Shown here piece after piece: positions 1 through 56,766 of a stretch of DNA of 56,766 nt. The notes under the pieces were generated by a model, which saw nothing but the letters and a program-made list of their open reading frames with translations, did no database searches and was not told the origin of the DNA. How positions within the stretch are numbered: position 1 is the first letter of the stretch; each line of letters begins with the position of its first letter. Source of the DNA: Alphaproteobacteria bacterium (lineage in GTDB: Bacteria; Pseudomonadota; Alphaproteobacteria; Rs-D84); the NCBI GenBank assembly GCA_017549445.1, contig JAFYUU010000015.1:1-56766 (forward strand). The letters run 5' to 3'. Position numbers and translations under genes: made by a program.

Positions 1-1043
1 AATTCGGTCAAACTTTCCGCCGTCAGATAATCACCCTTTGCCTGCTTTTCTTCAATCGCCGCTTCCAACGTTGTTCTCACCGTATCCAGTTCTTCACTGG
101 TCGCCAAACCATCTAATGATGGAATTGTTGGTGTATCCGTCAAATCATTGTATGAACCTGTTGTCGCAACCGTTGCCAAATCAGCAGATTTCACATATCC
201 TTCCAACGAAGGAATATTTATCGCATCAATTGCATTCTGCAATGCTGCATCCGCCGCACTCATGTCTGCCTTGGTCGCATACGTTTCGCCCAAACCATTG
301 ATTGCGTTTTGCAGATTTGTCACCGTGGCGACATCTGCCTTGCCCGACTGCAATGCAGTCACCGCATCGTTCAGTTCGGTCAAACTTTCCGCCGTCAGAT
401 AATCACCCTTTGCCTGCTTTTCTTCAATCGCCGCTTCCAACGTTGTTCTCAACGTATTCAGTTCTTCACTGGTCGCCAAACCATCTAATGATGGAATTGT
501 TGGTGTATCCGTCAAATCATTATATGAACCTGTTGTCGCAACCTTTGCCAAATCATCAGATTTCACATATCCATCTAACGAAGGAATATTTATCGCATCA
601 ATTGCACCCTGCAATCTTTGTTCAACTTCGGTCAATTCTGATTTTTTTGCATAGTCCGCAGAAATCGTTTCAACAGTTGTTTTCAGTGTTTCGATTGTTT
701 CATTGTCCGCAGAACCTGACTTTAACGTTTCAACTGTTGTTTTTAATGTTTCCAGTTCCGCCTTATCAGCATAATCCCCGGCTGCCTGTTTTTCATCAAT
801 TGCATCCTGCAAAGCATTCTGAACTTCGGTCAACTTTTCTGTTGTCACCAACCCCGTTGCAGAAATCACATTATCCAAAATATTGATATTATCACCTGGT
901 GTCAATATTCCTTGCTTTAATGCCAACTCTGTATCGACGTATTTCTTACTGGCCAGATTCACCGATGCCGCCTGTGCCGATGCACAGACCCCTGCGAATA
1001 TAGCAGCTGCGAAACCAGAAAACATAATATTTTTAATCTTCAT
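1..1043 (-). CDS. Secreted fibrous repeat protein with phage tail-fibre-like motifs (partial, runs off left edge; absent from the ORF track)
   Basis: ATG at 1043 behind AAGGAAAAG and open to position 1. It reads MKIKNIMFSGFAAAIFAGVCASAQA (signal peptide), then ASKKYVDTELALKQ, KQAxGDY and VATTGSYNDLTDTPTIP repeats. Confidence 0.85.
   Translation of the reverse strand, partial: MKIKNIMFSGFAAAIFAGVCASAQAASVNLASKKYVDTELALKQGILTPGDNINILDNVISATGLVTTEKLTEVQNALQDAIDEKQAAGDYADKAELETLKTTVETLKSGSADNETIETLKTTVETISADYAKKSELTEVEQRLQGAIDAINIPSLDGYVKSDDLAKVATTGSYNDLTDTPTIPSLDGLATSEELNTLRTTLEAAIEEKQAKGDYLTAESLTELNDAVTALQSGKADVATVTNLQNAINGLGETYATKADMSAADAALQNAIDAINIPSLEGYVKSADLATVATTGSYNDLTDTPTIPSLDGLATSEELDTVRTTLEAAIEEKQAKGDYLTAESLTE
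3..616. repeat. Intragenic tandem repeat, period 372 bp (124 aa)
   Basis: 3..~244 is nearly identical to 375..~616 (ttcggtcaaactttccgccgtcagataatc starts at both 3 and 375). Confidence 0.9.
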
Positions 1044-1082
1044 CTTTTCCTTCCTTTATCTTCGTGCGGTTATCGCAACTTC

Positions 1083-3785
<2,703 letters not shown>

Positions 3786-3866
3786 TAAACTCTCTCTACA
3801 CGTTTTTATATTATCACATTTTGCGAATCGGGGTCAATACCTTTATTCGGTTTTTTCCTAATTCAA

Positions 3867-4571
3867 TTAAAATTCGTAACGCACACCCAATGAAATCGAG
3901 TTATCCATTATAAACCCAATATCGTTTGTGAAATCGTATCCATTATCTAACTTGCGGGTCTGTTCTGTTCCCATAAATCCTGCAAAACGATAACGCAAAT
4001 CCAACACCAGGTTGTAATCCAGTTCATATGTCCAACCAACCATCAATGCCCCCATTGGAGAAATTGCACGTTCACTGCGATCACCCGCTTCGAACGCTGC
4101 CATATCCAATTCTGTTTTTGGCACAGCGATACCTAAACCAGCACCAACGTATAAACCATTTGCAAAATCATAATAACCATTTGCCATCAAATAAGGAACA
4201 GTCATCTTAAACGAAGCACCATCGTCTTTATCTTCGAACTGACCGATTAAACCGGCTTCTACTTCTGCACGCCAGAAATAATTAAATGTCCGGCCTGCAT
4301 AAACAGAACCGCCAAACACTGGCTCAAACGAATAATCATCATGATCATACGTCGCATCAACACCTGGATCATCCGAAGAATATTCATTTTCCCAGTTCAA
4401 CAAACTCAATTCCAGGCGACCACCGACATACCAACCTGTCTTGGCTTTGTCTGTATAATCATATATCACATTATAGGCACCATTGCCTGCACGTGTGATA
4501 TAACTTGGTGCTGCGGACGCAACTGTTGTGGTTAAAGCTGTCAAAACAAAGACAGATACAAGTTTTTTCAT
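3867..4571 (-). CDS. Outer membrane beta-barrel protein (8-stranded OmpA-TM/opacity-like)
   Basis: Start moved to MKKLVSVF (GGAG RBS). Signal peptide, alternating beta strands and C-terminal GVRYEF. Confidence 0.85.
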   Translation of the reverse strand: MKKLVSVFVLTALTTTVASAAPSYITRAGNGAYNVIYDYTDKAKTGWYVGGRLELSLLNWENEYSSDDPGVDATYDHDDYSFEPVFGGSVYAGRTFNYFWRAEVEAGLIGQFEDKDDGASFKMTVPYLMANGYYDFANGLYVGAGLGIAVPKTELDMAAFEAGDRSERAISPMGALMVGWTYELDYNLVLDLRYRFAGFMGTEQTRKLDNGYDFTNDIGFIMDNSISLGVRYEF

Positions 4572-4644
4572 AAAACACTCCTTCCATTTTTTCTTATAGT
4601 ATAACATAAATCGCCCCCCTTCTACAAACAAAAAAAATCAGATA

Positions 4645-4674
4645 TTGACATCTTTTCATAAAATCTGCTAAATT
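4645..4674 (+). promoter_or_regulatory. Putative sigma70 promoter for pal
   Basis: TTGACA-N18-TAAATT with TG upstream of the -10. Confidence 0.45.
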
Positions 4675-4703
4675 TATTTCAGAACATTTATTTCGGAAAG
4701 GAT

Positions 4704-5105
4704 ATGGACATGAAAAAAATCATTGCAATCGTTGCATTACTGGGCTTGACCGCATGTGCAAACGCACCCAAGGAACTAGAAGGCCAACAGGTATTTTACG
4801 CATTCGATTCGGCCCAGTTGTCTGACGATGCCCGTGACAACCTACGTGCCCAGGCACTGTATATGAAGAAAAACCCAGAAATCAATGTTTTAATCGAAGG
4901 TCGCTGTGACGAACGTGGCACAACTGAATACAACCTGGCACTGGGTGCTGTCCGTGCTGGCAATGCTGCCCACGCTTTGATACGCAACGACATCGAACCA
5001 GAACGTATTAAAACAATTTCTTACGGCAAAGAAAACCCATTATACCCCGGCACAGGCGAAGAAGTATGGGCAAAAAACAGAAATGCCACAACACGTGTAA
5101 AATAA
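4704..5105 (+). CDS. pal: Peptidoglycan-associated lipoprotein (OmpA C-terminal domain)
   Basis: Lipobox LTAC, VFYAFDSAQL, IEGRCDERGTTEYNLALG and ISYGKE motifs. Start may be 4710. Confidence 0.9.
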   Translation: MDMKKIIAIVALLGLTACANAPKELEGQQVFYAFDSAQLSDDARDNLRAQALYMKKNPEINVLIEGRCDERGTTEYNLALGAVRAGNAAHALIRNDIEPERIKTISYGKENPLYPGTGEEVWAKNRNATTRVK

Positions 5106-5106
5106 C

Positions 5107-5130
5107 AAAATCCGCTTTGGCGGATTTTTT
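5107..5130 (+). terminator. Rho-independent terminator
   Basis: AAAATCCGC-TTTG-GCGGATTTT plus T run after the pal stop. Confidence 0.8.
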
Positions 5131-5181
5131 CTTGCGACAAAATATTTGACCGATAATATTTTTTTTACTACCATCGAACAC

Positions 5182-5970
5182 ATGGAAGAAAAAACATCTA
5201 TCTCTTTTGCAAACGTTGCGACACGCTATGACGGTTCTGCCGAAATTCTGTCTGACGTTTCATTTAATATCGGCAGTGGTGGCTTTTACTTTTTATCTGG
5301 TGCATCTGGTGCCGGAAAAACCACGTTATTACGTCTGATTTACCAATTACACAAACCCACACGTGGTCAAATTAAACTGTTTGGCAAATCAACCGAAGGG
5401 CTAAGCCGTGATGAAATCACAAAACTGCGTCAAAAGATGGCGATTGTATTCCAAGAATACTCGCTGTTATCACATTTGACTGTATTTGATAACGTTGCCC
5501 TGCCCCTGCGTGTTCGTGGTTTATCAGAATCAAAAATCCGCCCCCTTGTATCCAAGGTTTTAGATTGGGTTGGCCTGGGCAAATTTGGTGACGCCCTGCC
5601 CCGCACATTATCTGGTGGACAACAGCAACGTGTATCCGTGGCCCGTGCTATTATTGTCCAACCATCTATCCTGCTGGCAGACGAACCCACAGGCAGTTTG
5701 GACGATGAAAACGCATCTCGTTTAATGGAATTGTTTATCCAGATGAACAAGATGTTCGGCACAACGATTATTTTGGCAACCCACAACAAGAAATTGATGG
5801 AAACATACAAATTTCCCGTAATAAACGTTGAAAATCATCGGGTCACATTTGTGGGTCAAAAGCCAGTTGCCACAGAACCAACAGAATCCAAAAAGGTATG
5901 GAAGGGTCCCAAACCCCAAACATATTTTGCAGAACTATCGAAACAATTTGACGACATTGGGAACGCATAA
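5182..5970 (+). CDS. ftsE: Cell division ATP-binding protein FtsE
   Basis: Walker A GASGAGKT, LSGGQQQRV and LLADEPTGSLD, upstream of ftsX. Confidence 0.88.
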   Translation: MEEKTSISFANVATRYDGSAEILSDVSFNIGSGGFYFLSGASGAGKTTLLRLIYQLHKPTRGQIKLFGKSTEGLSRDEITKLRQKMAIVFQEYSLLSHLTVFDNVALPLRVRGLSESKIRPLVSKVLDWVGLGKFGDALPRTLSGGQQQRVSVARAIIVQPSILLADEPTGSLDDENASRLMELFIQMNKMFGTTIILATHNKKLMETYKFPVINVENHRVTFVGQKPVATEPTESKKVWKGPKPQTYFAELSKQFDDIGNA

Positions 5971-6807
5971 ATGAAAAAGAAACCGATTGTATTTTCCCTG
6001 GTTCATGACCAGTCCGTTTTTATGACGGCGATTATGTCGCTGTTGACATTTATATCTGTTTTGGCCCTGGGATTGGCCCTGTCGATTGGCACGGGTGTAA
6101 TGCGATGGAATGCCCAATGGGACTTATTCGCCACGGTCCAGGTAATGGATTCAGCGAACACAGATGCCACACGCCAAACAATCAATCGTAACCAGGACAA
6201 AATGCTATCTGTTCGTGAAATTTCATCGGAAGAAATGTCAAATTTAATGCGACCATGGCTATCAGGTGGCAAAACCTTGTCAAACTACCTGCCCCAGATG
6301 TGGGAAATTCAGTTCAAATCTAAATCAGACCTGACCTCTGTTCAACCAGAGTTTGAGAAGACATCACGTTTCCTAACCCATGCATCGGCCCTGAAAACAT
6401 CAACCAGTGCAGGTTGGAAAATGATTGCAATATCTATTTTGGTATTGTCTTTAACATTGGGTTCGATTGGCGTATGTATATCGTATATCGCCCGAAACAC
6501 GGCAATGCTGCACCGCCGAGAATTAGAGATATTAAACCAAATCGGTGCATCAGATAACTTTGTCGCCCGTCAAATGCAGAAAATCGTTGCCCGCATTGCA
6601 ACCCTGTCTGCCACCTGCGGATTTTTGGTTGCCACCCCCGTATTATTATTGATTTTGGCAACAGCGCACTCGTCCCGTGTGGGTCTGATGTCAATGCTGA
6701 ATCTGTCTGGCTGGGGATGGTTCACCCTGCTGATGATGGCGATTTTAATCATAGTATTTGCGATATGGATTACCCGTCGCACAACATTAAATATACTAAG
6801 AAAGTAA
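5971..6807 (+). CDS. ftsX: Cell division permease FtsX
   Basis: One N-terminal plus three C-terminal TM segments, HRRELEILNQIGASDNFV motif, abuts ftsE. Confidence 0.85.
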   Translation: MKKKPIVFSLVHDQSVFMTAIMSLLTFISVLALGLALSIGTGVMRWNAQWDLFATVQVMDSANTDATRQTINRNQDKMLSVREISSEEMSNLMRPWLSGGKTLSNYLPQMWEIQFKSKSDLTSVQPEFEKTSRFLTHASALKTSTSAGWKMIAISILVLSLTLGSIGVCISYIARNTAMLHRRELEILNQIGASDNFVARQMQKIVARIATLSATCGFLVATPVLLLILATAHSSRVGLMSMLNLSGWGWFTLLMMAILIIVFAIWITRRTTLNILRK

Positions 6808-6810
6808 TCC

Positions 6811-7320
6811 ATGCGTTGTGTAACCCCATCTTTTTTGGCATTTGGCTTGTTCATCTTGGGCGGTATGATTTTCAAGTCCGTATCCCCTGTGCGTTGTGAT
6901 GGCATATTACCAGATGACAGCATATTTGTCTTAACCGGTGACGAACGCAGAATCCCCTTTGCAATGCGTCAGATGGAAAAGTATCCAGATTCTGACCTTT
7001 ACATTATTGGTGCGGGCACCCCCACATCTATCAAAACAAACAAACAGGTTGTCATTGAATCAAAATCCAAATCCACATATCAAAATGCCCTGGCGATAAA
7101 AGATATTGCAAACCGTGCGGGCCTTGATCGCCTGGTCGTCATTACCACCGAAGACCACATGTTGCGTGCCAGATACCTGATACGTCACGAATTACCAGAC
7201 ACACAAATTATCGCATGTCCTGCGGTGTTAAAGGGTATGCCACCGGCCAAACGTCTTGAACGTTGGACGGTTGAATACCTGAAATACCTGGTCACTATGT
7301 TGGGAATAAAAGAAAGTTAA
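6811..7320 (+). CDS. YdcF/DUF218 family protein
   Basis: IFVLTGDERRI, SKSTYQNA and ITTEDHMLRA motifs in the conserved position after ftsX. Confidence 0.8.
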   Translation: MRCVTPSFLAFGLFILGGMIFKSVSPVRCDGILPDDSIFVLTGDERRIPFAMRQMEKYPDSDLYIIGAGTPTSIKTNKQVVIESKSKSTYQNALAIKDIANRAGLDRLVVITTEDHMLRARYLIRHELPDTQIIACPAVLKGMPPAKRLERWTVEYLKYLVTMLGIKES

Positions 7321-7343
7321 AAACCAAAAACAAAGGAAGCAAA

Positions 7344-8051
7344 ATGTTCAGAACAATATTATTCAAGATTGCCTTACCAATATATTTCCTGCTGTGGACA
7401 CCACTACTGCTGGTTGGCCTTGTCTCAAAACGCCTGACCAGATTATTTGTTTTTACAGATGCCTGGGGTGTATTGGGTCTGGCCCGTTTAATCTGTGGCA
7501 TAAAATACCAGGTTCACTACCCAACCTCGGATGATTCAGACATTCCCGATATGCCCAACGGCAATGCACGTCTGGACGGAAAATCTATTATCGCATCCAA
7601 ACACATGTCTATTTTGGAAATAGCGGTAATTTCCCGTGTCTTTCCAAACTCATTTTTCATTATGAAACGTGAATTATTATGGATTCCGATTTACGGCTGG
7701 GCATTTTGGCGTTGTGGAATGTTGGGTGTAAATCGTGCCCGTGGCAAGACAAACATGACCAAACTAGCAAACGAGGTTGAAAAACGTGTTCTGGACGGCA
7801 AAACCTTGGTTATATTCCCCGAAGGCACCCGTGCCAAACCCGGTCAAAAAATCCCATTAAAGCGTGGCTTGCTATTGTTGGCATATAAATTAAAACTGCC
7901 AATTCAGCCCGTTGGCACCGATGCCGGCCTATATTGGCCAAAGCACGGACGCATGCACCCAGGCACCGCCAACGTATATTTCGAACCATTATTGCCATCA
8001 AACGCATCACTGGACGAAATATCTGACGCAATCAATCGCCACAGTGCATAA
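7344..8051 (+). CDS. plsC: 1-acyl-sn-glycerol-3-phosphate acyltransferase
   Basis: SKHMSILE (HX4D-like) and IFPEGTR motifs. Confidence 0.85.
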   Translation: MFRTILFKIALPIYFLLWTPLLLVGLVSKRLTRLFVFTDAWGVLGLARLICGIKYQVHYPTSDDSDIPDMPNGNARLDGKSIIASKHMSILEIAVISRVFPNSFFIMKRELLWIPIYGWAFWRCGMLGVNRARGKTNMTKLANEVEKRVLDGKTLVIFPEGTRAKPGQKIPLKRGLLLLAYKLKLPIQPVGTDAGLYWPKHGRMHPGTANVYFEPLLPSNASLDEISDAINRHSA

Positions 8052-8063
8052 AAAACACAAAAC

Positions 8064-8090
8064 AAAAAATCCCCTGAACGGGGATTTTTT
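8064..8090. terminator. Bidirectional terminator
   Basis: AAAAAATCCCC-TGAAC-GGGGATTTTTT between convergent genes. Confidence 0.8.
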
Positions 8091-8503
8091 TAATTACACC
8101 ACGATTTCCGTTTTCCACCGGCATACGGCCGACCTAAATCTGCCCCAATCAAAATCAATCCCACATCTCGCCCATCAGGCATAAAAACATTTGCATTTAT
8201 CCGTCCCAGATATTTATCGTCTTTGATACTATCCAGTTGCACCACCGTCCCCTTGGGCAACAACTCTTTTAAATAGTTTTTTGCCCTGTGTGCCAAATTT
8301 ATTTCCCGCTGACATGCCCCGTGAATTTCTGGCGTATCAACATTTATCAACCGCACCCGCACAGTAATTGCAACATCCACGTCCAAATTGACCTTGGCAG
8401 AAAACGTATCACCGTCTATCACATAGTCCACCACCGCCGGCACAGTCGCCCGACACGGCCCCACCAAAAACATTCCCAAAACCAATATTAAAATTTTATT
8501 CAC
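8090..8503 (-). CDS. Secreted thermonuclease (SNase family)
   Basis: Start moved to GTG 8503 (GGGGGA RBS). Signal peptide, VIDGDTF, VRLINVDTPE and DKYLGR motifs. Confidence 0.85.
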   Translation of the reverse strand: MNKILILVLGMFLVGPCRATVPAVVDYVIDGDTFSAKVNLDVDVAITVRVRLINVDTPEIHGACQREINLAHRAKNYLKELLPKGTVVQLDSIKDDKYLGRINANVFMPDGRDVGLILIGADLGRPYAGGKRKSWCN

Positions 8504-8737
8504 CAACAAATCCCCCTGTTTGCATATCTCACAACTTTTTATAGGCCCCATTTGCCCACAATCCACACCAGCACAGTAAAAATACCGAAACAAAATAAAA
8601 AGGAAATTTTTCAATAACCGACCAATAAAATTTATTCAGTGCCTTTGGAAACATTTTACCCTCTCAATCACCGCACAGTAATAATATCAAAAAGGGGAAT
8701 AAAATCCAAGACGCATTTAGACATCTTGTTTTCTGGC

Positions 8738-8760
8738 AAAAAACACCCGCCTGTGGCGGG
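8738..8760 (-). terminator. Terminator after tolB
   Basis: CCCGCC-TGT-GGCGGG flanked by A and T runs. Confidence 0.7.
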
Positions 8761-8768
8761 TTATTTTT

Positions 8769-10088
8769 TTACATCAATCTGGGCGACCAGGTCGGCTCCA
8801 GCCCATTTACCCCTTCGGGCAATTCAATATCATAAATATTCTGGCCGGTAATATCAACACTGCGAATATGACTGATGCGTTCAATCCCGTCTATATGCTT
8901 TTCTGTTTCATAATAGACCACACGTCTTGACCCCGGGGCCCAGGACGGTGCCTCCATAAACCAGCCCCCTGCCAAAATCTTTTCATTTCTGCCCTGTGGA
9001 TTCATAATCCCGACATAGAACGTATCATCTGCCATCTTGGTAAATGCAATAAACTGCCCATCAGGCGACCATGCAGGTGTCGCATACCGCCCCGCACCAT
9101 AGGTCAAACGTTTTTGTTCACCTGTTTCCAAATCCAGAATATGAATCTGCTGACTGCCCGACCTATCCGAATTAAATGCCATTTTTTTACCATCTGGTGA
9201 ATAAGACGGACTGGTATTGATTGATTTACCAAACGTCAATTGACGCAGTTTTTGTTCCGCAATATTATATTCATAAATATGCGTAATTCCATCTTTCACC
9301 AGCGACAACGCCACCCTGTTTCCATCTGGCGAAAATCTTGGTGCAAAATTCATACCACCAAATTGCCCCAAACGTTGCTGTTCCCCAGTATCCAGATTCA
9401 GCGACCAAACCATCGGTTCGTCATTATGATAGGACAAGAACACAATCGTCTGCATACTGGGCGAAAAATGTGGTGACATAACAAATGTCTTGTCATCCGA
9501 CAAATACCGCAAACCATATCCGTCCTGATCCATAATGGCCATACGTTTTGTCCGCTTGTGAATTGGGCCCGTCTCGGCGATAAAGGCAATTTGCGTATCA
9601 AAATAACCAATTTCGCCCGTCAGGCGTTCATAAATTGCATCGGCCATAATATGTGCCAAACGTCTGGCGGACTTGCGTGATGCGACCAACGACTGTGCCT
9701 CGATTTGCTCGGTTCCATTTACGTCCCAAACAAAGAATTCCAACCGATACTGATTTCCTGCATCAGCATACAATTTTGTCTGAACCAAGATTTGGGTTTT
9801 AATTGCCTGCCACGACTTAAAGTTTGGCATTTTTCCCATCTTTACATATTCTGGAAACGCATCATGATTTACGATACGAAACAGTCCCGTCCGTTTCAGG
9901 TCATCTTCGACCACCTGGCGTATCATAGACGCATCTTTGGATTTAACATCGCCCACGGTTTCGAACTTTTGTATTGCGATTGACGTTGGTTCGGCAGAAC
10001 CTGCAATAATATCAACCTTTAATTCCGCCCAGGACGGCAAAACCGCCATCACACAAATCACGATTATCGTCAGTAATTTCTTAAACAT
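8769..10088 (-). CDS. tolB: Tol-Pal system beta-propeller protein TolB
   Basis: Signal peptide, DLKRTGLFR, RRLAHIMADAIYERLTGE and repeated PxFSPDG (PD40) motifs. Start moved to 10088. Confidence 0.93.
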   Translation of the reverse strand: MFKKLLTIIVICVMAVLPSWAELKVDIIAGSAEPTSIAIQKFETVGDVKSKDASMIRQVVEDDLKRTGLFRIVNHDAFPEYVKMGKMPNFKSWQAIKTQILVQTKLYADAGNQYRLEFFVWDVNGTEQIEAQSLVASRKSARRLAHIMADAIYERLTGEIGYFDTQIAFIAETGPIHKRTKRMAIMDQDGYGLRYLSDDKTFVMSPHFSPSMQTIVFLSYHNDEPMVWSLNLDTGEQQRLGQFGGMNFAPRFSPDGNRVALSLVKDGITHIYEYNIAEQKLRQLTFGKSINTSPSYSPDGKKMAFNSDRSGSQQIHILDLETGEQKRLTYGAGRYATPAWSPDGQFIAFTKMADDTFYVGIMNPQGRNEKILAGGWFMEAPSWAPGSRRVVYYETEKHIDGIERISHIRSVDITGQNIYDIELPEGVNGLEPTWSPRLM

Positions 10089-10243
10089 ATAATAAATCCT
10101 TTCCATAAATATACGTCAATTTTATATGGACGAAACACAAAAATCAAGCCACCAGCACACTTTTATCCCCCAAAATCCACAACAATACACACGTCCCCAC
10201 AAACGCCCTTACAACCGTCTATATTGCGGTCAATATATTTGTA

Positions 10244-10280
10244 TTGACAAGTGTATTTACAATGGTATAGTTTATTGTAA
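10244..10280 (+). promoter_or_regulatory. Sigma70 promoter with overlapping inverted-repeat operator
   Basis: TTGACA(10244)-N16-TATAGT(10266). TTACAAT-N10-ATTGTAA (10257-10280) brackets the -10. Confidence 0.6.
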
Positions 10281-10316
10281 TGACGGTGGTATTGAACCAA
10301 GTATAGGAGTTTGTCC

Positions 10317-10541
10317 ATGCCAAACGTGATGCAACAATTGTTCATCATGAACATAGAATCTTTATTGCGTGAATACGCCGCCTACAAGGCGTTTAACAAA
10401 TCCGACTGCGTAATCAACATGCGTATTCCCCGTCCCATCTTGGACAAGATAAAAGAACTGGCGGATCAACAGCACGTCCCCTATCAATCTTTGATATCAT
10501 CTGTTCTGTTTTCACTGGCCAACCTGGAAGAAAAAAAATGA
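10317..10541 (+). CDS. Ribbon-helix-helix (CopG/BrnA-like) DNA-binding protein
   Basis: AGGAG RBS and INMRIPRPILDKIKELADQQHVPYQSLISSVL RHH pattern. Its stop overlaps the next start (ATGA). Confidence 0.7.
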   Translation: MPNVMQQLFIMNIESLLREYAAYKAFNKSDCVINMRIPRPILDKIKELADQQHVPYQSLISSVLFSLANLEEKK

Positions 10542-11461
10542 CCCCGTCCAAGAAACAAATCTTTAACACCTTGAACACCACCACACACCGTGTGAACGAA
10601 AACATTTCCCCTTCCCTGTTCTCAGACACCAACCCAACCGAAACAAACAACACCGAATTTTGGTATTATTCTGATTTATACAATTTATTTGGCACCCCAC
10701 GGTTTGACATATCCAATGCACGGGAACACACATATCAATCATTTGATTTTTCCCCCACGGGCAAACGTGAACAATTTGATTTCATTCATCAACATCGCCA
10801 AATTATTCAACGAAAATATTCGATAACTTTACCCCACACACCATTTGACCAAATCACAAAACCTGGCACGGACATAAAACTAACTCGCTATGCCTGCTGG
10901 TGCATTTTTAACCAACACCCGTCCCTGATATTCACCCAAACATATTTTATGAATCCTGAAATAGATTTTCAGACCTTGTATAAAATCTCTTATGAATTTG
11001 CCCGGGTATATCAACGCAAAAGATACAAAGAGGTCGAAAAACAATTATCTGGCATTCTGAACAAAATCGATGCAAACATCGCCCTGTTCAAAAGCCACCT
11101 GGACAAAGTTTTTTATCTGGGTCGCACCCACGATGAATTGCGACACGCATATAATCTGCCTAAACAAAATGGTGTTCCCCTGGCGGACCATATGGGTGCC
11201 ATATCGCTGCACGCCCGTCGCACAGCAATAGAACGTGCCATTGAAAAATTCCAGATCTGTCCTATTCGGACATTTCGTGCATTTGCCTATATCGCCCAAG
11301 AAGAAATACACAACGCCCGCATGAAAATGATTTCAGAATACAAGATTACCCCCGAACGTGACATTTATAAAAAAACGGTTTCAACTGTCGCATCTGAATT
11401 AAAACAAATGCAAAAAAATTTCATAAAAAAATATGCCTATCAAGACATTCGTGGCAAATAA
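10538..11461 (+). CDS. Divergent DinD / BRO-N-like protein
   Basis: DIKLTRYACWCI, FTQTYF, EVEKQLSGIL and VPLADHMGAI match the DinD family pattern. Confidence 0.6.
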   Translation: MTPSKKQIFNTLNTTTHRVNENISPSLFSDTNPTETNNTEFWYYSDLYNLFGTPRFDISNAREHTYQSFDFSPTGKREQFDFIHQHRQIIQRKYSITLPHTPFDQITKPGTDIKLTRYACWCIFNQHPSLIFTQTYFMNPEIDFQTLYKISYEFARVYQRKRYKEVEKQLSGILNKIDANIALFKSHLDKVFYLGRTHDELRHAYNLPKQNGVPLADHMGAISLHARRTAIERAIEKFQICPIRTFRAFAYIAQEEIHNARMKMISEYKITPERDIYKKTVSTVASELKQMQKNFIKKYAYQDIRGK

Positions 11462-11474
11462 AAATATCTATAAA

Positions 11475-11500
11475 AAAATGCGGTCTTTCGACCGCATTTT
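11475..11500. terminator. Bidirectional terminator
   Basis: AAAATGCGGTC-TTTC-GACCGCATTTT. Confidence 0.8.
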
Positions 11501-11501
11501 A

Positions 11502-11849
11502 CTAATCGTTCCATCCTGTCCCGACACACCCCAGCGACTCTAAACCCGCCGCCGACGACAGTGCCGTCAAAATTGCACCAATCATAAACAACAAAATAAA
11601 ACCAATCAAAAAAGCAACACCCTTACCCTTCAACTCTGCCATTGCATCAACTTTACCTTTTTCGATATATTCCCATGCCCATTTTGCAATCATAAATCCT
11701 GCACCAACGAACGCCAGTGTTCTCATAATCTTGAACACGCCCTGTAATTCTTCGACCAATTCGCAAATATCCCTCTCGGCTGCAAATGCAGGCATACTGG
11801 CCATAATTCCAACAATTGCGAAATTCAATTTATACATCAGTTTTTTCAT
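11502..11849 (-). CDS. VirB2/TrbC-like pilin (orphan)
   Basis: 115 aa. Signal peptide ending PAFA, then two hydrophobic helices separated by a short charged loop. Confidence 0.5.
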   Translation of the reverse strand: MKKLMYKLNFAIVGIMASMPAFAAERDICELVEELQGVFKIMRTLAFVGAGFMIAKWAWEYIEKGKVDAMAELKGKGVAFLIGFILLFMIGAILTALSSAAGLESLGCVGTGWND

Positions 11850-11932
11850 ATAAAAACCCCTTTCTGTTATAATTCCTTTTTCCATATTTTATCACAAAAC
11901 ATAAACAAATCCAAATAATATATTTAACAAAA

Positions 11933-11951
11933 ATCCCGCATGTTGCGGGAT
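11933..11951 (-). terminator. Terminator
   Basis: ATCCCGCA-TGT-TGCGGGAT with an adjacent A run. Confidence 0.7.
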
Positions 11952-11958
11952 ATATTTT

Positions 11959-12303
11959 TCAATTCACTTTTACATACTTGCATTTTTTTGCACAACCGCA
12001 CTTGGAACCAAACGATACTTTTTTTGTTGCAACTGGCATAACAATCTTTCTGTCCTGACGTGCGGGCTGTCCCATCATATCTGCATTATACAAATCACGG
12101 CACTTGGTATTACGATAAACAATTTTATTATCCGCATCCAGCGAACGAATATCCCCACTGAAATAGCGACCATGTTCCCCAGAATAGAACACACAGTCAT
12201 CGCCATCTTGGGTATATCGAACACCGCTTTTATAGTAATCATAGTAAATATTGCAACCGGCCAAGACGACCAACGCAAACATCAACGCCCAGATTTTTTT
12301 CAT
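11959..12303 (-). CDS. Hypothetical lipoprotein
   Basis: MKKIWALMFALVVLAGC lipobox and a Cys/Lys-rich C-terminus. Confidence 0.75.
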   Translation of the reverse strand: MKKIWALMFALVVLAGCNIYYDYYKSGVRYTQDGDDCVFYSGEHGRYFSGDIRSLDADNKIVYRNTKCRDLYNADMMGQPARQDRKIVMPVATKKVSFGSKCGCAKKCKYVKVN

Positions 12304-12460
12304 ATCCTTTGCCTTTTGTTTTTTGTCCGTTCTCTCTGTCTAAACTCCGATTTATTTTTATTGTTGCAAATTTATACACATTGTCAAGACTCCACCCCAG
12401 AAAAATTCCCACCTTTGCCGCACTTTATGATATAATTACACCAACACAAAGGATACTTAC

Positions 12461-13408
12461 ATGTCATATTCGATTTTGGGCTTGGTCAACACCGACAAAA
12501 TGTTGCACGATGCACTGGTTGGCAACTATGCGGTTCCTGCATTTAATTTTTATAACATGGAAACCTTGACGGCAATATTGTCCGCCACCCACCAAACCCA
12601 CAGTCCAGTAATTTTGGCAGTATCAGAATCTGCAATTAAATACATGGGCTTTAATATGCTGATGGGACTGATATCTGGTGCAATGATAACCCCAGACCAA
12701 CAAATCGCCATGCATCTGGACCACGGTTCTTCTTATGAAGCATGCATAACCGCAATAGACATGGGCTTTTCATCTGTAATGATTGATGCCAGCAAACTGC
12801 CATTACAACAAAACATAGCCCTGACCCGCCGTGTCGTAGAATACGCACACAAACACAACGTCTCGGTCGAAGCCGAACTGGGCGTCTTATCTGGCATCGA
12901 AGACGAAAACACAAAATCCGAATATTCGTCCTATACCAACCCCCAAGACGTTGTCCAGTTTGTATCCGCAACAAATGTTGATTCATTGGCCATCGCCATC
13001 GGCACCAGCCACGGTGCCTACAAACGCAAATCAGACAACGAAGCATTGCGTTTTGACATCTTGGATGCCGTTGCCCAGAAATTACCCAACCTGCCGTTGG
13101 TTTTACACGGTGCGTCCAGTATCCCAGAAAACCTGGTCCAAACAATAAACAAATTTGGTGGCCATATGCCAAATGCCCGTGGCATTTCCCCCAAACAATT
13201 ACGCCAGGCAACCAAACGAAACATTTGCAAAATCAATGTGGACAGCGACCTGCGTCTGGCCCAAACATCGGCAATACGCAAATACATGGCTGAAAACCCA
13301 TCGGACTTTAACCCCCGAAACTATCTGAACGCAGGCATTACCGCCATGACCCAAATTTGCATAGATGAAATTAAAAATATTATGGGCAGTGAAAATAAAC
13401 TAAAATGA
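12461..13408 (+). CDS. fba: Fructose-bisphosphate aldolase class II
   Basis: HLDHG, SSVMIDAS, VEAELG, GTSHGAYK and LVLHGASS motifs. Confidence 0.95.
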   Translation: MSYSILGLVNTDKMLHDALVGNYAVPAFNFYNMETLTAILSATHQTHSPVILAVSESAIKYMGFNMLMGLISGAMITPDQQIAMHLDHGSSYEACITAIDMGFSSVMIDASKLPLQQNIALTRRVVEYAHKHNVSVEAELGVLSGIEDENTKSEYSSYTNPQDVVQFVSATNVDSLAIAIGTSHGAYKRKSDNEALRFDILDAVAQKLPNLPLVLHGASSIPENLVQTINKFGGHMPNARGISPKQLRQATKRNICKINVDSDLRLAQTSAIRKYMAENPSDFNPRNYLNAGITAMTQICIDEIKNIMGSENKLK

Positions 13409-13495
13409 TTTAGATGCGACAGTGCCGACAACGTAGTGTCCATAACACTACATGAGTTGTCGGCACCACTTGCAGATGAATTATTATAATTTATT
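13392..13495. repeat. Structured 104-nt element, copy 1
   Basis: Direct repeat of 13581..13685. Contains GTGCCGACAAC-GTAGTGT-CCATA-ACACTAC-ATGA-GTTGTCGGCAC. Confidence 0.9.
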
Positions 13496-13580
13496 GAAAA
13501 TAAAAGATAATGGTGCAGATATGGGCAGTGCCATCCCCATAGTGTAATTACACTATTACACCAACATCCTTGCTTGGCAC

Positions 13581-13685
13581 AAAATAAATTAGAATGATTT
13601 AGATGCGAACAGTGCCGACAACGTAGTGTACATAACGCTACATGAGTTGTCGGCACCGTTTGCAGATGAATTATTATAATTTATT
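13581..13685. repeat. Structured 105-nt element, copy 2
   Basis: Near-identical to 13392..13495 with a few substitutions and one insertion. Overlaps the efp stop codon. Confidence 0.9.
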
Positions 13686-14250
13686 TTGCCCGTTCTACGT
13701 ATTCTAACGTTTCCGTATTTACAACAATCTTTTCACCCTGTTCGATGAACAAAGGAACCTGAACACGAACACCATTATCCAAGATTGCAGGTTTGCCACC
13801 ACTGGACGAAACAGTCTGCCCTTTCAACGCAGGTTCTGTTTCTGCAACGGTCGCAACAACCGTCTTGGGCAAAGAAATAGAAACAGGATTGCCTTCGACA
13901 AAGTTTGCTTTAACTGACATTTCTGGTTCCAAGAACTTCATCATATCGCCCAACGAATCGACTGGCATTGTGAACTGTTCATAATCGGACAAATTCATAA
14001 AGAACGCATCTGTTCCATCAGAATACAAATACTGACATTCAAAATCTTCAACCATCAGTTTTTCAACTTTATCTTCTGCACGCCAACGGTCGCCACCTTT
14101 GTTGCCCGAATCGATGTCACGCAAATCGGCCTGAACAAAGGCCCCACCCTTACCTGGTTTAACCTTGGTAATAGATGTCACAGAATAACGTTTTCCATTA
14201 TGTGAAATAACCCAACCCACACGCATATCATTTGCAATATAAGATGCCAT
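13681..14250 (-). CDS. efp: Elongation factor P
   Basis: VKPGKGGAFV, GQTVSSSGGKPA and VQVPLFIEQGE motifs. Start moved to MASY. Confidence 0.95.
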   Translation of the reverse strand: MASYIANDMRVGWVISHNGKRYSVTSITKVKPGKGGAFVQADLRDIDSGNKGGDRWRAEDKVEKLMVEDFECQYLYSDGTDAFFMNLSDYEQFTMPVDSLGDMMKFLEPEMSVKANFVEGNPVSISLPKTVVATVAETEPALKGQTVSSSGGKPAILDNGVRVQVPLFIEQGEKIVVNTETLEYVERAK

Positions 14251-14312
14251 ATTTTTACCCCTTTTCAATTACTGATGTGATTATAAAAATCTATTTACTA
14301 AACGCAAGTTTT

Positions 14313-14855
14313 TTATTGTGCATTTCGCTTATGATTCCAGTATCTGTCAATACTGTCCATAATCAGTTTATCTGCGGTTGCCCGATCCGCCCAGCCCAAA
14401 ATCTTGGACCAAGAATTTGGTTGCAAATCTTTGTAGTGCAAAAAGAAATATTCAATTTTTGACCGCAAAATTTCTGGCAACTGCTCGATAAATTCTGTTT
14501 TTTCATAATAAGGGTCAATTTTATCACGTGGCACACAGATAATTTTTTCATCGCCCCCTGCCTGATCTTCCATCAACAGTGCCCCAATTGGTCTCACTTC
14601 AATTAAAACACCGGGACGCAACGGTGCATTACACACAACCACACAATCCAACGGATCCCCATCATCACCCAATGTTCCTGGGAAATAACCATAGTTTGCC
14701 GGATACGCCATTGGTGCATGCAGTATTCTGTCCACCTTTAACAGTCCAGTTTCTTTATCAATTTCATATTTTACGTGCCCATTTTCTGGGATTTCAATAA
14801 TAGCATTCATTTTCTTTGGGGGTAATTTACCCGGCGACAACTTTTCCAACGTCAT
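14313..14855 (-). CDS. ppa: Inorganic pyrophosphatase (family I)
   Basis: KYEIDKE, YPANYGYFPGTL and DGDPLD motifs. Start moved to MTLEKL. Confidence 0.95.
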   Translation of the reverse strand: MTLEKLSPGKLPPKKMNAIIEIPENGHVKYEIDKETGLLKVDRILHAPMAYPANYGYFPGTLGDDGDPLDCVVVCNAPLRPGVLIEVRPIGALLMEDQAGGDEKIICVPRDKIDPYYEKTEFIEQLPEILRSKIEYFFLHYKDLQPNSWSKILGWADRATADKLIMDSIDRYWNHKRNAQ

Positions 14856-14933
14856 AATATTCCTTTTTTTAATTATTGGCTGGAATTTTATCATAAAAAA
14901 ACACGATTGCAATTTTTTATAACCAATAAAAAA

Positions 14934-14953
14934 ATCCCGCCAGACGGCGGGAT
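14934..14953 (-). terminator. Terminator after dnaN
   Basis: ATCCCGCC-AGAC-GGCGGGAT with an adjacent A run. Confidence 0.7.
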
Positions 14954-14965
14954 AATTTAGATTTT

Positions 14966-16084
14966 TTACATTCTCATCGGCATCAAGATAAACAACGCAT
15001 CTGTATCTTTGTCTGTCGATTTGATAATTGTTGGTGACAATGGGTCTTGCATTTCCATTTGGAACTTTTCCCCTTCGACCTGACCAGCAACATCCAACAA
15101 GAACTTTACATTAAACGTCACCGTGAACGAAGTATCCCCATTGTATTCAATATCCAATTCCTGGGTTGCGGTTCCTGCATCTGGGCTGGACGCATTTACA
15201 ACCAACTTGTTCATACTGAATGTCAGTTGAACTGACTTGGTCTTATCAACACTGGCCACAGACACCAAATCCACCGCATTTACAAATGACTTTCTGTCCA
15301 AGATTGCGATTTTATCATTACCCTTTGGAATCACCACACGATAGTTTGGATACTGTGCATCAACCAATTTGCTGGTCAATGTTGCACTGCCCACTGTGAA
15401 ACGTGCCTTGGTATCAGACAATTCAACCGTCACATCATCAACATTTGCATCTTCCAACAATTTAGACAATTCACCAATCACACGACGTGGCAAAATCACG
15501 GCCGGCATTTCCCCACTGCCTGCTGGTGCATTCATTGCACACAATGCCATACGCTGTGCATCGGTTGCAACGGCGGTCAATTTCTTTTCGCCACTGTCCT
15601 CTGAAATATGGAAGTAAATACCCCCCAAATGATAACGCACATCGTCTGTAGGGATTGCGAACTTGGTCTGATTTATCAGATGTGCCAAATCACCCGTTGT
15701 CATTTGGAATTTAGTTGTCAAATTACTGCCTGCCATCGCAGGGAAATTTTCTGCTGGCAACGTTGGCAAACGGAAAACGGCACGTCCACTGGACACAACC
15801 AACTGATCGCCTGTTTGCTTGAAAGAAATTTCTGCATCATCTGGCAGTTTGCGAACAATATCATACAGCATCTGCACCGGCACAGTAATTTTTCCCCCCA
15901 GTGTAATATCGGCTGCGACATGTTCAACCAGTTCCAAATCCACATTGGTTGCAGACATAATCAAATCATCTGCCACCTCTAATTTAACATTCATCAAAAT
16001 CGGCAGTGTTGCACGCTTTTCCACGATGGACTGCATATGTCCCAACGCACGTATCAAAACCTGACGAAATACCGAAAATTCCAT
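14966..16084 (-). CDS. dnaN: DNA polymerase III beta sliding clamp
   Basis: 372 aa with LPILMNV, ATDAQRMA, FNVKFLLD and C-terminal LMPMRM. Confidence 0.95.
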   Translation of the reverse strand: MEFSVFRQVLIRALGHMQSIVEKRATLPILMNVKLEVADDLIMSATNVDLELVEHVAADITLGGKITVPVQMLYDIVRKLPDDAEISFKQTGDQLVVSSGRAVFRLPTLPAENFPAMAGSNLTTKFQMTTGDLAHLINQTKFAIPTDDVRYHLGGIYFHISEDSGEKKLTAVATDAQRMALCAMNAPAGSGEMPAVILPRRVIGELSKLLEDANVDDVTVELSDTKARFTVGSATLTSKLVDAQYPNYRVVIPKGNDKIAILDRKSFVNAVDLVSVASVDKTKSVQLTFSMNKLVVNASSPDAGTATQELDIEYNGDTSFTVTFNVKFLLDVAGQVEGEKFQMEMQDPLSPTIIKSTDKDTDALFILMPMRM

Positions 16085-16185
16085 AATACGCTCCTAATAT
16101 TTTTGTGTATCCTACACTCTGTTAAGACCACTTTACCAAAAATTCCCGATTCGGTGCAAGACATAAAACCACCCCACCCCGTTTA

Positions 16186-16950
16186 TTATTTATTCAAGAT
16201 TTTTTCCACCTTGGCCCGTAATTTTTTCATATCATCAAACTTGGTAAATTTGCCTTTTTCCGCAATAGAAATATCACCGCTTTCTTCTGACACCACCAAA
16301 ACCACGGCACCCGACACCTCGCTCAGCCCCAGTCCGGCCCGATGCCGTGTTCCATATTTCCAGTTCAGATTATTCTGCGACAACGGCAAAATCGCCCCAG
16401 CATATGCAATTCTGCCATTTTCTATAATCACAGCCCCATCGTGCAACGGTGTTTTGTCAAAAAAAATCGTCAGCAACAATTCTGTTGATATTTTTGCATC
16501 AATTGCCACCCCCTTTTTATCAATTGCACTTTCGTCCAGCGAAGACGTGAACACAATCAATGCCCCTGTTTTCTTTGCACTCATATACTCAACCGCAGAC
16601 ACGATTGCATCCAACCCCTTGGTATCCTTGGAACGCACACCCCCCGACCGCAGAACCCGTCGCCATCCCTGAATATTTCCCATCAACGCCATAAATTTAC
16701 GCAGTTCTGGCTGAAAAACAACAATTAAACTGATTGACAAGAACAATGCCGTCCAATGCAAGAACATTGCCAACAACCCCAACCCCACAGCACTCAGGGC
16801 AAAACTGGCGACCCATAACCCAGCCAACCCCAGCAATCCCCGCACCAACTTTTCCGATTGCGTGTTTGCAATAAAACTGCGATAGAACACCCAAATAACC
16901 CCGGCGATAATCACCACCTGGACCACAGTTAAAACATGTGCCAATTCCAT
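16186..16950 (-). CDS. cdaA: Diadenylate cyclase, CdaA/DacA type
   Basis: Three N-terminal TM segments ending IVVFQPELR, plus catalytic PLHDGAVII and GTRHRAG motifs. Confidence 0.88.
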   Translation of the reverse strand: MELAHVLTVVQVVIIAGVIWVFYRSFIANTQSEKLVRGLLGLAGLWVASFALSAVGLGLLAMFLHWTALFLSISLIVVFQPELRKFMALMGNIQGWRRVLRSGGVRSKDTKGLDAIVSAVEYMSAKKTGALIVFTSSLDESAIDKKGVAIDAKISTELLLTIFFDKTPLHDGAVIIENGRIAYAGAILPLSQNNLNWKYGTRHRAGLGLSEVSGAVVLVVSEESGDISIAEKGKFTKFDDMKKLRAKVEKILNK

Positions 16951-16971
16951 TTTTCTTCCTTTCTCTTGTAA

Positions 16972-19056
16972 TTATTTTGTCAGAATTTCGCCTATCAAAT
17001 CTTCTAACGGGGCATTTATCCACTCTGGGTCACCCCTGTGTGCTGGTGCTCCTTTTTCCAGGGCCGTTTCACACGGATGAACATCCGCCAACCAGTTTTC
17101 CAACAAATCCCCTGCGACCCAGCCAACACCGGCCCCCGCAACCAAACCAATTCCACCCGTGAACGGTGCCAACAACAACCCAATTCCTGTTGCAGACGCA
17201 ACCTTGCCTGCAACCGCCATACCACTGATTGACACATCAGGTTCCGCCAGATTTCCCGACAGTTCTATTGAATTTACCACCTTTCCCGTCAGCGACAGTT
17301 TAATCCCCCGCACCGGCACGGTCGTCAAAGCCAACTTTAACGTCTCGTCCCCCAGGTTCAAGTCCCCTGCCAGACGAACATTGATTGCATTTGTTTCAAT
17401 CGCAACACCGTGTTCTGTAAAGAATGCCCCATCACGCAATTTAACATTCATTGCCGCACACGATATTTTAATTTGATTATGTTCTTTTTCGGAACTGAAC
17501 AAATCTTCAATACTGTGTCGCAGTGATGTCAGAAAATCTGTCCCATACATATACGCCACCAAATCCGAGTGTGCATACCCTGGTGCCACCGAATATACTT
17601 TTACTGGCCCCGTCACGGTTTGCATCAACCCCGACAAATCTGCCCCACGCCCCCGAACATACATTTCTATATTCATCGGCAACCCAGAAATAAAATTATC
17701 CACCCCAAATTGATGCAACAAATCCCCAACATAAATCCTGTCACCAACACTTGCCATCTGAACAAACAAAACACCCTGGGGATCGATTTGCACATCCGCC
17801 CCGATATTCAGTCCCCCATCAGCCACAATTGACTTGATATCGATACGTGCCACATTATCTGCCAACTGCATAGCAATATTCAGATTTCCCAGTCCAAACC
17901 CCTTGTAAATCCCCAACGATTTCAACGCCAGATTTACATTCATTTTTTGATCAACAAAAAACTGACCATACAAAGGCACATCTTTAAATATATTCAATTT
18001 CCGATTTGGCCTTATCCAAGTTCCACGTCCATACAGATTCGGGAACAGTTTATCCAACGCTACATTGCCCCCACTGACATCCAGATTCAACACAGGCACC
18101 TGCTTGCCCCAATCGTAATCACCCTGGACTGTAAAATCAAATCCACGAACCGCCACCGATGACTTACGCAGGGTCAGTTTTTTTCTATCTAGCCCCCCCG
18201 CCAAATTTACCGCAATCTTTGGCCAACCAGTTAAATCCATATTAAATATTTTTCCCACTGCCCCAGGGTTTGCCACAATTCCTTTAACAATAAAATCTAT
18301 TGGTTCTTTACTTTTTCCTTCCAACGCAACATTTGCGACTAAACTTTCACCTTCACTTGCGATGGCGATTCGCATTGGATAAACCTTTCTTTCCGCATTG
18401 TATTCTGAAAAAGACATCACAAACGGAAAAAATTCTTCATCATTAGAACGAATCCACCCTGCATATTCCAATCCAATTTCATTTGGCAAATAACGCACAC
18501 TGACCCCTGCGATTGAATAAGTATCATCAACAATATGTGCGACCAGATTTTTTATCTCTACCCCACCCAATCCAAAATCCTTGAACGGATATTTTTCTGG
18601 CACATCAACCGATGCGTCAGCCACATTTTCCTGCGTAGAGCCATCTTTTTCTATACGTTGCACAGAATATTTTCCGGCCGAATTTTTTTCCAGACAAATT
18701 GTCGCATCATAAACTTTAACATTTTGGATTGTGGGCCTATTCCGCAACAGCGACACCAGATTTAACGTCACATCAATTTTTTCTGCACTGAACGCATACT
18801 TATGCTTGGCCCAGTTCGCATTTAACACCCGCACCTGATTTAATTCAACCCGTGGCCTCAGCGAAAATTTCCATGCCACCGCCCCATCAATTTCCACGGG
18901 CATACCGGTTGCGTCTCTTAACATTGCGACCACATTTCCACGCAACGTTTCCAGATTCACCTGACTTAACGCAATAACAACCGCCACCGCCAGTCCCATT
19001 ACAAACAGGCCCAGCACACGCAATATCGTAAAAAGCGGTCTTCTTTTAACTCTCAT
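16972..19056 (-). CDS. AsmA family protein
   Basis: N-terminal anchor, beta-rich body and AsmA-like C-terminus (ISCAAMNVKLRDG). Confidence 0.75.
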   Translation of the reverse strand: MRVKRRPLFTILRVLGLFVMGLAVAVVIALSQVNLETLRGNVVAMLRDATGMPVEIDGAVAWKFSLRPRVELNQVRVLNANWAKHKYAFSAEKIDVTLNLVSLLRNRPTIQNVKVYDATICLEKNSAGKYSVQRIEKDGSTQENVADASVDVPEKYPFKDFGLGGVEIKNLVAHIVDDTYSIAGVSVRYLPNEIGLEYAGWIRSNDEEFFPFVMSFSEYNAERKVYPMRIAIASEGESLVANVALEGKSKEPIDFIVKGIVANPGAVGKIFNMDLTGWPKIAVNLAGGLDRKKLTLRKSSVAVRGFDFTVQGDYDWGKQVPVLNLDVSGGNVALDKLFPNLYGRGTWIRPNRKLNIFKDVPLYGQFFVDQKMNVNLALKSLGIYKGFGLGNLNIAMQLADNVARIDIKSIVADGGLNIGADVQIDPQGVLFVQMASVGDRIYVGDLLHQFGVDNFISGLPMNIEMYVRGRGADLSGLMQTVTGPVKVYSVAPGYAHSDLVAYMYGTDFLTSLRHSIEDLFSSEKEHNQIKISCAAMNVKLRDGAFFTEHGVAIETNAINVRLAGDLNLGDETLKLALTTVPVRGIKLSLTGKVVNSIELSGNLAEPDVSISGMAVAGKVASATGIGLLLAPFTGGIGLVAGAGVGWVAGDLLENWLADVHPCETALEKGAPAHRGDPEWINAPLEDLIGEILTK

Positions 19057-19074
19057 ACCTAATATATTATCGCT

Positions 19075-20040
19075 TTATGGCATTTTTAGTTCCAAGAATT
19101 TAATCACAGGCATCATAAATTCTGGCACCTGTGCGGTAATTGACATCATTTTCCGTGTTCTTGGATGTTGGAATGTTATCTTATGTGCGAACAAAAACAA
19201 GTTATTTGTTGCCAACATTGACCGCAACATATCATCCATCGGCACATCTCGCCCATACAAAGTATCCCCAACGATTGGTGCCTTTAACGACATTGCACTG
19301 TGCAAACGCAATTGGTGGGTGCGTCCTGTTTTCGGGCTGAACAAGACCCATGAAATATTTCCTGCCCGACTTAAAACCTGATAATGCGTCACGGCCCGTT
19401 GTGGTCTTTGCCCTGTGCCATTATTTGCACGAACTGGTTCTTCGAACACCTGACCCTTTATCATAAAGTTATCAATCACACCCCTGTCTGGCTTTACATC
19501 ACCATTCAGCAAAGCCAAATATTCCTTGAATGCTTCTTTATTCTGGAAAGCACTGGCCAATGCCTGGGTTGCCCGTTGATTTTTTGCAACCACCAACACC
19601 CCACTTGTTTCTTTATCCAGCCGATGCACCAATGCAATTTTATCATAGGGGAACAATGCACTGGCCATTTTATCAATGGACTTTCTGATACCCGTCCCCC
19701 CCTGCACCGCCAACCCAGCGGGCTTGTTAAACACCACTATATCTTCATCATTGTGAATGATACACTTTCGCAACATCTCCAAATCTGCCAAGGAAAATTT
19801 ATCCCCTGCTTCGGACTTATGCATCTGTGTTGCAAAACCTGCGATTGTTGGCGGAATACGAATTGCGTCCCCTGCACGCAATATTTCCCGTCCGGTCACC
19901 CGCTTGGAATTCAATCGAATCTGCCCCCCACGACACAGTTTATAAAACTCTCGCTGTGGCATAGACGGATATATTCTCAGGAACCAACGCATCAATCGTG
20001 TTCCATCATCCGTTTTAGAAACCGTTGCAATCTCAGCCAT
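19075..20040 (-). CDS. RluA-family 23S rRNA pseudouridine synthase (RluC-like)
   Basis: S4-like N-terminus, NKPAGLAVQGG, VHRLDKETSG and GRTHQLR motifs. Confidence 0.9.
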   Translation of the reverse strand: MAEIATVSKTDDGTRLMRWFLRIYPSMPQREFYKLCRGGQIRLNSKRVTGREILRAGDAIRIPPTIAGFATQMHKSEAGDKFSLADLEMLRKCIIHNDEDIVVFNKPAGLAVQGGTGIRKSIDKMASALFPYDKIALVHRLDKETSGVLVVAKNQRATQALASAFQNKEAFKEYLALLNGDVKPDRGVIDNFMIKGQVFEEPVRANNGTGQRPQRAVTHYQVLSRAGNISWVLFSPKTGRTHQLRLHSAMSLKAPIVGDTLYGRDVPMDDMLRSMLATNNLFLFAHKITFQHPRTRKMMSITAQVPEFMMPVIKFLELKMP

Positions 20041-20077
20041 CACACACCCCCGGCCCTTTTACCTTGACTGTCTAAAT

Positions 20078-20548
20078 CTATTCACCATAGATTATCTGCA
20101 CACTGTTGCGTCCATTTGATGCCGAACAGTTTTCTGGCGACATAGCACCACTGCTTTTACCATCCGACAGGCGATGTCCCACCGAATCTTGCCACCCTTT
20201 GGTCACAAAGGTCTCACACTCGTTTTTACTAAGCCCTGTAATAGACACAACGAACTGACGTGGATTTGCACTATCAACTGCAACCTCGTAATTTCCGCCG
20301 TATGGATTCTTTTCACTCATACCGATTGCACTGAAAATTGTCGCTGTATTCAGGTTCGAGAAATCATCATATTCACTGTGCAAATTACGAACCTGGGTCA
20401 CTATTTGCAGAACTTCTTCGTTCACAGTATTTCTTTTCTGGGTATTCATTGCCATCTGAATCATTTCAATCGCCCCCACAGTCAGCACCCCCATAATTGC
20501 CAACACCCCCAGCATTTCAATCATAGAACGTCCAGATTCACATTTCAT
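20078..20548 (-). CDS. Type IV pilin / prepilin-like protein
   Basis: Class III signal MKCESG|RSMIEMLGVLAIMGVL with Glu at +5, and a Cys-containing PilS-like globular domain (KNPYGG, GLSKNEC). Confidence 0.8.
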   Translation of the reverse strand: MKCESGRSMIEMLGVLAIMGVLTVGAIEMIQMAMNTQKRNTVNEEVLQIVTQVRNLHSEYDDFSNLNTATIFSAIGMSEKNPYGGNYEVAVDSANPRQFVVSITGLSKNECETFVTKGWQDSVGHRLSDGKSSGAMSPENCSASNGRNSVQIIYGE

Positions 20549-20599
20549 AATTCAAACCTCCATTTGCTATTTATTTTTTTGTATTATATCATAAAAGTT

Positions 20600-22018
20600 A
20601 TGAATATTCAATTTACTGATTTAATAGATTCCGCCCCCCACGCCCCCGGTGTATATCGGATGTTTGATGCCGAAGACACCCTGCTTTACGTGGGCAAAGC
20701 CAAAGATTTATTTAATCGCCTGCACCAGTATATTGATATATCCAAACTGGAATTACACAAACAGGTCATGCGTTCACTGGTCACCCGGGTTGAATGGGAA
20801 ACCACTGCAACCGAATCTGATGCACTTATCCTGGAACAAGAACTTATCAAAACACAAAAGCCAAAATACAACATAATGCTGACGGACGGCAAAATGTATC
20901 CGATGTTGGCATTAACAACAGGGGTCTTTCCACGTCTGCTAAAATTCCGTGGCAAGATAACCCAACGCCGTGACGTATACGGCCCATATCCGTCTGTTTC
21001 TGCATTAAACGAAACAATAAAAACCCTGCAAAAGGTATGCGGTCTGCGAACCTGTTCCGACACGTTTATGCGTAATCGCACACGACCATGCCTGCTGTAT
21101 CAAATTGGACGTTGTCTGGGCCCATGCTGTTATCCCGACCCCGAAAAATACGCAGAAAACGTGCGTATAGCCCGAAAAATCCTGACCGGTGACAGCCAGC
21201 CAATAATCGCAGACCTGACCGCACAAATGCAAAAATTTTCCGACAATCTGGATTTCGAATCCGCCGCCCAAACCCGTGACAAAATCGCAATGCTGACCCA
21301 CACATCAACACGTGGGAACCGCCAAAACAATGCGTATACATCAAATTTACAGTGGGATAAAAACGTATCTAAACTGGAACAATGGCTGGGGATAAAAATC
21401 AATATGGCGGGTGTCTTTGATAATTCGCACCTGTTCGGAAAAAGTCCTGTTGGTGCCATGATAACATTTGGACACAACGGATTTGATAAATCAGGATACC
21501 GCCACTTCAGATTGCAAAACAAATCCAGTGCCGGCAACGACATCGCCATGATGGCAGAATTTGTTTCCCGTGCGGTTGAACGTGGCCCCAAACTGGATTT
21601 GATAATCGTGGACGGCGGTCAGGCCCAATGGAACATCGCAAACAAGCACGCAAATGGAATCCCAGTATTTGGTGTCACCAAAGGCGTTGTCCGTGATGGT
21701 GACGAACACTTTATCCTGCCAGACGGCACCGAATCGCACGACCTGCCCCACGACAGTCCGCTGTTCTTAATGCTTCGCACCGTCCGTGACGAGGCACATC
21801 GTTTTGTCATCACCTATCATCGCAGTATTCGTGCCAAGCAACTGACCGCATCCGTCCTTGACGAAATCGAAGGCATTGGCCCCGTCCGCAAACGTGCCTT
21901 ACTACAACACTTTGGTTCTGTCCGTGCTATTATGGATGCAGACATGAACGCATTGATGTACGTGCCAGGTCTGGGAAAAGATGCATCAAAAAAAATATAT
22001 GCCCATTTTCATTCATAA
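20600..22018 (+). CDS. uvrC: Excinuclease ABC subunit C (short form)
   Basis: GIY-YIG region (PGVY..LYVGKAK), Cys cluster, UVR, FDNSH RNase H-like domain and HhH. Start moved to 20600. Confidence 0.92.
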   Translation: MNIQFTDLIDSAPHAPGVYRMFDAEDTLLYVGKAKDLFNRLHQYIDISKLELHKQVMRSLVTRVEWETTATESDALILEQELIKTQKPKYNIMLTDGKMYPMLALTTGVFPRLLKFRGKITQRRDVYGPYPSVSALNETIKTLQKVCGLRTCSDTFMRNRTRPCLLYQIGRCLGPCCYPDPEKYAENVRIARKILTGDSQPIIADLTAQMQKFSDNLDFESAAQTRDKIAMLTHTSTRGNRQNNAYTSNLQWDKNVSKLEQWLGIKINMAGVFDNSHLFGKSPVGAMITFGHNGFDKSGYRHFRLQNKSSAGNDIAMMAEFVSRAVERGPKLDLIIVDGGQAQWNIANKHANGIPVFGVTKGVVRDGDEHFILPDGTESHDLPHDSPLFLMLRTVRDEAHRFVITYHRSIRAKQLTASVLDEIEGIGPVRKRALLQHFGSVRAIMDADMNALMYVPGLGKDASKKIYAHFHS

Positions 22019-22074
22019 GTGATATAATACATACCGTTATTCATATATTATTCTAAATAAAGGAGAAACAAAAT

Positions 22075-22707
22075 ATGAAAGCATTTGTAAACTTTTTATC
22101 TGCATTCCGCATTGCATCGGCCTTTGCCATAATCCCAACATTATTATTGGGTTGGTATTGGACATCATTCGTTCTATACGTTCTGGCATCTCTGTCGGAC
22201 TTCTTTGACGGATATCTGGCACGCGAATACAACTGCGTCAGCAAACTGGGCGGTGTAATGGATCATATCGGCGACAAATTATTGGTTGCGAACACATTGA
22301 TTGTCTTGTCAATTGTTTTGGCATTTATCCTGCCTATATTTATCCCTGGCTATCCTGCATGGATAATCATCGTTCCAACAATCTTGATGATTTCCCGTGA
22401 ATTGTATATTTCTGGCCTGCGTGAATTTCTGGGAACCCAGAAAATCGAAATGCCTGTTCCCAAGGCACGTTTTTCCATGGGCAAGATTAAAACAACCCTG
22501 CAAATGGTTGCAACATGTGCATTGCTGTTTTCCCTGTGCATGCCCCAGTTGGTTTTAATTCCACGCATTGAAAAGATTGCAATCTATGGATTTTATGGTT
22601 TGGTATGGGGTGGCACCATCACATTGTGGTTGGCACTGGTGGCCAGCATTTGGTCCGCAACCCAATACACCAAGACATTCTTGGGCCATCTGAAAAAGAT
22701 AAAATAA
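22075..22707 (+). CDS. pgsA: CDP-diacylglycerol--glycerol-3-phosphate 3-phosphatidyltransferase
   Basis: SDFFDGYLAR...GGVMDHIGDK motif, following uvrC. Confidence 0.88.
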   Translation: MKAFVNFLSAFRIASAFAIIPTLLLGWYWTSFVLYVLASLSDFFDGYLAREYNCVSKLGGVMDHIGDKLLVANTLIVLSIVLAFILPIFIPGYPAWIIIVPTILMISRELYISGLREFLGTQKIEMPVPKARFSMGKIKTTLQMVATCALLFSLCMPQLVLIPRIEKIAIYGFYGLVWGGTITLWLALVASIWSATQYTKTFLGHLKKIK

Positions 22708-22713
22708 TTTATC

Positions 22714-22752
22714 CTATACGCAATAAATCCGGCAATCCGCCGGATTTATTTT
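22714..22752 (+). repeat. CTATA-hairpin element (terminator-like), copy 1
   Basis: CTATACGC-AATAAATCCGGC-AATCC-GCCGGATTTATT right after the pgsA stop. Confidence 0.7.
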
Positions 22753-22873
22753 TGCCAAAACAACACCCCGGTTCAACGTGGTGATAAAATCATTAAAGAA
22801 ATATTTTAGATTCATTCAAAACATTACTATGAACCGACCAGAAAAAGAATACATAAAAAAACGTTAAAATGCT

Positions 22874-22907
22874 CTATATGCATAAAAACCGCCACTTGGC
22901 GGTTTTT
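22874..22907 (+). repeat. CTATA-hairpin element, copy 2
   Basis: CTATATGCATAAAAACCGCC-ACTT-GGCGGTTTTT. Confidence 0.8.
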
Positions 22908-22908
22908 T

Positions 22909-23316
22909 TTATTTTTGTTTTACAAAGTTCTGTCTTATATGATTTTGCGTAATATTTTTCATCAAGAACTGATGCTTTTTATCAACAACAATCGTATCGC
23001 CTGGATTCACATATTTCGCACCATCAATTTTATAATTACATGTCTGTCCACGTGTATCCACGGCACGCAACTTATCGCCCTTCATTTCACGTCCCAACAC
23101 CAACAAAGTATCACCTGTATTCGTCCGTGCTGGCAATTCAACACACGTCCCATCACATGGCTCGTATGACGTCTTTTTCAATTCACGTGCATTTTTATTT
23201 ACAGGATTTGCCCGCACCATACCCACGGCCACACCACCTGCAATCCCCATACACATCATTACAACCACCATAAAACACACAACATCCCTATCACAATTTT
23301 TCAACCAATCTTTCAT
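22909..23316 (-). CDS. Hypothetical membrane-anchored protein, family A
   Basis: N-terminal TM, PGDTIVVD motif and ...KNITQN..FVKQK end. Confidence 0.75.
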   Translation of the reverse strand: MKDWLKNCDRDVVCFMVVVMMCMGIAGGVAVGMVRANPVNKNARELKKTSYEPCDGTCVELPARTNTGDTLLVLGREMKGDKLRAVDTRGQTCNYKIDGAKYVNPGDTIVVDKKHQFLMKNITQNHIRQNFVKQK

Positions 23317-23325
23317 TTTTTATTC

Positions 23326-23712
23326 CTATTTTTGTCTTTGCATAAATATTGCTTCTTTATTTAACGTCAGGTTTTCATAAACCGAAAAAACGTGCATCCC
23401 CAATAATTTACGATTTCTAAAATCTACGACGACATCATCACCTGGCCGTGGCATTGGCATCCCCGCAGGTACAGACAAAACATCTGTCGAAACACCAAAG
23501 TTTTTTCCACCCCGTGTCACCATATAAAGATTATGTGCATCCGAACGCACCACCCGAACAGTATCTTTTTTATCAATCGGCACAGCACTTTTTATTTGTT
23601 CTACATTGTCTTTTTGTGTCATCACCGCACAGCCACGCAACACCCCAAACATAACCAGCATCGTCAACACAGAATCCAACGTTATACGTCCCATTGATTT
23701 TCTAGTCGCCAT
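23326..23712 (-). CDS. Hypothetical membrane-anchored protein, family A
   Basis: N-terminal TM, PGDDVVVD motif and ...ENLTLN..FMQRQK end. Confidence 0.75.
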   Translation of the reverse strand: MATRKSMGRITLDSVLTMLVMFGVLRGCAVMTQKDNVEQIKSAVPIDKKDTVRVVRSDAHNLYMVTRGGKNFGVSTDVLSVPAGMPMPRPGDDVVVDFRNRKLLGMHVFSVYENLTLNKEAIFMQRQK

Positions 23713-23799
23713 TTAATTTATCCCTTTGTATGCTTTCATCATAACACTTATAAATAAAACTGCAACAAAAATCCCATGATTTGTGGGACTTTCAATTTA

Positions 23800-24933
23800 T
23801 CAGAACCACCCCTTTTTATCACTTTTCGTCTCGGCAAATTCGGCCAGTATTTTCTTTTGCTTGTCTGTCAGTTTTGTTGGCACACGCACCGCAACATCTA
23901 TGTATAAATCGCCGAACGTTCCACTACGTCTTCCCGATGGCATACCATGCCCACGCACACGCAACTTTTCACCAACCTGCGTTCCGCTTGGCACTTTGAC
24001 AGATAATTTTTTATCATCGATTGTTTCAACTTCAATCTCGCCCCCCAATGTCAGTGTCGTGAACGGCACATCCATACGCATAATCAGATCTGCCCCCTGA
24101 CGCACGAACCGTTTATCTGGTCTGACCCGAATATCCAAATAGAAATCTCCTGCGGGCCCGCCACTCAAACCTGCCTCACCCTGTCCGGCCAGACGCAAAC
24201 GAGTTCCATCTTCGACCCCTGCTGGGATTTTTACCTCTATTGTCCGATGCTTGTGCTGCACACCACTGCCATCACACTCGGAACACTTTTTATCGATTTT
24301 ATGCCCCAAGCCATTGCATTCTGGACACGGTTGCTCGACTGCAAAGAACCCCTGCCGTGCATGCACAACACCTGCCCCACCACATTTTGGACAAACAGGT
24401 GCCGCTTTACCATCGGCTGTTCCATATCCGTGACACTTTTCACATTGAACATTGCTTGAAAATTTAACGGTATGCGTTTTACCAAAGAACGCATCTTTCA
24501 GATCTATTACCACCTCGTCCAGCAAATCTCGCCCTGCCCTTTGTGCATTTGCATTGCGACCACCAGACGGCCCACCAAATCCGCCAAAACCAAATCCACG
24601 CATTGCCTCTCTTAAAATATCCTCCATTCCACCGGCACCGCCCATATCAAAGTGGAACGCCCCATTTCCGAACGGATTGCCACCGAACCCTGCCCCAGAT
24701 GCATTACCACCTGCAAATGCAGCATCGCCGAACCTGTCGTATGCGGCACGTTTTTGTGGATCTTTCAAGATATCAAACGCATTATTTACTTCCTTGAACT
24801 TTTCTTCTGCACTTTTATCATCAGGATTTCTATCTGGGTGATACTTCATAACCAACTTGTGATATGCCTTTTTAATATCTGCATCGGACGCATCACGTGC
24901 GACCCCCAGAACTTCGTACGGATTTTTATTCAT
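23800..24933 (-). CDS. dnaJ: Chaperone DnaJ
   Basis: J domain with HPD, G/F region and four CxxCxGxG repeats. Start moved to MNKNPY. Confidence 0.96.
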   Translation of the reverse strand: MNKNPYEVLGVARDASDADIKKAYHKLVMKYHPDRNPDDKSAEEKFKEVNNAFDILKDPQKRAAYDRFGDAAFAGGNASGAGFGGNPFGNGAFHFDMGGAGGMEDILREAMRGFGFGGFGGPSGGRNANAQRAGRDLLDEVVIDLKDAFFGKTHTVKFSSNVQCEKCHGYGTADGKAAPVCPKCGGAGVVHARQGFFAVEQPCPECNGLGHKIDKKCSECDGSGVQHKHRTIEVKIPAGVEDGTRLRLAGQGEAGLSGGPAGDFYLDIRVRPDKRFVRQGADLIMRMDVPFTTLTLGGEIEVETIDDKKLSVKVPSGTQVGEKLRVRGHGMPSGRRSGTFGDLYIDVAVRVPTKLTDKQKKILAEFAETKSDKKGWF

Positions 24934-25066
24934 TTTATAATTCCCATATTTTTTCGTTATAGATGATATAGGCCCCAACCACAAAAAATCAAGCCCCGAA
25001 TAACATTTAGGGTTAAATTCTTTGGGCTTGCGAAAAAATTAAAAATGTTCTAATAATAAAGGCATT

Positions 25067-27046
25067 ATGACAGAGAAAAATACACATACATACGACGCAT
25101 CAGACATCCAGGTATTAGAAGGACTTGAACCCGTTCGTCTTCGTCCTGGGATGTATATTGGTGGCACTGATGAAAAGGCATGGCATCACCTGCCGATTGA
25201 AATCATGGACAATTCAATTGACGAAGCGGTTGCTGGTTTTGCCAAGAAAATAACGGTTCATTTAATTGATTCCAAAACGATTGAGATTGCCGATGACGGC
25301 CGTGGTATCCCCGTGGACGAGCATCCAAAATACCCTGGCAAATCTGCGTTAGAGGTTATTTTAACCACCCTTCATTCTGGTGGTAAATTTAACAACAACG
25401 TTTATAAAACCAGTGGCGGTCTGCACGGTGTTGGATCTGCGGTTGTAAATGCCCTGTCATCTGAAATGGTGGTTGACATTGCCCGTGACGGCTACAACTG
25501 GCACCAGACCTTTTCTCGTGGTCTGGTGACATCACCAATGCAACGTGGTGAATCCACAAACAGACACGGCACAAAAATCCGCTTTACCATTGACGACCAA
25601 ATATTCGGTGCAAATGCGGTGTTCAAGCCGGTCAAGATTTATCGCATGGCCCGTGCCAAGGCATTTTTATCCCGTGGTGTAAAAATTGAATGGCACTGCA
25701 ACCCAGACCTGCTGACCGAAGACATGGGCATCCCAGCCAGCACGACATTCCACTATCCAAACGGTGTTGCGGACTTTTTGGCAGAAAAAACGGATTCCAA
25801 GCCAAAAATACTGCCCCGTATATTCAGTGGCACTGTTGACTTTCCTGATGATTCTGGCCGTGTTGAATGGGCATTGACATTCTTGACCGATGAAAATGGG
25901 GCCGCATCAGACGATGGATTTTTCTCGTCTTATTGTAATACGATTGCAACCATTGACGGTGGCACACACGAAACCGGATTCAAGTCCGCCATAACCAAGG
26001 GAATCAAGGCATACGGAGACAAGGTAAATAATAAATCTGCCCAAACAATCATCGGCGAAGACGTTTTTGATTCTGTCTGTGCAATTGTATCGGTATTTTA
26101 CAAAACGCCCCAGTTTTTGGGTCAGACCAAGGAAAAATTATCCAACCCCGAAATTGCTCGCTATACAGAAAATGCCCTGCGTGACCCGTGGGAAATGTTT
26201 TTGGCATCTGATCCCAAGACGGCGAACGCCCTGCTGGACTTTGTAATAAATCTAGCAAATGCCCGCATTAAAACGAAACAGGTCAAAGACGTTGCCCGTA
26301 AAACCCCGACCAAGCGAATTCGTATGCCTGCGAAATTGGCGGACTGTTCCAAGCATGGCATCGAAGGCACAGAATTATTCATAGTCGAAGGGGAATCTGC
26401 AGGCGGAACCGCAAAACAGGCCCGTGATCGTGCAACCCAGGCAATTATGCCCCTTCGTGGCAAGGTTCTAAACGTTATCTCTAATTCTGACGAACGATTT
26501 GGTGCCAACAAAGAATTAAATGAACTGATTGACATTATTGGTGCAGGCACAGCCCGTGACTGGAACGAAGACAAATTGCGTTATGAAAAAATCATTGTCA
26601 TGACCGATGCTGACGTTGACGGCAGTCACATTGCATCTCTACTGATGGCATTTTTCTATCAATTCATGCCCCAGTTGATTTATGGTGGCCACCTGTATTT
26701 ATCCTGTCCACCATTGTATAAATTGACCTGTGGGACCGAATCGATATACGTTGACACAGACGAAGAACTGGAAAACTTAAAGGCGACAAAATATAAAAAT
26801 AAAAAGGTTGAAATTTCTCGATTCAAGGGTCTTGGTGAAATGATGCCGAACCAGTTAAAAGAAACCACCATGTCGCCCAAGACCCGTCGTTTAATCCGTG
26901 TTGACCTGCCCCCACGCACCGAAGAAGGGGCCGAAGACACTGAAAAAACCCGCACAATCGTGTCGGAATTGATGGGTAAAAAACCTGAATTTCGTTTCAA
27001 GTTTATTACCGAACATGCCCAGTTTGTCAAAGACCTGTTTGTGTAA
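25067..27046 (+). CDS. parE: DNA topoisomerase IV subunit B
   Basis: VLEGLEPVRLRPGMYIG, GGLHGVG, VEGESAGG and MTDADVDG motifs. 659 aa, alphaproteobacterial ParE style. Confidence 0.85.
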   Translation: MTEKNTHTYDASDIQVLEGLEPVRLRPGMYIGGTDEKAWHHLPIEIMDNSIDEAVAGFAKKITVHLIDSKTIEIADDGRGIPVDEHPKYPGKSALEVILTTLHSGGKFNNNVYKTSGGLHGVGSAVVNALSSEMVVDIARDGYNWHQTFSRGLVTSPMQRGESTNRHGTKIRFTIDDQIFGANAVFKPVKIYRMARAKAFLSRGVKIEWHCNPDLLTEDMGIPASTTFHYPNGVADFLAEKTDSKPKILPRIFSGTVDFPDDSGRVEWALTFLTDENGAASDDGFFSSYCNTIATIDGGTHETGFKSAITKGIKAYGDKVNNKSAQTIIGEDVFDSVCAIVSVFYKTPQFLGQTKEKLSNPEIARYTENALRDPWEMFLASDPKTANALLDFVINLANARIKTKQVKDVARKTPTKRIRMPAKLADCSKHGIEGTELFIVEGESAGGTAKQARDRATQAIMPLRGKVLNVISNSDERFGANKELNELIDIIGAGTARDWNEDKLRYEKIIVMTDADVDGSHIASLLMAFFYQFMPQLIYGGHLYLSCPPLYKLTCGTESIYVDTDEELENLKATKYKNKKVEISRFKGLGEMMPNQLKETTMSPKTRRLIRVDLPPRTEEGAEDTEKTRTIVSELMGKKPEFRFKFITEHAQFVKDLFV

Positions 27047-27056
27047 AAAAACGCAC

Positions 27057-27097
27057 CTATACGCATAAAAACCGGCCCCGTGTCGGTTTTTTTATGC
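27057..27097 (+). repeat. CTATA-hairpin element, copy 3
   Basis: CTATACGCATAAAAACCGGC-CCCGT-GTCGGTTTTTTTATGC after the parE stop. Confidence 0.8.
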
Positions 27098-27103
27098 AAG
27101 CCA

Positions 27104-27131
27104 TTGACAACACAACTTTTTGTCCTATAAT
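27104..27131 (+). promoter_or_regulatory. Consensus sigma70 promoter
   Basis: Exact TTGACA-N16-TATAAT. Confidence 0.75.
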
Positions 27132-27167
27132 AACAACAGAAAAAATTACAACCCAAGGGGGATAACA

Positions 27168-27659
27168 ATGAACATATTTAACAAAAAAACAACCACAAGT
27201 CAGGCAACGGTCGAACCTGTAAAAACCGTCAACCCTGTCCGCATCAGCACAAAAAAGAAAAACACATACGTAATTGGTTTTTCACCTTTTTACGATTCAA
27301 CACTTTTTTCTTTGTGTGCCAAGACACCATTGGAAATTGCAAAAACCAACGGCATCAAAGCAGAACCTCAGGCCTTTGCCCATTTAACCCAATTTCCAAA
27401 TCCTTTTGCGTGCCAGATGCACCACTTTTATACAATCGCATCTGAATCAGACAAAAAGATTGCATCAACGATTATTGAATACCTGGACAAAGAAACAGGC
27501 ACACCTGTTGCCCAATTGTATCCAAACGGTCTGCATCTGTTTGTTGGCAATCAGAAAACATTTACTGATCGTTTAAATCATGCCTCACGTCGTGATTTGG
27601 CATATCAAATCAAACAGCGTCAGGAATTTATGAACCGCCTGAACGCCATGCAAAGATAA
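27168..27659 (+). CDS. Hypothetical protein
   Basis: AAGGGGGA RBS before ATG 27168, ends NAMQR, flanked by promoter and terminator. Confidence 0.75.
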   Translation: MNIFNKKTTTSQATVEPVKTVNPVRISTKKKNTYVIGFSPFYDSTLFSLCAKTPLEIAKTNGIKAEPQAFAHLTQFPNPFACQMHHFYTIASESDKKIASTIIEYLDKETGTPVAQLYPNGLHLFVGNQKTFTDRLNHASRRDLAYQIKQRQEFMNRLNAMQR

Positions 27660-27674
27660 AGAACAAAAAACGTT

Positions 27675-27708
27675 CTATACGCATAAAAACCGCCATTTGG
27701 CGGTTTTT
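27675..27708 (+). repeat. CTATA-hairpin element, copy 4
   Basis: CTATACGCATAAAAACCGCC-ATTT-GGCGGTTTTT between convergent genes. Confidence 0.8.
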
Positions 27709-27709
27709 A

Positions 27710-28402
27710 TTATCTGCTTTTTGCATACTCGGAATAAAACGGTGCCCCTTCCCCCAGCAACAGCGACCTCAACCAGATACGGGCCCCACTTTCAAGTGTA
27801 TCGGCATCCGCACACACATGCCTTTGACAATTGGGGCTCACCCCGACCCACTTTTCTGGCACAGGCAAAATATTTCCCGTTGCAATATCACGACAAACAA
27901 TTGTTCCTGCAACCGCTATTCTGCCACCAGAACCGACACTTGTATTTTTTCTTATCAATATCGGTTTGCCAACACCATGAAAATTTTTATCAGGAACCGA
28001 CGTCACCACAGATGCAACAACTTCCAGATTCATATAAGCCAACTGTTCATTCACAAACTTTTTTACTTTCTCTGCTTCATTCAGCACTCTTGCAAAAGAA
28101 CTTTCTGCCAGTCCTTGAAACAATTCAACACTGTATCGTTTTTTATCAAAATCAAACCAAACAATTTTATCCGCCCGCTTTCCAAACAATTGCTTTATTT
28201 TATCAGCACTCAACACTTCCCGGTCTGCACCCTGTGCGGTTTTACCCAGATTTACATCCACTGTTCTATCCACCGCCAATTTCGCATTCTGCAACAAAGA
28301 AATTGCCTGCCTTAACGTTCCTTTGTTTGTCCAATGTGGCTGAACCTGTTTCAATAATTTCAATGCCTGTTCATAATCATCAGATTTGATTTCATAATGC
28401 AT
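27710..28402 (-). CDS. Hypothetical protein, family B
   Basis: 230 aa with WFDFD and GTIVCRDIATGNILP motifs, ending YAKSR. Confidence 0.75.
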   Translation of the reverse strand: MHYEIKSDDYEQALKLLKQVQPHWTNKGTLRQAISLLQNAKLAVDRTVDVNLGKTAQGADREVLSADKIKQLFGKRADKIVWFDFDKKRYSVELFQGLAESSFARVLNEAEKVKKFVNEQLAYMNLEVVASVVTSVPDKNFHGVGKPILIRKNTSVGSGGRIAVAGTIVCRDIATGNILPVPEKWVGVSPNCQRHVCADADTLESGARIWLRSLLLGEGAPFYSEYAKSR

Positions 28403-28762
28403 TTATCGTCCCTTTACAAATTGTTTTGCGATTCGATTTTGTGTTAAATTTTCAACAATTTTGGATTTTTGATTTTGCAAATCCATAACAATCGTATCCC
28501 CTGGATTTGGGATATTTTTGCACTGGGGGATATATTCATAGTGATAAACTTTTTCACCTGTTTTACTGACCCCAGTCATATGCATATCTTCATGTGACGC
28601 CCCCACCCCCATCACCAAAACTGTATCCAGTTTTGTATTCTGCCCAGGGGCCGGAACGTCATCAAATTTTTCAGCAAAAGCCACAAGGCATACAGACATA
28701 CCAAACCCCACCACACACGTAATCCCCAGTGGTAAAAACTCTGTCCATTTGCCCTCTTTCAT
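28403..28762 (-). CDS. Hypothetical membrane-anchored protein, family A
   Basis: N-terminal TM, PGDTIVMD motif and ENLTQN..FVKGR end. Confidence 0.75.
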   Translation of the reverse strand: MKEGKWTEFLPLGITCVVGFGMSVCLVAFAEKFDDVPAPGQNTKLDTVLVMGVGASHEDMHMTGVSKTGEKVYHYEYIPQCKNIPNPGDTIVMDLQNQKSKIVENLTQNRIAKQFVKGR

Positions 28763-28763
28763 A

Positions 28764-29576
28764 TTATTTTACCTTTTTGCTATATTGTCCCAACAGGGCC
28801 TCGCCCGCACTCTGATAGTTATTCAGCAAATTCAGGAACGACCGCATGGCATACTTTTCATAAACATCCATTCTGCCTTCATAACTGCTCTCATAAACTC
28901 CCTTGTCTGCCATCGGCACAATTTTACCAGTTTTCATATCACGACAAATCACATTTCCAATTGCATGACCGGCCCCATTGCAATGTCTAATGTTATTTTC
29001 ATCTGGCATTGGACACAGTGCCCCATATTTTGCCTGACTTCCCCAGACATCAAGTGCGGTCACCACAACAAAGCCGGCAATTTCCAAACCAATATCCTTA
29101 AATCCTGGTTCCATTTTCTGATAAACCTTGTCTGCCAGCAAAATCAGCCCAGAATTTTCCATTTTTTCATTAAACCCACGTCGCACGACCATGGTCGTTG
29201 CCTTGGGTGTATCAAATTCATACCAGGTCACATTTCCAGCACAATATTCGGGACATTTGACCAAATCATTTACCATACTCTGCCCAGAAATCTTTTCTCT
29301 TTTCTTGCCATTTGGCATAATACTGCTTCGTCCATCACAGAACAAATTTGTCATAGGCAGTTTCAATTTATCCCAAACCAACACATTATAATCCAAAATC
29401 CATTTTGCAGGCACATGATAAAAAACGTCTTTTTTCACATTGATAATTTTTTTTGCAATTTCTTTGGCCTTGGCCCAATTCTTATCAGACATACTAACCT
29501 TTGCATCTGTGCGTGCGACCAAATTTCTAAAATTATCCATTGTTGCTTCATCAATTTTACAATAAACACCTTGCAT
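28764..29576 (-). CDS. Hypothetical protein, family B
   Basis: Start moved to MQGVYCK (AAGGA RBS). WYEFD and GNVICRDMKTGKIVP motifs, ending YSKKVK. Confidence 0.75.
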   Translation of the reverse strand: MQGVYCKIDEATMDNFRNLVARTDAKVSMSDKNWAKAKEIAKKIINVKKDVFYHVPAKWILDYNVLVWDKLKLPMTNLFCDGRSSIMPNGKKREKISGQSMVNDLVKCPEYCAGNVTWYEFDTPKATTMVVRRGFNEKMENSGLILLADKVYQKMEPGFKDIGLEIAGFVVVTALDVWGSQAKYGALCPMPDENNIRHCNGAGHAIGNVICRDMKTGKIVPMADKGVYESSYEGRMDVYEKYAMRSFLNLLNNYQSAGEALLGQYSKKVK

Positions 29577-29653
29577 AAGAAATCCTTTTTTGTTGTCTAA
29601 AACAAATATAGACCACAAAGCACCTACATGCAATAAAAATATTCTTATTCCTT

Positions 29654-29760
29654 TGTCATTCCCGCACCGGCGGGAACAGGGTCTCTAAACCATTATCACC
29701 CACCCCACCAATTCTTGACTCTTCCCCCCTGTCATTGCGAGCGATAGCGTGGCAATCCAG
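29654..29760 (+). repeat. Two REP/RPE-like palindromic elements
   Basis: TGTCATTCCCGC-ACCG-GCGGGAA (29654-29676) and TGTCATTGCGAGCGATAGCGTGGCAATCCAG (29730-29760). Confidence 0.55.
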
Positions 29761-29788
29761 TAAATTCTATTATTTTCACCAAAAAAAC

Positions 29789-29812
29789 AAATCCCGCCTT
29801 TCGGCGGGATTT
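29789..29812 (-). terminator. Terminator
   Basis: AAATCCCGCC-TTTC-GGCGGGATTT. Confidence 0.75.
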
Positions 29813-29828
29813 ACGTCTTCCTCATCTT

Positions 29829-32177
29829 TTATTGGATACCGACTTGGAATTCATCGCCCCAACCGGCAACCGTCTGGCCACCAATCGTGCATTGGATATC
29901 CTCAAAACCATTTTCTACTTGCTTCTTTTTCATAACGTGACTGGTGATTAAACCGCCGGCCGTCCCCAATACTACACCTGCCGTCATATCAGATGCTAAA
30001 CGGGCACGGTTAAATTCGCCGTCTTCGTCACGCCATACATTGCGTTCAAATCCACCTATCAATCCATCCAATGCATCAACAGATTTTTTGACCCGCACAA
30101 ATCCAGCAGACGTTTTACGTTCCACATTAACAGCATTTTCCAACTTGGCGAAATTAATATTGAACTGCGTTTCAACACGAACACTGCTGACACAATATGC
30201 CTCGATATTTGTAATCAAAGACATAATCTGCGAATTGCCTGCAAATTCGATTTTCCATTCCGCAATCTGTGTCATTTTAACCGAAGGACAATCCCACTTT
30301 GGCCCCTGTTCCTGTTTGCACTGTCCCGGATTATAGGCCAACAAAGTATTCCACAGATTATCAAAACCTGCCTGTGTTCTGGAATCGGCCTTGCACAATG
30401 CTTCGATTGCGACAATCAAATCAATAATATCACTATTGCCCACACAATCCTTTTTCCACTTATTCATACGTGCAATCAGTGTTGCATCACAGTTAAACGT
30501 TGGCTGTGTTGGAACAACATTTGTCTCTACCTTGCAATCCCATTTGCCGTTTTCCTTGACGAACTTACCCCCATTTACACAGAAACACGTCTTGGAATCT
30601 GGTTGCCACACGGTCTGTTTCTTTGGCAAAGCACAACATGCATTGCACATTTCGGCCTTGTCACCATGTTCATGACAACGTTGACACTTACCAGGTGTCA
30701 CAACTGGCGGATTATCTGGTTTTGTTGCCTTACCTGGGCAAACACACGTCAACACATCCACCATAACCTGCAATTGCAGTTGACTTTTTGGATTATAATA
30801 CGTCTCAGCATTCATAACAACCTGACCACCTGCATCATTACAGAGCCCGGTCCAGGCCAAAACTTCTTCTTCTTCGAACTTGATACAGTCCCTATCATTA
30901 CAACTGACACGTGAAATTTCTGTTCCCTGTGCCATACCATCACACGTCTGTGCAATTCCCGGCATTGGTCCCGGTTGCCCTGGCAACACTGGTGCGATAT
31001 TTCCATCACACACGCACTGCATCAATGTTCCCACCTTGTCAGAATTTTGCTCGTTTGGATTTTTCAGACCTGTCTTGGTATCAACAGTTCCACCTGCCTC
31101 TCGACAATTTTCTGTATAACCTATAATCTCATCTGGACTAAATCCTTTTTCAGCCCAGTTCCAGTGACCAATCACCCCTGCATCTTTTCCGGCACAAATT
31201 GTCTTTTTATCAAACAGACCTGAACTATCTTCTTCCCTACCACCACTTGAAGCATCTGCTATACAAATGCACTGATATAAAGTCCCTTTGTCAGAACCTG
31301 CACCCCCTGGTATTGTGGCACCATATCTTACCTCAAACCGCCCACCATACTTTTTACAATCTTCCGCATAACCCGACTCATCAAACAAGGCATCTTTTGT
31401 GACACTATCCGGCAACCAGGCCCAATGTCCAACATCGCCAACCCCTTTGCCGACACAAATATTGTCACCCCATTCCCCTGAATACACAGGTTTATCGTCC
31501 TTCTGTGGTTTGTCTTTGCACACCCCACATACACATTGATTGTTTTCCTTCTTGGTGCATTCAAACACCTGACTGTCTGCACAGCTTGCCGAACTCAACA
31601 CCTTGTCCGAACTGCCATCTGGGCACACAACTGGGTTTGGGTCAGGATTAGGTTTCACCCCACCCTTGGACACACACTTGCCTGAATCAAAATCGTATTC
31701 CAATCCCTCAATACATTTATAGTAATAACATATCGCCTGCCCTGTCACATAAGATGTCGTATTATTTCCACTGCTTTGACCCGCTTTATATTCCACCCCA
31801 TTGGCGACCCACACTTTTTCCAATCCCGCACCATTTTTATCTGCAATCGGCCCATAATCTGGTTTATCATTACAATATGTTGGAGAATACGTATCCCAAT
31901 GATCATCATATGCCCAATTACCACGATTACAAACCTTGAACGCACTAAAATCAGCAGTTCTTACAATAGCCCCTTTATCACAGTATCCTTTTTCACAAAT
32001 ATAACAACTACTTGCACCGTCCACATTACTACTCAACGTTTCGGCATTTATTCGGTCATTTCCCCGTGATGTTGTGCACGCCACTGGCACACAGCCCTCA
32101 TTTTTCGCCAACGCATCCACCGGCACTGCCATAACACCGAACAAAATCAAAGACATACAAACGATAATCTTTTTCAT
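29829..32177 (-). CDS. Large secreted Cys-rich modular protein
   Basis: Signal peptide, many CxC motifs, internal repeats and a C-terminal Gly-rich hydrophobic segment. Start moved to MKKIIV. Confidence 0.8.
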   Translation of the reverse strand: MKKIIVCMSLILFGVMAVPVDALAKNEGCVPVACTTSRGNDRINAETLSSNVDGASSCYICEKGYCDKGAIVRTADFSAFKVCNRGNWAYDDHWDTYSPTYCNDKPDYGPIADKNGAGLEKVWVANGVEYKAGQSSGNNTTSYVTGQAICYYYKCIEGLEYDFDSGKCVSKGGVKPNPDPNPVVCPDGSSDKVLSSASCADSQVFECTKKENNQCVCGVCKDKPQKDDKPVYSGEWGDNICVGKGVGDVGHWAWLPDSVTKDALFDESGYAEDCKKYGGRFEVRYGATIPGGAGSDKGTLYQCICIADASSGGREEDSSGLFDKKTICAGKDAGVIGHWNWAEKGFSPDEIIGYTENCREAGGTVDTKTGLKNPNEQNSDKVGTLMQCVCDGNIAPVLPGQPGPMPGIAQTCDGMAQGTEISRVSCNDRDCIKFEEEEVLAWTGLCNDAGGQVVMNAETYYNPKSQLQLQVMVDVLTCVCPGKATKPDNPPVVTPGKCQRCHEHGDKAEMCNACCALPKKQTVWQPDSKTCFCVNGGKFVKENGKWDCKVETNVVPTQPTFNCDATLIARMNKWKKDCVGNSDIIDLIVAIEALCKADSRTQAGFDNLWNTLLAYNPGQCKQEQGPKWDCPSVKMTQIAEWKIEFAGNSQIMSLITNIEAYCVSSVRVETQFNINFAKLENAVNVERKTSAGFVRVKKSVDALDGLIGGFERNVWRDEDGEFNRARLASDMTAGVVLGTAGGLITSHVMKKKQVENGFEDIQCTIGGQTVAGWGDEFQVGIQ

Positions 32178-32249
32178 TGAAATTCTCCCTTTTCCCAAAG
32201 TATCATTGCCTATATTTTACCATAAATTGCCCATCAATCCAAATGAAAA

Positions 32250-32265
32250 ACCGGCATTTGCCGGT
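32250..32265 (-). terminator. Terminator after dnaA
   Basis: ACCGGCA-TT-TGCCGGT with an adjacent A run. Confidence 0.55.
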
Positions 32266-32272
32266 GATATTA

Positions 32273-33568
32273 TTATCTGCATTCTGCAATCAACTGATTG
32301 ATTTGTGCGGTCAAAACCAAATCTGTTGCCTTTTGTTTTTCGATTTGTTTAATCGCATACAGCACTGTTGCATGATCACGATTTCCAACATATGTCCCAA
32401 TTTCTGACAAAGACAAACCTGTTGCTTCCTTCAATACCACCATCATTGTCTGACGTGCCAACACCAAATTACGACTGCGACCTGCCCCACAAACCGATTC
32501 GTATGACACACCCATTTTTTCACACATTGCCTTGACCATTGCCAATGGTGTTTTTGCCTTTTGCAGTGTATCTGCCAACAAACGTGTTGCAACATCCATA
32601 TTTACCGCTTCGCCCATCAGTTCTGCATATGTCTGAATTTTTGTTGCAACCCCTGCGACCAAGTGTCCATCATTTGCGATACGTCCTGCCAACTGTTCTG
32701 CAACATCAATTGCAACACCTGCACGACGCAACAGCACTGTTTTCACATGTGTATTTGGCACAACCACATCTGCAACCAACCCTGATGCCAACAGCGACTG
32801 ACCACGTCTGTCAAAACCATTCAGGTTATTTGGTGCAACACTTGCGGTCAGCACAACATTTTTACCACATGCACGCAAATCCATAACCAACTGCAAAAAT
32901 TCGTCCATTGTCGCCTTTTTGCCTGCCAATGCCTGAACATCGTCCAAGATAAATGTATCACAATTACGGCAATAGTCCTTGAATGCGAACACGGTGCGAT
33001 CATGCAAACTGCGTGTAAATTCTGCAACGAACTGGCCACCTGTCATCATGATAACACGTCCTGCTGATGCATCTTTGATGCAATTTGCCAACAGTGTTTT
33101 ACCACAACCTGCCGTCCCATGGATATACAATGGTGAAAAAGCAACCGCCCCACTTGCCACCTTTTTGCATGCAGACACAACAAACACATTATCATCGCAA
33201 GACACAAATTTATCGAACGCATTCATATCTGCTGATTTTTCTGTTGCAACTGCGACAGGGCTGAATGTCTGGGTATTATTATCATTTGCGACTGGTGCAA
33301 CTGTGCGAATGCTGCGACCCGCATTTGCGACTGCAACCTTGATATCCAACCCAAAGTGATTTGCCACACCACGCAAAACATTACCAAATGTCGCATTGAT
33401 ATAGTTTGCCGAGAACTGATTCTGTGCCCAGCAGTTCAATACACCATTTTCAATTTCCAAATTCAGAGGTTCAATCCAAGAAGAAAAACAAACGCTGTCA
33501 ATTTTTTCGGCAATAGCCCCCTTGATTGTTTCCAGGTTGACTGTATTTTGTGTTGCCACTGCCTGCAT
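32273..33568 (-). CDS. dnaA: Chromosomal replication initiator DnaA (divergent AAA+ motifs)
   Basis: Domain I WIEPL, Walker A GTAGCGKT, Walker B FILDDVQ, and domain IV ARQ..M..LSLSEIG...RDHATVLYA. Confidence 0.9.
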   Translation of the reverse strand: MQAVATQNTVNLETIKGAIAEKIDSVCFSSWIEPLNLEIENGVLNCWAQNQFSANYINATFGNVLRGVANHFGLDIKVAVANAGRSIRTVAPVANDNNTQTFSPVAVATEKSADMNAFDKFVSCDDNVFVVSACKKVASGAVAFSPLYIHGTAGCGKTLLANCIKDASAGRVIMMTGGQFVAEFTRSLHDRTVFAFKDYCRNCDTFILDDVQALAGKKATMDEFLQLVMDLRACGKNVVLTASVAPNNLNGFDRRGQSLLASGLVADVVVPNTHVKTVLLRRAGVAIDVAEQLAGRIANDGHLVAGVATKIQTYAELMGEAVNMDVATRLLADTLQKAKTPLAMVKAMCEKMGVSYESVCGAGRSRNLVLARQTMMVVLKEATGLSLSEIGTYVGNRDHATVLYAIKQIEKQKATDLVLTAQINQLIAECR

Positions 33569-33901
33569 TCTATTTCTCCTTTCCTTCCCGTTTTTGACTG
33601 ATGTTTTTACATCTGTCGTTTTCGTTTTTTCTCGACCCGCCAGAGTGTAAAAGCCACCTGCCCATAAACGCTAAATTTTTCCTGTTTTCTGCGACTTCCT
33701 TTCAACATCGCCATGAAAAAATTTAGTGTTTATGTTTGCCCTACTTAAACCCTCTCGCTTTTATTTTTTTATCGATATTTCTACCGTTTTGGATACGACA
33801 ATAATGTAGAATATAAAAAATGATTTACAACCGAAATAAAATCCAAAAAGGCCATTTATTTTTTTGACAACGATTCGTTTTTTTGCCCGTTTTCTGGGCT
33901 T

Positions 33902-33922
33902 TGTATAGACAGTGTATAGACA
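33902..33922. repeat. Direct repeat TGTATAGACA x2, 11-bp period, in the dprA-dnaA intergenic region
   Basis: Copies at 33902-33911 and 33913-33922. Confidence 0.7.
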
Positions 33923-33931
33923 ACTATTTTT

Positions 33932-34945
33932 TTACACTCGAACATACCCACCATCAATTTTTCGCACCAATCCCTGCATTTCCAGAATCACCAACTCACT
34001 TTTAATTTCCGAAATTGATTTTTTGACAATTTCCGTCAATACAGATTCTGACACTGGAACGAAGCCCAATTTATCTAAAATGGAATTTTCCGATTCATTT
34101 TTTCCTACAAAATTTTTCTTCACCGAAAATTTTTTATCAATCTGAAAAAAATCCTGTGCCCCAGAACACAAAATTGCCTGTCCTGATTTAATCAAAGAAT
34201 TTGGCCCAATCGCCCGTGCATCCGATGGATGCGAAGGCACCGCATAAACCGTGCGATTATTTTCAATTGCGAATCGTGCGGTTGTCATTGACCCCGACTT
34301 TTCGTCTGCCTCGCCCAGAATCAGCTTGTCTGCCAGCCCTGCTACGATTCGATTTCGCATTACAAAGTTATTTGCAACCGGCACAAATCCCACGGGCATT
34401 TCACTGACCACCGCCCCACGTTCTACAATTTCCCAATATAACGATTCGTTTTCTGTTGGCCAAATGTAATCTGCCCCACCTGCCAATACCGCAATTGTTT
34501 TTCCTGCCCGCAGTGCCCCACGATGCACGGCGGTATCTGTTCCAATCGCCATTCCAGATGCCACCGCAATTTTATGCTCTGCAAAACTCTCGGCCAGTTT
34601 TGCCATAAATTCCATACCATGTGCGGTTGCGTGCCGTGTTCCAACCATTGCAACAATCGCCTGTTGCAACACATCTATATTTCCCCGAACACAAATTACC
34701 GGCGGATGATTTTTCATAGCCCGTAAATTATCGGGATATTCCTTCATATCATCAGACACATATTTAATATTATGCTGATTCGCCAAACCCATTTCACGTT
34801 TAACATTATCAATATGTTCCTGACCTGGATTCAACGTATCGATTACCGCATCTAACGAATCGAATTTTTTTACCAATCCATTAAACTTGGCCGGCCCAAT
34901 ACCTGGCATTCTTAAAACAATCAACTTTTTCAGTATATCTGTCAT
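33932..34945 (-). CDS. dprA: DNA-processing protein DprA
   Basis: VAMVGTR, VASGMAIGTDT, HRGAL, FVMRNRIVAGL and SGSMTTA motifs, with a C-terminal winged helix. Confidence 0.93.
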   Translation of the reverse strand: MTDILKKLIVLRMPGIGPAKFNGLVKKFDSLDAVIDTLNPGQEHIDNVKREMGLANQHNIKYVSDDMKEYPDNLRAMKNHPPVICVRGNIDVLQQAIVAMVGTRHATAHGMEFMAKLAESFAEHKIAVASGMAIGTDTAVHRGALRAGKTIAVLAGGADYIWPTENESLYWEIVERGAVVSEMPVGFVPVANNFVMRNRIVAGLADKLILGEADEKSGSMTTARFAIENNRTVYAVPSHPSDARAIGPNSLIKSGQAILCSGAQDFFQIDKKFSVKKNFVGKNESENSILDKLGFVPVSESVLTEIVKKSISEIKSELVILEMQGLVRKIDGGYVRV

Positions 34946-34993
34946 ACGAACCAGTATACTTATTTCATCGAATCGTTAAAAGCCAAAAATCAC

Positions 34994-35027
34994 AATTAAA
35001 AATCCCCCATCTGGGGGACTTTTAATT
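34994..35027 (-). terminator. Terminator
   Basis: AATTAAAAATCCCCCA-TC-TGGGGGACTTTTAATT. Confidence 0.7.
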
Positions 35028-35895
35028 ATTTCATATCACGCAACAGATATTCATAGTCATATTTTGTGCAACCTTCTGGTTTATCTGCCCCTGTTTTTTC
35101 GACTTCTTCGCAGGCCTGTTTCAGTGCTTGCAGTTCTGCCTTTATCTCGTTATATCTGGCGGAATTATCTTTTTTCAACGCCAAGATTTGGGAACGCAGC
35201 AATTCATTTTCCGACAGATTTTCATTTTTCTGTCCCATGACCTTGCCACCAATCAACTTATTTCCGAACAGTTCCATTGCCCCAACGCCGACACCTGCAC
35301 CACCGACAACGCCACCAATTGTTCCCCATGTGCGGACATTTTTCTTGGCATCCAATATGCGTTGACGCAGTGTATCTTCATTTGCCCAGTCACCACATGT
35401 GATACCCTGGCCCATTACAAAGTATTTTGCAGGCACATCTGCGACACTAATTTTCGGATTAGATGATTTAACCTCTACCTTGACCCAGCAAACGTTATTT
35501 TCTGGTTTTTCCACATCTTCAACCATAGACGCATGACTGCCCGTATTACTATAACGTGAAGCCCACACAAACGTTGCCCCAACCCCAATATTATTTTGAA
35601 TACATGCGGCCCGTTCTTTTTCACGCATATCTTTTTTATCTTCTTCATTCTGAACAGGTGGCACAACGGTCACATCATCATTTTTATCTGCCACAGGCAC
35701 CTTTGCATTATTATCTTCATACTTTACGCTTGGTTTATTTACCTGTGCAACTGTTTCGATATACTTTCTGGACGCAGTTGCCCGTTCTGTGCCCATCTGT
35801 TGTGCCATTGCACGTCTGCTTTGTCCAGCAGGCACAGCCGCCACAACTGGACTGATCAACATCAAAACAGCCATAAAAGATATGATTTTTTTCAT
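35026..35895 (-). CDS. Hypothetical secreted protein with glycine-zipper-like segment
   Basis: Signal peptide, Cys-containing core, WGTIGGVVGGAGVGVGAMELFG segment and a C-terminal coiled coil. Confidence 0.8.
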   Translation of the reverse strand: MKKIISFMAVLMLISPVVAAVPAGQSRRAMAQQMGTERATASRKYIETVAQVNKPSVKYEDNNAKVPVADKNDDVTVVPPVQNEEDKKDMREKERAACIQNNIGVGATFVWASRYSNTGSHASMVEDVEKPENNVCWVKVEVKSSNPKISVADVPAKYFVMGQGITCGDWANEDTLRQRILDAKKNVRTWGTIGGVVGGAGVGVGAMELFGNKLIGGKVMGQKNENLSENELLRSQILALKKDNSARYNEIKAELQALKQACEEVEKTGADKPEGCTKYDYEYLLRDMK

Positions 35896-35964
35896 TATTC
35901 TCTTTCCTTTATTTATGCACGCATTATATCACAAAAAGGCATAAAAATAAAGCCCTTATAAAAC

Positions 35965-35988
35965 AAAAGACCGCAAAAACGGTCTTTT
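35965..35988 (-). terminator. Terminator after plsY
   Basis: AAAAGACCG-CAAAAA-CGGTCTTTT. Confidence 0.7.
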
Positions 35989-35993
35989 TTATA

Positions 35994-36584
35994 TTATTTT
36001 TTCCACTTCCACTCGATTTTTGATTCATTTCCCCGAATCAGTCGCCCAATATTTTCCCTGTGTCGCCACATACACAACAACCCAATTGCCAAGAAAGCCC
36101 AACCAGTTGTTGTACCAATACAGAATCCCAACACCGGCAACAAACAGAACACAACCACCGCCCCCAGCGATGAAATCCCACTGCTCAATGCCACCAACAG
36201 CCACTCTATTCCACAGACCACAAATGTCATCGGACTGATTGCCAACACCACACCAAACAAAGAAGAAATTCCTTTTCCACCCTTAAATTTCAACCAAACT
36301 GGATAACAGTGCCCAACAATTGCCACAAATCCGCACCATGCCCCAAATCCATCACCCACCAGCCAATTTCCAATAAATACCGCCACGATTGCCTTGGCCA
36401 TATCCAGCAACCAAACCAACCCCGCCATACGCAATCCACCGACCCGCATCACGTTTGTGGCCCCGATATTACCACTGCCTACTTTTCTTAAATCCCCCTT
36501 GCCCATCAACCGTGTGAACAACAGTCCCATTGGAATACTGCCCAACAAATAAGCAACAAATACTGAAATTACGTAATTTAGCAT
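35994..36584 (-). CDS. plsY: Glycerol-3-phosphate acyltransferase PlsY
   Basis: YLLGSIP, GSGNIGATNVMR, GHCYPVWLKFKGGKG and HRENI motifs. Confidence 0.95.
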   Translation of the reverse strand: MLNYVISVFVAYLLGSIPMGLLFTRLMGKGDLRKVGSGNIGATNVMRVGGLRMAGLVWLLDMAKAIVAVFIGNWLVGDGFGAWCGFVAIVGHCYPVWLKFKGGKGISSLFGVVLAISPMTFVVCGIEWLLVALSSGISSLGAVVVFCLLPVLGFCIGTTTGWAFLAIGLLCMWRHRENIGRLIRGNESKIEWKWKK

Positions 36585-36657
36585 GTTATTTTTCCTTGAT
36601 TTTATGTTTGTTTTCTATAAAATAGCAAAAACATGACGAAAATAAAAGGAAAATAAA

Positions 36658-36918
36658 GTGGCAAATCACAAGTCATCTGAAAAAAGAATTTTGGTCACAG
36701 CCAAAAAAAATGCAATCAACACATCTCGTCGCAGTGTTGTTAAAACAGCGACCAAGAAAGCCGTTGTTGCAATTGAATCTGGGGACAAAGCGACTGCAAC
36801 TGTTGCTACACGCAATGCAGAAAGCAAGATTATGAAATCTGTTGGCAAAATCATGCCAAAGAAACGTGCTTCTCGCAAAGTATCCCGTTTGGCAAAGAAA
36901 TTGTCCAAAATGGCTTAA
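36658..36918 (+). CDS. rpsT: 30S ribosomal protein S20
   Basis: MANHKSSEKR...N...RS.VKT...RKVSRL. Confidence 0.93.
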   Translation: MANHKSSEKRILVTAKKNAINTSRRSVVKTATKKAVVAIESGDKATATVATRNAESKIMKSVGKIMPKKRASRKVSRLAKKLSKMA

Positions 36919-36940
36919 TGCGTTAAACGCAAACAAATTT

Positions 36941-36961
36941 GCACGCCGCCGGCGTGCTTTT
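36941..36961 (+). terminator. Terminator after rpsT
   Basis: GCACGCC-GCC-GGCGTGC-TTTT. Confidence 0.75.
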
Positions 36962-36985
36962 TGTCGTTGAACAAACAAATAAAAA

Positions 36986-37978
36986 TCACTCACCCATGCG
37001 ATAAATTCTGACATAACTGACATCACTGGCCTCACTACCACCACTTCCGCCATCACCGCCATTCACGCCAATACCAACACCGAACAGGCCACCCGTGGAT
37101 ACAGCCCCACCGCCACCACCACCATAGGAATAAAACGTTTGATTACCACAAGAATACGCAACATTTGCACCACCCACACCACCGGTCGCATTACTTGACC
37201 CAAACAGTCCACCCATTGAACTGCCACCACCGGTTCCACCTGCACTATCTGTCGCCCCTGTTCCTGCCGACCCATTATACAAAAATCCAGACGAAGCCGC
37301 CCCTGCGGCACCATCTGTGGCACCACCACCGCCGCCGCCACAGACAAAACCATTTGACCCCAATGCATCACTGCCCATGGCAACCAACCCATCACCCCCA
37401 TCGGTCACATGTCCACCGCCACCGGCACCACACGATTGTTCAACCCCACTGCTGTTATATCCGCCGCCACCGCTGGCACCTGCCCCACCGTCTGAAATTA
37501 CAAAATTGGAACCAACCTGGAAAAAACTTGGAACTCCGGACGCACCACCACCCCCACCGGAATAAACACTGCCATTAGAATTTACTAATCCCGCATTTCC
37601 ATCACTGCCACACAATGCATAGCCAACTGTTTCTGTTGTCACGGAAAAACTGAATACCTGTGCGTTCGCACTACCTGGACTGTCTGTGTTGTTTCCACCC
37701 TGTCCGCCATTTCCCCCCAACACTTCAACCGTATAACACCCCGGAACCAATGTCACACTTTCGCACGTATCAAATGTCGTCGCCTGCCAATATAGTTCAC
37801 GGGAACCAATCGTCCAAACATTTTCACCATCTGTAATTTTTAACGAGTTTGGACATTCTCCAACATGGGCATCTGCATAATAAATCTGCCCTGTATAACT
37901 CATAACCGCCAACGCAGGCGATGTCGTCGGTGCTGATAATAAATTTATAGCAAAATCAGCAATCTGTAAAACTGGCAT
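36986..37978 (-). CDS. Glycine-rich domain protein
   Basis: AAAAGG RBS before ATG 37978. LVPGCYTVEVLGGNGGQGG motif, poly-Gly tracts and C-terminal SYVRIYR. No signal peptide. Confidence 0.8.
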   Translation of the reverse strand: MPVLQIADFAINLLSAPTTSPALAVMSYTGQIYYADAHVGECPNSLKITDGENVWTIGSRELYWQATTFDTCESVTLVPGCYTVEVLGGNGGQGGNNTDSPGSANAQVFSFSVTTETVGYALCGSDGNAGLVNSNGSVYSGGGGGASGVPSFFQVGSNFVISDGGAGASGGGGYNSSGVEQSCGAGGGGHVTDGGDGLVAMGSDALGSNGFVCGGGGGGATDGAAGAASSGFLYNGSAGTGATDSAGGTGGGSSMGGLFGSSNATGGVGGANVAYSCGNQTFYSYGGGGGGAVSTGGLFGVGIGVNGGDGGSGGSEASDVSYVRIYRMGE

Positions 37979-37999
37979 CGACACCTTTTATAAACGAAA

Positions 38000-38668
38000 T
38001 CAGTTAAACCAAATAAAAACCTGACCCGATGGTGGCGTTCCCGATGGCTTGGTTGTTGGGATTGTATTAAACCGCACATCATCGCCCGATGCAACTGTGC
38101 TGGTTGCGGTTCCAACCGGCAATCTATCATACGCAACGGTTCCACTGGTTAAATTACTTGCATTTGTTTGATCAACATTCTGCACATTTGCCAGTCCCAA
38201 CTGTGCCTTGGTCACAGAATGTGGGTTTTCCACACTTGCCACATGCGAATCCAAATCCGCACCTTCTGCCTTGGTCGCCAATCCTTGGGTCAATGCAGTA
38301 TTTGTTGCATAATCCCCCGTTGGCTGTTTTGTAGCCAAACCATCTGATAATTCTGTTTTGGTGGCATAATCTCCAACCGCCTGCTTGCCTGCCAATCCTT
38401 CGGTCAATGCAGTATTTGTTGCATAATCTCCCGTTGGCTGTTTTGTTGCCAAACCATCTGATAATTCTGTTTTGGTGACATAATCTCCAACCGCCTGCTT
38501 GCCTGCCAATCCTTGGGTCAATGCAGTATTTGTTGCATAATCCCCCATCGGCTGTTTTGTTGCCAATTTTTCCTCGACATAATCTGTGCTGACCACGGCA
38601 GAAAAAGCCGGCACAACAAATGCACTAACTGCGAAAAAAGCAATTAAATTTAAATGTTTTATACGCAC
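38000..38668 (-). CDS. Secreted phage tail-fibre-like protein
   Basis: AGGAG RBS, GTG start and signal peptide. Five 19-aa repeats, then HVASVENPHSVTKAQLGLANVQN, ASNLTSGTVAYDRLP and GTATSTVASGDDVRF. Confidence 0.82.
   Translation of the reverse strand: MRIKHLNLIAFFAVSAFVVPAFSAVVSTDYVEEKLATKQPMGDYATNTALTQGLAGKQAVGDYVTKTELSDGLATKQPTGDYATNTALTEGLAGKQAVGDYATKTELSDGLATKQPTGDYATNTALTQGLATKAEGADLDSHVASVENPHSVTKAQLGLANVQNVDQTNASNLTSGTVAYDRLPVGTATSTVASGDDVRFNTIPTTKPSGTPPSGQVFIWFN
38276..38560 (-). repeat. Five tandem 57-bp (19-aa) units alternating A-B-A-B-A (114-bp period)
   Basis: TKQPxGDYATNTALTxGLA alternates with GKQAVGDYxTKTELSDGLA. Confidence 0.92.
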
Positions 38669-38785
38669 CCACTTTCTCCTGCGTTATCGAAAATAATACA
38701 TGCCTACATTCAATATGCTATTCTACATATTTTCATTTCCCTGTGCAAGGGGCACAGCGATATCGCCTGCCCCCACTATTTTATC

Positions 38786-40414
38786 TTAATTCAATGGTGC
38801 ACCCCAGTGCTGTTGTATGCTACGTTCTGCATCCATTGGGCTAACCAGTACCTGCGGTGTCAAAATAACCACCAAAACTTCACGTTTAGATGCCGTCTCA
38901 CGTGAACCAGACAGTGCCATAAAGTCCGGATCACCCAAACCATAACGTGTATCATTATTCGTCTGCTTTTCGAAGCCAGACACAACCAACATCTGGCCCG
39001 ATTCCATGATAACTTCTTGCATAAAACTACGTTCTTCCACTTCGGGTAATTGCAGTGTCACTTCCCCAATTGTCTGTGTTGACATCTTCAACAATTCACG
39101 CACGGACATACGGAACAACAACAAGATTCTTCCGTTTTCCAACACATTTGGCAACAACTGCATTGTAAATCCTGTTTCCAAATCGTCTTGATCAACCGTG
39201 CTGGATTCCACCGTTGTAAAGTTTCTGGATTCGAATCGTTTAATATAACCTGTTGTTCTGGTATTGCTGACCGGTGCCACACGATTAGACCGTGTTGTCA
39301 CACCAACATTTGTCACCAACGACACCTTGCCCTGCTTAGCCAACGCCTCAATCAATGCATTACTGCCTGCTGCCGCCGACAAAGAACCATTTCTGATTTG
39401 GTCTGCGGTATACGCCCCTTCGACCTCGACCCCATTTTCCAAATGTGTCGCCCCCGTCAATGCAGACACCGTATTTGACAACACTGCAATATTCATAGAA
39501 CTGGCCTCGGTTGTTGCCAAATTATTCTTTGGATTTGCAACAATATTCAACCCAGTCGTAGAATTTATCGCCGCCGCCAAATTCAACCCAAATGCCGTAT
39601 CATTAGATAGCGAAACCTGCAACACCTTCACGTCAATCGTCACCAACTGTGATAAACGTTTGTTCTGCTTTTCAATATATTCACTGACACGGGCCAAGAT
39701 TGACGGTGGTGCCGTCACAGTTATTGTTCCCAAACTGCGTGACACTGTAAATTCTGCATTATCTGCTTTGCCGATAATAGACGCAATAGTTCCCTCGACC
39801 TCGTCCCATTCTTTTAATGTGGATTCCAACGACACCTGATTTCCATCATCGGTCGCCACCGCCGTTTGATATGAAACATCTGTTCCCAACGCATACAATG
39901 TAAATGTTCTGGTTTCAGTTTCATAGAACACGATTGCATTTTTATCATAATACCACAGCAAATCTAAATCCGTTGCGATTTGCGACAGCAACCCAGACAA
40001 TTTACCAGTATATGCAACATTGACCGTCTTTTTCAATTTATCAGAATTCACCTGACTATCGATACGAACTGGAATCCCAGTCACCGAATAAATATCATTT
40101 GCCAAAACCTGCAAAGACACCGGTTCGTTTAATAATATAGTCACCCCTGTATCTGTTTCGAATTTCCCTGGCAGATTGTTTCTATGTTCCAACACGGTTG
40201 ATTTATTTCCCAACCACACCCCTTCGGACATAGACACTGTATCCCCACTGGCGACCTTGGCCCGTGGATTTTTTGCCATCTCGAATGCGTCATAGGCATT
40301 GATAAAGTCCTGGTCAACCGATGCCGACACCTTGGCAGATTCTTTCTGTGCACATCCTGCGATTACGGCACACATCACTGCACACAATGTAATTTTTTTA
40401 ATCAAGTGTTTCAT
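38786..40414 (-). CDS. Type IVb pilus-type secretin lipoprotein (R64 PilN/BfpB-like)
   Basis: Lipobox IAGC, N domains (YTGKLSGLLSQI, ETRTFTL), ITVTAPPSIL..V..YI, LAKQGKVSLVT, TGFTMQLLP and VIMESGQMLVVSG. Confidence 0.88.
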   Translation of the reverse strand: MKHLIKKITLCAVMCAVIAGCAQKESAKVSASVDQDFINAYDAFEMAKNPRAKVASGDTVSMSEGVWLGNKSTVLEHRNNLPGKFETDTGVTILLNEPVSLQVLANDIYSVTGIPVRIDSQVNSDKLKKTVNVAYTGKLSGLLSQIATDLDLLWYYDKNAIVFYETETRTFTLYALGTDVSYQTAVATDDGNQVSLESTLKEWDEVEGTIASIIGKADNAEFTVSRSLGTITVTAPPSILARVSEYIEKQNKRLSQLVTIDVKVLQVSLSNDTAFGLNLAAAINSTTGLNIVANPKNNLATTEASSMNIAVLSNTVSALTGATHLENGVEVEGAYTADQIRNGSLSAAAGSNALIEALAKQGKVSLVTNVGVTTRSNRVAPVSNTRTTGYIKRFESRNFTTVESSTVDQDDLETGFTMQLLPNVLENGRILLLFRMSVRELLKMSTQTIGEVTLQLPEVEERSFMQEVIMESGQMLVVSGFEKQTNNDTRYGLGDPDFMALSGSRETASKREVLVVILTPQVLVSPMDAERSIQQHWGAPLN

Positions 40415-40458
40415 TTACTTTCTCCTACGGCATCAGTATCTTTTTTTATCAACCAAAA

Positions 40459-41445
40459 TTATTCTTCGGACGTTGAAATCACCAACACACGATTTCCCTT
40501 ATAGAACTTGGCATATGGAATTGGTGTTGCCCGTGAAAAATTACGCACCAAAGCCGAAGCCACATCGACAAAACGTCCCTTGAACACGGCACTGGCTTCA
40601 ATCGGATATTCACGAGAAGTCGCCCAAACCAAATCCCAACCTTCTTTATTGGCCCAGTTCTGCAAAACCTCACGCAGGGTCTGCCCACTGGCCACAACCC
40701 AAGAACGCACCTGATCCTTAATCACGGCAGGTGCCTCGGCATCAGCAGACGCATCAACAGAAATCTCTTCCCCAATCTGTGCCAACAAAGACGTTCCGTC
40801 TTCATCTGCATCCAACTGGGCAAACATTGCCAAACCATCTTTACCCAACTCGGCTGCCTCGCCTTGGGAAATAATTGTTCCATCTGCCGCCATTGTTGTT
40901 TTAATACCTGCACGCATCGCAAATGCCGCATAACCATCTGCATATTCGCCACATGTTTTTCTGGTGCTACGAGATACCGACAATGCCGTCCCACCATCGT
41001 CTTCCAACATTTCACGACTCAACAAAGGCATTTCAGTATTATTTGCACACTCGTTATCAAAACCGGCTGGCACCTGCATACCATGCAACATATTCGCCCC
41101 ACCAGACCAACCATTAAAGTCGCCCCGAACACCACCAACGTTAAAGTTATTTTCTACAACCAAATCAGCACCAATCTTGGACACAATACGGATATTATCC
41201 TGCTGTTTATCCTGACTGCACATACCATCTGCACAACCAACTTCCACATCTGCATCCGTCCCCGCCAATGGCCATGCTGGCACCTCGGGCTGAACAAATT
41301 CTTGTTCAATCTGAACATTTTCGTCAACATCTGTTTCCTGTTCATAGAACACTTCGGACGTGACAACCTGCTGTAATTTTTCATCAGCAAAGCAATAACC
41401 AGCCGCGGTTGCAACCATGGCAAATATCAAAATCTTGCGGAACAT
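40459..41445 (-). CDS. TcpQ-domain periplasmic protein
   Basis: Signal peptide and acidic low-complexity middle. C-terminal WVVASGQTLREVLQNWA..GWDLVW...YPIEA..F.G.F..V is the TcpQ pattern. Confidence 0.75.
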   Translation of the reverse strand: MFRKILIFAMVATAAGYCFADEKLQQVVTSEVFYEQETDVDENVQIEQEFVQPEVPAWPLAGTDADVEVGCADGMCSQDKQQDNIRIVSKIGADLVVENNFNVGGVRGDFNGWSGGANMLHGMQVPAGFDNECANNTEMPLLSREMLEDDGGTALSVSRSTRKTCGEYADGYAAFAMRAGIKTTMAADGTIISQGEAAELGKDGLAMFAQLDADEDGTSLLAQIGEEISVDASADAEAPAVIKDQVRSWVVASGQTLREVLQNWANKEGWDLVWATSREYPIEASAVFKGRFVDVASALVRNFSRATPIPYAKFYKGNRVLVISTSEE

Positions 41446-41630
41446 CAAGGTCTTCCTTTCCTTTTTAACTTATTATTTAGATTTATTATAACAATTTGAC
41501 CGAATCTGTGCAAGACCTAAAAAACAAGGTTCCACCAAACAAATTTTATCGACAAAAAAGATAAAATCGCACGAATCGATAAAAGATGTTATACTGCATA
41601 CGAAAAACACGAACAAATTGGGGTTAAAAA

Positions 41631-42173
41631 ATGGAAAACATATTGATTATTGCACTAATTTCACTGAATTTATTGATTACAATTGCCGGATTCTTCTTTA
41701 TTCACCGCACCCAAGAGCGTATTACAAAAATCAGCAACACCCTGACATTACAGCAAAATCTGATTACTAAAATCCAGACCATATTAAAAACAAAATCTGC
41801 CACCAATGCCGTTGCTGAAAATGCCGAATTGATTTACCAAGACCTGCTACAAAATCTAATTCCGATTATGGCAGGCATCGACGTGATGCCCCGCAACACA
41901 TCAGAACATGCCCTGTGGCGTGCATTGGGCGGAATTATGGACGAATATGCCAAGAACCCATTTGCACTGGAAAAATTACGCAGATGTATTAAACTGGACT
42001 CGGAAATTGCCCGCAACGTTGACAACTATATGCATCGTGCGAACACATTTTTGACCCACCTGAACGAAACCGAACCAGACGGAATTTTGGCCACCACGTT
42101 CACCGATGGTCTGTTGGGTCAATCGATAACATTTTTCAACCAGGCCAAACAACTGGCAACCCAAGACATCTAG
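41631..42173 (+). CDS. Hypothetical membrane-anchored helical protein
   Basis: N-terminal TM followed by a coiled coil. Its stop directly abuts the sufB ATG. Confidence 0.75.
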   Translation: MENILIIALISLNLLITIAGFFFIHRTQERITKISNTLTLQQNLITKIQTILKTKSATNAVAENAELIYQDLLQNLIPIMAGIDVMPRNTSEHALWRALGGIMDEYAKNPFALEKLRRCIKLDSEIARNVDNYMHRANTFLTHLNETEPDGILATTFTDGLLGQSITFFNQAKQLATQDI

Positions 42174-43502
42174 ATGCCCGAATTATCCGACAATCTTATC
42201 CGTGAAATTTCAACCAAACGTGGCGAACCTGATTGGCTGACCAATTGGCGTCTGGACGCATTTCACGCATGGCAAAAAATGTCAGAACCTCACTGGTGCG
42301 AATTTACCTATTCTCCAATTGATTACAGCACGCTGAATTATTACAACGAACCTGCCCCTGTGGACAACTCGGACCTGGAACACCTGTATGACAAAATGGG
42401 CCTGCCAGAATCAGAAAAACGTGCCTTGATGGGTATGGCAACCGACACCGTCGTTGACAGCAAATCCGTCCACACATCTTATACCGCAGAACTGGAAAAA
42501 TTAGGTATAATATTTCTGCCATTTTCGGACGCAGTTATTAAATATCCAGAACTGGTAAAAAAATATCTGGGCACGGTTGTCCCCCCGACCGACAATTTCT
42601 TTTCTGCATTAAATTCAGCAGTTTTTTCTGATGGCACATTTGTCTATATTCCACCCAACACCAAATGCCCCATCGATTTGGCCAGTTATTTCAGAATAGA
42701 AACCGCCAAGATTGGGCAATTTGAACGCACATTGATTGTTGCAGACACGGGTTCCACCTTGACCTATATGGAAGGGTGCAGTGCCCCCCGTCGCCCCAAC
42801 CACCAATTACACAGCGGTGTCGTAGAAATCATCGTCCACGACAATGCAACAGTAAAGTATGCCACCGTCCAAAATTGGTATTCTGGCGAATATAAAAACA
42901 ACCAGAACCAAGGCGGGATCTTAAATTTCGTCACCAAACGTGGCAAATGCCACAACAATGCAAAATTACTCTGGACCCAGGTCGAAGTTGGATCTGCCAT
43001 GACCTGGAAATATCCATCAACAATTTTATCTGGCAACAATTCTTTCAGTGACTTTTACTCACTGGCAATTACCACGGGCGGACAACTGGCCGACACAGGC
43101 ACAAAAATGATACACCTGGGCAACAACAGTGTATCGAATATTGTGTCATACGGAATTGCGACCGACCATTCCAACCAAACATTTCGTTCACTGGTATCCT
43201 TTACAGGCACCGGATGCAAGAACGCATCAAAATGCGACACCACAATTATCGGCACGGATGCGGTGGCCAACACCCTGCCCCGAATTATCCACAACGGCCA
43301 AGACAATCAACAATCGCACGAGGCCACAACCGGCACCATCGATGCATCGCAATTATTTTTCTTGGAATCGCTTGGTCTGGACACAGACACATCCATTGCC
43401 CTGATTATTGGTGCCACAGCAGGTCCAATATTATCACGATTACCAATGGAATTTTTGGTCGAATCAAAACAACTAATTCAAATGGCATTATCAAAGGACT
43501 AA
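42174..43502 (+). CDS. sufB: Fe-S cluster assembly scaffold SufB
   Basis: FSALNSAVFSDGTFVY, GQFERTLI, YMEGCSAP, QLHSGVVE, NFVTKRG, KCDT and SHEAT motifs. Confidence 0.92.
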   Translation: MPELSDNLIREISTKRGEPDWLTNWRLDAFHAWQKMSEPHWCEFTYSPIDYSTLNYYNEPAPVDNSDLEHLYDKMGLPESEKRALMGMATDTVVDSKSVHTSYTAELEKLGIIFLPFSDAVIKYPELVKKYLGTVVPPTDNFFSALNSAVFSDGTFVYIPPNTKCPIDLASYFRIETAKIGQFERTLIVADTGSTLTYMEGCSAPRRPNHQLHSGVVEIIVHDNATVKYATVQNWYSGEYKNNQNQGGILNFVTKRGKCHNNAKLLWTQVEVGSAMTWKYPSTILSGNNSFSDFYSLAITTGGQLADTGTKMIHLGNNSVSNIVSYGIATDHSNQTFRSLVSFTGTGCKNASKCDTTIIGTDAVANTLPRIIHNGQDNQQSHEATTGTIDASQLFFLESLGLDTDTSIALIIGATAGPILSRLPMEFLVESKQLIQMALSKD

Positions 43503-43505
43503 ACA

Positions 43506-44183
43506 ATGCTGGAAATAAAAAACCTTAACGTTTCACTGGACGGCAAAAAATTATTATCAGACATCAACCTGACTGTGCACGATGGCGATCGTCATTTATT
43601 GACGGGCCACAATGGTTCTGGCAAATCAACACTGGTCCAAACAATTGCCGGAAACCCTGCGTATAGCATAGATTCAGGCACCATAATTTTCAACGGCAAA
43701 GACATAACAAAAGAAAACACAACAACCCGTGCATTATTGGGCATATTTCTAGCATCTCAACACGTCCCAGAAATACCGGGTCTAACCGTTCTCAGTTTAT
43801 TAAAACACGCCTGCACGGCCCACACTCATTTCCGCACGGGTCGTGATTTATCAATGGGCGAATTACTGACCCGATTGGAAGAAGTTCGCACAAAATTAAA
43901 TATTCCAAAAGAATGGCTAAACCGCAGTATGAACGTTGGATTTTCTGGTGGCGAACGCAAACGTTTAATGTTGCTGATATTGCAAATGATTGAACCTGAA
44001 TTGGCTATTTTGGACGAGCCCGATTCCGGCACCGACATCCAAACCCAACAATTGATTGCTGACACAATACATAACATGCCAAACACAACCTTTTTATTTA
44101 TTTCGCACCAAACCACATTTACAGACATGATAAAGCCAAACACCACAACAACTTTGTCTTCTGGCCAAGTTGTAATAAAATAA
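43506..44183 (+). CDS. sufC: Fe-S cluster assembly ATPase SufC
   Basis: GHNGSGKST, NVGFSGGERKR and ILDEPDSG motifs. Confidence 0.9.
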   Translation: MLEIKNLNVSLDGKKLLSDINLTVHDGDRHLLTGHNGSGKSTLVQTIAGNPAYSIDSGTIIFNGKDITKENTTTRALLGIFLASQHVPEIPGLTVLSLLKHACTAHTHFRTGRDLSMGELLTRLEEVRTKLNIPKEWLNRSMNVGFSGGERKRLMLLILQMIEPELAILDEPDSGTDIQTQQLIADTIHNMPNTTFLFISHQTTFTDMIKPNTTTTLSSGQVVIK

Positions 44184-44207
44184 AAACAATACACAAAGGG
44201 GGAACAA

Positions 44208-45236
44208 ATGAACGGATTACTGCTATTTGTTGGAACGATATTTATACTATGGATTGGCCGTTCAATCTTGATACCATTACTGGTGGCCACATTTGTATGG
44301 TATTTAATAAACGCAATTGCGGATTATTTCCACTTGATATTTCCACGCACCGCATCCAAGACACGGGATTTTTTCTATAACGCAATATCATTATCGTTTG
44401 CATTTCTTTCAATATGTGCCCTTATCTACATATTTGCATCTCAGGTCAAGCCAATGTTCTCGGAACTTATAATTGCACTACCTGCGATTCAACATAAACT
44501 AATTTTGTTTGGCAATTACTTGTCCGACTCAATCGGTCTGCACTTTGATGCCAATATGATTCCAAACATAACCAAGATTGCGACCAACATCGGATCATCT
44601 GTTGCAAACTTTGCGACATCTGTCGGCATGATATTTGTGTATATGATATTTATGTTTGTTGAACAAAGCACGTTTAACAAAAAATTCACTGCAATGATAC
44701 CAAACAAGACACGTGCCAAAAAGATACGCTACATAATCGACAGCATTGATAAAAACATGAAAAAGTATCTGTTTATGAAAACAGCCATATCTGGCATCAC
44801 AGGTATTGCGTCCTACATATGGCTACAAATGATTGGGCTTGAATTTGCGGGCGTGTGGGCATTTATAGTATTTATTACCAGTTATATTCCAACAATCGGT
44901 GCAATCGTGGCCTGCTCACTGCCAATATTGTATTCATTTACCGTTGCCCCTGGCTGGGAATTACCATTACTGACGGCTGGCGGTCTGATTGGATTACAGA
45001 TATTGTTCGGCAACATCATGGAACCAAAACTGATGGGAAAAAGTTTAAATCTGTCCACCTTGGCAATTTTAATCAACCTGGTATTCTGGGGAATGATATG
45101 GGGTATCGCAGGAATGTTTTTCAGTGTTCCGATACTGGTTGCAATTTATATTATCACGGCCCAGTTTGATTCCACACGCTGGCTTGCGGTATTGTTATCT
45201 GCGGACGGAAAAATACCAGACAAAAATGACGATTAA
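44208..45236 (+). CDS. AI-2E family transporter
   Basis: Multi-TM protein with YIPTIG, GNIMEPKLMGKSLNLS and WGIAGMFFSVP motifs. Confidence 0.88.
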   Translation: MNGLLLFVGTIFILWIGRSILIPLLVATFVWYLINAIADYFHLIFPRTASKTRDFFYNAISLSFAFLSICALIYIFASQVKPMFSELIIALPAIQHKLILFGNYLSDSIGLHFDANMIPNITKIATNIGSSVANFATSVGMIFVYMIFMFVEQSTFNKKFTAMIPNKTRAKKIRYIIDSIDKNMKKYLFMKTAISGITGIASYIWLQMIGLEFAGVWAFIVFITSYIPTIGAIVACSLPILYSFTVAPGWELPLLTAGGLIGLQILFGNIMEPKLMGKSLNLSTLAILINLVFWGMIWGIAGMFFSVPILVAIYIITAQFDSTRWLAVLLSADGKIPDKNDD

Positions 45237-45244
45237 AAAAATCG

Positions 45245-45284
45245 CTATACGCATAAAAATCGGGCTTTTTACACAGCCCGATTT
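45245..45284 (+). repeat. CTATA-hairpin element, copy 5
   Basis: CTATACGCATAAAAATCGGGCT-TTTTACAC-AGCCCGATTT after the AI-2E stop. Confidence 0.75.
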
Positions 45285-45718
45285 ATTATTGCAATTGCAT
45301 TTTCAAGAATAACCCGTGCGGATTGAGAATCCAATCTTTCTTTTATATCACGCACCCTGACCCGCCCCATTTGTTCCTGGGCAGATACAGACGTTAAATT
45401 TTCCTCAACCGTCACAATTGGCAACTGTGTTTTCTGTGATAAATTCTCCAAAAACTCTTTAACATATGCCGTGGTCTGGCTTTCCTTTCCATCTGGATAC
45501 AACGGCAGCCCAACAACGATTCCGACCACCTTCTCTTGCTGTGCAATATCGGCTACAACCTGTGCATGTTCCATTTTTTGTCCAATCACAACAACGGGTC
45601 TGACAAAGACAAAGCCACGCGTTTCATCAGACACCGCAATACCAATACGCCGTGCCCCCCAGTCAACACCAATTATGCGTCCCACACGTGGAAAACCCTT
45701 GAAATCTGGCAAAATCAT
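45269..45718 (-). CDS. ruvX: Holliday junction resolvase-like protein RuvX/YqgF
   Basis: IIGVDWGARRIGIAVSD, VVGLP, VEENLTS and LDSQSA motifs. Confidence 0.9.
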   Translation of the reverse strand: MILPDFKGFPRVGRIIGVDWGARRIGIAVSDETRGFVFVRPVVVIGQKMEHAQVVADIAQQEKVVGIVVGLPLYPDGKESQTTAYVKEFLENLSQKTQLPIVTVEENLTSVSAQEQMGRVRVRDIKERLDSQSARVILENAIAIINRAV

Positions 45719-45756
45719 TGTATAATTCCTTTATCTTCTAAATAATAGGATTGAAA

Positions 45757-46053
45757 ATGGCATTTAGCAAGCAACAATTACAAAAATTCGCAGATTTGAT
45801 TAAGATTGAAATACCGGATGAAAAACTGGCCGAAATGAACATTGACTCGGTTATTGAATGGCTGGATAAATTACAGCAAATTGACACCACGGGCATCGAA
45901 CCAATGTTAAACCCGTGCGAACATAAATTACCCGTACGCCAAGACATCGTCACCAGTCCAAACATCCGTGATTTAGTTTTGGCAAACACACCTGACAACG
46001 CAGGCACATCACGTGGATACTTCGCAGTGCCCAAGGTTATGGACGGTGAATAA
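45757..46053 (+). CDS. gatC: Asp/Glu-tRNA amidotransferase subunit C
   Basis: IDTTGIEP, RQDIV and GYFAVPKV motifs, divergent from ruvX. Confidence 0.88.
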   Translation: MAFSKQQLQKFADLIKIEIPDEKLAEMNIDSVIEWLDKLQQIDTTGIEPMLNPCEHKLPVRQDIVTSPNIRDLVLANTPDNAGTSRGYFAVPKVMDGE

Positions 46054-46066
46054 AAAAATTACAACA

Positions 46067-46360
46067 ATGGATTTACCAACAATGCAACGCACCATATCAA
46101 AACAACTTGCGATTACGTATCTGGACTCTCGGTTGAACAAGTGTGATTCTGCCATTGCAACTATGCAGTTAGAATCATATTACACAACCGACGAACCGCC
46201 ACTAAAAGTCGGCGTGATAAATCCAGTCACCCGTAAATACGCATACAATACAGGCGACACTGTAAATGTAGAACCCAAAATTGTATTAAGCAATACATGC
46301 ATGCTGACAAATATTATTCACAGCAATCAATTGGCCAAATTCATCGAACAACAGAGATAA
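46067..46360 (+). CDS. Hypothetical protein inserted between gatC and gatA
   Basis: Fills the gap in frame, has GDTVNV and ends FIEQQR. Start uncertain (GTG 46046 possible). Confidence 0.65.
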   Translation: MDLPTMQRTISKQLAITYLDSRLNKCDSAIATMQLESYYTTDEPPLKVGVINPVTRKYAYNTGDTVNVEPKIVLSNTCMLTNIIHSNQLAKFIEQQR

Positions 46361-46364
46361 GAAA

Positions 46365-46796
46365 ATGTCTAAAACAAAACCATTGATTGCCGTAAATTTT
46401 GTGGAATATATCCCATACGAAAGTATCCCAAACCACATAAAGACATTGGGATACATATCTGATGCAGACGCACAAAAACTGATGGATACATTTAACACAT
46501 CTGATGTTGCACCAGACGCATGCATAAAAACGTTAAGTATGGAATTAAATGACAAAGTAAGTTATGGAAAAATGCCTGGCTTTGGTGTGCGTTATCGTTC
46601 ATTGGACATTGATGGATTATTTTATTATGACACAACACCCCAATGTGCTGACACAGCCCGCAAACAAGAATGGAACGACGCCAAGAAACTGAAATGTTGT
46701 GCACGCAATCTACGCACAGGCAAATGTCGTGACGAATTTATAAAAAACACACTGGGTGCAATTTTGTTCCCACAACACTATGGAAAGCAAAAATGA
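46365..46796 (+). CDS. Hypothetical protein inserted between gatC and gatA
   Basis: 143 aa with CCARNLRTGKC, ending HYGKQK. Stop overlaps the gatA start (ATGA). Confidence 0.75.
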   Translation: MSKTKPLIAVNFVEYIPYESIPNHIKTLGYISDADAQKLMDTFNTSDVAPDACIKTLSMELNDKVSYGKMPGFGVRYRSLDIDGLFYYDTTPQCADTARKQEWNDAKKLKCCARNLRTGKCRDEFIKNTLGAILFPQHYGKQK

Positions 46797-48259
46797 TAAA
46801 CCTGACTATTACCGAAGCATTAGAAAAATTAAACAATCGTGAAATCAGTGCTGTTGAACTGACACAGTGCTATCTGGACAGAATTGAAAAATTTGGTGCG
46901 GATCTGAATTGTTATATCACGACCACACCCGAACGTGCAATGGCCGATGCGGCCGCATCTGATGCCCGTCGTGCATCTGGCGATGCCCTGCCCTTGGACG
47001 GAATTCCAATTGCGATGAAGGACTTATTTGCCACGCGTTCTATCCGTACAACAGCTGCATCACGTATGCTGGAAAACTTTGTCCCAGAATATGAGTCCAC
47101 CGTTTCACAAAAATTTATTGATGCCGGCACTGTTCTATTGGGCAAGGCCAACCTGGACGAATTCGCAATGGGCACATTCAGCAAGACCAGTTTTTTTGGT
47201 GCCCCTATCAATCCATGGCAAATTGAAAAACGTTTAACTGCGGGTGGTTCTTCGGGTGGTTCAACATCTGCCGTGGCAGGCGGTCTGGCAATGGGTGCCA
47301 CCGGCACAGACACCGGCGGTTCAATTCGCTTTCCATCTGCAATCACGGGTCTGGTCGGAATGAAGCCAACATACGGTCTGTGTTCACGTTGGGGTTGCGT
47401 TGCATTTGCATCATCTCTGGACACACCAGGGCCAATCGCACGCACGGTTGACGATACAGCATTACTGTTGTCTGCGATGGCGGGTCACGACGAGAAAGAT
47501 TCAACCAGCAGCACAAATGGATTTACCTACAACGGCCCACTGGATTCAATCCTGGGTGAAGGAAAAAAATTGCGTGTTGGCGTAATCAAAGAATTCAGCG
47601 ATGTCAAAATCTCGGACGATATGAAATCTTTATTTGACAAACGCATTGCCGACCTAAAATCCATGGGTGCAGAAATTATCGAAATATCTATTCCAAACAT
47701 TCTGGACGCATTGGCTGCATACTACATCATTGCCCCTGCCGAGGCCTCGTCAAACCTGGCCCGCTATGACGGTATGCGTTATGGTCTGCGTGTCGAAGGC
47801 AACGATATTTATGACACATTCAAGAAATCACGTGCCGCCGGCTTTGGAGACGAGGTTAAACGCCGTATGATTGTCGGCACCGCCGTGCTCAGCAGTGAAT
47901 CCTACGATGTATATTTCATGCAGGCCGCCCGTGTTCGTCGTCTGATTGCGAACGGGTTTGATTCTGCATTTTCCCAATGTGACCTAATCGTATGCCCGTC
48001 CAGTGCCGGCACCGCAATGCCATTGGACGCAGGATTATCACCATTGGAATTTTACGCACTGGATTTATTTACGGTTGCAATGAATCTGGCTGGTGTTCCT
48101 GCATGCAGTGTTCCATGTGGTCTGGCCTCAAATGGTCTGCCATTGGGAATACAGGTTGTTGGCCGTCGCTTTGATGACATGCGTGTTCTGCAATTGGCGA
48201 AACACATTGAAAGTGTCGCAAACGTTGACAACCGCCCAACTGTAATTATGGGGAAATAA
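46793..48259 (+). CDS. gatA: Asp/Glu-tRNA amidotransferase subunit A
   Basis: GIPIAMKD, GKANLDEFAMG, GGSSGGS, GTDTGGSIRFP and SSNLARYDG motifs. Confidence 0.96.
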   Translation: MINLTITEALEKLNNREISAVELTQCYLDRIEKFGADLNCYITTTPERAMADAAASDARRASGDALPLDGIPIAMKDLFATRSIRTTAASRMLENFVPEYESTVSQKFIDAGTVLLGKANLDEFAMGTFSKTSFFGAPINPWQIEKRLTAGGSSGGSTSAVAGGLAMGATGTDTGGSIRFPSAITGLVGMKPTYGLCSRWGCVAFASSLDTPGPIARTVDDTALLLSAMAGHDEKDSTSSTNGFTYNGPLDSILGEGKKLRVGVIKEFSDVKISDDMKSLFDKRIADLKSMGAEIIEISIPNILDALAAYYIIAPAEASSNLARYDGMRYGLRVEGNDIYDTFKKSRAAGFGDEVKRRMIVGTAVLSSESYDVYFMQAARVRRLIANGFDSAFSQCDLIVCPSSAGTAMPLDAGLSPLEFYALDLFTVAMNLAGVPACSVPCGLASNGLPLGIQVVGRRFDDMRVLQLAKHIESVANVDNRPTVIMGK

Positions 48260-48330
48260 AGAAATGATAAAAAACATCATCTTTTTTGGAAATAAAAAAT
48301 CGACCACAACGGTCGAACGAAAGGAGATGA

Positions 48331-48406
48331 TGGTGGCTAGGGACGGAATCGAACCGCCGACACAGGGATTTTCAGTCCCTTGCTCTACCAACTGAGCTAC
48401 CTAGCC
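48331..48406 (-). tRNA. tRNA-Phe(GAA)
   Basis: GGCTAGGTAGCTCAGTTGGTAGAGCAAGGGACTGAAAATCCCTGTGTCGGCGGTTCGATTCCGTCCCTAGCCACCA, 76 nt with encoded CCA. Confidence 0.97.
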
Positions 48407-48461
48407 AACGCGAGGACAATAATAAGATACAAAAAATAAAAAAGCAAGGGAAAAAGACAAA

Positions 48462-56766: not shown

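What the first reader, a model, noticed from the sequence alone, without database searches (positions are those of the whole stretch)
32273..33568. DnaA lacking the arginine finger, sensor 1 and sensor 2 residues
Seen versus E. coli by manual alignment: NGFDRRGQSLLASGL vs NGVEDRLKSRFGWGL (R285 to L), LTASVAP vs LTSDRYP (D269 to S) and IANDGHLVAGV vs LRSNVRELEGA (R334 to H). Walker A, Walker B and domain IV are retained. Knowledge: R285 is needed for ATP-DnaA filament activity, R334 for ATP hydrolysis/RIDA and D269 for tight nucleotide binding. Inference: a nucleotide-uncoupled or non-canonical initiator, or a DNA-binding regulator with initiation handled differently.
Basis: partly seen in the sequence, partly recalled or inferred. 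Interest (0 to 1): 0.62.

Follow-up and report, generated by a model that had tools for sequence, protein, structure and literature searches.

The report
Replication initiator DnaA without its ATP switch
This is the only DnaA replication-initiator gene of a tiny-genome gut bacterium (Candidatus Enterousia), and across its whole bacterial family the protein has replaced the two arginines that normally sense and hydrolyse ATP, so these bacteria probably start DNA replication without the textbook DnaA-ATP on/off switch.

Summary
ORF 32273-33568 (-) is a full four-domain DnaA. Independent alignments place Leu at the arginine finger (E. coli R285), His at sensor 2 (R334) and Ser at sensor 1 (D269).

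The sensor 1 change is ordinary: the position stays polar and the clade consensus is Asn. The other two changes are not.
- In 33 sequences from 14 genera of the family, 46 GenBank Enterousia-group loci and 120 database homologues, the finger is always L/V/I/M and sensor 2 is always His.
- E204 is also lost.
- Walker A Lys, the first Walker B Asp, the oligomer-interface residues (R227, K243, R281, L290), domain I F46 and the DnaA-box-reading residues stay conserved.

The gene is single-copy, including in a complete one-contig genome. It is under purifying selection (dN/dS 0.09-0.20) and sits on a long stem branch. No Hda exists in the family. Within the order, sensor 2 is lost only in Hda-less lineages.

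Outside the order, 0 of 42 divergent alphaproteobacterial DnaAs lack R334. Only the 7 Enterousia-type clusters among 140 representatives do.

Best reading: a working sole initiator that still binds nucleotide but has given up ATP sensing and hydrolysis. This is a new variant of a known protein, and no biochemistry has been done.

The parts
32273..33568 (-). dnaA coding sequence (431 aa plus stop). It is the only DnaA homologue in the assembly.
33329..33535 (-). Domain I (DnaA_N, residues 12-80). The F46 equivalent is invariant in the family.
33224..33319 (-). Domain II linker (residues 84-115), low-confidence and presumably flexible.
   Evidence: (pLDDT below 50)
32564..33223 (-). Domain III, the AAA+ module (residues 116-335).
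33095..33118 (-). Walker A GTAGCGKT. K157 (E. coli K178) is invariant in 33/33 family sequences.
33035..33037 (-). G178, at the position of E. coli E204. The acidic residue is replaced by A/G/S in 31/33 family sequences.
32939..32956 (-). Walker B TFILDD. The first Asp is kept in 33/33. The second Asp is kept in 28/33 and is G/S/N in four genera.
32840..32842 (-). Sensor 1 position: Ser243 (E. coli D269). The clade consensus is Asn, so the residue stays polar and the change is ordinary.
32777..32818 (-). Box VII GFDRRGQSLLASGL. L259 (32792-32794) replaces the arginine finger R285. R255 (the R281 equivalent) is kept. R254 (32807-32809) is a family-specific gain at the D280 position.
32663..32665 (-). 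His302 at the sensor 2 position (E. coli R334), inside the invariant G-H motif.
32276..32548 (-). Domain IV (Bac_DnaA_C helix-turn-helix). The R399, R407, Q408, D433, H434 and T436 equivalents are conserved.
33576..33580 (-). Shine-Dalgarno AGGAG, 7 nt upstream of the ATG. GGAG-type sites are conserved in relatives.
32250..32265 (-). Terminator-like hairpin followed by a T-run, just after the dnaA stop codon.
33865..33880 (-). Conserved upstream element AAACGAATCGTTGTCA. It holds a GANTC (CcrM-type) site in a palindrome next to TTGTCA, about 300 nt upstream of the ATG. It is present in 19/19 same-genus dnaA upstream regions and occurs once in this genome. Its function was not tested.

Best explanation
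This is the sole, functional chromosomal initiator DnaA of Candidatus Enterousia and its family in the order Rs-D84.

It still folds as a four-domain DnaA. It still binds a nucleotide (Walker A and first Walker B Asp), reads DnaA boxes (domain IV) and self-assembles head to tail (R227, K243, R281 and L290 equivalents).

It no longer uses the ATP gamma-phosphate as a switch. The trans-acting arginine finger is a hydrophobic residue, the cis sensor 2 arginine is His, and E204 is gone. Intrinsic and stimulated ATP hydrolysis, and ATP-specific cooperative assembly, are therefore expected to be lost or greatly weakened.

This goes with the absence of Hda (no RIDA). Initiation frequency must then be set by other means, such as DnaA amount (transcription or proteolysis), methylation state or origin architecture.

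Shown here: the substitutions, their fixation, single-copy status, purifying selection, absence of Hda and rarity elsewhere. Inferred: the biochemical consequences and the alternative control of initiation.
For: - Identity and architecture.
- Substitutions fixed across the clade: R285 is L/V/I/M in 33/33 family sequences from 14 genera and in 46/46 GenBank loci. R334 is His in 33/33, in 46/46 loci, and invariant in 120 homologues. E204 is A/G/S in 31/33.
- Retained residues: K178 33/33, D235 33/33, R227 31/33, K243 32/33, L290 31/33, R281 as R in 28/33, F46 33/33, and R399, R407, H434, T436 all 33/33.
- Only one DnaA per genome in 258/261 genomes of the order, and in complete one-contig genomes G209 and G243.
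- The weak extra AAA+ hits in the own genome are RuvB and a RarA-like protein.
- Purifying selection: dN/dS 0.09-0.20, and 15 synonymous versus 6 non-synonymous differences between strains.
- The family is monophyletic (100/100) on a 1.34 substitutions/site stem with short internal branches.
- The divergence is gene-specific. Neighbouring DprA, PlsY, SufB, GatA, GatB and MiaB all pass their equivalog cutoffs.
- Hda is found only in 8 genomes of one other family of the order (plus one weak 222-aa Hda-like ORF in a sixth-family genome). Sensor 2 Arg is lost only in Hda-less lineages, at least four times: His in this family, K in G024/G028, K in G037, G in G040.
- Rarity: R334 is kept in 42/42 other divergent alphaproteobacterial DnaAs. 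It is kept in 133/140 representatives from 1.84 billion proteins, and the 7 exceptions are all Enterousia-type.
- Experimental precedent from the literature: R285 is needed for ATP-specific assembly and intrinsic ATPase, and R334 for hydrolysis and RIDA but not for initiation (PMC5742627). E. coli DnaA(R285A) supports life on an origin whose sites do not discriminate ATP from ADP, at the cost of timing control (PMC6727663).
Against: - There is no biochemical or genetic data for this protein, and the organisms are uncultured.
- I could not identify oriC or a DnaA-box cluster. dnaA lies more than 126 kb from any GC-skew switch in its contig, and about 150-190 kb from the switch in complete relative G209. 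No cluster of consensus boxes was found near that switch or in intergenic DNA of the own genome.
- Strict conservation of the P-loop shows the nucleotide still matters, so some ATP dependence may persist.
- The conserved R254-R255 pair at the N-terminal end of the box VII helix could act as a relocated finger.
- His at sensor 2 could still contact phosphate.
- The AF2 monomer model has only moderate confidence (mean pLDDT 70) and says nothing about the protomer interface.
Confidence: 0.55

Rival explanations
1. The finger has relocated and the switch is kept. ATP-dependent head-to-tail assembly persists, with the trans-acting arginine supplied by R254 or R255 (E. coli positions 280 and 281) at the N-terminal end of the box VII helix. 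His302 acts as a weaker sensor 2. On this view the protein is a rewired but still ATP-gated initiator.
For: - D280 is Arg in 29/33 family sequences, a family-specific gain.
- R281 is kept (28 R, 3 H, 2 K). Most other Rs-D84 families that keep R285 lack R281.
- In 46 GenBank loci the pair is RR or RH in nearly all.
- Walker A and the first Walker B Asp are invariant, so nucleotide binding is under selection.
- R281 lies one helical turn from 285, on the same face (inference from helix geometry; helix 254-261 in the model).
Against: - In E. coli, R281 stabilises oligomers and represses intrinsic ATPase. It does not sense ATP (PMC5742627).
- Several Rs-D84 DnaAs have no Arg at 281 or 285 (G024, G028, G037), so at least one Arg on this helix is not obligatory in the order.
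- The simultaneous loss of E204, sensor 2 Arg, Hda and (in four genera) the second Walker B Asp points to the loss of hydrolysis, not to rewiring.
Confidence: 0.22
2. The protein is no longer the initiator. It survives as a DnaA-box-binding transcription factor or chromosome-organising protein, and replication starts by a DnaA-independent route.
For: - dnaA is far from the skew switch, and no DnaA-box cluster was found near it.
- Domain IV is the best-conserved part of the protein (highest pLDDT, many invariant columns).
- DnaA-independent replication exists in some cyanobacteria and insect endosymbionts (my own knowledge, not checked here).
Against: - Features needed only for initiation remain conserved: domain I F46 (DnaB/DiaA patch), K243, R227, L290, R281 and the complete AAA+ fold.
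- No candidate alternative initiator was seen, although I did not search for one systematically.
- An alphaproteobacterial oriC is often not next to dnaA.
- The box search used only the E. coli and Caulobacter consensus sequences.
Confidence: 0.12
3. It is an artefact or decay: a mis-alignment, a pseudogene in the making, or a redundant paralogue with a canonical dnaA missing from an incomplete metagenome bin.
For: - The own assembly is only 64% complete in 19 contigs.
- The TIGR00362 score is below the cutoff.
Against: - The same substitutions appear in every alignment method and in more than 200 sequences.
- There is one DnaA in 258/261 genomes of the order, many 95-100% complete and two of them single-contig.
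- No internal stops were seen anywhere.
- dN/dS is 0.09-0.20.
Confidence: 0.03

Closest known systems
Canonical bacterial DnaA (TIGR00362; E. coli P03004; structures 8BTG, 2Z4R, 1L8Q, 2HCB, 3R8F)
   Same: - Four-domain architecture.
- Walker A and B motifs.
- Residues at the oligomer interface and ssDNA-binding motifs (R227, K243, R281, L290).
- Domain IV DnaA-box-reading residues.
- Single copy and orthologous placement.
- Best sequence and fold matches.
   Different: - The arginine finger R285 is L/V/I/M, sensor 2 R334 is His, E204 is a small residue, and D280 is Arg.
- It scores 244 bits, against about 555 for typical Alphaproteobacteria and a cutoff of 343.9.
- It is not next to dnaN or oriC.
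Engineered E. coli DnaA(R285A) and DnaA(R334A), and Caulobacter DnaA(R357A)
   Same: The same two positions are altered. In E. coli, R334A still initiates but cannot be switched off by RIDA. R285A cannot build ATP-specific complexes, yet it supports viability on the synthetic oriC-allADP origin (PMC5742627, PMC6727663). Caulobacter R357A is used in the literature as the ATPase-defective, hyperactive allele (PMC3193534, title and abstract only).
   Different: Those are laboratory mutants, single-site, and deleterious or lethal with a wild-type origin. Here both changes occur together with loss of E204 and Hda. They are naturally fixed and under purifying selection in a whole bacterial family.
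Hda/HdaA and the RIDA system
   Same: Hda shares the DnaA-type AAA+ fold. It is the next-best structural match (3BOS, 3SC3) and TIGR03420 gives a weak hit.
   Different: Hda has about 230 aa and lacks domains I and IV. This protein has all four domains. A genuine Hda exists in another family of the same order but not in this one.
Other natural DnaAs without the finger arginine
   Same: The box VII finger is replaced by L or H in 3 of 30 divergent alphaproteobacterial DnaAs sampled. It is C or L in 3 non-Enterousia representatives.
   Different: All of those keep sensor 2 R334 and E204 or an acidic equivalent. The Enterousia family has lost finger, sensor 2 and E204 together.

Membership tests
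DnaA (chromosomal replication initiator, TIGR00362 equivalog) | Four-domain architecture: DnaA_N, linker, Bac_DnaA AAA+ module and Bac_DnaA_C helix-turn-helix. | tested here: met
   Pfam PF11638, PF00308 and PF08299 are all above their cutoffs. The TIGR00362 alignment covers positions 3-435 of 437. Foldseek top hits are DnaA structures.
DnaA (chromosomal replication initiator, TIGR00362 equivalog) | Score at or above the curated equivalog cutoff. | tested here: not met
   244.5 bits against a cutoff of 343.9. All of the roughly 240 genomes of the family score 234-304 bits. GenBank names the homologues 'AAA family ATPase' or 'DnaA/Hda family protein'.
DnaA (chromosomal replication initiator, TIGR00362 equivalog) | Walker A P-loop and Walker B motif (nucleotide and Mg binding). 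| tested here: met
   GTAGCGKT and TFILDD are present. K178 and D235 equivalents are 33/33 in the family.
DnaA (chromosomal replication initiator, TIGR00362 equivalog) | Box VII arginine finger (E. coli R285). | tested here: not met
   Leu259 here. The position is L/V/I/M in 33/33 family sequences and in 46/46 GenBank loci.
DnaA (chromosomal replication initiator, TIGR00362 equivalog) | Box VIII sensor 2 arginine (E. coli R334). | tested here: not met
   His302 here. It is invariant in all family sequences examined.
DnaA (chromosomal replication initiator, TIGR00362 equivalog) | Domain IV residues that read the DnaA box (R399, R407, Q408, D433, H434, T435/T436). | tested here: met
   R399, R407, H434 and T436 are 33/33, D433 is 30/33 and Q408 is 30/33. 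T435 is Ala and H439 is Tyr, as in other Rs-D84 and some other alphaproteobacterial DnaAs.
DnaA (chromosomal replication initiator, TIGR00362 equivalog) | Orthology: the single DnaA homologue of the genome, branching with the DnaAs of related taxa. | tested here: met
   There is one copy in the own assembly and in 258/261 genomes of the order, including complete G209 and G243. In the tree the family is a monophyletic clade among DnaAs.
DnaA (chromosomal replication initiator, TIGR00362 equivalog) | Binds clustered DnaA boxes at oriC and opens the origin. | tested here: inconclusive
   The skew and gene-orientation switch of G209 was mapped to about 157-178 kb, beside gidB-parA. No cluster of TTATCCACA or TGATCCACA-like boxes was found there or in intergenic DNA of the own genome. 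The activity itself cannot be tested with these tools.
Hda (TIGR03420, RIDA factor) | Protein of about 230 aa made of the DnaA-type AAA+ module only, with no domain I or IV. | tested here: not met
   This protein has 431 aa with domains I and IV. It scores 40.3 bits against a cutoff of 194.8.

The most novel reading that the evidence does not exclude
A whole family of bacteria (more than 240 species-level genomes of Candidatus Enterousia and relatives) replicates with a naturally 'switchless' DnaA. The initiator binds nucleotide only as a structural cofactor, assembles on the origin without sensing ATP, and is never inactivated by hydrolysis. This would be nature's own version of the engineered DnaA(R285A)/oriC-allADP cell. 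It would show that the DnaA-ATP/ADP cycle is a dispensable timing device rather than part of the origin-opening mechanism.
Probability: 0.4. Interest if true: 0.78.

Novelty: new variant of a known kind. Interest (0 to 1): 0.62.

Why it matters
The DnaA-ATP/DnaA-ADP cycle is treated as the universal core of bacterial replication control.

One open debate (Leonard et al. 2019, PMC6727663) asks whether ATP-DnaA is needed for the mechanics of origin opening or only for timing. A naturally fixed, selected DnaA that lacks the arginine finger, sensor 2 and E204, in a lineage that has also lost Hda, makes that question testable with a natural protein and its natural origin.

It also has a practical consequence. 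Annotation pipelines call these proteins 'AAA family ATPase', so Enterousia-group genomes appear to lack dnaA.

Finally, the pattern inside the order Rs-D84 gives a comparative series. Hda is present where both arginines are kept, and sensor 2 is lost at least four times only where Hda is absent. This series shows how the switch decays during genome reduction.

Tried and rejected
- **Second dnaA or hda.** I searched the own assembly, 30 relatives, 261 genomes of the order and two single-contig genomes with TIGR00362, TIGR03420 and a real Rs-D84 Hda protein. None was found in the family. The weak hits are RuvB and a RarA-like protein.
- **Proteome-wide fast evolution as the cause of the low score.** Rejected. 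Six housekeeping proteins of the same window pass their equivalog cutoffs.
- **Contamination as the cause of the zero-skew contigs.** Rejected. Their GC content is uniform, and the complete relative also has a wide low-skew region.
- **oriC next to dnaA.** Rejected. Contig C15 has uniformly negative skew over 160 kb.
- **Finding oriC and DnaA boxes.** The skew switch of G209 maps beside gidB-parA, which carries parS-like palindromes. No box cluster was found. The three clusters in the own genome lie in coding DNA. G243 has too weak a skew to help. This question is left unresolved.
- **Structure.** The monomer AF2 model (pLDDT 70) confirms the fold but cannot address the protomer interface.
- **Literature.** Full-text searches found no report of a natural DnaA lacking both arginines, and no mention of DnaA in the Enterousia/Rs-D84 paper. 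The library is limited to open-access text.

Full report
**What is there.** The ORF at 32273-33568 on the minus strand encodes a 431-aa protein. It has an AGGAG ribosome-binding site 7 nt upstream of the ATG and a hairpin plus T-run terminator after the stop. Pfam finds DnaA_N, the Bac_DnaA ATPase domain and the Bac_DnaA_C helix-turn-helix, all above their cutoffs. NCBIfam TIGR00362 (DnaA) aligns end to end but scores only 244.5 bits against a cutoff of 343.9. An AlphaFold2 model (mean pLDDT 70) has the expected domain order, and its best structural matches are the solved DnaA structures 8BTG, 1L8Q, 3R8F and 2HCB, followed by Hda.

**Check of the observation.** phmmer alignments to solved B. 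subtilis and T. maritima DnaA, and several MAFFT alignments that include E. coli DnaA taken from NC_000913, agree on three placements:
- Leu259 is at the arginine finger R285.
- His302 is at sensor 2 R334.
- Ser243 is at sensor 1 D269.

The Aquifex pairwise alignment agrees at the finger but slips by three residues near sensor 2. No arginine lies nearby in any register. Walker A (GTAGCGKT), Walker B (TFILDD) and the domain IV contact residues are present. Two points need adding. Ser at sensor 1 is a normal polar AAA+ sensor 1 residue, and the clade consensus is Asn, as in other Alphaproteobacteria. A further catalytic-site residue, E204, is also lost (Gly178 here).

**Whose gene it is.** The window is part of a 160-kb contig in a 763-kb, 19-contig assembly. 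Relatives in GenBank are titled Candidatus Enterousia sp. or Ca. Enterousia scatequi, or 'Alphaproteobacteria bacterium', and come from ruminant and horse guts. This group belongs to the order Rs-D84, which has been described as reduced-genome, probably partner-dependent gut bacteria (PMC12306168). That paper does not mention DnaA.

**Not an artefact, a paralogue or a decaying gene.**
- The own assembly has one DnaA. The weak extra AAA+ hits are RuvB and a RarA-like protein.
- Of 261 genomes of the order, 258 have a DnaA hit, with no internal stops. The 25 non-Enterousia Rs-D84 sequences I aligned come from 5 families.
- Every one of the roughly 240 genomes of the Enterousia family scores 234-304 bits. 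The two single-contig genomes G209 and G243 have exactly one DnaA.
- dN/dS between species is 0.09-0.20. A near-identical strain differs by 15 synonymous and 6 non-synonymous codons.
- In a maximum-likelihood tree the family is monophyletic (100/100). It sits on a stem of 1.34 substitutions per site with short internal branches. This is a burst of change followed by conservation.
- Six housekeeping proteins of the same window pass their equivalog cutoffs, so the divergence is specific to DnaA.

**What changed and what did not (33 sequences, 14 genera).**

Changed:
- R285 is L19/V10/I3/M1.
- R334 is His in 33/33.
- E204 is A/G/S in 31/33.
- D280 is Arg in 29/33.
- The second Walker B Asp is G/S/N in four genera.

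Kept:
- The Walker A glycines, with K178 in 33/33.
- D235 in 33/33.
- AID-1 R227 in 31/33, K243 in 32/33, AID-2 L290 in 31/33, and R281 as R in 28/33.
- Domain I F46 in 33/33.
- R399, R407, H434 and T436 in 33/33.

The same finger and sensor 2 states appear in 46/46 GenBank loci and in 120 database homologues, where G301-H302 is invariant. According to the E. coli literature summarised in PMC5742627, the lost residues are those for ATP sensing in trans and for hydrolysis. The kept ones are those for nucleotide binding, the protomer interface, ssDNA and oligomer contacts, DnaB recruitment and box recognition.

**Link to Hda.** A genuine Hda (226-255 aa open frames, up to 491 bits with an Rs-D84 Hda as query) is present in 8 genomes of one other family of the order. 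A weak Hda-like ORF is present in one genome of a further family. Hda is absent from all the Enterousia-family genomes tested, including complete ones.
- All examined DnaAs from Hda-containing genomes keep R285 and R334.
- Sensor 2 Arg is replaced only in Hda-less lineages, at least four times: His in this family, Lys in G024/G028, Lys in G037 (which also has Ile at the finger), and Gly in G040.

This fits relaxed selection on the hydrolysis machinery once RIDA is gone.

**Rarity.**
- In an even sample of 301 alphaproteobacterial species, 292 have a DnaA above the cutoff, typically about 555 bits.
- I examined the 42 lowest-scoring or otherwise notable non-Rs-D84 proteins. All keep R334, and 39 keep R285. 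The exceptions are L, L and H.
- In a search of 1.84 billion representative proteins, the Enterousia-type proteins form an isolated group of seven full-length clusters before the score drops to generic DnaA. Among the 140 full-length best hits, R334 is replaced only in those seven. R285 is replaced in those seven plus three others.

Loss of the finger alone therefore recurs now and then in nature. Earlier agents of this scan noted it in other lineages (I did not check those). The combined loss is characteristic of this family within everything I sampled.

**Mechanism proposed.** The protein most likely remains the initiator. It still binds nucleotide, still binds DnaA boxes and still forms head-to-tail assemblies. 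Assembly is no longer gated by the neighbour's gamma-phosphate, and the bound ATP is not hydrolysed, so there is no ATP/ADP cycle.

There is an experimental precedent. E. coli DnaA(R285A) is viable when the origin's low-affinity sites do not discriminate ATP from ADP, at the price of mistimed initiation (PMC6727663). R334 is dispensable for initiation but essential for inactivation (PMC5742627).

How timing is then set is unknown. One lead is a conserved element upstream of dnaA, found in 19/19 species of the genus. It carries a GANTC site in a palindrome next to TTGTCA. The genome also encodes a CcrM-type methyltransferase.

The main rival is a relocated finger. R254 and R255 are conserved at the start of the box VII helix, and R254 is a family-specific gain. 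I cannot separate the two readings without a multimer structure or biochemistry.

**What remains open.**
- I could not find the origin's DnaA boxes.
- dnaA is not origin-proximal. Its contig has uniformly negative skew over 160 kb.
- In complete relative G209 the skew and gene-orientation switch lies at about 157-178 kb, beside gidB-parA, which carries parS-like palindromes. dnaA is at 347.5 kb.
- No cluster of consensus boxes occurs near the switch or in intergenic DNA of the own genome.
- The 'regulator only' reading therefore stays alive at low probability.

**Verdict.** This is a new variant of a known protein: a family-wide, selected DnaA that lacks the ATP-sensing and ATP-hydrolysis residues, in a lineage without Hda.

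Noticed in passing
window 33865-33880 (-), and the dnaA upstream regions of L013-L030 and L072: All 19 same-genus dnaA upstream regions share AAAAAACGAATCGTTGTCAAAAAA. It holds a GANTC site inside a palindrome, followed by TTGTCA, and lies 180-430 nt upstream of the ATG. Most relatives (though not this window) follow it with an inverted repeat AAATGTTAAA...TTTAACATTT and then GGTTGCAAA. It may be a methylation-sensitive promoter or an operator.
   Followed up: partly
own genome, contig C10:13210-14340 (+), outside the window: A full-length CcrM-type N6-adenine methyltransferase is present. It scores 495 bits to NF050803, which is below that model's strict 830-bit cutoff. GANTC is under-represented in the genome (1975 observed against about 2871 expected).
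   Followed up: partly
other DnaAs of order Rs-D84 (L003, L010, L012, L024, L058, L060): Outside the Enterousia family the switch residues also erode piecemeal:
- The finger is C (f5), E (two f2 genomes), F (f4) or I (G037).
- Sensor 2 is K (f2, G037) or G (G040).
- Walker B DD is EH in the f4 genome G021, whose DnaA sits on a very long branch.
   Followed up: partly
relative G209 (L115 7839-8064, genome coordinates about 157.8-158.1 kb): The gidB-parA intergenic region at the GC-skew and gene-orientation switch has two parS-like palindromes (TTTCACATGAAA and TTTCATATGAAA) and a repeated ATTGAATATA motif. This is probably the partition locus beside the still unidentified origin.
   Followed up: partly
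own genome contigs C1, C4, C5, C8, C18, C19: About 300 kb of the assembly has almost no GC skew, while the other contigs have |skew| of about 0.2-0.3. GC content is the same throughout, and complete relative G209 also has a wide low-skew region. This looks like a feature of the chromosome and not contamination.
   Followed up: partly
window 33910-33931 (-), just after the dprA stop: There is a tandem direct repeat, TGTCTATACA CTGTCTATACA, between dprA and the conserved dnaA upstream element. Related GTATATACA/CAGTGTATA words recur in 13-14 of the 19 relatives.
   Followed up: no
window 29829-32198 (-) and 35026-35895 (-): dnaA is flanked by a 789-aa cysteine-rich secreted protein downstream. 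Upstream lie dprA and then a 289-aa secreted protein. The classical rpmH-dnaA-dnaN-recF-gyrB neighbourhood is absent. A ParE/GyrB-type gene lies at 25067-27046 (+).
   Followed up: no
alphaproteobacterial genomes G459 (L152), G474 (L158), G328 (L162): Three otherwise canonical-scoring DnaAs (413-447 bits) have Leu, Leu and His at the arginine-finger position while keeping sensor 2. Natural loss of the finger alone is therefore not unique to Rs-D84.
   Followed up: no
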